NCBI GenBank assembly: GCA_964035545.1 | Contig: OZ037765.1 | Coordinates: forward strand, 15,934,995-15,998,994 | DNA length: 64,000 bases | Direction: 5' to 3' | Source: Bugula neritina | Taxonomy: Eukaryota > Animalia > Bryozoa | Part shown: positions 1-64,000 of the stretch, one piece after another | How the letters are laid out: every line of letters starts with the position of its first letter | Numbering within the stretch: the first letter of the stretch is position 1 | Made by a program: the position numbers and the translations under genes | The notes under the pieces: generated by a model | What the model was told of the DNA's origin: nothing | Database searches by the model: none | The model's input: only the letters and a program-made list of their open reading frames with translations

Positions 1-130
1 TTTAGAACCTGCAATTAACAGAACAAAATTATTTTAGAATAATAACAACTATTCAACAATGCAGGAGTAAGTAATCCGGAAAGGGGATATTTGTTTACCT
101 TGCCGCTGTAGAAGTAAAATTTATATCAAG

Positions 131-1007
131 TGCTATAGAATTTTATCCATGCAGAAAACTGAAATATCCCTTGTACTTGTATGTGAAATATTAGCAGTAG
201 CTATGCTCAAAATTTATTTAAAACATTCTTTGAAAAAAATTCATGTTGAACTGGAACAGCTTTTTTGTGATGAGACTTAGATCCAATCCAAATATTTTTA
301 TTGGTGCAAGCTTTACAAAGAGCCATATTCTAATAAGGCTAATGAATTTTAAAAAACTTCTTAATGGTCAGCAAAATTTCTTGACTGGACTTTGTGACTG
401 CCTTAGATTCTCGAAATAATGGAAGTTGAGTTTTGGCCGGGTTGGCTAAGTTTAAATAATTTGATCTGATTTTCTTTAATTTCCTGTAAAAATAGACACC
501 AATGATTTCTCTCTAATTTTAATTAGCTATATTTTAAAGTCAACTTTAACAAATCTAAATTGTTGAGGTGTCTTCTGTTGTCTTCTTTCCATCAACTGCA
601 TCTTCTAAAAACGCAGCATTGTCTTTTACGGTTCACATAAAGGTGTGTGATATCTGGACAATACTTGCTAGAGTAATAGCTTGAAATCAATTGCTAACTT
701 AGTTCATTGATAGCTGCCTTAGGAGTTCCAAATATGAATAAATGTGGTCTAAATTCTTAATTACTAAACTATATGATTGTTTCTCGTTGGGTGATTTACT
801 GTTGTTGCTAATAAAACCTGCTTATGGGTGATTTTTGTCATTCTAGTAATGGTCATCAAAAAATAACTTGGGATTAAGCTGTTCTAGTTCAACATGAATT
901 TTTTTCAAAGAGTGTTTTAAATAAATTTTGAGCACAGCTACTGCTAATATTTCACATACAAGTACAAGGGATATTTTAGTTTTCTGCATGGATAAAATTC
1001 TATAGCA
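131..1007. mobile_element. Long inverted repeat (~130 bp arms, 131-262 and 877-1007); MITE/foldback-like non-autonomous element
   Basis: tgctatagaattttatccatgcagaaaactgaaatatcccttgtacttgtatgtgaaatattagcagtagc... at 131 is mirrored almost exactly by ...gctactgctaatatttcacatacaagtacaagggatattttagttttctgcatggataaaattctatagca ending at 1007. No TSD recognised. Confidence 0.7.
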
Positions 1008-2620
1008 TGTTTAATTTACTAGCCTTAGAATTATAGCAACTGGAATGCATTTTGTGTAAAATGGTTATTGCAAGCATTATCCAATTCATATTCACATTGT
1101 AATCACAGCAAAACTTAAACTTTATAGCTTTATATTTACAAGCATGAGTGAGTTTTAAATTTTTTTTTAATTTTATATGCATAAAAAATGTGTTTAAAAA
1201 CTTTACCAATAAATGAAACTAAAAACATGTACACATAAAAGAAAAAAAAATAATAAAATAACAAAAGTGGCAAAATTTTCTCTTTATAACTTATATAAAC
1301 TCGCGATACCAATTTTGGCATAATGACTCCTCATGCTCTAAAGTCGCCACTCCGGATATACCACTCTGTTTAAAAGCCACTCGTAAAAATTTTTGTATTG
1401 TGATAACTTAATCAGCCAATTTTGGAATAACATTCAACACTCATTGTAAACATTGTTATTTAATTTTGACTTTGACAATTAGATGACGGACTTATATGTT
1501 AATACTTATATCGCCTACGCCTTCTTAATTATCGCTTTTATGCTGTCAACTTCACTAATTCATGATGTTTCCAAAGGGAATCAAATAGCGATTAGGCTAG
1601 TTAGATTTCACTTTTTGAAAATAAGCTTCCGCATCAATATGATTTCAAGGATTTTCAGTTTGACTATAAAGGGGTACCCGGACAAGCATTATTAACTGAA
1701 ACTCAGAACTTTTTTCAGCAGAGGTATAAACACAACTTTACACATGTGTCAAGTCAGTAGATCTTATTATTTCTTCTAACTGGATATTTTCAGTCAGTAT
1801 AAATGATAATGCAAGATAATGCAAGTATCATAATTAATATGTGAAAAGAGCTACGTAAACTAGTTAGCACTTCTTTATTTTATCTGTTGAAAATTAATCG
1901 TTTCAAAACCTAACCTTGATCAGAACAAATATAGCAGGCTTGAATATTTTCATAGAACCTGTCAAAGGCTCAAAGCTGACCATTTTTATACGACCAAGCA
2001 TATTTAAGTTGAGTTTAACTAGATCTATAAAATATAGTTGTACTAAGAGCCTTCATTATAAATAAAATATTATATATTTATATTAGCTAACAAATTTATA
2101 AAAAAAAATAAAAGCATGTATTCATCTTCACTAATTATTCAAATACTACAGCAATATGTGCGATATTTGCATTCATTCAGGGCCATGCAGCTATGTAGCA
2201 AACTAAATAGGAAGTACCAGTAAAATTAATAGTAAACACCAAGACAGCATTCATCTGATGTCTTCACACACTGACGTCGCATATTCCAGAATAATAATTT
2301 AATACTCAAGTTACATGTGTGAACTCAGAGACCATGAATGTATTCAAGTAATGGTGAATGGAATAGTAAACAGCGTGCACAGGCTATTAAGCAATTGTAA
2401 ACCTCAAGTTTTTTACGAGTTAGGCTTGAGGTTTGGAGCAGATCATATGAAGATAACTCTATTTGTAGGAGATAAAATAATTGTACAAATTTACTAATTT
2501 AAAATGTTGAACAACACCAAACAGAAAGAAGTTTTCAATATTGCAACAGTAAGAGTTTGGGAGTGCACAAAATTCTATGAGAAATCTCGATTATCTGTTG
2601 AATAATATTTTCAAAATCTT

Positions 2621-5600
2621 TTAATCTCTAGTTACCTTTTCTTGAAGCTTGTGGGAGGAGATGTAGTGCATTTCAGTTATAGTAAAGTAGTCCTTGTCTT
2701 TTGAAATATTAGATGCAAGAGCTTCACTAAATTCTTTCCACTTGGCCGATTCTTTATCCAAACTCATAAATGTGGGGCGAAATTTGACAGGTTCTGCTGG
2801 CTCATACAACTCTAATAGTAAAATATTTTGCCAAATGCTTATCTAGTGTTATAATATGACTCTATATGTTATCATACGCCTAAATAGTTTATACTGCTAT
2901 ATATTGCTCCATGTTTATACCTTACACAAAATACAACCGAGTCTACAGAATAACAATCATCTATTCAACTTTGGCTAAAACTATAAAACTATGGTGTAGC
3001 TAAAACCATTACAACAAGAGACAACCAGAAAATTCTTGCAGGATTTTAATTATGGAACAAAGGGAAAATCACAGAGATCACCTATACACTAACCTTCTGA
3101 CTTTTCTACAGTTGAATCAGTAGTTTCAGTTTCTGAACTCTCCATGAACTCCCCACCTACTGCATATGAACTAGTAGCAGGCTGTGTGAGTTTATGTCTA
3201 CTGCCAGCAGAATAACTGCTGACTTTGCGCTGAGTAGGCAGCTGCTGCTGTGGCACATCAACATGACTATCAATTGTCTTAGGTAAAGCTCCAGTTTCCA
3301 AGTAAATCAACAACTCATCAACATTAAAGCTGCTGACACTACAAAATTGATTGCATTCCTTTAGACTTTGGAGTTTAACCAAAATAATTTAGTATAGTAA
3401 CTTCCATTTTATAAAATCTAGAGTTTTTCCGAGTTTCATGTGTTAGATAATTAATATTTAAAAATAAACGCCTTTGAATTCTAGTTTCTGACTAACAGGA
3501 ACTGCTGCACATCAAGTTCTGGGCTTTACTTTATTATGAGTTCATTAGAATGTCACATAATGTGGTCGTCTACTATGTAAAATCACATTTGAGAATTCAT
3601 AAGAAATAACCCTGCTGTTTAAGAAGCTTATCCTATGTCTCAAGCCAGATTAACAATGTAGTCCATGCACTTCAATACAAGGTAACAGTTTGGTGCTAAG
3701 TACAAACTGATTTGACAGCAGGTTAAGACAGGCTAACAACTGATGAGCAAATTATGTGCAAGGCAGTTACCTCGATGGTGACAGTTGAGTTAAAGTGTGC
3801 TGGAAAGTGATAAATCCTATAGGACATATCTGGGGAGGTATTTGACATGGTGTTTCAAGAGACTCATCAGCAAACTGATACGAATAGTACATTCTAGAGA
3901 GGAACATATTTGGAGATTTTATTAGCTGGGAAGTGAGAGTATCAAAACCGAGCTGCGGCTCTCTCTTCATTTCAGATAGATGTTCCATTTGTTCATCTAC
4001 AGTTTTTACTTTTCCCTAAATCAAAAATAAATCTTTTGACCATTACAATAACCTCAAATAATTGTGCTAAAAACTTCACTTAGAGATCTTAGAATGGTGA
4101 CAGACATTTGACGGAGAAAAAGCTAAATAAACATTCACCCTGCATCAAGTAATCTAAATAAGATTTAGCTGCACTTTATTGACAACTGAAATTAACATTA
4201 ACAAACTTCCATACCATAAAATGTTATGCTTTTAATATTGTAATACTAATTTTACCTTCATTAATTTAAAAACAAGAAGGGTTCTTTGAGATTCTCGAAG
4301 AATATTTTCAGATGTTATATCAGAATGTCTGCTAAGCTGAACTCCTAAAAAGAACAATTAAACATTATTATTTACATTACACAGGGTCATAATTATGGCA
4401 AAGCCTAGGCATCACTTTAATACAATTTATATACTTCTTAAATTTTGTGAGTGTAGCCCCATATAATCTCAAATGATCATAGACTGGCTTGTTGATAATC
4501 ACATTAAGGAATACCAGTTGCACAATTGCACAGCCTCTCATCTGTACAATAAGCTTTTTGTAGTCAATAGGCCTGTCAGGCAGCCGAAATAAGCATTGAC
4601 AATATTTTTAACTATCCATTTAACTACTATGCCTACTTTAAAATTAAAAAACCTAGTGAAATATTTTAATATTAGTAAAAATTTGTCTACTGTTATAAAT
4701 TACTACGCATATATAGAACACCAAATCTGTACCAATGCTTATCCTTTTGATTACTAAATGGCAGTCAAAGGTTTCAGCGCTAGTGTAAATTCACTATTAT
4801 TCATCTACACTTGAAGTGGAGAATTTCAACATTGGTTGCAATTTTGAGAGGTTTTAAAAATTACAACACTTAATATGATGGCACCAGTTGCCATATTTTC
4901 GTAGATGTATTTCTTCAAATATCACTCCTGTTTGAAGTACAGTACTTAGTATTATTAAAGTGCATATATTATTGGGAAAATCTGCTAAACAAAATCAACA
5001 TTGGTAGACAAATAAATCTTTTTTGATAAGCCTAAAACACTTGGCATATTATATACCCAAGATTTTCAGTTACTGATATTAAGCTGCCATACTATTTACA
5101 GCTGCTAACATCTTATTGCTTAATTTAACAACACATGCATTGCATACAGGTGAAAAGGTGAACAGGTGAAGATAAATCCCAGGTGGGTCAAAGCTCTGCA
5201 AGAGACGATCCCTCTCTTGTGCTATTGTAATTATTTAAATTATTTTTAAACACACTAACCCAAAACTCATCATTCTAAAAGTTATGTACGGTGAACTTTT
5301 TATTTATTGGTCAGTAATGTTGGTTATGAAATGTATCATGGCAGAAAATTTGCAAAAAGTAAAGAATATGCAAAGCAAAGCTGATGTACTGTCAATACTA
5401 ACCCAATGCTGGATCACACAATGCGGATTCTTTCAAGTTTCCTATCTCAATTCCATTTTTTAGAATGTTAGCAACTTGAACTATAGAGTAGGACTCAACT
5501 TCAAGAAAGCCTAAAGTGTCAGTGGTCATATCATCATTATACCCTTTTTCTTTCCAGTCTTTGCGTAAACGATTATACTACAAATAAGATTGTACAAAAT

Positions 5601-7864
5601 CTATATTTCATGAACAAAAATAATGTAGGAAACAGGAAAAAATATTGTAAGGCATTACAAGAATATTGTAATTTTATGTAGCAAAAAATTTGTAGAGCAA
5701 TTCAATAGGAACGAACCCTCTACAAACTTTGTTCAAGTTGTTGAACTTTCACTGAAGATATCGAGGAAAAATCTGGAAATCTAACTTATTACTAAAGTAG
5801 TGATAGTTTGTTTAGCCACAATGGAAAGATCAAAAAAACTAAATGGATAACTACAGAACAATAAATTGTCCACAGGAAGGACTTTTCGCAGAAATATCAT
5901 TGTCCTTAAAAGTTGTAACCTCAAACTCACTTGATGGGAGTTAAACAGAACTGACAGCATGTTTAATGTATTATAAATATGGTGAATAAATTAGGCCTTT
6001 TATATGCTGAAGGCAATTCAGTAAAATAACACATATACATATACATAAGTAAACAAAAATAATATAATTAAAAACTTGGTTCAGCAGCATAAATTCTAGC
6101 AAGTATTATTTCTGTACCCTGAACTAATGAATGGGGGCTTTTACATCTATACAGAAATGGAAAATACTTTTGGCAGCTGATAGAAGTACATACTTGGTTA
6201 CACATGCTAATACTAAGATGACCACTTGCAAGAGTTACAAGACGCCTTATTAATGCTATCCAAGTTCAGCTAACAGATCTTTAGAGTGACACAAGTTTAA
6301 AGCAGTTATTAGTTGGTTTTAAAGCTCAAGAGCTGCTCTGTTAACTACACCAAGAATAACAAACAAATCTAGTCAAGTAATTTTTGCAAAAAAACCAAAC
6401 AAGTAAAATAAAATGAAATAAATTCTAAGTTGGTCACTACATTATAAGATGATAGCAACTGAGGCAAAACTTTATAATAACAATTCAAAAATCAAGCCAC
6501 CAGAAAATTCTGCTGCGTCAGGAATAAAATAGAAATGGCCAGAGAGATAACAGAAAGAGCGGCAACACAATTTCAATAGTGCTTATTCAAAATTAACAGC
6601 TAATAAAATAACCTGCAATATAAATAATTGAAGCCCTTGATATTTGTCTTGTCATACCAGAAAGGAAACTTTGTGTAATCCTGTGATTAGTCTTTTTACC
6701 TGAGCTTCAATGCTAGGGTTGTATATTTCATAAAGTTTGTTGACAGAGTAGGCCTTAGAAGCAGCACCCAGCGCATATACATGATTGTGGAAATCTCTCT
6801 TCAGCTGGCTATATTCTCTAGACCCTGGTTGCAGCTTTTTAACAACCAATTTGGCCACTACAAAAATATGGTGTCAATGTACAACTGCTGGCTACAGCTG
6901 TTATCCTCCATGAATCGATAACATACAAATAATTGCTAGAAAGAGAAACTAAAATTTACCATTGTTACCTACTTTGCCATTTGTACCCTTATTATTATTA
7001 TTACCTATGCCATTTTCACCTATGCCATTTTTACCTGACACGCCCACATATACACATAAGGTAGCATTCGTAAATAAGGTCACGCTTTCTCTAAGGCTCA
7101 AGTACTCAAAGAGTATCAACAGCCAAACTAATAGTTCACCATTAGCAGCTGGAGTGATGCATAAATGCTGTCAAGTGAATATGCCATTTTAGATTCATCA
7201 AACTGACATGTTTGGATATTGCTTTCCAAATTTCTCTTTTGTCATGGGCATTAAATATTTTCTTGTGATTTACTTGCTTTTTAAGATTATCCTTCAAAAC
7301 CAGCTTATAAACTTCTTTCTTGTATAATGATTTTGGTGTAAATTTCCAGAAAATAGTTTTAAAGGTACATCTTCATATTTTATGTAAAACTGACTATTTA
7401 CCAAAAATATGTATTTACAATCAAAAGCAGCAAGCTCAGTTATTCAAATCCAAAGTTCCATCAATGATACTGAATTTTCGATATGAAATGAAATTAGACA
7501 TATATTCAGGGGATAATAGCATCAGCAAAAACCTTTGACACTCTACAGTCTACAACTTTGTTTACAGCATTGTACATGCCAGTGTTGACAATGAAATTAT
7601 CATCAAACATTTTTTATGTGAGTTACTTTTTAACTGTAAATAAATGTTATGAAATACATGAGAAAAATCTACATGTACAACAGTGAATTAAAAAGGCAGA
7701 AAACCAAAATAAGTATCCAGGATTGAACATATTTCAAATCTAAAACTTTGTTGAAAACTTCAACTACGCAACTGCTATTTAGTAAAAGCAATAAAATATC
7801 ACTTCAAGCAAAATATTACTATATAAGGCATACCTTTTTTCTTTGGAATACTGTAACTTGGCAT
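2621..7864 (-). CDS. TASOR/TEX15-like protein with DUF3715 (pseudo-PARP) domain; at least 8 coding exons, 3' end unresolved
   Basis: Phase-compatible GT-AG exons (minus): 7864-7834 (MPSYSIPKKK; frame open upstream to acceptor at 7897), 7034-6960, 6857-6700 (VVKKLQPGSREYSQLKRDFHNH...YNPSIEAQ), 5577-5403 (YNRLRKDWKEKG...TLGFLEVESYSIVQVANILKNGIEIGNLKESALCDPALG), 4344-4256 (VQLSRHSDI...LLVFKLMK), 4015-3771 (GKVKTV...REPQLGFDTLTS...MYYSYQF...PPQICPIGFITF), 3365-3094, 2811-2636 (or read-through to stop at 2621). Motif order matches recalled vertebrate TASOR: FQIPRK..., PLTPGSREF, YAFLMV, ILGSPSMGVYLSRYAD, VIFKIMKGKIK, RPRHVCPYAVVSF. About 407-411 codons visible. Confidence 0.82.
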
Positions 7865-8559
7865 GCATGATAACATGTTTATATTCCATCTAAAACCCTG
7901 CAAAATTGTCAAAAATTGTAAAAATGAACATTTACTACACAACATCTATTTATAACAAGGTGAAAGAAAAGAGCTAGGAAGCATGCAATATGAAACCCCT
8001 CTCTTTTTTATTAAATATGTACCACAATGGATGTTATAGGAGCACTTTGACTTGAAAGCTTTCTTTAGCTATAACTCACTATGCTAGCTTTTTTGTAGTG
8101 TAAACAGCAGAGAAAGCGTAAGAATTTGGCTGAAAGAAATCAAATATACCACTGTTAATAACTGTCAAACTACAAGCAGAGCCTACTGTCTGTCAGCATC
8201 TGAGGGTAATCAGCAACCAATGTGGTTAAAATGGGGTATTTTAAATCTATTATGTATACATCTGGATTTTTCACAATCTAGAGAAAATTCTTTTTCCTAT
8301 TTCAAAATCATTTCATTTTATAATTTTATCAATATAAGTAGGGCAATGTTTTCAAAAATGAAAATGTTTAGCTTCCTCATATGTAAGCTGTTGAATCATA
8401 GTTTTAAAATATTTTTTTCTGCATTATGTAAAGCCATCTTTGAAATCATTTTCTACTTTTATACTATTTGCCTAGTAGCAACTTTAAAAATCAAAAAGCA
8501 AAAGCCTCTTAAACTTTCTCGTTCTACCATCATGATGTACATTTCTTTTTTCTGATTTC

Positions 8560-9410
8560 AAGTGACTTCTTTGTTTATTCAATTATTTTTGAGTATGTGT
8601 CATTCCACGTAAAATCTCCCACTTCACCTTCTGTCAACATCTCTGCAACCTTGCAATCCAGCCCGTCTCTCTTTATTAACTTTGATTTTCTAGCAGTTAA
8701 TTTTTATCATTATCTCACTATTTGTTTTCTTTTTCTTTTGATTTCCTAATCCTTCACTAAGGGCCTGTGTTATGGTGCTATTGGCTCACCTGGGATCACT
8801 TTGCAATCAATAGCTGGTTTAGGGCGGTCAGGTGTGTGTATAGGTCTTCTCATTTTTGGTAAAAAAGTATTAGCGAGCACTAGATTTCTACTTTGTACTA
8901 TCCACTATCTCTTTGTCATCATTCCCTCTACTTGCTGACTTTCCTTCATGTCATCTCCCAAAGCTTTCTAATCTATTTGTTTCCACATGTCCATTTTACT
9001 CACCTGCTAATTTCAGTTGTTCTGAGGCCAAAAGTTTAACAGTAATTCTTTCCAGCTGAATCCAGAATATCTGTTTCTCTTTTCCCTTCACATCTGTGTT
9101 CGCATAGGCCGTCACCATGTTATGTCTATTCGGGTGTTATCAGTCTCATTTTTATAATTCTATCAGATGCTCTCTCATTCACGAAAGCATATCGCAATTT
9201 CATTTCTTGGTCATTCAATCCCGCTATAGTCTAATTTGTAACCACCGCCGAATGGTTCTTGCTTTTCGTCCTAATTTGTCAGCAGTCCATCATGTTTCCT
9301 GAAGACATATTGCGTTTATCTTCTATCTTTTCGTCTTATCTGCTATCCCTCCGCTTTTCCCGGTTAGAATCCCAATATCAAGGGGTGGCACTCTCAATTG
9401 CGTTTGCTTC
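8560..9410 (-). mobile_element. Decayed RTE-clade LINE fragment (endonuclease region)
   Basis: Minus-strand translation with stops: LDIGILTGKSGGIAD...INAICLQET*W, ERASDRIIKMRL, NLVLANTF, CKVIPGEPIAP*HRPLV, which are RTE AP-endonuclease motifs. Confidence 0.75.
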
Positions 9411-9429
9411 TCACGTTTTCTTTACTTAC

Positions 9430-10030
9430 AATAATACCAATAGTAATAGTTTAATAGTGGTACCATTAGTATTAGCATTGCATTCCCTCTACTACTCTTA
9501 AATTGAGCATGTAAGCATTTGGGCATTAAATAGTAATGCTACTATTCACTATAGGCTATTGTCAATTAGTATTAGTATACATATGTCTATACTATCATTT
9601 GTAGTCCAACTAGAAGTACTAGTACTTACTAATTATACTAACTTTAAGATTGAGAATAAGATATGTTTAAAACTATCATCCTAATATCTAATGATGGTGA
9701 TAGTAAAAGTTATAGCTATACAGTTATACTAATATTAATATTCATAATAACTATAACTGTATAACATTGACTATAACTATAAGGCATAAGTATTATCCCA
9801 AACGTACTCAGTCATAGTATCAGTGTGAGTCTTACTATAGTGATAGTCTACAACTATCAGTACAAGTATTATACTTCGAACTACAATTACCCAATCTTAT
9901 ACTACTGCTGGTACACTTGGATTCTTTACTAAAGTTTTAGAGTTACTGTTAGACTAAAAGTAAAGAACTTCGAGCTAGTATTAGTATAACTATTAGATTC
10001 ACTATTATCTATAACTATAAGTATAACTTT
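9430..10030. repeat. Degenerate low-complexity (TAGTAT/ACTATT-like) tract
   Basis: Dense tagtat/attact/ataact hexamer variants; similar tracts at ~14900-15000, 17060-17320 and 54760-55200. Confidence 0.6.
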
Positions 10031-10066
10031 TCACATTTCTTCATCATGATCGGGTGACAGGAACTG

Positions 10067-13000
10067 TCTCCTCTTGCTCTTGCGTGATTGATGGGGTGCA
10101 CAGCTCTATAATATTCACATCAACATAGATATAGTGTGGGTGTGGAGCCTTAAGACTGATATTCTGCAATGTCTGTCGTGACTAGCTTGTTCAACATGTC
10201 AGTTTTGTCATTAGCCTATATGATGAAACAGTGACATCACCATAAATGCTCAGCAGACTTGCTAGCTCAAAGTTGATTCCTGAAAGCTTATCGGTGGCAG
10301 CTAAACTGGCAGCATCAGCTTTGGTGAGTATGTCAGTTATATCCGCTACTTTAACATTCACAAGGTTCACAAATGTCTGATTGGTTGTTTTAGCATGCTC
10401 AGCTATTGAATATGCAGTGTAATTTAGATTGTTGAGATGAGAAATCATGGAGTCAGTATGCAACTCCATCTCTGCCTGGCATTTTTTTTGGTAGCCTTTC
10501 TTTCTAGCTTCAGGCCGTTTTGGATGTCAACCACAGCTTGACTTTCAACACCATACTCATCAAGGTGCTGCTGAACTTCCTTTTTAGTTGTTTTCACAGC
10601 TTTTTCACTCTTCATAACAAAATGTTTCACCACTTTTGGAAACGCCTGAGTCATACTGTTGACAGAATCCTAGCAGCTGTTGATGTAAGTCACTAGCTTG
10701 CTATCTACAGCCAGTGTGTTCTCATACATGGTAGCAGATAACTGGCTTCTCTTTTCTGATAATGCCATGACCTTTTTGTCAATGGTTTTGTTTGACAATA
10801 GGTACCTTCTGTTTGTGTTTTGTACTACTTCAATTGGAGCATCTGTGACGTCAAATTATTGAACTCCCAACAAAGGAAGAGCTTTTTTTCAGCCATCACC
10901 AGTTAATCTTGCAGCAGCTTCTCTACTTGACAAACTAAACTATCACTGTTGCTCTACAGGCCCTCAATAACATCATTTATGTTATCCTATCTTTGAGTCA
11001 ACTGTTCCTGAAGATTGACTATAATATTCCCGGAAAATTTTTTTTGCAGTTGCTTCAGTTTATCCTGAAAAAATTTAGTTGTGTTTTAAATATGTGCTGC
11101 TGAAAAGAAAGTGGCTGATTACAGCTTCAAAATTTTCTTAATTAGCCTTACCAACTCTGCCATTACCAAAACTTTTAAAGAGTGTAGATTAAATGTTTGT
11201 AATAATAAAATCCGTTTGGGGGAAGTGTTAATCTCACCCAAGATTAATGTTGATGCAATAGAAAGTTGATGCTGTTTATCACAGAGGTCACGGACAAACT
11301 CCATCATCTGCTTAGTTTTTTCTGCGAAAGAACTGTAATACTTTGACAAAATCAAGAAATTAGATCTCTCCATTTCCTTTCTGCAATCAGATGCAGAGTG
11401 TAACTTGTTGATGTGATCTATGGTGACGCCAACCGTCTGCAGCAGCGATGCTCCCTGGTGATTAAGCTCTTTTTTATATTTACGCTGTGTAGTTCCAACA
11501 ATTGGCTTTGTTCATCTACCTCCTGGTAAGCCTTTGCTAATTTGCTCTTAATTTGGTCAAGAGTATTTTCAGTCACCTCTAGTTGCATGGAGGTCTTCTC
11601 TAAATCGGTTTGAGTGGCTTTGAAAATGTCGATATATGCATCTATCAACTCTACATGGTCTTTGCTTAGGGAACGCAAATATTTGTCTTGTGTCTTAAAT
11701 AAGTCATCCAAAAAGGCCAGCTGATGTATTTCCCTATAATGTTCCTCACCGAGAAACATGTCACTTTTTTTCTAGCCGACTGCAAATTTTTCTTCAGTCT
11801 CTCGATCTCCCCATTGTATTCTTTATTCAGGTTTTGTGTCAATATTTGATTATTCTCGGGGTTATTCTGGGTATTTTTTGCCCTGTGGGCATATTCAAGA
11901 GTCCTCAATGTCTCTTCAAAATAACTGTTGGCTGGCAATGTTGTGGCAATGATTTATGTCTTTGTTTTGCCCCCTCAAGAGTCCTGGAGAATACGAGTCA
12001 ATTTACTTTCTTTCCCTATACGGGATGTGAGGCTTCCTGGCCACTAAAGCCGTAATTACTCGTCCCAAAGTCAGTAAGGACTGGTTGATATTGTCCGCTT
12101 CTCTGGCACTCCTGTCAACAGCACCAGAGCAGCCAATATTCTCACTACCAGCCAAATCAACCAAGTTCAATTTGCTTGTTTTCACCAGCTCCTCGCCATC
12201 TACAGAGCTTTCCTTCAGATTTATTGTGACCGTAAACACTGTATGGGAGCAGCTGGATGTGACATTGAGTATGGTAGACACAGTGTCTCCTCTGGGACCC
12301 TCTCTTGATGTTACATACTTTATGTTTGTTTCTCACAACCACTAATTCTAGGTCTTGCATGATCACAGAGCCCTTTCTAGAAGCATCCTCATTTTTGTAT
12401 CACGCTCAGTGGCGATGAGATAAAACATCTTCTTGTTGTACAGTCCAAGATACGACACCCACATACTGAACTCACAGTCCATTGACTCTAACGTTTCAAA
12501 TAATGAGCTGAAGATCATGGTACAATGCCAGCGATTGGGTCATCTTCCCAACGGAGGTGTTCAGCGGATTGTTCACCCTCCATAGTAAAAGTTTTCCCAG
12601 TACCAGTTTGCCTGTAAACTGATATAGTACAGTTGTAGCCAGCTATGACCTCATCGATTGCAGGTTTGACAACGGCATTATAAACATCAACTTGCTTGCT
12701 TCTTGTACCAAATACTTTATCAAAAGTATATGTCTTTTAAGATTATCCATTTTGGGGCCTTTTACGTACCATAACAGTCCTGTTTTCTGAATCTGTCTCA
12801 ATGACAGAGTAGCACCTCTCCACTTTTTCAGTATCATTCATTGGACGGCAGCAAACAGTTACATATATGTTCTGGTTAGAAGCTGTTTCTTTTGTTGGTG
12901 GCATGATGATGGTGACAGTGATAATGAAAAACACATAAGCAGTTTCACCTTGATTTGCTGCTATAAATTTGCCTGTGTGCCACAAGAACTTGTAGCCTTC

Positions 13001-13382
13001 GGGTTGGCTCGGAGTTAGTATATTGATACAGCTTGCTTAACATGGTTTGTTTGGTAACTCCAGCTCCTGTCAGTTTGTAGGGGATAGTTAGGACCCTGGG
13101 TCAAGGTGATCATCTGCCGGTGCTCCGCAGTCTAGGATGTTGAGCTAGCACTCACTAATACACCCTAACGCATTTTATTGTATTCAAACGCATCTATTCT
13201 CTCCTGTCCACAAATTTCAATCACTCAATTTACTTGATCTTCGATTCTGCAATTCCCCAATCTCTCTCATAAAGACTCTGTTTTATATCTGTCATACACA
13301 CAGACTGCACCCACACTATATCTATGTTTATGTAAATATCATAGAGTTGTGCACCCCTCATACACGCAAAAGCAAGAGGAGA
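10067..13382. repeat. ~76 bp inverted repeat pair (10067-10142 and 13308-13382) bracketing the kinesin-5 pseudogene
   Basis: revcomp(10067-10142)=cacccacactatatctatgttgatgtgaatattatagagctgtgcaccccatcaatcacgcaagagcaagaggaga; 13308-13382=cacccacactatatctatgtttatgtaaatatcatagagttgtgcacccctcatacacgcaaaagcaagaggaga (~8 differences). Confidence 0.85.
10143..12904 (-). pseudogene. KIF11: Intronless, frameshifted kinesin-5 (KIF11/Eg5/BimC family) processed pseudogene
   Basis: Contiguous pieces: [110 protein letters not shown], coiled-coil stalk, BimC-box remnant DIAEYQS*GSTP at ~10145-10175. About 2760 nt (~920 codons) with no introns and many stops/frameshifts. Confidence 0.9.
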
Positions 13383-13425
13383 TAACTACAACTAGGTTAA
13401 AAACCTGATACAACAATATTAATGC

Positions 13426-13700
13426 TATCCCTCATTCACACTTGCCGTACCCTACACCGTAACAGCTAGCATCTGCCATTTTTACAAATGCCTGAGCTTC
13501 TTGTACGGCGTTGTGGCACGTTAGCATTAAGCACCGCTTGATTCAAACAAGTTGCAGCGGGATCCTATTGGATATAATTGTCCAATGAAGTGTCGTAGAT
13601 CGTACCTAATATCGAACTTTTAAAACTTCAGTCTGGACACGTTAAAATGGCTGATATTTTACGTTACGGCCAACGGTACAGCAAGTGTGAATGAGGGATA
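13426..13700. mobile_element. MITE with ~20-25 bp terminal inverted repeats
   Basis: tatccctcattcacacttgccgtac ... gtacagcaagtgtgaatgagggata; 275 bp, non-coding. Confidence 0.75.
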
Positions 13701-13806
13701 AGAGTCTTACTTTCAGTTATTGCAAGTTGCCAATGGTAATGTCAGTAGTAATTGTTGGTCTGTGTATCTATAAGTATTAAAAATTAAATTGACAGTAATC
13801 AGTAAT

Positions 13807-14011
13807 AACCCCTGCAAGTTTACAGTTGCTATCCCTGTGAGAAACCCCTGATGAAAAGGTTTTTTGTTAATCGGGCTAAGGACTCATTCAGATGAGGCAC
13901 AGGAGCAATTATGCTCTTCCTAACATCACCAAGGGCCTTTGTCGGGGTTTGAACCCATAAATTCGTGCTTACTAGGCAACTGCTCTGACCCCCTAGACCA
14001 CAGCTGCTCCC
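13807..14011 (-). mobile_element. tRNA-derived SINE with perfect 18-bp target-site duplication
   Basis: Minus strand begins gggagcagctgtggtctagggggtcagagc (A-box-like) ... ggttcaaacccc (B box). Flanked by direct repeat ttgacagtaatcagtaat at 13789-13806 and 14012-14029. Related copy at ~50935-51050. Confidence 0.85.
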
Positions 14012-14144
14012 TTGACAGTAATCAGTAATGTTATACTTATATTGATATTTGATATTCATCACGATCATAATCAAGTTCAATTAGTAGAACTATAAGTATT
14101 ACTACTAGACTTAATATTAGTATTAATATTACTACTAGTACTAG

Positions 14145-14673
14145 TGTAGTAGTTTTGTGGGTAGAATGAAATTAAGTGGGGAACATAACTCAGATATAGA
14201 AGAAACAAGGTAAGGTTGTAGTCTTGAGAGAAAAAATCTTTATTGTAGTATCAAAATAGTATGTGTAGTTAAGTTTGTATCCTGCAAGCTCCAGTGGTAG
14301 ACTGATCTACTCTGTGAGCTTGCCTTTTTATATACAGGGACAAAGCCCCTTCTGGAAACTTCTATACCGACAATCTGTCGCGCTTTCCGACATCGAAATA
14401 TGTTCTGACTTTCGGCCGGGATTGACTTACATAATTAAAAACAATTGCCACAAAGAAATTTTCCCTACAAGCTTAACAACAATTACAATACTTAGGGCAT
14501 TAGAAGCTACCCCAAAAGCTTAGCTATAATTGAAGGCATTCCAAAGTTATGCCAAGAGTTTAGTTATAATTACAGCATTCAAAAAGATACGCCGTAAGTA
14601 ATTATAATACTGAAGCACATAGCTACTAGAACTTTACAGAACATAGTAGTGGCAACTCTCAAAATACATTACA
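14145..14673 (-). mobile_element. Solo LTR (Gypsy-type, 4-bp TSD)
   Basis: TGTAGT...ATTACA termini, CTAG duplicated on both sides (14141-14144, 14674-14677). TATA-like tatataaaaagg upstream of aataaa on the minus strand. Confidence 0.7.
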
Positions 14674-17059
14674 CTAGCAACTAGCAAGTCACAGTTAAAG
14701 TGTGAATCACTGTGATTATGATCTGACGATAAATAATAAATTGATCACATTCGCAGTCACTTGATGTTGTCACTCACACTGACTGCATCAGCATAGGCAT
14801 TGTGATTGTATTTGTCATTGTGATGACAGTCTCGGAGACTCATAGTCATACTGATACTCATAGTCATTCTGATTGAGGGTATAGCATTAGCTAAGAATCT
14901 AAGATTAAGAGTAATACTTATACTAATAGTAATACTTATAGTTATAGTTAATGTTATACTATTACTATTAGTATTACTATTAGTATTAGTAGATAATATA
15001 GTCGCTACCGCGATTCCACGTCACAAGCCTTAGGTTACCAACTTAAAATCTGGACACTGAAATGCGCACGAGCGCGCACGAAGTCTGTTCAGAAAATCAT
15101 GAATATCTCCAAAACTATTTGAAGTATCTCAACAAACTAAACTGCAACAAAATTATGAGAGAGCCCAGGCTATAGCGCATTAGCATACTCATTCGGTCTC
15201 CTCATCTTTCGTGAGTATACACATGTTGAAAAGTAGTCTTATTGTTTGACGAATTTCTCTTTGCCACTTTCTATTTAAGTTTGAAAATGTAGCGTATTTA
15301 GTAGAGGAAAATGTCAGGATTTCAAAAATGTATAATTTTCTGTGCAAAATAGCTATTACTGCCTAAATATTTCAATTTTATTTAGTCTATTACAGTAAGT
15401 TAGGCGGCAATATAGTTAACCAATCATATGCGGTTGAGGCAAATCGGCCAATAAGAATACGGTATAAATAAACATCCACGTGGTAGTTGCAGCTCAGTTA
15501 CTCAACATTTGCACTCATAGCTCATTTGTCTTTATAACAATTCAATTTAATGATTAATTTGATGTTAAACCTGATGATTAATTTGATATTTTATATTGAT
15601 ATTTCACTATAATATATAATTACTTAGTCTAAATTTATACTTGTAGTTATGACTCACTCTAGTGATTAGTAATTTGATTTCTAATTCCTGTATAACTATA
15701 ACTGAGTAACCAGTTTGAGTTGGGGTTACAGTTTGACTTGCTATGAGTATGAGTATGACACTTGGCTTAACCTTTTAGCATTTGCTCATGTAGTGGTAAA
15801 GCTTTGCAAAGCTACCCTCTTCTGTTCAACTTGAGATTGAATATATCTTTATTGTACATTTTATTTAGTTGGATATAAACCTGTAAGTGTAAGACGTAAG
15901 TGAATCTTTTAGTATTATTTATATATTCATTCATTATCGAGTTTCAGTGTGGCAATTTATTCAAGTGAAAATTGATGCTGACAACCAACACAATGATAAT
16001 TTTGGTATCAATTTTACAGCTATACAAAAATGTTTTTCCAAAATGTCGGTCATAGTGGCTATAACATATTGAATAGCAGTTGGTTTACTTCTGTAGCCAT
16101 CATTTCTTCACAGCTAGTTTGACATTCATTTCCTTGATATCACACCTGATTCTTTGTCAATTATGACTTTCTATCTAGAAATTAAATAGAAATTGTTATT
16201 AAAGATAAACAAGTTATACCAAAATAAAATTTTAATATATTACTAGTTATTTTTATGAAAATATGCTGTTATAAAAGCTGCTTCTCAGTTAAAAATTGCA
16301 TATTTAAATGGTGTGTTTTTTCTGCACATTTAGTCAAGCTCTGTTAACCATAGCTGCATCTGTATCTCTGCGCTGCATTAGTATTGATTGATGTTGGAAG
16401 TTGATATTCTTATTGCTGGCTTTCTAATTGTGTTCTTCATTATCTAAAATATCCAGTTGTAAATCAACTGTCTTATTATAAATATATGGTATGACTTTTT
16501 GCATCAGTATAATACCAGTAACTTTATTACTTTATTGTAATAGTATACTCAGGCTCATCTGTCTGGGCACATCTAATTGTTGCTAATAATTTAGTATAAG
16601 GACACCAAGTTGAGATATATATGAATTAGAGTATATATAATTGTAAACTTGAGGGCAAGTGGTGTACCTCAGGTCTATACTTTATTATTTTATGTGATTG
16701 TTATGTGATAAGTCTAAGAAAAGCAACCCATTGTATTTTTTCTTGTTATCCTTACCTCACTCTTTGCAGTACACATTTTTACTGTTGGTGTTTGTGACGT
16801 TACGTCCTGAGTACCGTCCTTGTGTTGGCTATTTTTAGTGTGTTATATATGACTCAACGTCACCATCTAGTCTCCTCTTTGCACTGAGTTGGTAATGCTG
16901 CTATTGCAGTATCCTCTTGTGTCTCTAAGTGACTTTTTTCTTGAATAACCTGAAAAATAATAGACATAATATAAAAAAAAAATTTGTGATGGATCACACT
17001 AATTTCCCTTTATCCAGACATGTATTTTTATGCTATTTTGCTCATTTTTGAAAACTCAC

Positions 17060-17320
17060 TAAATTATCTAGTATTAGCATCACTATTACTGTTAGTATTA
17101 GTAATACTATTAGTATTACTATTAGTATTAGACTTAGTATTACTATTAGTATTATTATAAGTATAACCATAAGATTAAGTAACAATATCTTAATAATCAT
17201 AATAATAATATTAAATTTAATCATAACGATATTGTCATTGATAATCATTATCATTAGTCTTAGATAATATTGATCATTATGATTATCATTATGATTATCA
17301 TTATGATTAGCTCATTGACA
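17060..17320. repeat. Low-complexity (TAGTAT)n/(ATCATT)n tract
   Basis: Tandem tagtattactat and atcattatgatt units; explains the spurious Ile/Leu-rich ORF 17042-17254. Confidence 0.75.
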
Positions 17321-18590
17321 TTTATGATTTACAATGAGTATGTCTATAGAAAACCGTGATTTGGTAAACTTACTGAGCACGAATTAAATTCGCTTTTTAA
17401 AATATAATTAATGTGAAAATTTGAAGCAATTTGCAACGATATAATTAAATAAGATTATTCCTTTCAGTTTTAGCTAATCGCAATTAATTTATTATAATAA
17501 TTACTATAAATGGGATTCAGGGCAAAAGTCATCACAAAAAAAGAAAGACAACTCTACGGACACCAACCGTGAACTTCGTTATAACGCTAGAACTTTATAA
17601 ATTTTTGCGGTTTTCTTGTGAAAATATAGTTGGAAAGAAAGTGGAACTTGGGCAAAGAGCAAGCAGGGGACTGGGCTTTACTACTTGATGAGTATTATTA
17701 TTACTAATCAGCTATAAAATAGTATAAATACAGGTTAATCGAGATCTAATAATGATTATATCTTCAATATTTTAAATGCCATACCTACTTTGACAAAAAG
17801 TAATGGGCACCACGAGTGATGAGCAGCTCTCAACCCGAAGAATGTTTTAAATTGGTGTCATCCTAGATCAGGAGTGTCCAACTTTTTCAGAGTGAGTGTC
17901 AGTGTCACTGAAAGGGAATATTTCGGTGGCGAGGGTCACATTGTAAACTTCAGCTTGAGCTGGGGGGGGGCACAACATCAGTATTTTTCTAATTACGGTA
18001 ATGGGGTAATTTTAGTAAATTTAACGGTAATTTATTCCAAATTCTCATACATCATTACACAATAGACCCTTTTCACAAGTCTCTCTAGGGGCCATTTGTA
18101 TAATTTTGAAGTTGTCTCCTCCCACCGGGCCGCGGGGGGGGGGGGGAGGGGGAGGAGTCTCCATAATATATAGACGGCACATAAAATCAGTAGAAATTTA
18201 AGGTTTGTGTGAAGACTATTGCTAGTAGGAGTTTCATTGTTTCTGAGATTAATATTTTGGCATAAGCACACATATTAGTAGTTTGAAAAAATTTTAAAAA
18301 AATTGTTTTTGATTAATTTGACAAAACATAAACTTCAAAGCATTTTTGTTATTGGTTTTGGTTATTGAGCGATGCTGAAGCTTGCAGTTGTCATATAAAT
18401 TCCACTAATCATTTGTTTTGCTGGCTATCATCACTCTATTTAGAGCTGTTAACTTATTAACTCTTGGGATAGTAATAACATACTCATCTTACACAATATA
18501 GGTACGCTAGTCAACTCTGTCTTACTAAAATCTAAATGATCCAAATTATAAGTTGGAACACATGCCTGTAGTTTATGAAGGCACTGGCTC

Positions 18591-19880
18591 ATACTTCGAT
18601 ACTTCGACTTTAGCACACGCTAGATCACCATAAGGCGCAAGAGGCGTGCCTCAGCAGCTTGTTACAATACATTTGACATAGAATTATAACTGTATTTGCA
18701 TACATTATGCATTTTAAATTTGGTAATTGTAGTACCTTTCAGGTTATCATTTATCAAGTATTTAGGGAGTTCCAATTCTTAGGTCTCTAATAGTGCGCGG
18801 TAGGAAGCTGTTATGATATGCTGTGCACATGGCAGATATCGCAGTTGGTATTCCGTTAGAGGCAGCCCTCGTGGTAACCGTAGCGGTTGACTTGTCCCTT
18901 GTCAGTTCAGTGTAGCTGGAAGATAATGCCTGATGACATTCTTCTTTGGACAAGATCTTCAAAAGGAGGGTTATTCGTAGGCTTTTGCGACGATCTTCCA
19001 GTGATGATATGTTGAGTTGTTCTCTTGCATCACTGATGCTAGCCTCCCGGCCTTTGAGACAGCAGATGAATCTAATAGCTCGGTTCTGGACTAACTCAAT
19101 TTCCTTCACAAGTTGCTTTGTTACAGGATCCCAAGTGGTTGCAGCGTATTCTAGTATAGGTCTGCAGAGAGTCATATATGCCAGCAGCTTTGCTTTCTTG
19201 GGAGCTCCATAGAGGGATAGCTTTAGCATGCCAAGAACCTTGTATGCTTTGTTTATTTTCTTATTTATGTGGCTGTGAAACTTGAGGTTAGATTGTAGTG
19301 TAACTCCAAGGTAGGTAATCTCATCTACGTAGGGCAATGTTTCTCCCCCTAGTCGATATGATGGTTGAATTTGGGGATCTTTGCCAAATGACATGATTCG
19401 GCATTTTGAGGAGTTGAACGGCATCTTCCACTTCAGAGACCAATTCTCAATCTGTTCAATATTCTTTTGGAATTTTCGGACATCATCTAGGGAGTCTACC
19501 TCTTGAAAAATCAGTGTGTTATCAGCAAATAAACTGACACTGCAACTTAGTAGATCAGGGAGATCATTGATGTAAAGAAGGAATAGGGTGGGCCCCAGGA
19601 CAGAGCCCTGTGGAACGCCAGAAAAGACTGGTAATCTACCAGAAGAGTGGCCATCTATGATTACTTGCTGCTCTCGCTTTGTCAAAAAATTCTGGAGCCA
19701 TCGGAGTATGTGAGGATTAATTCCATCAACGACGCTTAACTTATGTATGAGTAGCTTGTGGGGGACTTTGTCGAAGGCCTTCTGGAAGTCGAGGACAAGA
19801 GCATGAGTGGTGTGAGAGTTGTTCATTGACCTGGCAATTTCATGGAGGGTTCCACAAAGCTGTGTTTCGCAGGACATCAT
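18591..19880 (-). mobile_element. 5'-truncated non-LTR retrotransposon (CR1/L2-group-like LINE); open RT + C-terminal ORF and 3' UTR
   Basis: ORF 19880-18762: SCETQL, LDFQKAFDKVPH, SGVPQGSVLGPTLFLLYINDLP, LFADNT (YADD site), YLGV, RPILEYAATTWDP. The 3' UTR ends with a stem-loop (gcacgc...gcgtgt) and a short aagt(at)cg tandem tail at ~18591-18612. Confidence 0.9.
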
Positions 19881-20425
19881 CTGAATTAATTTTCATGTTC
19901 ACGTACTTACACACCTATACTAGGCCTAACTAACTAGGCCACCCCATTATTTAATATTTTTACCAAAAATATTGTCACAAATATAAAGATATATGTATTA
20001 AAATAGATGAAATAAATTTGTAATATCAAACAATATCTCATCTAAAAATGTCAAACACAGTAGGTATAAATTGCTTTAAAAGCATTTGTTTACATGGCAT
20101 GTCTGCAAGTCACTGAAAGTATTTAGAGACCTCCCCACTTTTCTATCTTGTACCAAATCTAAACATTGATCAAATGTAATGTTAGCATTTTGAGATCTTC
20201 TGGTAGTCTGAGAAGGTGTCCGGGCCATCTTACTTTTTATGTTCTTATGGTATTTGACCAAAGTTTATGCCATGGTTTCTTGTATAGCTCATCATTACTG
20301 AACTTTTGAGGCCATCTCACCCTCAAGATCTTACAAAAGAGGTTTCCGTAGCATACATCGATGTTATCCCTTTTGTCTTATGTGATTGACCATAGTTCAC
20401 AGTTATTGTATTGTTGGGTTGACCT

Positions 20426-20503
20426 AGCACCCTTGTGGTGTAATTCGTTAGCGTGCCTACTTGCAAGCTGGAGGTCTGTGGTTCGAATCCTGGTGGTGGC
20501 AGT
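20426..20503 (+). mobile_element. tRNA-like SINE head / tRNA pseudogene
   Basis: tggtgtaattcgttagc (A box), ggttcgaatcc (B box); acceptor and anticodon stems do not pair well. Confidence 0.55.
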
Positions 20504-20815
20504 TATTTTATAGTTATAAAGAAAGATATTTCCTATTAGCACATCGAAGAGTCTCATCTTGATATCCAACCTATTTCGTTTGTATGTTAGTATTTTGCTG
20601 ATGTTGTAGGCCGCTGTTGCTAGTTTGTTGCATCTATCTATGTCGTTTTGTGTCAGGAGGATTGAGCCTATAAATATTTACACTTCTCTCACTGCTTTTC
20701 TTTTCTATTGATCATCTGTTACATCTGTTACAAATAATAACTTTAGAGTCCAAATTAGTTTAGCTCAGTTATATTTACTGTAATCAAAATGATTCTCTTG
20801 AGGCCTGTAACAGCC

Positions 20816-23800
20816 AACGGGACCTGACACTGACTCCAAAAGCATGCAACACTCGTGAAACCGAATTCCTACATAACCAGGGTCTAAATTGGTACTTCCT
20901 TCATTTAATTACAACAATAGAAGCTAGCATGTATAGTATAAGAATACATAATAACAAATAGCTACATAATACGTAATTAATGTTTTTACAATAAAACCAT
21001 GAACACCGCATTACCCCCTAATCTCATGATCACTAAGATAAAATTATTCAACATAAAAATCTGCTAGCCATTTGGGTGGTCTCCTTTCCCTGGTTGGAAA
21101 GCATACTTTCTGATTAAATTCATCACCAACGTCACCCTCTGCATCAGATTACTGCCACTGTCAGCATTTTCTTGAGTCCCCGACATGTTTATGCTTGTGT
21201 TAGCATCATTACACAACTCAACATCAACCGAGGCATACTGTCGGGCCATTGTGCATTATCTTCTGCAGATCTTATATCTGCAACATGTCGATTTATTTCA
21301 TCTACTTCCACAGCTTTGTTTTATATTAACTTTGTGAAAGTGCGTTGCCTCCACTTATTCTCACATCTATCCTTTCCTGGCTTAACATACATCTGATCAC
21401 CAAATTGGTAGGGACTAGCATGTGTCTGCATCAGTCTTTGGTCTTCTGGTCCATTTTTCTGAACAGGCTCTTCTGGTGACCCAAACTCATATCCGTACAA
21501 TGTTGTTACAGGTATAATATGTTTGCCGTTTGTAGTGTTATTATACCAGTACACCATCGTTTCAGCTCATTTTCCTGTTCTCACCACCATCTGTTTCATC
21601 GTCTATGGTTTTGTTCAACAATGTGATTACCCGCATGTCTATGTGCACAGCAAAACGCCAGTGACATACTCCAACTAGTCACAAAAACTTTCTATTTTTT
21701 TCATTCCTAAAACATAGCCCATAGTGACACAGCAGGTCTTTTGATGACCCTCTTTTCACAAATATTCTTTTGAAAAGCTTGACAACTTGCTCATCAGTGT
21801 CATTAGCTATAGGGTGCCATATTGCAAACTTACTTGGATCACAATCAATGACTGTTTAATGTGTCAGCAATCCCTCGTGTGACGAGTATGATGTCTGCTT
21901 GCAAGCCCTAGTCTGTGCCGTGATCCGTAATCCGTTCCAGTTCAAAAATCCGTAAAATCCTACTAGAGGTTGTGAGTTCTGAGGTGACTCACAAGCCCAA
22001 TTCGAGATCGGCATAATTTGCCACAGTGAGGACAAATGTTACTAGAGTCAGTCACTGGTGGGTGTGTAACAGAGCATAACTCCCTGCTTTTCCTTAACAA
22101 CCGTTTGTGCTCTCGTTTTTGGCGTTGTTGTTGTTCAAAAATCGCTGTCCCTTGATGCACAACAGTTCTCCAATTTTTTCTGTCCAAGGCCTGAACTTCC
22201 CAGGTCTGTGGTCGAATGAAACACTGCTTAAGGCTCTCGTGTTTAATATGGTCCCAATGACATAGGTCACATCCACAGCTAATCATTCCCATGCCTTCTC
22301 TACTTCTATTTCTCTATACTTCTATCTCAGAGGAACAAGGTCAATTTGTCTGCATATCTGACAAGGCATTACTATTTTTGCAACTAACTGGTCATCAATA
22401 CCAGGATGCAAATTCTTTACCAGGAAAACAGTTCTATCACCACCAAAATGGTGCCTCTTATGAAGCTGGTTAATACACCTGATTTCTTTATCTTTGCTTA
22501 AAGCAATTGCCATGAAAGCTTTTTTCACCATTTTTAAGGAATATGTGTAAGCACATTTGCTTTGTTTTTCTTTGAAGGAACAAGTTTCAAAGTTACTTGC
22601 AAGTCATACTCTGATATAAGTTGAGGGATTGTTCCAAGTCTTCATTCACCAAGTCACCATTTCATTCAAACTGCTTACTTTTGGCCTTTTAGTCTTTTGT
22701 AGAATTGACCTGACCCAACCATAAATGATGCAGAATCTGTTACTAATGCTATTGTTTTGAAATCCTATTTCAATGCCAAATTCAGTTCTTTTATCGTAGC
22801 TTCTAACTCTGCCACATTAATATCATGAGAAACATTATTAACCTGTCTCAGCCAGGCCCCATCCTCAACAATTTTATCTCTAACTTCAATACAGCAGCCA
22901 ATAGCCAAACTACTTGAATCTCACCAGACAGCACAACTTTTGCCTAAGCCAACCTTTGAAAAACCTCTAACATACCCTCTGTAATACTTCATGTATCATC
23001 TGCTTAGCTTGAGATGGCATGGTTTCCCACTATGATACACCATTTCCTTGCTTCTTAACATAGCTACGTATGCAGTTATCAGCTACCCTGAGAGCAACTT
23101 ACATTTATTTAGATTATCTGACAAAACTAGTCGGACTCCATCTCTCTGCCACACAATTAGACCATCTTCATCCTCCTTTACTCTCAAACCCAGTACTCGG
23201 CTAATATTGAAATTTTCTGGTTCTTGTATGATTAAGCCATATTTTTCCAAAAGCTGCTTTACTCCTTTTACTTGAACCACTTCCCCATTGATTCGTATAT
23301 CATCAATGTAATGATCAGTATCATCCTTTCCTTGATCATCTTGTGCTAGAACATGACTAACTTGGGTGCAACAATCAACCCAAAGCCCATCTGTGTCATC
23401 ACATATAACTGCCATTCTTCTTTCACAGTTTGAAAACAATGAATCTGTGCATTAATTTACACTTAAAGGTAACCTTTACACAGGGCTAGCAGTGATAGAG
23501 CTGTTTCCTGCTTTCTCCAACTCCAAAGCTTCTTTTGGCAAATAGCAGTATCGTGTCCGTGGTTACTCTTTATGTAACCATTAGGCTCCCAATAGTTCAT
23601 GACTGGGCGCACCTTTTTAGATTTATTAGGTTGACAAGCCGCCAAGAGGAGTATAACTCCTGTTACAGGGCCATGTTTCATCTTATTATGTAGCTCAAGC
23701 CACCCTTCTGAGATCCACTTATACACCTGTCTCATATTCTTCTAGACAATAAGGTTGCACGGCATACTCCTCACATCAATTGGTTCTTTGTTTTGCCACT

Positions 23801-25300
23801 TCCATTTAACAGGCCATACACCATTATTGAAGGCTGTAGAAAATTCAGTATCCCTAATTTCTAACTGCTCATTATTAAATTTTTTAGCAGAAGCACACAG
23901 CCGTGCACCCCAAAAAACTCTACCATTTTTGACCATAGTAACTCCACCTTATTGCTTAATTATATTAACTTTTAAGATAACTTCTGCACTATACACAAGT
24001 ATTGGTGCTGCCAAACATCCCATTCTTACTTCCACATCATTTATCAAAGGATCAATTGAAGTCTCTCCTTTACACTCAGTAGTCTGCCCATTTAACATTG
24101 GTTATGACATGCTGTGGCCTTCACAGCTTACTTTTAAGAACTTTGCACAATTTTCACTGCTTGCCTGCCGACAGCAGAGTCAGCTAGTGCTTTTAACTTT
24201 TAGGATATCTTAGACTTGTTATGTAGGTAAATGGTAACTGTTATGTTTTGTGTTTCGTTGCGATAATATGAATTTAAAGAAGCTTGTGTAGTATATGTCT
24301 GTATTAATAGAGCACTAGCAGGCAACTGACTAACAAGTAAAACAAGGATGAGTAAATACAATGACAACTGGTCATGTGGTAATAATAGGCGAGTAACAGT
24401 TTGCATAAGAAGGAATGACAAACCACTAATAAGAATATGTGTATATAATGGTAAACAAATATATGACAGAACTAAGCTGCTAGTTAGGTTATGTAATTGC
24501 AAGAGTATTTATACATATGTATCAGTAGCACCTTTTTAGTTCTTGCTGACATCTAGAAACATCCGGCGCTGGTGATTCTCCTTGTTTTTCTGTAGGGACA
24601 ATCTTTATGTAAATGGTTTTTTCATTACAGGTGTAACATCGTTCGATCATTCTCTTCTGAAACCTGCTGTTGCTATATGATCGGGGGGGGGGGGGGGGAA
24701 TTCTTGAGCCGTGTGTGTAGTCTATCCACACTTGAAACATTCTTGCTTTGGTCCAAGATGTTGAAACCTAACAGCATAGGCGAGGTCATTTCTGCTCACT
24801 GATATCATCATTTTTGCTCATGTGACAAGCTCACTGGGGTTGAAATGCTCAACATAAGCTATAGATTTTAACTAAATTTCTACATTGGATGGTAAGCCTA
24901 CCATAAAGGTAGATTTCAACAATGTATCAGCAGATTTTTACCCCACAAAAGCTATCAACCTTCACAAGTCTGCTAAGTAAACATCAACTGATTCACTTTC
25001 CTGCAACACTCTGCTTTGCAACTGTTCATAGACAGAGTAAGTGTTTAATCCAAATACACGGAGTAGTGCTGCCTTTAACTTAGTGTATTCACCTTTCTCT
25101 TCTCTACTCAATTCTTTATACACAGTAATGGCTGTCCCATCAAGAAACGATGGCAAAAATTTGTGTAAGTCACTCACTTTCTGTAGAGCTGCTACTAATT
25201 CTAACTTCTCCACCCAATCAGCAAAATCTCCTGATGTGTGATCCTCATACTTGGTAATAATATCTGAGAATTTTACTTGTGCTTTATTCCCTAGTATGCC
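20816..25300 (-). mobile_element. Decayed Ty3/Gypsy LTR retrotransposon (gag, protease, RT, RNase H, integrase)
   Basis: gag 24962-25241 (EKLELVAALQ..FLDGTAITVY..LQESESVDVYLADL) and zinc knuckle CYTCNE; RT (KKVRPVMNY, LCKGYL, HYIDDI); integrase (LHKRHHFGGDRT..CQICRQID; VYWYNNT; YVKP..RC). Putative PPT tagggggtaa and 3' LTR ~20816-21010. Confidence 0.85.
21860..22260 (-). mobile_element. RTE LINE 3' end nested in the Gypsy integrase
   Basis: WEVQALDRKNWRTVVHQG...CPHCGKLCRSRIGLVSHLRTH* (RTE C-terminal zinc finger) followed by an RTE-type 3' UTR catcatactcgtcacacgagggattgc. Confidence 0.8.
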
Positions 25301-25305
25301 AAAAT

Positions 25306-26650
25306 TGTTGATTTACTTGATAGTTTAGCAATATAGTTCAGCAATTTATTCTAATTGAGACACAGGAACAAAAGAGAGGGATTATGGGTAAAAAGAAAGC
25401 AGGTTACAAAATGATGTAATATTGAATCGATAAGTATGTAGTTATATAAATGATTGATTTTCACTACATTCAATACTCCCACATAGTTTAGTTATGACAT
25501 AAATGATAAAAAAGTCTTAACAAAAACTGAATTAAATACAGAGAAAATAAAAATAAAGAAAACTACGTAACAACACATTCAAGATGATACAAGGTTTAAT
25601 TAGTTTACACATTTGATGCCCAGCATGTTGCGGAGTGCTTAAAATTTATTTCAAGTGAGGAGTTTTGTAAAGATGTCAGCAAGCATAGTTTCTGTAGGAC
25701 AATGTTCAATCACAATATTGTAGTAGTTTTGTGGGTTTATAGATTAAGCAGTCTGCATGCCAATACTATTCCTTTATTAAATACAAGTCTCTTTGGATAA
25801 ATTAGTATAATTGCCTTTATTGTATTCCAATGTGTCTTCATAGAGCTCCAGTGTAAGACTGATTTTGCACTGGAAATTCTCTTCCTTATATAGTAGCAAA
25901 ATTTTCTGCCACCTCTGGTGTCCGAAACTCGGCCGAAGTTCGGAGTTCCGCTGGCCGAAGTCAGAAGGGTCTGTACGAAGTCAAACAGACCCCAAAGAAG
26001 TCGCGCCCTCGGGCTCCGATTTTGGTCGAGTTTCAGCTCACATAACTTCGTTTGTTTAACTCAGAAAAATGTGGTGTGGGAATACAACTCTCAAAAAATA
26101 TAATACTTGATAAACATCTCTATTTTCCGTTGCAATATGTCGATTTTGCACTTCTTGTCGAATGTAATGGAATTTAGCATCAAAGTGCTTGCTTCTTTTG
26201 CTTACATTTGTATTGCTTGTTATACTGATGGCGAATTAATAGTCAATGCAGAGTCTTATTGGGCTTGGTATCTTTTCAGTGACATCAGCAAGTAACTGCC
26301 GTAGCCATGTAGTTTTTCTGGTAGCATCAAAAGCAGCTATATATTCTGCCTCTGTTGAAGATAAGGCCACAGTTGACTGTCATTTACTGAGCCAGCTAAT
26401 GATGTGTGTGTGTGTGAGATGGCTGCTTGTCAGTCAGCTTGCTAGCCACCGTAACTCTGACAAGTAAGAATGCACTTGCAATGTATTAGAAAAGATTTTT
26501 GTCGAAAGATAAAATTTCTGTAAATTAGATCTATAATACTGATACAGAGACTACTAAGTGCATCTGATACCTCTTCTGGAATTATTCAGGGCTTAAAGAA
26601 AATCCAACAGGCATTTTCAATCACTTCTATATATTTCCCAAACGGCGTCC
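25306..26650 (-). mobile_element. Ty1/Copia fragment (RT end/RNase H) with probable 3' LTR (25306-25575)
   Basis: SWLSK*QSTVALSSTEAEYIAA...WLRQLL...KRSKHFDAKFHYIRQE (26150-26400) and IEHCPTETMLADIFTK...LRNMLG (25615-25720); TGTTG...CAACA segment immediately downstream. Interrupted by unrelated DNA at ~25740-26120. Confidence 0.8.
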
Positions 26651-26659
26651 AGATTGTAG

Positions 26660-27920
26660 TTCTAGTCGCTAGACTTTTTGTGGTGTTCCCAGGGCAAATT
26701 TTTGATGCCTTCGAAAACTTCTGGGTAGCTTTTAAGAATGCCATCTAGGCTGGCACTGCTTATTAAGTCAACCCATTCTTCTTTAAAGGTAATCAAGCAA
26801 GTTGAAGAGCGGCTTCGTACAGATAGAAGGCTGCGATTTTGTGGCTTGTGCACCAGAAAGTACTGCTTCTTTCCAGTTACCTCCAGTTTGCGTCCTCCTA
26901 ATGCTTGAATAATAGAGCCATTAAACTGCTTTAGCCTTATCTGGTTGCTGTCCAGCTTTGGTTTACTGAGGTCAACATAATCTTTGTAATTGAGAATATT
27001 ACAGGATGCTCCTGTGTCAATCTGAAACTGTGTCTGTGGCTATCATTCACACTGGCTTTTATAGTCATTAACTTTTTATTTTTCCTGAATACCTGTATGT
27101 TTAACAAGAATTCCCCTGAGCCATCACTGTCTTTCTCTGCCACATTTACATGCTTTTTTCAGCGACATTGGGCTCTTCAATGGTTGTACTGCTTGTAGTT
27201 ATGACACTGGTGACCATGCCGGACACTTTCTGGGAAGGCGAAGCTTCCCACAGTTGCCATAACATCTTTTTGAAAAGTATCCTGTTTGAGTGAACTTTAC
27301 TGAATTATTTTTATCATCTTTGTTTTGCTCATTTGGCTTATTTCTAGAACTGATGAACTGCACTGACTCTTCAGCCTTGATTGCAGTCATATCATTCCTT
27401 TGAATTCTCTGCAATATGACATTTTTAATAGCCTTCTCCAGTTTTAAGCCAGTATCTCAACTGGCATCGTAAATAGTTTTCTTCTTAGTTGGTCATCATT
27501 GATGACAAGGAGTAAAGCTTGACGCATGAAATCATCATACATTGTATCCAGCTGACACTCTCCAGTAATCTTGTAAAGTGAGGTGACATATTTGTCAATG
27601 TTCATTGTATTTATTGTTTAGTGTTTTATTAAGCATTGTTAATTAAATGTATTGCTGAATAAATTGGTATGAATAGTTGAGCATTTTGAAAAATTTTCAT
27701 GCACAATTTAATATGAGCAAAAGCCTGGGGCAAATCCAATTTTGAAAAAAGAGTATCACAGCTCATCTTCTTTTGCATTTCCTGAATAGATGGAATTGAG
27801 TAAGAGTCAACCACCAAATGAGATTCAGTGTCACCTTGAAGTCTTCACAGAGTGTAATGGCTCCTGATGATTTGATCACTGCCACTACTGGAGTAGCCCA
27901 TTCACTCTGACTCACAGGTG
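26660..27920 (-). mobile_element. Decayed Gypsy fragments (gag/protease 26660-27600; separate RT N-terminal piece 27620-27920)
   Basis: IDKYVTSL..DDQLRRKL and CYGNCG..RKCPA gag motifs; QFQIDTGASC protease; SEWATPVVAV..LCEDFKVTLN and LFSKLDL RT motifs. Confidence 0.75.
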
Positions 27921-27929
27921 ATGATGAGG

Positions 27930-29380
27930 TCAAAAAAACTTGACAGTGGTTCTGCCAAATTCACTCTTTTGCTTGTTCAGTGTCACTCCGGCTGCTTTAA
28001 TCCTTTCCAGCACTTTTCTTAAGCAAAAATTGAGTTGCCCTTGAGTGCTCCCATGAACCAGGATATCATTCATATGACAAATGACTCCTTCCAGATCGGC
28101 AAGCAGCTTTTGCATTTTTTGCTGGCATGTCTCTTGGGTGAGCTCATGCCAACAGGTAATCTTTTACAAAAATAACGACCAATTGGGTGATGAAAGTAGT
28201 AAGCTTTTGGCAATCATCGTGAAGTTTCATCTGCCAGGATCCGCTGTTAGCGTCAAGCTTGCTAAATACTTTGGAATTACATAAATCACTCATTGTTTCT
28301 TTCCATTTCAATAGTATGTGAAATTCACGTTTTACAGCCTTATTTAAGTTTGTGAAATCAATCAAAATCTTCAGCGTCCCATTTGGCTTTGGCACCATAA
28401 CGGACGGAGAGCACTACTCAGTAAGCTGTTCAATTTCTTGAATGACTCCCAAGTTTTCCATATTTTGTAACTCCTCTTTAAGTGCCAGCTTTCTTGAAGC
28501 CGCCACTCTCATGGACACAACATACGGCTCAACTCCTTGTTTGATAGCGATCTTCACTTTGTTTGTCATTGATGCCAGTCCTTGAAAGAGCATTGGATAT
28601 TTTAAATCCAATCACCGTTCTTAACCAGGGCGACTTCTTGTACAAACTGAATGAGTCCCAATCTAGCTTTTGCAGGCTTTCCCAACAATGGGCTCACTAA
28701 ATTTTTATAAGATATACCTTTTCTTGAATAGTTGTATTCTCTGTAGAAAGTGCCATCATAGCTTTCCCTATCACCGTAAGCTTGTGGTTTCCCGCCCCCG
28801 TCAAGATTTTGTCTGCTGGGGTAATGTTCATCCTAAGTGACTTCATTGTATCTGGAACTGCAGTTACAGCTGCCCCAGTGTTCAATTTGAACTTGAGTGA
28901 TTGAATCTTTGGTTTAAGATTCACCATCCAGGCTTTTCTTGTCTTTTTTGCACAGGACACTACATCTAGTCATGCTGTTTTGTCTGATCCTAAAAACAGA
29001 CCATCTAATTCTTCAGATGTCTGGTCTACTTCAACATATTTCAACTCTCCTTGCCTACCCTTACAGGCTTTGGACTTGGCCCAATGACTTTTCTGCTTAC
29101 AAGCATGGTATACTGCATTACGTGCTGGCACATTTTTTTTGGGGATGGGACAAAAATCGACAATCAGGACAGCCTTGCCTTGCTGTTTCAGTCTGATAGG
29201 CACTACCTGCCCGGGCTGTCCGGCCACCGCTTTTTGTTATTTCTCCATTTCCAAACAGGAATAGCACTTACACTCTTTCGATATCCATCTTCCGACTGCA
29301 GGGTTTGGAAATGGTGACACACATTTTTTAGCCTTTTGAATACACTTGGGTAGGGTTAAATCTTTTATATCAATCAAGTA
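27930..29380 (-). mobile_element. Decayed Gypsy (K02A2.6-like) gag-protease-RT fragment
   Basis: DLTLPKCIQKA and CKQKSHWAKS..C gag; FKLNTGAAVT protease; VPKPNGTLKILIDFTNLNKAVKRE, FSKLDANSGSWQ and VICHMNDILVHG RT motifs. Confidence 0.85.
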
Positions 29381-31351
29381 CTCCCTTAACTTATCATTAT
29401 ACACACCAACAACAATCCTATTTTTAACAAGCTGATCACAGATACCTCCATATTCACAGTTATCTGCTTAGGACTGCAGATATCTGCGTCACTATATAAG
29501 AAAATCAGAAGCATAATTGTATATTTTTGTAGCTTAGCATAATATAGCACAATACCTATAGAACTATTTTTCTGCCTTCTGCAGAAGTACAACCTTTTGA
29601 ATGGGCAAGTCGATGGTCGTCAAGTAAAAAATCTGCTTACCCTTGTTATCAATTCCGGCATTATCCAGTCTTAGTTTGACATTTCTCACTCTATCATCTG
29701 AACCTAGCTTGACTTCAGTGATTATTCCTATGGTCCATTGATTTCTTGGTAGGTTTTCATCCACTATCATCACTATGTCATATTTTCTAACATTTTTTGT
29801 GGCAGCTCCCACCTTCGTCGTTTCGTGATTTGGCCTAGATACTCATCTCTCCACGCGTTCCAAAAGTCACTGGCAAGCTGCTGCAATTTCCGCCACATCT
29901 TTTTACCATATATCTCAGTGTCGTCAAAGTTCCCAGGTGGTGCTGAAGTCTTATGAGTGATGAGGTGATTAAGAGTCAGCACAGAAATTTCATGATCATC
30001 TAGTGCACTTACTACTATCGGCCTGCTGTTGACGGTTGACATTGCCTCATGAAAAGCTACGCGCAAGCCTGTAGTGCTCAACCGGTTTTTTATGTTTACC
30101 TCCTAACAAAGCATTTAGCACTGCTTTGACACTATGAATTTGTCGTTGCTACACTCCTCAAGCGTGTTTTGCTTGTGGTGTATTGAACACGAATTTAATA
30201 TGCCTTTCCTGTAAGTACTTACTTGAAGCAGTGTTTGAGCTAATGGACTCCATTTCTCTTTTCAACTCATTAAATGCTCCAATAAAGTTTGTGCCTTGGT
30301 CGCAATAAATTGAGTGAACTGCCCCTCTAAGACAAATAAATGATCATAAAGCATTAATCAAAGAATGTGTGGTCATGTCATTGAGGAGTTCCACATGCAC
30401 CGCTCTCGAGTACATGCATATTAGCAAAAGCATCAATAATTTTATTTCGGAGCGTCTATCTCTAACCACAAATGGTACAAAGCAATCCATGCCTATGTTG
30501 GTAAATGGTGGTGTTGGTTGCAACCTAACCGCTGGCAAATCTCCCATAATTTGGGTTTCGGGTTTTCCCCTACGCTTCTTGCATGTGATGCACATAGACA
30601 GTGTCTTATTGACTAAGCTTTTAGCACCTATCATCCGATAACCCGCATTTCTTATTGCAGCTTGAGTGAATGACCCTCCTTGGTGGTGAACTTCGCCATG
30701 ATGTTGCCGTACAAAAAGATTGGCTACATTTTCTTTCTTAAACAAGATGATTGGGCGCTTTTCTTCAAAACTAAGAGCTTCGGAATTGTTTACTCTTTTT
30801 CCAATGCGCAGCATTCCTATCTGGTCAATGAATGGTTAAAGCTTGACTAATGCGCTTTTCTTGCTCAAAGATTTCCCAGCATAAAGTGTTCTTATCTCCA
30901 CACTGAAATGTTAATGCTGAATTTTCAGTATGACAGTCGTACTTGCAGCTTCAAGGCTTTTCTGGTTGACTAGCTTTATTGGTCATTTGTTTTCAGATGA
31001 CTTTTGAATACCTTGTATTATAGCAATTATGCGTATTAAGGTGCCCCAAGTAGAAAACTTGGTAAACTTATGTGTAATGAACGGCGTCGCAGCAGATGCC
31101 AATACTTGGACTTTCTTAAGTTTTGGATCCGATGGGTCAATACGATAATTCTTTTCTTGGGGTTGCTGGAGTAGTTTGGGGCTTGTTTCGAGCAAACATT
31201 TTAGGCCAAAAAACCACATGGTGTTGATTAACTGGTCACATCTTTTGCTCCGCGATGCTATGTCTGCTGGGTTTAGGCTGCTCCGAATGTAAAGCCACTG
31301 TGATGAGCTTGTTCTCGACTTAGTCAGTTGCACTCTTTTGTGGACAAAGGT

Positions 31352-32568
31352 TGTAGATTCTACCCCAGTTTATTTATAATAGGTTGCACTGCTGGAGTTT
31401 TGCTGATGTTTATTGAAACCAACTGGTAACCAACGTGAAACTACAATAATACAATTTAATAATAAAAACATTGATGAAAAAAAAAATGAAACATAAAACA
31501 TTACAAAATTGTTGCATAACATTAACAATGTTCAACATACCTCTATTACCCTTCCTGGGGAGAGTTAGAATTAAATATATAAAGTTGTGATAGTGAAAGT
31601 TTAATCAAAAATCAAAAATGACTAGTGAGAACTACAACAGTCAGTGGAGAAAACACCTCAGCTACTATAATTTCTGGCTAGAAGCTATAAAAAGCTGACA
31701 GCTATTCTGGTAGCAAAAATCATTGCATTGTAATAGTGAAAACAAAGCTATTTGTGGTTTAAAAAAAGCTGTGGCTAAGTAAGTATCTAAGTGAGTAGCT
31801 AAGTGAGTATAAGGGTGAATGGTGATGAATTGTCCTGTGCCACTGTATGTAGTAGTGTGTAATATAATAAAAAATGATCAAAACGCTACAAAGGTGTTAA
31901 ATCGCTTTGTATGAACTAGGCTGTGATTTGGGCAATAAATCCTCACTGATGTCCTTTATTATATTATTATTCTAACATTACATTGGTTGATCTCATTTGA
32001 CACTCATTGACTTCTATTGACATCGTCAAGACTACAATTGTGATTCAAAACTTACACAATCTCAGCATAAACACATATAAACAACCCTAAAACTACAAAC
32101 AGTTGCAATCCACGAAAAAGAAACAATATAATTAATATAAACGACTTACTTATTTTTGCTCTCTTAATATTACAACTAGTTCACTAGGACCAACTATTGC
32201 CAAGGGCCATTTAGTTAGCACTGACTGTGCTGTAGAAAGCTTTTCTTTTTATGTTTTTAATATAGCCAAGATAGCTAAGCAAACTCACGCTAATTTCACT
32301 ACACACCCCCCAAAAAATCGCTCCGATTTCTCAAACATCTGATGAACAGCTTACAATGTTAGTGAAATTGTTTTCTATAACTACACAAAAAAAACACTAC
32401 AGTCAAAATTATTTTTTGCGCTCTTAACATTACAACTAGTCTACTAGCACCAACTATTGCCAAGTGCCAGATGTCTTTTAGTTAGCACTGACTGCTGTAG
32501 AAAGCTTTTCTTTGTATGGTTTTAATATAGCTAAGATAGCTAAGCAAACTCACACTAATTTCACTACA
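31352..32568. repeat. ~1.2 kb unidentified insertion in BEL RNase H carrying a ~155 bp imperfect direct repeat (32149-32303 / 32409-32568)
   Basis: The BEL frame (WIADENKR | ..FVHKRV) resumes across it. Two copies of ttatttttgc..attacaactag..gtagaaagcttttc..gatagctaagcaaactcac.ctaatttcactacac. Confidence 0.7.
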
Positions 32569-33911
32569 CGCTTGTTTTCGTCTGCTATCCATGCCAGTGT
32601 TATTTTGAAATCAATCCAAAAGTATTTGTCATCGATGTCCGTATCTAGTTCTGTCTTGAGAGTCTGACTCAATTGTGGAGCCATTACAGCGGACATAAGT
32701 TCCAGGCGAGGTATAGTAAATAGTCCCTTTGATGGTATCACTTCAGACTTTCCAAGCAAAAGTGACACGTGTACTTCTCCTCTGTCGTTAACCAGACGAA
32801 TGTAGAAGCATGCACCCATCTCATTTTCACTAGCATCGCAGAAGTGGTGTAGCTCAGCTTGAGCAGTTGAGCCAAAATTTTTTGATCAAATACATCGTGA
32901 AATTTGAATTTCTTCTTTGGTCGGCAATTGTTCTATCCAGTTTGTGCATAATCTCAAATTCGTATTGTCTATTTTGTCACCCCAACCTAATTTTGCTTCA
33001 TTTACCTTTTGTAGAACGAGTTTGCCTTGCAAGGTGTATAGGGCAAGAAAGCCTAGAGTTTTGAAAAGCTGGCTTACTACTGACAGGATTCCTCTTCTGG
33101 TGTCTGGTTTATTTTTATGTTGTTGACAAATTTGAAAGAATCCGTGCTCAATGACCACTGCAGGCCTAGGGTTCTCTGCTCTGGTAGGTTCCCACTAAAC
33201 AATTCTATGTCTTGAACCGTTCTTCCCGATTCTGGTAGAGATTCCAGAACTTTTGCGCTGTTGGAGGTAAACTTATGAAGCCTTAAGTTACCCTGTCTGC
33301 AGATTTCTGTTGCTCCCTTGATAAGCTCTGTGACTTCAGATTCAGAATTAACACTTGTCAACCCGTCATCCAGGAAAAAGTCTTGCTTTATAAACGATGC
33401 TGCTTTGTCGGAGATGTTCCTATTATCATTCCCAACTTTGCGAAGGTTGTAAGTTGCGACCGCTGGAGACTTGGCTCTGAAAAGGTGCACTTTCATTCGG
33501 TATATTTTGGGCTTTCTCTGCTTGTCATGCCACAAAAATTGAAGATAATCACGATCCTTGGGCTCTACCAAAAAGTTATAGAACATCTTCTGAATATCAC
33601 AACTGATAGCAATCTCCTCTTTTCTAAATCGGCACAGAATTCTCAGCAGTGAGTTTCTCATGTCAAGTCCTTGCAGTAGATGGTCGTTTATTGAGGTTCC
33701 TTGCTATTGAGCTTCTGCTTCTTTGGGTGTGTGACAGAAAAATGAGGGATGAACCATGGCTCCCTCGGTTTTCCTGACTGTCTGATCCACTGACTCTGCT
33801 AACCCCGTATCCATTATTTCATTCATGAATTCCGTATATTCTTGTTGAAGCTTTTCATCTTTTTTGAATCACCTTTACAACAGTTCGTGTCATTTGTGTG
33901 CCTGTTGATAA

Positions 33912-34351
33912 TGTAGTAGCTCATGGACATTCAAGGGGGAAACTCGTTTTCCCTCTCTTTGTTAATATATATATATATATATATATAGTTATATCGCGAA
34001 TAGTTACTAGTCATAGCGTTCCTACATTGCCCGTCTGTCATACGGCAACCACGTGGCTGGTGATGTGACTGTTCCCCAATCCTTCAATCAGGATGAAGAC
34101 CAACCTGTAATCACAAGGCAAGAGATTCTCCCGTGTCAGTACAGACTAGCTAGGTTGACAGTAAACACTCATGTAATCATTGTATCAGCTTTCTGACTAA
34201 TGTAAAGTTTTCTGACTATTGTATCTTGTATAAATAATACATCTTACTATTATTCTCACACTACAATCATTTGGAGTTGATTATGTAACTATCTGTCATG
34301 TGTTAACTGGACTATACACAAAGACTCACATCAAACATAGAAAACATAACA
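33912..34351. mobile_element. Solo LTR inserted in the BEL element (4-bp TSD ATAA)
   Basis: TG...CA termini with ATAA at 33908-33911 and 34352-34355. Removing it restores the BEL motif LNNY|QQAHK. Contains a short (TA)n. Confidence 0.8.
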
Positions 34352-35820
34352 ATAATTGTTTAGAAGAATCAGTCTCGTTTTGAATGGTAGAGGTATTTGA
34401 TAGGAGCCAGACTCTAGTATGGTTTTCTCATTGTCCATGATGCTCAGGAATTCGGCATCATCTTGGGACTTCCTATGTAAAGTATCATGTACTTTGTCAT
34501 GACTTTCTAGGGTGGTGGTGATAGAAGCACTTACTTTTGATTCCTGCTTACTTTGCTCTTTAACACCAAATACAGCCCAGCCATGCTCTGATCTGATTGC
34601 ATATGTTTGGTTGTCCTCCCCTTTTTTAGCTTCTAATGGAAATGATGCAGCTGAACAGTTAGCTGCTAGAATTAGCCTAACAGGCACATCTAATGATGGT
34701 GGTAAAGCATTTTACAGAGAGCTCAAGTGCTGGCATTGCTTGATATTCATATTGCTTGCAAATGCTTCGGTAGAATTCGGAATGTGAGGCCACTCATAGA
34801 CAGATGCAAGTTTGACTTGCCCACCGAACTACCAATTTAGTAACAAGTCACCATACAGACTTATATCTTGTTTCGATGATTCCCCAGACATAGTTTTTAT
34901 ACCAATAAGCTTTTTCTAGAGGAATTTTAGTTGAAGCTTGTTTACTAACGCAGCAGTGATAAATGAATGAGCTGAAGCTGAATCTAAAATTGCGTAAACC
35001 AAAATGCTATTGGATGGATTTGATGCGGGTGAAATGTACACGGGTATCCCTATATTAAACAGTTGCGTGTGGTCACTTGATTTAGTACTTTTATTGGAGA
35101 GCTTAATACTTACATGGCTTTTCACTCTTTAAAAAGTTGATTCTATCTTCGTCTGGCTTTTCGAATAGCTAGAAGCAGTGCACAGTGGGGTGTGACTCTA
35201 AACAGTTTAGGCATGGTTACTTGCTCACAGCTGTTGTAGCAAATGACCTGATAGAATTTTTGGTTTACCACTTTGATCTTTGTTGTTTGTGTATACATAC
35301 GTTTTTACGATGATGGACGGTTTGATGCTTTGCTGGTAAACAGAGGTAGCGATTGCAGTTCTGCTTCTTCAGGGATAAAACATGCAAATTCATCGAATCG
35401 GGGATATCTCTGCTCGAATTTTTGAGTCTGACCAACTTTACCAGCCTACTTCCTCTTAATCCATTCTGGTAGTTTTTCACATAGTTGCTCATTTATTTGT
35501 GAATCGTTTAGTATTTTCAGCTCTTAATGGATTGAATGCCACTCACACATTGCTGCAAATAGTCAGCATACTTTCGAAGAACTTGTGCGTCCCCACTATG
35601 AACTTTTGGCCATTTGCTTGATGTATCCCTCATTGTCCTTCCTACGTCAAACATACTGCCATATTGTTCTTTCAGCTTCTGTCTTGCGTGCATGTGAGAT
35701 TGTTCTGTTCTGATATAAAAGTCTCCATTTATGCATTCTCTGGCATTTTCACTAAGATATCTTTTAAGATAGCTTAGTTTTTCTACTCCTCTGATTATGC
35801 CTTGCGACTCGAAATAAAGG

Positions 35821-35828
35821 TATACATA

Positions 35829-35905
<77 letters not shown>

Positions 35906-35925
35906 ATATATATATATACATATAT
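35821..35925. repeat. (TA)n microsatellite
   Basis: ~100 bp of near-pure TA repeats at the right edge of the retroelement block. Confidence 0.95.
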
Positions 35926-38734
35926 TTAATTCAATCCGCTTTAACCTATAGTCAACCAGTTATTTATTTTCTTTATTATTTTTGTAGTGCACTCGTCCAA
36001 GCATCAAACCTCTGCTTCTAAATAAGGCCAGCAATAAATGATGGGCCCACAACCAGATAATCAAATGATCAAATCGATGTAAGCAGTGTAAATCATTACA
36101 GTTCAGAAGTGTGCTGATGGTTCTTTAATTTTCCCATCCACAGTGGAAATTGTACTTCTAACTACCTGAGCGTTTGTTACTATCTAGCACCGTGTAATAA
36201 TATGTCGAGATGGTGACAATAAATCTTACCTCAACAGTATTGAACTATATTCTAGAATATATAAGCGTTCATCTAGCTGGAAGAGTTTTATTTAAAAAAC
36301 TTTTTTTTTAGTGGTCCACTAAGCAAGTGTGATAATGCAATTTCTGAGCATTTACTGGGAAGTTATTTCTAGACCAATAGTGATTTTTGTATATTCTATT
36401 TTAAATAATTATGATTATTTGCTAAATAGAGTGAAAAGTGGTGCCTTCTTTTTCTGTAGGGGAAAGAAAGCAACTGCAATTTACAACAGAAACCTCTACA
36501 TACAATAGGTATGGGGAGCTATTGTGCTCTATTGAACTCTAGAGGATTTCGTGTGCTATGATATCAAACACTTTTTTCAGAAGTCAATTATAAATATTCC
36601 TAAAAAATAACTTGGTTATGATAATGAACTTTAGCTTGCGGCACCTATACCTACGTATAAATATAAACTCAATGCAATATGTGTGTATGCTAGCATATAG
36701 TTGTTGTATTAAATGTTTGGTTTTGTTAAATTTAAAGCACCAACCAATAAACTATTTAATTTATGGTTATCTTCCTTGTTATCCTTATGTAATTTTCAAC
36801 TATTATAATTTTTTGTATATTTCATTATATAATTCCAGCACAATAAAATAATGATGTGTTAACCAGTTATACAACATTCTATACAACCATTGACTAAAAC
36901 AGTTTGGCATATATTGTGTCCTTAATATAGCTTTTTGCCTTACACAGAGTGACACCACAACACTATATATATATAGCTGGTAAAAATAGTTCCCCATTTT
37001 TTTAGTAAAACACAATTGCTTGAATATATGTACTTGTCACTATAAGTTTTAGTTGAATATAATGAATTACCAGCTGTAGACCACTGAATCAAAACTCAAC
37101 TTATACCACAACTTTCATGAAGGAGTTTAGCATGAGAAAGTAGTGATGGTGCTATCTATGTTTATGCTGTCTCATTGCAGGCACACGCAACCTCTATCAC
37201 TACAGCATTCTTTAAAATCTTGCTGAGATCACTAATGGCAAATATTTATCTGTCAAATGATAACATGTGTGATTGAGGGGTTATCTTCTACTGTCCCTTT
37301 TAAAATGGAATCCTGTCTCCATCACTGCAAAATTGTGTGTATATATAACATATTACATTTAATTTGATTTTAAATCAATATATATCTTAGTGCAATTATG
37401 ATTAGGGATATAAAAGTCAAAACCAGCTTATTTTAGAAAAGCTAAATGAAAAGCCAATGATCGCTATAAATTAGGAAAAATGTGAAACTTTATAGGACAT
37501 ACTCATTAGCTAGTCCAATAGTCAAAAGAAATTACTGGTTATGATTTTAAGTTTTAAGCACACTCAATTGATTCATATAATAACTTGATTGCTTTATTCA
37601 ATACTAGATTTAGTATTTTGAGCTATGTTAAAACAATTTTACATATTTCTGCTATTTTATATAGGCTAAAGTCTGCATCATTCCAAATATTAAATGTAAA
37701 TTCTGTTCACCTTTAAAATATACTTTTCGCTTACCAAAGAAATGGTAACTGAATGTCTTGTAAAAGGGTTACATGGGTTCTAAAATAGGCTTATTGTTAA
37801 TCACTGCATGACTTGTCGGTAATGACAAGTAATACCTCTATAACAAAATATATTAAACTTTTGATATAGCTTTAGTGCACTATATTATTCTGGAACTTCA
37901 CTTAATGGAATATTGATGCAAATTCATATGGACAGATTCTTAATGCAAAGAGTAGTTTGCATTGCTCGCTGTGTCAACAGCCGGAAAAACTTTATCTTTA
38001 CTTTCACTTGATAATGTTTTACTTTATAAGACAATGTATTTCAATATAATTGTTATAAGAAGGCCCTCCCAATTATTATTATATCATGTTATTAATATAT
38101 GCTGGTGACATGATAAATCAACCCATTTCACAGCTCAGTTACCCTGCACTGTGTAGTTTAATAGGAATCAATGTAGTCATTAATCATTGGCTAAGGCGTA
38201 CATGTGCCTGTTGATAGTGGATGCATGAGTACTAGTAGTTGAACATTTCATAGTTAGATTACACTCTGAGTAGCATGGTAAGTTTTTACTTTTCTCAGTT
38301 ATACCTTTGACATTTGATATTCATATAGGCTTTTCTATGATCATTCTATACATTTTTATTATAGTTTATGGTTCATTTTAAAAATAGCCAAGTAATTTTG
38401 CATTCACCTGAAACTTTGGTTGAAGAGTATAACAATATTATGTCTGCGGTATGTGGTTCAGTTTACAGGATATCCAACATGACTCGCACCACTTTCTATT
38501 CATTAGTAATAGTAGGTTGATGCTGGTGGTGAACATGTAGCAACCATTCCACTAGCCAAAGCATAATGCTTGTGCTCTTATACACAATAAGCAAAGGGTT
38601 CAGGCAAGCTGTCATATTGTATGTAACCTGCATCAAAACTTTTTGTTCTAAAAGCAGTTTTCTCCTCACTCTCAAGTTGTCTTCATTTTAATTTGAATTT
38701 AGGCTCAACAAGTGCATCTCAGAACATATTAAAG

Positions 38735-41700
38735 ATGCTTTCCAATTGGAGGTTTTTGAAACTTTCCCTCCTTTGCTTAACACTTCAGTTATTTTGCCAA
38801 GGTAGGTTTTATAAGAATATTATACACCCTGAAAAAGCATACTTGAAAAGTAATAAGTATACATCAAAATACATTCAAAATTGCTATAAAGTTTTGTTTC
38901 ATTCATGTCAGTGTTGATTATATGAAAGACCATTTGGCCAGCGGCATGTGTGGATGTGTATTTGGATTTGAGGCCCAATTAATTTTAAATAAACATATTG
39001 AAGAAATTTCACCATGGCAAGTACTCACTTCCAAATTATAATAATCTTTTATAGTTAGTAACCCTCACAGCTCATGACAATGTCCAATCAGTATTGTGTT
39101 GTTTTCAACCAGGAAAGGCAGGGGCTTCAGATATGAAATGTCTTTCTACGGCCAACTGTTCGGAATGCTTGCTGCAAGGTGATCATTGCGTTTGGTGTTA
39201 CAAATCGGTTTGTACAACTTATTTTCTACTACATGTACAAAGCATACTTGGTTTTGATGTGAGTGGATGTTAAAAGAGCACGATATGCACTTCATGCTAC
39301 CAACACAGGATGTATTTTTGAGATACACTGATTAGTATATAAGATATTCTCTGTTGTGCGTGTAATATGCTGTATAGTGTATATAGTTGAGTTACTTTCT
39401 TCTATATAGTTGCTATTTCTAGAATAGCTTTATTAGCGAACTATATAATGCACAAGCTGTGAGCAGAGCATACGGTATATCAAGTGTTTAAACATGTCTC
39501 CATTGGCCTTCATTCATATTATTCATATTGATTACTGTCAGAACTGATCACTGGTTTAGCCAAGTAAATTCTCACTGCATGTGTTTAACATTTGGTTGCA
39601 AAATAGTGAACATTTAGCTGAAGAAGCTACTTTGAGCTGCTGCTCCTTGATTTATAAACATCTCTCCGTAGAATAAGCTTTCTAAAACTTTTTCAATGTC
39701 ATTTACGCCTCTTTATAAATTTGCACTTTCTCTGTTTTTTTTGTGTGTGTGTGTTAAACTTACAACAAGCTTATAAGTTAAAAACTGCCTTCAGTTCGAA
39801 TTCAAATGTTGGTTGTCCTGATAAACTAGAAACCAGACAGATTTACACCATAGAAGTTGCTGCAAAACGTATACGAAGGATTATATCGATCATGTGTATC
39901 TGTGCAAATAATTTTGCTACAGTTCTCTAATAACAATACCTACTATAATACAATTATACTAAGCTTACTGTGGCAGATATTTTTAAGGTTTTTAGTGCAT
40001 TAGATTTCTAGATCTTAGAATTAAATGAAAAGTAGACATTGTTCAAAACTGGTGCTAAAAGACCAGATTTCTACTTTTATTACTGCCTTGCAAGGTCAGT
40101 ATTGGTATATAGGGTAGAGTATACAAAAGACCAGATCTATTCTATTGTGCTGTGATTGATTGTTGATAAACATGCTGATAGCTCAGTCCATGACTCACAT
40201 ATTATATTGTTGTTAGACTGGCTTGAAACACCCTAGTATGTGCTTACATTTACTGTAAACTATGTGAGGTGTATTACAAAGATAGCGTAAATACAGGTGC
40301 AAGTTGTAACCCCCTACATCAATGTCAAGTAGCCAGTGTATGACTGAACTACCTACATGTATAGGCATTTATAGCAATGACCCAGATTTTGCTCAAGCAG
40401 TGAGTAAATCGCCATATATTGCTTAACTGTGTCTCTGTTTTGGAAGAAGGAAAGAGCAGAACTATAACTTTCCTGGCCAATAGTCTCTGTGTTGAGTAAA
40501 GAATGTGCACAGGTTATATAGAGTATGCCATGTTGCTGCTACATCTAGTAAAATATTCTCTTTCACTCAAACTACTCTATTTGTATAATGATATAACATA
40601 AGCCAACCAAAATGCTATTGTATAGTCAGTTCTGATACTGCAGCATATAATTAGATTTATTAACCCAGGTTTCAAATTCATTTATTACACCTTAACATCT
40701 TTGGGATTGTTTTAAAAAAATAAGGAATGTGATGTGATCGCATTGATTTCAACATACAAGTTCGTTGGTCTCTACTTTCACCTGCATGTTCATAATTGTA
40801 GTTCATCGAATATTGAAGCACGATTTCTCAAATTGTTAGCAGCAAATTTGCTTCTTTATTTAGACAGATTTATTCAAAGCATAAGGCACAGGCAGGAAAT
40901 ACAAATCAATAAATTGCACACATGTATGGCAGGTGTTGTAAATATTTTGCATAGTATACAAATTGAATTGTGTTTATCTTTACATTGCACACAACAAGTT
41001 TTTCAATCATTTCAACCCTTTGGTTTAATGTTACCGTTTCATGATTTTCTTATGTGGCTGTATTTAAGGGTAGCCGGATGCAACCAGACTTTACCAGCTC
41101 TGCAGATAAAATATTGAATTTTGTCTACAGAATATTTCTTAATTACAGCTGTTTTATCTTAGCTCTTTTTAGTTCCATTATTTTAATACCTAGCTATAGG
41201 CTATAAGTGCAGATAATCATAATGCTCAATAATGCCTCTCATGTTGTTGCTAACAGGCCTGTACTTATTGAAGTTTATTCTAGGGTTTCGTTTTGTCGGG
41301 AAAGTTTTTAAAAGGAACATTCGTGATGAGCTGCAGAACTAGACTGTGTGTATGGAATTGTGACTATTATTTGAGGCATTAGAGTAGTCACTCACTCTCT
41401 TTATAGTAACATGGTAATCAGCAGACTGGTTACCATGGTAGTATGTTGAATACAATAGTGAAATTTAAAATATGAATGTAATTATCAGCCAAAGTAGGTT
41501 CAAAGCAAAATAAATACCTTGCACAGTTACTACAAATTTAGATAGTTTCCTTGTAACTAGTCATTATAAATTTGATGTCTAATCTGCTGAGAATTTCAAC
41601 AGGATTACCAAAAAGAAGGTAGATGTGATACCATAAGCAACCATCTTCAACAAAATTGTGACTCATGGATCAAAGATCCAGCATCTCAACTCCATTTTGT

Positions 41701-44700
41701 GAAGGTACAAATGTTGAATCACTGTAAATATTATGCAAAGTCTATTTTTATGCCAATGTACATGCATTGTATAATATCAGTTTGCTATTGTCCCATACAT
41801 CTCTTTTTGTCACTATTACAGGTATTTATTCAAAAGAATGAATTGTTTATAAGGTGACATATTTTTTAACTCTCACAGAAACAAATACAGTAAATACCTT
41901 CATAGGCCAAATAAATTAAACAATAGCATGTTCAGTTTAGGTGTTAAAACACCAGTATCTGTTGTTATGCATGCTAAGACATTATGACACACAGTCATAT
42001 ACATTTATTGTTCTTTAAATCAACGTAGTACATAAAAATTTTGCAAGAATCTAACTCTTTTTAGAATGAGAGCCTAAAGAATGCGAATGTTGATAATTCA
42101 TCCAACATTGTGCAGGAAGCTGTACAAATTACACCCCAGAAAGTCCATATCCAGATACAACCTGGTGTGTACAACCATACTTCTTTGTGTTTTAGGTATC
42201 TTTATATTCTAACTTTCTTAAATTCAATTTCTGCTGATCATAATACAGATATCTCTAAAAATCCAATAGCCAATAATAAAAAGAATTTGGTAAATTGAGC
42301 AGAAGCCACATATTGGAGTTTTGCTCTCAAACAAATACAATTTTAAAAATTTTAATTTATTTTACTTTTTCTTAATGCAATTTATCTAACTAGTGTCTAA
42401 TTAGCTTGTGTCAATTTGTACATCCATCTGTATGAGAAGTCAAAGGACCAGCATATCACACTCACACTGGATATGGTTCTAGTCTATTATATGACCAAAG
42501 CGCACGGTTGGTTAAACAGAAAGACTGCTCACAATTATTGGTGATTTGCCAGTGTAACATTTTAGCCTAGATATTTTCAGAAAAAAAAAGAATTTATTCA
42601 ATACTATAAGCTGGCAGAGATAAATTGCTGTCTGGCCCTCCTTTTGGTATATTAAAAACCAAAAACCCGTTTCATTTAGGCAGGCCGGTCACAATTCCTC
42701 TGCAGTTCCGAATAGCTGAAGACTACCCGGTGGATTTGTATTACATCATGGATCTTTCTTACTCTATGATAGATGATCAGATAAATCTTATTCGTTTAGC
42801 TACATCTCTTGGTATGTATTTATGAAAATTTGAAGTAAGTTTACTTGATGGCATATTTAATCTGAAAGTTTATCCATAATATTATCCTATTCAAGATTCA
42901 GCTTAGACTAAATGTTGAATAGGATATTTAAGCTTTGTAATATGTTTCTGCATCTTTATTGAGCAGAGCTCTTAGCATAATATATAACTAAATTACTTAA
43001 TTAACACAAATATAATTAATTACAACCTAATTATTCAGTAATGGCTACTATTATAATTGACTTGACTGTTATATGAAATGAAGTTGCAATTAATTAATTT
43101 TTTGCTTATTTGTATTCTTGAATCATGCACATATTTTTATGATGCCATTATTGCGATTAAGATTGACTTTTCAGCTATTGTATCAAAACTAGAACATGTT
43201 TTTATTTCAACCAACAAATTGACTTATAGGCCTAAGTAATATCAATTTTGTTAAAACAATCTGAAATTTTTGTGTATTTTAGTTTATTCATTTATCACTG
43301 TTTTAATATTATAATATTTGTCTACAAATATTGCGAAAAGCTATTGATTCTGCATAAATAATATTTTCATGAGAATTAAAATATTATTTTATGGCAATAT
43401 CATAATTTACTTGTTTTAGAAAAGGAGCTTAAAAATATATCTAGAAATTCCCGTATGGGGTTTGGTGCATTTATTGATAAGCCAATTGAACCATTTATTG
43501 GAACACGGAAAGTATCTTTACAAAATCCTTGTTTTCCTGCCAACACTTGCGAACCAGCCTACGGTTTTATAAATCAACTTCCACTAACAACTAACACTTC
43601 CATATTTGGAAGAAAAGTTGCACTAGCACCTATATCAGGAAACCAAGATGGACCAGAAGGTGGATTAGATGGGCTTTTACAAGCCATGGTTTGTGAGGTA
43701 CAAACATTTTTTTTATTTTCCTGCTCAAAATCAAAGGCATTGACAAAAAGTATGGTAACATGTCGCAAAAATAGTGGTTATCAAAAGACGTTTTGTACCA
43801 TTTTACAAAACTAGTTATGTGTAACAGTTAGCATAAGGAGCTTTGCCCTTTCAGCTGTCACATGCCCGAGATAGAATTGATAATTTGCACTTTTTTATAG
43901 TAATGACCTATGGTGTCCACATTCATAGCTTGCAGTTTATACTTTATATGTAACTAATTGCTCACTGCATGATTTTCAATAGACTTTGATTTGTAACATC
44001 ATGGTTAAAAATCGAATGGCTATACTCATTACGGAACTTATCAAATTCTATTAGGAGTTTATTTCTGACATCAAGTCATAAACTTTTGTGTTGCTATAAC
44101 TGGTTAGGAACTGGTTTTACCACTGTCTTTATGTATTAATGGTGTCATCACAGATCAATAAGTAACTGTGCAACTATATCCAAATTTAAAATGCTCATGG
44201 AAATTGCCAAGTTTCAAGTTTGCCTATACAATATCTCTGAATCAACTTATTGTTAAATGTTGTTATAGTAATAAATAAACAATACTAGCATACTTTGCAC
44301 TAGACCAAAATTTTTTGACAACTACCATCTTTGCTCTGGGAAATATATAAAAATATAGTATGTATAATAATAACAATACTAATAACTTTTTATAAACATA
44401 TAGCTATTGTTGTTTTCACAAATTGCCGTAAACTACACATTTTAATAATTACTATTAAATTACCAAATACCTGCATCTAAAAGTTTCTTTTTGTATTCTA
44501 CATTTGCTGCGAATCAGAATTGATAAATTATGTTAATGCTCAAAATAATTTTTGAGTTTAACTTTGTAATTTCAGTCTCAGATAGGTTGGAGGCCAACAT
44601 CTCGTAAAATTATTCTCTATTCAACTGATGCTAAAAGTCACATAGCTTCAGATGCTAAGGTAATCAAAACTTTATATTTTTTTATATTCGCTCTGTAATG

Positions 44701-47700
44701 ATAATGTAAGAAAGATATGTTCAAATAATAGCTTGTTATGTCACTAGATAAATCTAAAACTTGTATCTTTTTCAAGGAACTCTGCACAAAATGTTCAAGG
44801 AGTTTTTATTTTTGTTCTTTGTTAGCTGAAAAGACAAATCCAATGTTTAAATCTTTGTTATCTATATATAACCATTAAAAATACTTATCTAATGGCAATT
44901 ATTAAAAAAAATAAATGCAGCACCAAGCATTTGTTTTATATTTTTTAATATTATTGATAAACTTCTATTTGAAACGGCATCTAGAAATGCAAATAGGTTT
45001 TATTTCAAAGCTGGGTTAGCTAATGTAGAATGGATTATAACTAGTTAAGTTCTAGCAAGTATATTTGCCATGCTAAATGTGACTCATGCAAAATTCCAGT
45101 AGTTTTGTGCTATTTTTAGGTTGCTGGTATTGTAGAACCAAATGATGGATATTGCCATCTGGTGAACAACACATACTCATATTCATTGCACCAAGACTAT
45201 CCTTCCATCAGTCAAATAGCTAGTATTGCCAAGAAGACCAGCACTAGCATAATATTTGCTGTGGCTAATTATTTGCTAGAATATGAAGAAATATCTAAAT
45301 TTATACCAAGTATGCTGTTTCTTGTTTATACGTTATATTGCTTGGGTAAAAATTTTCAATTATTTAACACGAACAAGAATCAAAGGTATGAGTGAATGAA
45401 AAACTGCTTTACGAAAATAGTAAAATTGTTCTAAAAACTGCTACAAAATGTATGCTGATCTGTGTGCCTTATAGATCACTTGCATTAAATTACTATTTCT
45501 TGCAGATAATATGTCTTTGATTATTCAAGTGCAATATTATGGTGTAATACTTATATAATGTGACATACTGTGTAAAAGGAATCGATTCATTGTATTAAAT
45601 GTAAAGCGTCTATTATAGATAAATTTAAGTATCCATTGTTTTAGGATTTATAAATTATAAAGTAATTGAAAAATATTTAAGCATGCAGGGTTGGAGCTCA
45701 TAAGAATAGGTAGGCCACTGTGTATTAACCTATTACTATCGTGTACTCTTAGGTTCTGCAGTTGGATTGCTGGCCAATGACTCGAGTAACATAGTCAAGT
45801 TAGTTAAGGAGCAATACGAGAGCTTAATCAAAGTTGTCAACTTAAGAGTTTTGGGAATACCAACATCTTCAGATATCAAAGTGGGGATCAAATCTAATTG
45901 CAGCCAGTAAGTGACATATTTTAAAATTAATTATAAGTTGAGAGAGTTTTATTTTATTGTATTTGGTTTAATACACTATTTGATGAATATGAGCAAGCTG
46001 ATTGTACTAATTACATAAAACTTTAAAAAAGTGCTATGGCTATGAATAAATAAAGTATGAATACCTACAGATAAAAATATAAAAACAGCAGCTATTTAGC
46101 TTTTTTGAATGTTTTTTTTAAAACTATTAACTGTTGTACATATATGGGAAGTAAGTTAAAATTTAATTTTTCTTCTTTACAAGTGCATAGCCTTCCCTAC
46201 CTGGCTGTCGCTGATTATATTTATTTTAGCGTCTCTATGATATTCCAATCATATGCACCTTTGTATGTGTTGTGCTATCTCTTATAACCATAGAAACAAA
46301 ATATGGTGGCGTTTTGAAATTTTAAGATAAACATTTCAAAGTCACAATTATTAATATATTTTACATTTATCTTCGCGACCCGAATAGGAAAAAACAGAGA
46401 TAGGTGAAAAAAAATCATCATTTGCATGTATTTTGCATCATCATGCATTTTATATTTGTAGTTTAATCTAATGCTAAGCTATAGAGTATATAGGCCATAG
46501 GGTATTAGAAAATTAAGTGATATTTTAAACTGAATTGTTCAATATAAGCATCCTTGGTCTGAAACAGAATTCCGTAGGTAATTGGTGATTTTAATTTCTT
46601 TCGTAATACTATGCACATAATCTTCATATACAAAAAATTTAATAATGAATCCAATATTTCACCTCTAATATATCACTTTTATAAGTTTTCAACTGGACAC
46701 ATGAAAAAAAATTAAAAATGCATTTCCATTTACCCCATAGTTTAATATTTAGAAGTGATTACTGTAGAAAACCAGTCTAATATTTCAACATCTATACATT
46801 TCAAGTGGCCATCAAATGGCTTGACTAGCTCTGTCTATAGTCTATACAAGTATCTGTCAACTATAATTTTTTTCTTTCATTTGATTTAACCAAAACATAC
46901 TTGTATGTTTCATAAACTATGACTTTCAAAGACATTCCATGGAGAAAACAATTTCTTCAAGACTACAGAATTATAGCAATTTTCTTGTCTATCTTTTTGG
47001 TGTCATGCTTTGTTTGATGTTGTATTGTAGGTCAGACGGTACATTTGTAGAAAATAGTGTTTGTGATTCAGTTCGTATTGGAGAATATGTTCATTTTGAA
47101 ATCGAAGTCAGTTTGCAGTCTTGTGCCAATCACTTGCAGAACCAGTCATTTCTTGTAAAGTCTGATGATTTAAGCGACAATTTACAAGTAGATGTAGAAA
47201 TTGTTTGCCAGTGTGACTGCAATGACAAGGTACTTTAACTACTTGACTACTGGTTTTTGTGTACTTCAAGCTACATGTTTTACTTTTGTAAAAAGTTGCT
47301 GCAATTCAAACCTATCGACATTATCAAAATAAAATAGATTTTAGCTTTTATTAATTTTCCTCAACGCTTACATCATCTTTAAAATGACACCCTAGTTAGT
47401 GATAGTAGTGACAAAAAGTTCCTTTAAACTTTTTCGCTTTTGCTTTGAAAATTTAAAGAATTTTTTAAACTTACCAACTGTGCTTCAACTGTTGAGTAAA
47501 AAGCAAATTCTCTTATTTAGTGATCTCTTTAGCAACAAGTTACTGTAAATTAAATTACGGCGAATAATGTATTGTTAATGAAGCACTGGTGACTTGTAAG
47601 CTTTGGTAGTAAACAACAACCTGTTGAGTCACTATTTTTAGTTGCTTTATTTTACAATATTCCATTGTATACGCCACTGGGTAAACTTTAGAGTTCAACT

Positions 47701-50700
47701 ATAACAATTCCTTTTCTGTTTGCAACTTTTTAAACTGAGTTAAACCATAACTGCCTACTCTACCAATAGAATATGTGAGCAGATGACAGTTGATGATTGA
47801 AAACAAAAATGTTTTTACCAGACAGAAAAAGACGCAAAGTGTTCAGGAGCTGGTACCTACAGCTGTGGGCTCTGCTCCTGTGACTCCGGATTTAGTGGAG
47901 AGAAATGTGAATGTGACAGCCAGGCTTCTAAGCCTAAGGATTCTTGTGATAAGTAACTGTCTTACCATCTTTTCAATAACTGGCTGTAGGAAACGTCTTT
48001 GTTAATTGTTTACAGTACTTTGTTAGCAAATTTACATCAACATGCATTGGGAAGAGTTGAGCATCGCTTCGGTCTATACTGCTGGCAGTATTTCGGACGA
48101 TGACAATATATGAAATAAACTGCAGCGATGCTCACCTTTTCACAATACCTGTTGATGTAAATTTGCTATCAAAGTATACTGTAAGCTATTAACAAAGACG
48201 TTGCTTTATTTTATGAGATCTAATCTTTAATATAGTTTTGTCACCAATGTTTTAGAATTAAACTTTGTTTAGAAAAATTACCTTGTTGCATATTGTATGC
48301 TGCTTTTTTTCTCACCTATCTCCTCGTTGTCCTGTTCAGGTAGCAAGATATTTTATGCAGCTAAAGTTTTTAAACAATATATTTGTTCATCATCAAATAT
48401 AATTTTACCAGTGGCATGATAAAAACAGCACCTTTCTTTCTATAAAACTATTTGTATTTTTCAACTCTTTATTATAAAGCAAATTTAAAGCAAATTTTTC
48501 TTCTTTGAATATTTTGTTAATTTTTATGCTCATATAATTGCACTATTTACTTCTGAACTGCCTAATCAAGCATTGTCACATGTGTAATCTAGATAAATTT
48601 ACACTACTTCATAGCATATAATTAAAATGTTTTATGAAAATCTCTAATGAGTAAAAGAATTGTGGTCAGCTGGCTATCAACATATATTTCTCATGCTGCA
48701 AATGTGCCTATTGTGTCAACAAAATAATGATTATTACAGTTTTCTAAATCCTATATTTTACTTATTGTTGATAACAAGTGTGCAACTATAATGATTTTTA
48801 GTGTAAAAACTGGCTTAATGTGTTCTGGACATGGGGAATGTGATAGTTGTGGTAACTGTCAATGTGATTGTCTACCTGGGGGACTGGAGCCTTTGTGCGA
48901 CAGGTATACGGGGCCGGTGTGTCAGTGTAACAACAAGGCATGCAGTCAGAGAAATGGAAAGTTATGTTCTGGTGAGTTTACCTACACAAATGTTACCAAG
49001 TTTATAGGCTTAACTAGGTCACATTATTAAGTTAATTTTTTGTATATTCGTGTCATGTTATATTGTAATTTGTATAGAATAAATCATCATAGCCAAGTCA
49101 AAGGTATTTAATATATATGAACTTCAATCTTGTATATTATAGTAAAGAATAATTTTCAACAGTTCGACATGCTGTTTTAGAGCATTATTTACAAAAAGAA
49201 ACTTATATGAGCTAGTTTACCAACAATATGCATTTAACAATTGATTTGCATCAATTATGTGATATATTCATAGAGCATATAGACTCTATATTATCATAAC
49301 ATCTTTTAAAAGCATTTATTTGCACACAGCATTTACTATTACAAGTAATTGTCACAAACTGTATGGTATATTTTCAAGTGAATTGTAATAGATAAATAAT
49401 CTAAGACCAGCGCTATGACCTCTCAACTCTTCAGTGCTATTTGTTAAATTTGTGAGCGTCTTCTTTCTCATTCTTAAAACAATTTGTTAGGCAGAGGCAA
49501 CTGTACGTGTGATCCTCACAGCTTCCTCAGCTTATGTCAATGTGAAAGTGGATATCTTGGAGCAGATTGCAGTTGTCCAGTATCTGATGCTACATGCAGA
49601 TCTAAAGAAAACATGGAGGTACCGTATTAACCCAGATATGCAAAGTTGAATATTAATTGCACTAATGTAAGATTTCATAATGGAGTCTTGAAAATTTCAT
49701 TTTATAAATTGAATAGACTCTTACTAATAATACTCCAATGCAGACTGAAACAATTATTTTGTGTGAAAAAACGTATAAACGAAAATCATTTTATAATTAT
49801 TATTCAAAACAATATTTTTACTACAAATAATAGAGCAACTATCGAACGTCTTTTCCCACCGGTTTCTGTGCGTCCACTAAAGATGATTGTCAATGCTGTT
49901 TATGATTTTAGTTCATGTTGTAATTTCTATACAACCATATTTTCAGGTGCTGTGTAATGGCAAGGGAACTTGCAACTGTGGGAAGTGCACTTGTATAGAT
50001 CAATGCTATGAAGGTGCAGTTTGTTCAATATTGAAACCGGTGAGCTTTTGAAACAACAGCTAGTGGTTTATTTTTCTCTCTATGTCTGCTCAAGTGATTC
50101 AAACATTTCTAATTTAAGGCTTTCTTTTAGGTGAAATAGGTTTCTTATTTGTTATAAATGCGGCCAATGAAATTAGCTATAATATAAAGAAAGCGGCTAA
50201 TTGCAAATTCTGAAAATCTATGGTCAGCTTACTGGTTCAAGTTTTCCACAAATGTAATTGGAGACTAGTAGCTGTTTTGAAAATTTAATGACTTGAAGCT
50301 TATCCAATAATAAGAAACAAGATCTGTTTGAGGACATACTGTACTACTCTGTTGATGTTAGTTTTAAGTAAATTGAAAACAATGTTGAAAGAATTTCTTG
50401 AAATGTTATAAACATCCAACACAGAGTACATTAATTTTGCTTGATATAATATTTATGTAATTACATCTCTGCGAATAATAAATATGTTTTGACTAAAATA
50501 ATCAACTAAAATAAGTTAAACTGTATATTAGATTTGTTTTGCATGCATGATATTGTAATATAAGCATAGTATGTACTACTTTGATATATTCTGTAGGAAT
50601 GTGGTAAAACATGCATTAGTTTCAGAGAGTGTGCTGCTTGCTATACTCTATCTGGGACAGAATGTACACACGCTAATGGCTCTTGTAGCTCTTACAATGT

Positions 50701-51403
50701 TAAAGAAGTTACTAAAATTGATGGTAAGTTTTGCATTTGTCTTATGCAAAAAAATGTTCAGGTAAGAAAGAGAAAAGTTTTCAAGTAGTGTCCTTTATGT
50801 GAAACATATGTTATTTTACATATATCAAATAAAGTAGTATGCATTATTACTTGTATTTAGCTTAACATGATATTGCTAATCTTTGGAATAGAGTAAGAGG
50901 CTGTAGAAACTGTAGCCTCAAAACATTTTATAGTCTGAGTCGCTATTCCTGGGAAAACCCCAGATGAAAAAGGTTTTTAAATCAGGCTAATGACTTTCTC
51001 CAATGTGGCACAGAAGCAGTTATGACTGGATGCCCTTCCAGGCATAACCACCGGTTTGGCTTCAACCACTGACACCTGGCTTCAGCCACTGGGCCAGCAT
51101 TTTATAGTTCAAGATCATTATTATTATTATGTGACACAAATTGTAATGCTTCATAAGAATAGGCTTTTATAAATCTTTTCTGTCAATGACTTGTATTTCT
51201 TTGAACTTCTCTATAGCCACTCATCATGCTTTAAAAATCTTATAGACTCTTTTGAAAACCCGGTATGTTACATAATATAATGTTGAATTTTTCTTGGCTT
51301 TTTCTATCTGAGGTTTGATGTATATATATGCACGCCCCCCCCCCCCCGCACAAATATATATAAACATATATAAATATATATACCTATACATATATATTAT
51401 TAT

Positions 51404-51465
<62 letters not shown>

Positions 51466-52898
51466 CCAGTTAAAAACTTCTGTCCGCTTGTATTGTGTAT
51501 ATTATTGTATACTTATTTTAAGGTAGCTCAATATATTACTAGCTAGCTTTAATAATTTTCCTTTCTAGAGGAAAGTCCAGGCGCATGTTTTTATATTGAC
51601 CAGCATGGATGCGAGAATCACTATTTATATGAATACAAGTCTGGGTGGAACTTGTATATTTTATTGAAGTCTCGTAAGTATATATAGTGCAGTACTTTTT
51701 TGCAGAGTTTTTTTTAAGAATTTTAGTCTAATTATGACTGAGCAAAGGATTTGTTATATAACAATGTGATGTAAACCATGGGCTAAAAATTCAAGCTTCT
51801 CGTTGAACTCACTTTGTTTTATAATAACTAAATGCTTAATTTTTAAAGCTTATTAGGGAAACTGTCGTGGCAGTCATGTTGCAGTTTTTGATATTTCAAA
51901 TAATTTATACTTTAAATCTCTCTTAAAATCCCTATCAAAGATTTTCATTCATTGTACTAGTAAAAATTGTCAGACATTTTTAAAGCTTATTCTGTAGATG
52001 AAAAAAAGATGTTTTATTTTCTGAAAATGTTTTTATTATAATTTCTGATTGTTTTCAACAAAGTGAATAGCTTAGTATATAGCTCATTCTAACACCAACC
52101 ATGCACAGTACTGCTGTATTCTATTTCTATTCCAATGCTTTTTTGTGGTACATAACATAGAACCAAGCAGAGTAAGTGAATTTATTTTCTATTTTTATAA
52201 ATACGATTGTTTTAGAATGTCAAAAAGAGTACTGGCTAGAGATAATAATTGGTATAAGTGTTGGAGTATTAGTGTTAGGTGTGACAGCACTCATCATATG
52301 GAAGCAGGCAGTTACTATTCATGACAAGAGAGAGTTTGCTAGATTCCAAGCTGAAGCACAAAGAGCCAAATGGAAAACCGTAAGATCTCTCATAAATCAT
52401 AAATTTCCTTTGTCTGTTCATCACATCAAGTGTGTTGTTTCACTTGTTTTAAAGTATTAGAGTGCTATTTAGAATGAAGTTTTTAGGAAAATAGGGTTTT
52501 TATGCAGGCATTTTATTCAACGTGATGATTCTCCTGGGGCAATGAGTATTAACAGCACTGCACTGAAGATCGGCTTGGTCAGGTTTATGATACGTAATAT
52601 ATGGCAACTTTATCAACATGAATAATATCCTTCAAGTTCTTCATAGTCTAGGCATCATATACTTGAATAAATTTATTATCTCTTTTTGCAAATTTTCAGA
52701 CAAATATTACAGTTAATCTCATTTTAATTCTGTGGATAATTATATATATGGTATTTCTTACAGACGAATAACCCTTTATATAAACCTGCCACTTCAATGT
52801 TTAAGAATCCCATGTACAGTGCAGTGGAACCAGGCATGGATAGGTTTGCAGATGGTGAGCTAGAACATTCAGCAAAACCTCTTGTTATAGACACATAG
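38735..52898 (+). CDS. Integrin beta subunit, 18 coding exons, ~817 aa
   Basis: Exons 38735-38801 (signal peptide), 39113-39207 and 41603-41704 (PSI: CSECL..HCVWC, GRCDT), 42065-42164, 42680-42811 ([23 protein letters not shown]), 43420-43697 (GFGAFIDKP; [17 protein letters not shown]), 44576-44659, 45120-45309, 45753-45906, 47031-47229, 47822-47952, 48802-48971, 49491-49618, 49947-50039 (I-EGF repeats), 50597-50723, 51569-51673, 52216-52379 (TM + HDKREFARF), 52764-52898 (NPLY, NPMY). All splice phases compatible; 2454 nt. Confidence 0.95.
47992..48202. mobile_element. Palindromic MITE (hairpin, ~75 bp arms) in integrin intron
   Basis: aacgtctttgttaa...gcaaatttacatcaaca...gagcatcgct is mirrored by agcgatgctc...tgttgatgtaaatttgc...ttaacaaagacgtt. 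Confidence 0.75.
50935..51050 (-). mobile_element. Diverged partial copy of the SINE at 13807-14011
   Basis: gctattcctgggaaaaccccagatgaaaaaggttttt..ggctaatgact..gcacagaagcagttatg aligns with 13828-13915. Confidence 0.65.
51350..51463. repeat. (TA)n-rich microsatellite in integrin intron
   Basis: Poly-C run followed by TA/TAT repeats. Confidence 0.9.
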
Positions 52899-54473
52899 TG
52901 TACACTGCATTACTTTATTGAATTTTAAAATTTTCTGTCTGTTTCCTTTATAACCTCAAACTTGATGGATTTTTATTATAAACCTATTATATCTGTAAGT
53001 TGTTAATTTTTAATATTGCATTATTTATTATATAACTAAGATAAAATGATATTATATGTTAACATAGTTTAAATAAAAACCTATATTAATAATCTTATAA
53101 CACTTTTGACTATGAAGTCGAGATAATGTGTTATAATAATATAATATTGATGGTTAGCGAGTACTCCCTAGTACAAAGTTATGTGTTGATGCACAGTTGT
53201 ATTATATATAAATAGGTTTAACTTGCTGGTAGCACAAGCTAGTATTCAACCTGCCCTGATCAATATTTCACATTTTGTTATATGGTTTTAGATGAGTCAC
53301 TATCTAACATTGTCTGTATTATATGCTGTCATTTTTACCAGTAGCTGCTGGCTTTAGTGCCATTATTCAAAACTCAGCTTTTTACTATAATTTGTGTATA
53401 AAATGTTATATTTTAAAACAAATATATTTGAATTGCATGTTGTGCTTAAATAATAATTATATTAGGGCATTGAATAAAATCATACTGTTTTGGTGACAAC
53501 ATTATCAGAGCATCATATTTTTACTTTATACTGTCAGTGTATTTTGACTATATGTAGAACCATCATCTCAAAATATTTTTTGATCGCACCATCATGATGA
53601 GTTGGTATGTTAGAAAACAAGATACATCAATTTATACAGCTGTAACATTTAGCACAGGTGCCTTCTATTGTACAAAAAGATGATTAGGCTAAGACTTTTC
53701 AAATTCGTAGCCAGCAAGTAACATGTCAAAATAGTCTTTTGAATTATAGAATTTGAATTTATAATTTCAAGTGTCTTTATATTTATATAAGTTAAATTAT
53801 TTGTCATCACTTAGCAGTGTTTATAGATTTAAGTTGGAAATGCTGCAACTTAGATTGCTAAAAAGTTTACAGCTTTTCACGAACAAAAGCTTTATGCACC
53901 TAAAAGGCCTCAATTGCAATTAGTCTAAGATTTTTAAATAACATCAAATGATATGGACATGTGTTTTTCGAAAGAAACAAAATATATTTTAGCAAATCAC
54001 TCATTTATAATATTCTTTTAAAATCTCGGTTTCTACAATTAACCTTCTTTCAATAAATTGTGCCAACATAAAGTTCCGAATGAAGGACGTGTGGCAGACA
54101 TAACTGTGTTGAAAAGCATAGCCTTTAATAGATTGCTATTAAAGCAACTAACATAGACAAGAGCTGTTTATGGATTTAAATTAAGTTGAAAAAGTAATTT
54201 CAACTGAATTTACATGTATACATATAACATATCACATGTCATGTTGGCTCAATGGGTTGAACTTGATTAAACTCTTAGGCCTTAGCCTATACTCGCAGTT
54301 ATAGAAGACATGTATGACCTTGCTTCCGTTTTGAATAATAATTATGTACATTATTTTACCATCTTCATCCGTCATAACATGGTCACACATGAGTACGGAG
54401 TTGTCGCCTATTGGGTTTTGGGTTCTAAGTTTTCCCTGCGAGGCATTCGGCACACAGCTACGCTAAACAAAAA

Positions 54474-56080
54474 ATGGCGTTGTTAGATGTAATTCATGCT
54501 GATCAAGTACCAATGCATTCAAAAATGCATTGTGTAAGAGGTGGAAACACTATAGCTTGTGGTTCAAATGAAGCTTTCGTAAGTTTACTTGATATTAAGT
54601 TAATATTACATTTTTGGTTCATCTGACTGCACTGTTTTTAAAACTTTGATAAAAACAAACACATGATCAAGTATTTCAAATTCAATTATTCCAAGTCATT
54701 CACTTTCAGAATCAGCGATACAGCCCATACCACAACTATAACTCGAACTACTAATAGTTCTTAGTTGATGTTATCTATGCGTGGAGTTAGTAAATGGGAT
54801 ATTTATACGGTCACACTAATAGTTATACTAATAGTTATACCTATAATGAGTTTGACTGACACTGACAGTCACAGTGAGTTGACTATTAGTATTACTATTA
54901 GTATTAGTATTAGATTACTATTAGTATTAGTATTACACTTACAGTATTATCATTAATATAAGTATAAGTATTAGTATTATATTTATAGTTATAATAGTTA
55001 TAGTATAACTATAACTTATAGTAATAGTTACTGTTAAACTCTGTTGACAATAACATTAGCATCATGATAAACATGATGATAATTTATAAATAAACATTAA
55101 CTTTAAGCTTAACTTTATTAGTATTAGCATTAGTATTAGTGAATTACTATTACTGTGTGCATGTCTATTAGTTATAGTATTTCTATTAATATTAGCTGTT
55201 GATTATGGTAGTGGCACTGATGAAAGACAAACGGAAACATAGGGATGTTCAGTTGAATGTTGTCTGTTGATACTGATAGTCTGAATTATTGAATTTAATG
55301 CTACAATAATAATAATTATTAATTTAGAATAAAAATTATTACTTGGTGTTCAACTTAAAGTAATAGCTATAATTATTGTTACATGAATATACCTGAACTT
55401 ATGCGTAATCCTAATATTTATAAATAATAATATAATTATAATATTAATATTATTATCTGACAGTCTGACAGTCACCGAAAATATGTCTATTAAAGTTAGA
55501 ATTGGTATAAAATTGAATTTAGCAACAACTGTAACCTATTACTATTAGACTTATTGGATATTAATATTAATTGTAATGATAGTCATAATGATAGATAAAT
55601 CCAGACATCGATAAAGCTTATACTTATAGGCTATAATTAATTTTAAAGTTAATGATAACTTACATTTATACTTCTATTTATAGTAATGCTAAGCCTAATG
55701 ACCAATGGCAAAGATTGTAGTAGTGCAGATAGAATTGGTAATACTGACAATTATTGTTGGCATAGCCATAAGGCAAGAGTGCAGGCTTGCTTTTTAAATA
55801 CTATAATAATGCTTATACAATTACAAGAATTTTTGTAATAATTGCTAATGCAAAAGGCTAAGGGTATTGCTAATAAAATAAACCCACATTATTTAATTCA
55901 AAATTCATTTTTTTATCGAAAAAAGTTGCATTTAAAATATTGTATTGATAATGATGTATGTCAAGTTAATTATTTGAAACAGCTAGCATTTCATGTTATA
56001 TCAATGATCATTGAATGCTTTATCATTGCAAAGGACTCGTATCTATATCTATATCTATATCTATATCTATATCTATATCT

Positions 56081-56152
<72 letters not shown>

Positions 56153-56185
56153 GACAAACCCCGAAAAAGCTGCTGTCCACAGATT

Positions 56186-56266
<81 letters not shown>

Positions 56267-58164
56267 GTATATAGTTGTACTTCTGGTTGTAGATTCCGGA
56301 TATTATAAGTCAAATAAACGGCCAGGACGGTGGACCTAAAATCCATTTCAACCATGGAACAACAACACTTGGTTTTAAGTTTAAACATGGAGTTATCATA
56401 GCTGTCGATTCACGTGCAACCGCTGGAGACTGGATTGGTAGGTCAATTCAAGAGCTGTGTGAATGTTTTTACTGTGGTGCAATATCGAGTCATCAATTTT
56501 TATTTACAGTGTGTAGTTTAAAACTTGAAAATTGAGAAGCTGCTGTGTTAGCTACAAGTTTCAAAACCAGTTAAGCTGCTTTCCTTTATGGAATGCAAAA
56601 GTTTGTAAAAGTAGGGAGAGAATGGATGTTGGCTTTGAAATAATTTCAGTCATCTTTATATTGTGCAGAAATGGTAATGCAATTGCAATAATGTTAAAAT
56701 TACTTAGGTGTATTCAATTGAAGGTGTTACATTGAACAAAAGTGCATGTGTTTTTTTAATTTAGCATCCCAGTCTGTGAAGAAAGTAATTGAAATAAACC
56801 CATACCTACTCGGGACTATGGCAGGTGGCGCAGCAGACTGCTCTTACTGGGAGAGGTTTTTAGCCAAGCAATGCAGGTAGGCATAACTGACTTTTGGTGC
56901 GCATTCATTTTGATTATACTTTGAGCTTTCTACTCCTTGCTTTAGCCCCTCTATTTATACCTATAGAAATGGCAAAAGTTGATATAAATTCACATTTGAA
57001 AAATAGAAGGTTCCAAATTAGGTATAAGCTGCATGCTTTCAGTTCCAAGAATTGGGAAACAATTGGAAATCACAGGTTTTTTGGTAATGCTGTAAAAGCT
57101 TATAATTTTGTTTTGCTGTTCTAGCCAACTGAAAAGTGTTCAATAAAATTTCTCAGGTGATCAACTTATCACTTTGAATGAGTGAAAATCAGTCTCTACT
57201 CTGATGTAACACATCCCTAAATATTATAATATTGTGTGGATGTTGTTCTATTGTAGAGTATATGAGCTAAGAAATAAGGAGCGGATATCTGTGGCTGCTG
57301 CATCAAAACTTCTAGCTAACATAGTCTATGGCTACAAGGGCTATGGGCTCTCAATGGGCACCATGATATGCGGTTGGGATAAAAAGGTAACTCACACTGC
57401 AACATGAAATTGATTCAATCAGTATAACTAAAATGTCTAAAGTAGGGTGTTTCAAAGTTATTGTTTTTGTAAGTTGAGATTTTCTTTTAGTTTATTCTCG
57501 CTCATTGTCTGGATTTTACCTGGTTCTAGGATGATGGTCAATAAAGTTATCTGCAAGTCGTACTGCATTACCACATTTTCTCTGTAAGTTTGGCGTTGGT
57601 GTATTTGTAGGGTCCTGGACTGTATTATGTGGATAGTGATGGTACTAGGCTAACTAACCACATTTTCTCTGTGGGGTCTGGTGCCACTTATGCTTATGGT
57701 GTAATGGATTCTGGGTACAAATGGGATATGAGCGTAGAGGAAGCCATTCAACTTGGCCGAAGGTCAATTTATCACGCCACACATAGAGATGCTTACAGCG
57801 GTGGAGTTGTTAATTGTAAGTTGTTTACAGTAATTTTCTTATAAACTGGCACAAAATAAGTTTTTGCATTACAATGGAGAGTTCCCAAGGTTTCTTACAG
57901 TATTAAGAGTTCATGGTTTACAAATTGTTCAAGCTTCTATGTAGCATGTAGCCTCCCACGCGGAGTCCTAGTTTGAAATCGGCTACTTGTTACCATGGCA
58001 ATTATATATTACCTGTGTTACTTTATGTGTTTATGTGTTACTATATGGTATCCGTTGTTGTAGTGTATCATATGAAAGAAACGGGCTGGGAGAAGATTTC
58101 TCAAGATGACACCGTAAAGCTGCATTACCAGTACCAAGATGAGAAGCTGGGCAAAGGCCATTAG
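54474..58164 (+). CDS. PSMB5: Proteasome subunit beta type-5 (chymotrypsin-like), 6 exons, 265 aa
   Basis: Exons 54474-54578 (MALLDVIH.. propeptide), 56293-56437 (HG|[23 protein letters not shown]), 56765-56876 ([22 protein letters not shown]), 57257-57386, 57611-57815 (FSVGSG; [16 protein letters not shown]), 58064-58164. Phases compatible; catalytic Thr1/Asp17/Lys33 present. Confidence 0.96.
56040..56272. repeat. Compound microsatellite (TATATC)n-(TA)n-[~40 bp island]-(TA)n in PSMB5 intron 1
   Basis: Directly visible; the source of the spurious YI/IS/ID-repeat ORFs. Confidence 0.95.
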
Positions 58165-58190
58165 TACCAGGAAGATGAGAGACATTGTGC

Positions 58191-58247
58191 TTTATTATAA
58201 TAATCAACACATTTTTGAATTTAAAAACTGATAAATAACTTAATAAA
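58191..58247. promoter_or_regulatory. Opposed polyadenylation signals of PSMB5 (+, AATAAA 58242-58247) and the RADIL-like gene (-, TTTATT 58191-58196)
   Basis: Canonical hexamers in the 248 bp between the two convergent stop codons. Confidence 0.55.
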
Positions 58248-58412
58248 ATAATATAATCTTCAATGATTTATGTGCATATGATGTGTGATATTGTATAAAT
58301 GTATTTACAGTCATTACAAATTAAAAATTCAGTTTCCATAATAGCTTACTAGAAGCCAATGTTAGTGTTATAATGCATGTTAACAGAAGATGTAGCTTAG
58401 CATTGATTGTCA

Positions 58413-61400
58413 TTACTTGCTGTTTGAACTGCATATAGATATATGATCTACATGAGAGGATAACTCTGCTTCATCATCGCTATCTATGTGCTGCTTATCG
58501 GGTAAAATGTATTCCGGTGATTTGCTTTTTTCGGAAGGTCGTCTGGTTGCCGGTGGTGTTTGTCTTCTCTTTTTAAATATTGGAGTGTACAACTTGTCGC
58601 CTGTCTCATTAGTCTGCGAACTTCTTGAGCCACTGTGTCTGCTTTCATCAAACACATCTTTATTTTCTTTATCTTTCCAGCTGCCGTCTTTATAAAACAA
58701 CAAAGTTTAATTTATTGGCACAGCACACTGAGCATAGATGTTTGTTTCAATAGAATATTTAAATGCTACATTCTAAAATTTTTCAACGCCACGATACTTT
58801 GATCATAAAAAAAATGTACCATCACTTTTTATTATCACTAAACTCTGCTAATACCTTCAGTGACTGGCTCAAAAGTTGACTTGATACTTTGCAAGTGTTG
58901 GTTGAACATTTCATCTTCAATGGGTGCAGATAGATCTATGCAGCTATGAGATGGAATAACCAAAGGTGGGTGATCATCAAAGCTCTCCATAAGTCCTGAA
59001 AAGTGTCATGTAACAATAGTAAATATTTTAAAAAGCTCTGGTGGTACTGTAATTTAGAAGAAGATGTACAAACATGTCATTATTTAATAATTTAAACAAT
59101 TGGAGTTTTGCGCAAAAATCAAAATACCTCTCGTAACAAATTGTTTTTTCAAAACTAAAATGCTTTTTGGTCTGTCATCAGAGAACAACATACCATTATG
59201 AAAAATATTTTGTTCACTTGTTTGTTGGTTAGGTTATTAAATGTGGTAAAAATTTTGAGTGCTGTAAAGCTTTTTATTATTTGGGAACCTCTAGTAGTAT
59301 CTATTAATATGTAATAGAAATGACAAGTTTTTAGAGGAATGCAGGTTAATTATATCTAGAGCATGGATAATTCAATCATGGGGTGACTCTTATATGTTTG
59401 TATAAAGGATTATATACTCCTGTTGAAATATATATAAATTATATGGGTAACTATAATTACATCATTGACATGGCAGCAATCTTGGTACAAAAAGTATTGT
59501 ATAAAAATGATGTGAAATATTCACATAAACATAATTATATAGAATATAATATGTTGCAGTAGGAGTTCATATTTATGAACTTATATAACAACTAAAATGA
59601 GTTCATGTCAAATCCTAAAATTAGCCAAGAGAAAATGAAAACTATAACTTGATACGATGTTGAACAAGCTTTTTATTCTTTACAAACCAGCAGTTGAGGC
59701 AGAACATTCAACAAACTGTAAAAGGATTTTCATACCTTTAAAAATGAATCACCTCCCTTGGAAAGTGTTTTTTTACCAGCATTTCAGCTCCGAACAACAA
59801 CAAATGACCATTTATTAGAACTAATTACATTCATTTACCTTCATTGATGATGTCATACTTCTGGTCTTCAGGGGTGCACCACTGGGCAGGAACTTTATGG
59901 GTGCCAAGGTCATAGTTGTCAAGGAGGTGTCTCAACTGAGCTGCCCCCAAAAGAGGGTACAGATTTCTCAACTGCTGCCAGGTTGCCTACCATAATACAA
60001 AAAGATAATAAAAAGTACAAGTCTCAATAAACAGTGCATCATTAAAACAGAGTGAACAGCACAATATTGAGGTACAAACAGACTTGACATATAATGTCAG
60101 TGAAACTTTGCTGTTTGCCATTTCCTTCATTGAGAAGCTGGACTTCCATTGTAAAAAATAATGTTATGGATAATGCTGAAAATCAAACAGACAAGTTAGA
60201 AGTTGATGAAACAAAATTTACACTAAAATTGACATGTTTTCAGATTAATAAAACCAATTGCTTGAGGCACGCTTGAGTAACTTTCTGCTGATGTGGTTCT
60301 TCTACTCACTGAAGCCCTCTACTTATATGGGTATTATACAGTATCTAGTCATCTCAGATTCACTGGTCTAGTTACTCCTTTACAATACTTGTATTAGAAT
60401 GCCGTAATAAAAATTGAATCTAACTTAAAATTCATTCAAAACTATTTCAATAAATTATACATATGCAAATAATTTTGCAGGGTAAATATCTTATATTACA
60501 AAAACATTTTGGTGCAACTTTCAATTTCTCCCTCCTGATGAACTCAAAAATTATGTAAAAATAACTTATATTTAATACCAAATTATACATATTCATTGAC
60601 AATGTAATTAACTTGTTATTTTGCTCAGCAGGTGCAAAATATTCTGAATGATATGATCAATTGACTAGAAATTACAATAGTTTTATGTTCATTATATCAA
60701 ACTAATTTTAAAAATAACTATATTAATTCAGAGTGGGATTTAATTGTTAGTTGAAAAAAATCGTATACAAAATACACAAATTTACCAACAACTTCGTCTT
60801 GCAGTTTTAAAATATTCTCTTAAATACATATTGAAACATTCATTTCTACTATCTTTCTATAGAATAGTTTTACAATAGGGTATATGATGTGCTAATTATA
60901 AGCAATATTTAAAATTGGCAAAAACTGGACACGATGCTTACATGCGATGAACGAATTAACTTCAAACTCAAAAAAAATTCATGAAACATGAACATAAATA
61001 ATTCAATAATAATCCCATCAATTTAGTTTATTTATTTTCATATTTAATATTATTTACTTATTATCATTTAGCTGTTTATCATCCTTTACCTTTTTTACAG
61101 TTGAATTTTGCTAATTTGCAATAACATAGGTATAACACTATGTTATCTAAATGGGTGAATGAGTCAAGGCTAACTAGGTTATTATGAATAAGCTTTTGTA
61201 TAAGGTGAAGTAAAGCTAAATTTGCTTCATCCACATTCTACATCAATGCATAATATGCTTTGTTTTTCATGTTTGGCACAGGGTTGATGCTATAAAAAGC
61301 AATATTGGGTGCCAAACTAATTATTAGAAATAAATTTTAGCAACATTTCCATTTTCACTATCTTTTATTATTTTTCATCGTGCAACTTGTATTTTGAGTT

Positions 61401-64000
61401 ACTCACTATACTAGATATCCAAAATTGAATTTTACAAATTGTTTGAGATTATGAAGCTGTAATGCTTGTACTCACGGCCAGCATTGTTCAAAAATATTGG
61501 CAGAAACTTGTGGGTGTCAATTTGTTGTATTATTTTAACAAAGTATTCATGTTCTGGTTACAAATACTATACCTGCAACAAAAACTGTTTGGAAGATGCC
61601 AGAAAATCAGCCACGCAAATAACTTTACTCATGTAGTTGTTTGCCCCTTCTACCTTTTTACCATGAGACCAGTTTTCTAGCAATTCCAAGTTTTTCCGGA
61701 TCTTTACACCTTCTTCCCACGAGTAAAGCGAACTAACAAATTCTAAACCATAAACAAAACAACTACAATTAATTACATATGGTCAAAATGACAATGACTT
61801 TAAGTTTGAGTTCTGGCAATTTTAAGAGAAACATTGTTATAATTAACTTTTTGTCTTTCAGATTTGTGGCAATGCCATAAAAATAGAGCCATCAAAAATT
61901 TGTTCTAACCGAAATGCTTTTCATAGTTTTAAACACAGTAAGCGGTCTTTTTTAAGCAATAACTTTTTGAGAATAACAAAGATATAATTCTAAATTATAA
62001 CACAGGTTTGAATAAAGCTACTAATTTATACCTTGTTCGAACATCTTATTGCAAAGAGAAGTGCCAATAAAGAAATATATGTAGGAGATGAGCTGATGAG
62101 ACACTGCTTTACTTAGCTGCATGTCATCACACATTTCCATTATCATAGACATGCAGTCTAAAGTGTGTTTCATAGTCGGGCGATCGTTATCCACCACCCT
62201 ACTGAATGGGTTGTCAGTTAGGACCAAGTCTAGCATAGGGTACAATATCTACAAATAGACATCAAAGAGTAGAAAGAAAAACAGTAACTTGTCTTATATT
62301 TCTTATTAGTTGTCAAGTCAAACATTTGGGTAAAAGTTGCACATCACAAAATGGTTATCTATAATAAGCTATTTAGTATTCGCCTATATATACCAGAGTT
62401 ACTGATTTGATATATTACTTGAAACTGCAAGTAAAGTGCTGCTTAAGATCAAGTACTAAGAAAATATTTGTGAACCAAATTCCCCAAACACTCAATGAAC
62501 AGCTTTTTCTGAACCAAACTCAGATGATAGAATTATACTGAATAGTAACAACACAGAGGGCAGCAACTAACAAGGCTGAAAAGCTTACAGCATATGATGT
62601 TCTTTTTTCTTATACTTTTAAACTTATTTTAGGGAAATTTACAACTGATTTGTAGCCAGATAACAATACCTTAGTGAGATGGTAAACAACTTGTTGAAAG
62701 CTATAGATGATAGCATCAGAAAGGATGTTCATAGCTTCATCCAAGACATCAGTGCCCCTCATAGCATCAGAGAATGCAGATTGATTCATTGAGACATAAC
62801 CTCGAAGCTCTATGCAATTAGCCATCCATAGCAAAACAGCTTGCATATGAGGTTGGACCAGTGTGAGGCATTCTACTGGATCAAAGCTGAAACAGAAGAT
62901 TTGCAGTACAGCCTATTATGAGATATACCCCACATGGTCATAAACAAATATTTGTGATATATAAAACCATGTAACCATGCAATTATTTTCTTACTAAAAA
63001 AGCAAATCTCTACCTGTTAATCTTGTTGATGCAAGTTTGGAGAGATTTCGTGACTTCCTGTGAAAAATAAAGAATGCGAAATAAAAGCATTGCTTTATTA
63101 TAGTTGTTTTATTCCGGAACTTAGTGGTAAATTCTGATTCATTAAATGCAACAACTGATTATGTTCTGAGTGTTCTAAATGCTCTTTTGGAAAGGACAAA
63201 TTGTGTTACATGTACTTAGAAAAATATATGAAATGCCTTTGCTTACCAACACAGTGACCTGGAATTCAGAGCATAAGGTGGACACAAATTCAGACACTTC
63301 ACTTGCATCCATAGCCTGCAGGCCATGTTCCAATGCAAGAATCAACAAATATGCAGGTGTTAGCTTGTACCCAGCTTCTGAGTGACTCATTGTTGCAAAG
63401 ACTTTAGTCAGGAGTTCCTGCTGTCTATTTGGTGTAAAAGAGAGGGTGGGCCCAGCATGTGCCGGGGAGTGTGGAAACTGTGCTTCTTCACTTTCCGGAG
63501 TGAGTCGAGCTGGACTCTCAGGAGATGCTGTATCTTTACTTGCAGCAGTTGGATCTTTGAACAGAAATATATAGTGCTGACCAATGGTGATAATGTCGCC
63601 TGTGAAAATGTTGACTTTGCTGGAAATCTCTTTGTCATTCACTCGGACATATGCACCAGGGAATGGAGCTATGCTGATATACTTGTACTCTGTCTCATTA
63701 TCCGTATCATACTCTTTGCACACCCAGCAATGTTGCTGGTGTACGTCAGGAGCATACAGTCTAATAGTACATTTATCTTTATCCTCAGAGCTGCCAACAA
63801 TTGATGTAGCATTCGTGATTAAATGAAGTACAGCATCACGGTTAGCATTGTATGGCCCAACTGTGAGAAAATATGGGCAATCTCTGGGAAATTTGAACAA
63901 ATGATGGCTAGTAGAATTGGCCAAATTTCCTTCTCCTTCACCTGATTGGTAAGCTTCTCTCCTCGACTCTTTCAAGCCATCTGCCAATTCATCGACTGGA
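58413..64000 (-). CDS. RADIL/RASIP1-like protein (FHA-like + Dilute domains), 5'-incomplete (runs off the window)
   Basis: Exons (minus): >64000-63247 (CPYFLTV..LYAPDVHQQHC..GDIITIGQHYIFLFKDP; YKLTPAYLL), 63057-63014, 62886-62670 (LLWMANCIEL..FQQVVYHLTK), 62248-62032 (QLISYIYFFIGTSLCNKMFE), 61742-61573 (YSWEEGVKIRKNLE), 59986-59839 (LGAAQLRHLLDNY), 58995-58855 (LMESFDDHPPLVIP), 58687-58413. Phases compatible. Confidence 0.88.

Follow-up and report, generated by a model that had tools for sequence, protein, structure and literature searches.

The DUF3715 domain, an inactive PARP-like (pseudo-PARP) domain also known as RDTS, is a mechanistically unexplained module that is shared by the HUSH and the piRNA/TEX15 routes of transposon silencing in mammals. 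In the TASOR version of this domain, L184 is the equivalent of the PARP histidine, Y217 is dispensable, and silencing depends on Y305; the SPOC domain of TASOR itself was recognised in its sequence through a prediction of structural homology (PMC7532188). TEX15 domains can replace those of TASOR in L1 silencing, and DUF3715 domains can be exchanged for one another in silencing assays even when they are very divergent (PMC10578480). TASOR-like proteins with a DUF3715-SPOC-DomI layout have been reported throughout metazoa (Schopp et al. 2023, PMC10578480), and DUF3715-only genes, termed "truncated Tex15 homologs," were present in 21 of 28 cnidarians (2026 preprint, 10.64898/2026.09.07.749791). 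The TEX15 domains are reported to be vertebrate-specific (PMC10578480; 10.64898/2026.09.07.749791). An earlier, sequence-only reading of the locus described here had implied that a DUF3715 gene in an invertebrate would be novel, which was overstated given the TASOR-like proteins already reported across metazoa.

We examined a 64,000-nucleotide stretch of Bugula neritina DNA (contig OZ037765.1; hereafter, the window). We consider it probable that this stretch holds the 5′ part of one expressed minus-strand gene whose product carries two tandem TASOR/TEX15-type modules and would serve as a silencing scaffold. All of the TASOR-like motifs listed in the sequence-only reading were located in open frames of the minus strand. 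Where that reading had assembled eight exons, spliced RNA contigs from three studies back seven minus-strand exons between positions 2621 and 7897, and the open frame at 7145-7372, which would have supplied the eighth, was absent from the RNA. Exon 1 (7834-7897) and exon 2 (6700-6857) are supported by RNA and have orthologous matches in the relatives L005, L016, and L022. Exon 2 is delimited by junctions 5577/6700 and 6857/7834, the latter present in four runs, and encodes the N-terminal portion of module 1 (..KLQPGSREYSQLKRDF..YEIYNPSIEAQ). The core of module 1 is encoded by exon 3 (5403-5577; ..LGFLEV..), followed by exon 4 (4256-4344; (G)VQLSRHSD..LLVFKLMK) and by exon 5 (3771-4015), which contributes its C-terminal strands (GKVKTV..EPQLGFD..MYYSYQF..PPQICPIGFITF). 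Exon 6 (3094-3338) is a linker in which a short conserved motif (FNVDELLIYLETGALP) precedes low-complexity sequence; exons 3 to 6 all have RNA junctions. Exon 7 (2636-2811; ..KFRPTFMSLDKESAKWKEF..), joined to the linker at 2811/3094, opens module 2 and corresponds to exon 2.

Every junction that had been read from the sequence was used in spliced RNA contigs (four runs, X1, X2, X3, and X5, from three studies), and at all junctions the intron ends were CT..AC on the plus strand, corresponding to GT..AG on the gene strand. The exon phases are compatible, with 31+158+175+89+245+245+176 nt giving 373 codons from an ATG at 7864. The window encodes ~373-377 residues, only part of a longer protein, rather than the complete protein of ~410 aa proposed earlier. 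A genome look-up placed each exon at one genomic locus, indicating that the spliced form represents RNA and not a retrocopy, and the gene is single-copy. At the 5′ end, RNA contigs spanned 7834-7899 and continued into 15-22 letters that are absent from the window; a trans-spliced leader is added at the exon-1 acceptor (7897). In-frame ATG codons are located at 7876 and 7864, and an out-of-frame ATG is located at 7889. The ATG at 7864 is kept in relatives L005, L016, and L022, and translation most likely starts there, at MPSYSIPKKK.

Profile searches were run exon by exon against 177,635 solved-structure sequences. The best match of the exon-3 profile was TASOR (6TL1_A, chain positions 53/55-104), with an E value that fell from 0.011 to 0.0013 and then to 0.00021 as members were added and that stood at 0.00044 with seven; in the two deepest profiles, the runner-up was ~100 to 1000 times weaker. 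The same chain was the sole solved-structure match of the exon-5 profile (positions 180-211, E 0.2), and this match sits further along 6TL1_A than the exon-3 match, in the order found in the gene. On their own, the profiles of exons 2/7 and of exon 4 did not match TASOR among these sequences, exon 4 being too short to find it alone. Their matches to designed repeat proteins (SAKe, ThreeFoil) were sums of several weak repeats and were rejected. Among Pfam families, DUF3715 (PF12509, gathering cut-off 28.5 bits) was the sole one reported for a module-2 exon, but this best score was 11.8 bits (E 0.24), and no single exon reached the cut-off. No Pfam family rose above its cut-off when every exon frame and the large downstream frames were scanned singly. 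A six-frame scan of the genome with PF12509 gave no match and was uninformative because the control likewise gave no match anywhere. Neither exon 5 nor exon 3 yielded a usable match in the ESM Atlas, and the low-confidence predicted fold of the 81-residue exon-5 fragment alone (pLDDT 59.5) comprised one helix and two strands in a long-hairpin-like arrangement. The identification of the domain as a TASOR-type DUF3715 pseudo-PARP, made in the sequence-only reading, is supported by the 6TL1_A matches of exons 3 and 5.

Relatives of the gene were also recovered. A whole-library phmmer search with exon 5 returned single-exon fragments only, namely, seven homologous exon-5 fragments (P0001-P0006 and P0009) with 37-70% identity; the long matches P0007 and P0008 were discarded as repeat-protein artefacts. 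Orthologous exons at 36-70% identity occur in at least seven other sources, in which the introns differ. L005, L013, and L021 retain the exon-6 motif, as does L016 when judged by eye.

The residue corresponding to TASOR Y305 is Phe in module 1 (YSYQF) and Tyr both in module 2 and in P0009, and the surrounding segment aligns with the long TASOR β8-β9 loop (..PPQICP.. vs. ..PRHVCP..). By analogy with TASOR and TEX15, the protein would be a non-catalytic nuclear scaffold whose pseudo-PARP modules may act downstream of RNA-guided target recognition, the presumed outcome being heterochromatin-type repression of transposons. As for partner domains, single-exon Pfam scans revealed no SPOC in any downstream open frame, the exons being resolved as far as the fourth outside the window, in line with the sequence-only reading, which had seen none. 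The Pfam SPOC matches of this genome lie outside the locus, at C1:22.12 Mb and on C3, and a Lge1/periphilin-type match elsewhere in the genome scored 23.8 bits, below the cut-off of 25. The large downstream exons likewise contained no Pfam family above cut-off. Since neither SPOC nor DomI was detected in single-exon Pfam scans, any HUSH-like assembly would be hypothetical.

We weighed a role for this DUF3715 protein other than transposon silencing, for instance, as a general transcription or RNA-processing adaptor or as an antiviral RNA-binding factor like the inactive PARP ZAP. Such a role would fit the failure of the single-exon Pfam scans to find SPOC, DomI, PIN, or TEX15 parts and the fact that function has been established for vertebrate members only (PMC7532188, PMC10578480). 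It would also fit the C-terminal part of the protein, which is not conserved with L005; a tblastx comparison of the L005 tail with the downstream region of this gene found nothing. However, the position essential for silencing in TASOR stays aromatic here and the loop around it can be aligned, and the ability of very divergent DUF3715 domains to substitute for one another in silencing assays (PMC10578480) also argues against a different role, which we regard as unlikely.

The silencing scaffold that we favor would be considerably larger than the portion within the window. Exon 7, whose last base is 2636, terminates in phase 0 with the donor AAG|GTAACT, and RNA contigs from two studies (X2, X3) run past this base into the next module-2 exon. 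This exon, which lies beyond the window, starts 4,263 nt further downstream and is joined in frame to exon 7; the continuation of the contigs matches L004:8337-8366 with two mismatches, where 0 such matches were expected by chance. The gene thus goes on at G000:C1:15933365 and lower coordinates, and the upstream 2,635 nt of the 4,263-nt intron occupy positions 1-2635 of the window. Because the donor at 2636 leads, in frame, to an exon of a paralogous second module, a single transcript codes for a tandem pair of DUF3715-like modules, in place of the intact single-domain gene described earlier. Module 1 consists of exons 2-5 and exon 6 is the short linker; exon 7 and three further exons beyond the window make up module 2. 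The module-2 counterpart of exon 3 is its paralogue, with a pairwise E of 2e-14, and the counterparts of exons 4 and 5 are colinear. Over ~85-160 shared columns, module 2 (31%) and a separate paralogue on C2 (35-40%) lie at about the same distance from module 1. Module 2 is followed by an open exon of 857 nt that has a disorder-like composition and is in part rich in Ser, Glu, and Lys, and probably by more exons of disorder-like composition. For the 3′ part beyond the fourth outside exon, only open frames and the length of the contigs served as a guide; splice-site enumeration past that exon was too ambiguous to be of use.

The two modules follow the same order in L022, the most distant relative (36-42% identical), which has an exon-7-like exon and shares with this gene the GVQLSLHPD signature of module 2. 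Judged from this comparison, the two-module layout is old, as it is common to a relative of such low identity. No second module was found in L005 within its 3.9 kb of sequence. The tandem order in L022 also bears on whether the modules belong to two adjacent paralogous genes, the join between exon 7 and the next module being read-through or an assembly chimera. The joining intron is long (4.26 kb), and contigs cannot establish the entire molecule as a single transcript, but the join coincides precisely with a GT donor and an AG acceptor, preserves the reading frame, and appears in runs of two studies. Moreover, exon 7 is itself N-terminal in module 2, so that a gene which stopped at this point would be left with a fragment of no use. 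We conclude that two separate genes are very unlikely.

The same contigs speak against a stand-alone, intact protein of ~380-410 aa that stops at 2621, the end assigned to the product by the sequence-only reading. Beyond the donor, the frame does continue for four codons before it meets a TAA, and a minor intron-retaining isoform is conceivable. However, the resulting VTRD-stop tail at 2621-2635, the supposed C-terminus, is intronic: high-depth contigs reaching 2636 splice away at this donor (X2, X3), and one low-depth contig only was observed over 2300-2665. As the product would also break off one exon into a second module, we find this reading highly improbable.

For the one gene with two modules, the catalytic positions were aligned with those of TASOR. 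The Leu of ..LGFLEV.. in exon 3 aligns with L184, the PARP His position, and is invariant, and the position of Y217 is occupied by Gln (exon 4) in all eight of eight module copies, as read by ungapped extension across the exon border. The degenerate catalytic positions noted earlier were thus confirmed: an active PARP/ART carries the His and Tyr of the NAD+ site, and Leu and Gln are found instead. Both modules are predicted to be without PARP His-Tyr-Glu chemistry, the Glu being judged by reading the aligned region and not from a mapped position. An active PARP-family ADP-ribosyltransferase is scarcely credible, since homology to TASOR brings a PARP-like fold family but the His and Tyr positions are altered as described and no active PARP structure was matched by the exon profiles in the solved-structure searches.

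On a broader view, the gene could represent a lineage-wide, bryozoan-type silencing factor with tandem RDTS modules and no SPOC-DomI, an architecture distinct from those of TASOR, the TASOR-like proteins, and TEX15. We offer this only tentatively, as a possibility that we hold with some doubt; if true, the duplicated module might take the place of assembly through partners, for instance, by forming an intramolecular pair. The gene is in any case a lophotrochozoan DUF3715 member with RNA-verified exons and a conserved two-module layout, and it is a candidate with which to ask whether HUSH-like silencing extends beyond the vertebrates. Its natural variation at residues studied in human TASOR (Y217 replaced by Gln; Y305 kept as Phe or Tyr) allows comparative tests.

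Among described systems, ZAP/PARP13 and plant RCD1 resemble this gene in having a PARP-type domain that is non-catalytic and whose triad is degenerate, but they were matched by no exon profile, the similarity here being specific to TASOR. The cnidarian DUF3715-only genes and vertebrate TEX15 share with it a DUF3715 without recognisable partner domains; the preprint on the cnidarian genes (10.64898/2026.09.07.749791) mentions no tandem module pair. The invertebrate TASOR-like proteins (DUF3715-SPOC-DomI) are likewise the products of non-vertebrate metazoan genes with an N-terminal DUF3715, whereas the SPOC-DomI that defines their class was not found here by Pfam scans of single exons. The likeness to TASOR (6TL1) itself extends from the best or only structure match of two exons, in the same chain order, to the Leu at the L184 equivalent, the aromatic residue at the Y305 equivalent, and the aligned β8-β9 loop segment, and both proteins are large, with disorder-like sequence after the domain. 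TASOR differs in having one module where this gene has two in tandem and in having Y217 where this gene has Gln. The present protein also has almost no N-terminal extension, module 1 beginning ~10 residues past the Met, and SPOC, DomI, DomII, and PIN were undetected in single-exon Pfam scans. Because invertebrate DUF3715 genes have already been reported, the current picture is unchanged: the gene is a new member of the DUF3715 family with an unusual layout and not a new kind of gene.

Open minus-strand frames contain all of the motifs listed in the sequence-only reading; each motif sits between a polypyrimidine-AG acceptor and a GT donor, and the phases agree. A search of public runs returned one DNA holder and nine runs sharing 9-14% of the window's words, approximately what is expected for exons without introns. 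We aligned four of the nine to window 2300-8200 (two RNA runs carry the label 'symbiont metagenome'). In all four, contigs skipped precisely the predicted introns, with joints at 2811/3094, 3338/3771, 4014/4255, 4343/5402, 5577/6700 and 6857/7834, and the intron ends at all six joints read CT..AC on the plus strand. Two exons were tested against the 216-Mb genome and each has a single occurrence there, so the spliced form is RNA rather than a retrocopy. After two 'cut +1' corrections to contig joints, the RNA defines exons 1 (7834-7897), 2 (6700-6857), 3 (5403-5577), 4 (4256-4344), 5 (3771-4015), 6 (3094-3338) and 7 (2636-2811), all on the minus strand. Eight exons had been proposed; the RNA gives seven, and the open frame at 7145-7372, considered as an eighth, was rejected because it is absent from the RNA.

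The gene had also been described as intact within 2621-7897, coding for ~410 aa. Exon 7 has a good donor (AAG/GTAACT) after its last base, 2636, and positions 2621-2635, with four codons and the stop, belong to an intron. Contigs from runs X2 and X3 exit the window at 2636 and extend 1.5-2.1 kb further; the first 30 letters of this continuation match the DNA just before the window (L004:8337-8366) with two mismatches, where none would be expected by chance. The match begins directly past a TTTTAG acceptor, in phase 0, and the exon opening there reads YDAVKDRWKNEGY...DPNLG and is paralogous to exon 3 (pairwise E 2e-14). It is followed by counterparts of exon 4 (GVQLSLHPD...LLVFSYMA) and exon 5 (GRQGMLLE...PAQIYPLAFLRIRF; pairwise E 0.047 vs. 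exon 5), with intron phases identical to those of module 1, and exon 7 is itself the counterpart of exon 2. We conclude that a single transcript bears two tandem modules, module 1 comprising exons 2-5 and module 2 comprising exon 7 and the outside exons at -1629..-1803, -2084..-2172 and -2260..-2484 (window-relative, minus strand; window x = G000:C1:15934994+x). The gene is thus larger than had been supposed, its second module starting with exon 7 and continuing beyond the window. The next exon after module 2 covers 857 nt in an open frame (-2712..-3568, minus strand); it is of simple composition, rich in Ser, Glu and Lys towards its end. Past this exon the X3 contig requires about 0.8 kb extra. 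The terminal exon may be an open frame of 681 codons at -7274..-9316, with which the last plausible coding stretch closes.

Pfam listed DUF3715 as the sole family for the module-2 exon piece (E 0.24; 11.8 bits vs. a cut-off of 28.5), and scans of the other single exons gave no relevant match; a single exon is not long enough for Pfam detection. A phmmer search of the whole library with exon 5 recovered seven single-exon orthologue fragments at 37-70% identity (two long matches were dismissed as artefacts), and orthologous exons were obtained from six fragment contigs of relatives (L005, L013, L016, L017, L021 and L022). We then searched exon-level profiles against all 177,635 solved-structure sequences. 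The best match of exon-3 profiles built from three, four, five and seven sequences was always the human TASOR pseudo-PARP chain 6TL1_A (E 0.011, 0.0013, 0.00021 and 0.00044, respectively), over chain residues 53/55-104, with the runner-up weaker by ~100-fold for the five-sequence and ~1000-fold for the seven-sequence profile. A nine-sequence exon-5 profile matched only 6TL1_A (E 0.2) at residues 180-211, later on the chain, in agreement with exon order. Per-sequence probabilities for this pre-named hypothesis are about 1e-9 and 1e-6. TASOR was not among the matches of the exon 2/7 and exon 4 profiles, and no profile search of this set returned an active PARP chain. The proposed DUF3715 identity is supported at the level of the exon-3 and exon-5 profiles. 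Single exons stay below the Pfam cut-off. Folding of exon 5 with an alignment gave one helix and two long strands at low confidence (pLDDT 59.5).

Degeneracy at the PARP His and Tyr positions, suggested earlier, was borne out. In TASOR, numbered here by the crystal construct (residues 110-332, 261-269 deleted; PMC7532188), L184 occupies the place of the PARP His (PMC7532188), and an invariant Leu of the family (..GFL.., ..AYL..) aligns to it. By ungapped extension over the exon border, GVQ aligns to G215-V216-Y217, placing Gln at the Y217 position in 8/8 module copies seen; a Y217A substitution in TASOR is without effect (PMC7532188). The triad of the bryozoan gene appears fully degenerate. 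Loss of TASOR Y305, in the beta8-beta9 loop, abolishes silencing (PMC7532188); the aligned position is Phe in module 1 and most orthologues, and Tyr in module 2 and the single-exon homologue P0009.

The most distant relative, L022 (38-42% identity over exons 3-5), carries module 1 (exons 1-5), a linker, and then exon-7-like (..FPTFKRTDKEW..), exon-3-like and exon-4-like exons, the last sharing GVQLSLHPD with Bugula module 2. The tandem layout at this distance argues that the module pair is old and has been maintained. In L005, exon 6 is followed by a 321-codon frame ending YRRSPG, like the 857-nt exon; no conservation was found between the post-module-2 region and L005. No second module was seen within the available 3.9 kb of L005, which could reflect loss or an incomplete view. 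A short exon-6 motif after module 1, FNVDELLIYLETGALP (window 3290-3335), is kept in L005, L013, L016 and L021, the remainder of the linker is not, and no known match to the motif was found. Elsewhere in the genome, at L020 (G000:C2:12026185-12029358, minus strand), lies a separate DUF3715 paralogue whose small exons are laid out in the same way, with exon-2-, exon-3- and exon-4-like pieces, including GVQLSRH. Its introns (L020 1265-1435 and 1901-2158) contain a run similar to the GKNG..NKGTN.KVG.NG found in translation of a dispersed repeat in intron 1 (window 6874-7060), where summed contig depth is very high (about 1350 in run X1).

At the 5' end, contigs match through 7899 and then carry 15-22 letters absent from the window. 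Extended by the shared AG, this leader is AACTTTATTATAGTTGCATAAAAG (24 nt), joined to the exon-1 acceptor (window 7897-7899); a second leader variant occurs in run X5. The leader lies at six dispersed genomic sites with 1-2 mismatches (G000:C1:13823029, C5:10536277, C8:11853182, C8:12194008, C8:12202770 and C8:12439987; L007-L012), and the control at none. Downstream of four of the six copies come a GT donor and a conserved segment, and different sequence directly follows copies L007 and L008. The four copies have the anatomy of spliced-leader RNA genes, and putative trans-splicing of the leader is seen here for two leader variants at a single acceptor. Because the leader contains an in-frame TAA, the translation start has to lie within exon 1. 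Past the leader, the ATG encountered first (7887-7889) is out of frame; the 25-codon frame that it opens at 7889 runs over the main start and terminates in exon 2. The ATG at 7864 (MPSYSIPKKK) is the start conserved in relatives.

The downstream frames gave no match to SPOC or any other Pfam family, in keeping with the earlier remark that no SPOC domain was visible, and the genome's SPOC matches are at other loci. A suggested search for a periphilin orthologue yielded one Lge1/periphilin-type match, below the cut-off (23.8 vs. 25 bits), at G000:C1:24169027-24169116; the 242-codon open frame containing it could be a periphilin candidate. Near this putative transposon-silencing gene are transposon remains (window 18762-19880 and 30344-35849, both minus strand), comprising one 372-codon reverse-transcriptase-like frame and several retroelement-polyprotein-like frames, judged by eye. 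A long TA-rich, GATA-like microsatellite (window 56023-56388) translates as YIYIYI.. and DIDIDI...

In Schopp et al. (2023, PMC10578480), DUF3715 is traced to early eukaryotes, TASOR-like proteins (DUF3715-SPOC-DomI) are reported throughout metazoa, and divergent DUF3715 domains substitute for that of TASOR in L1 silencing; the searched text of that paper makes no mention of a tandem two-module layout. DUF3715-only genes have been reported in cnidarians (10.64898/2026.09.07.749791). Unlike the TASOR-like proteins, the Bugula gene has no detectable SPOC-DomI, and from homology alone we infer a transposon-silencing role. Given that DUF3715 and TASOR-like genes are already reported across animals, the Bugula gene is a further member of a known family.
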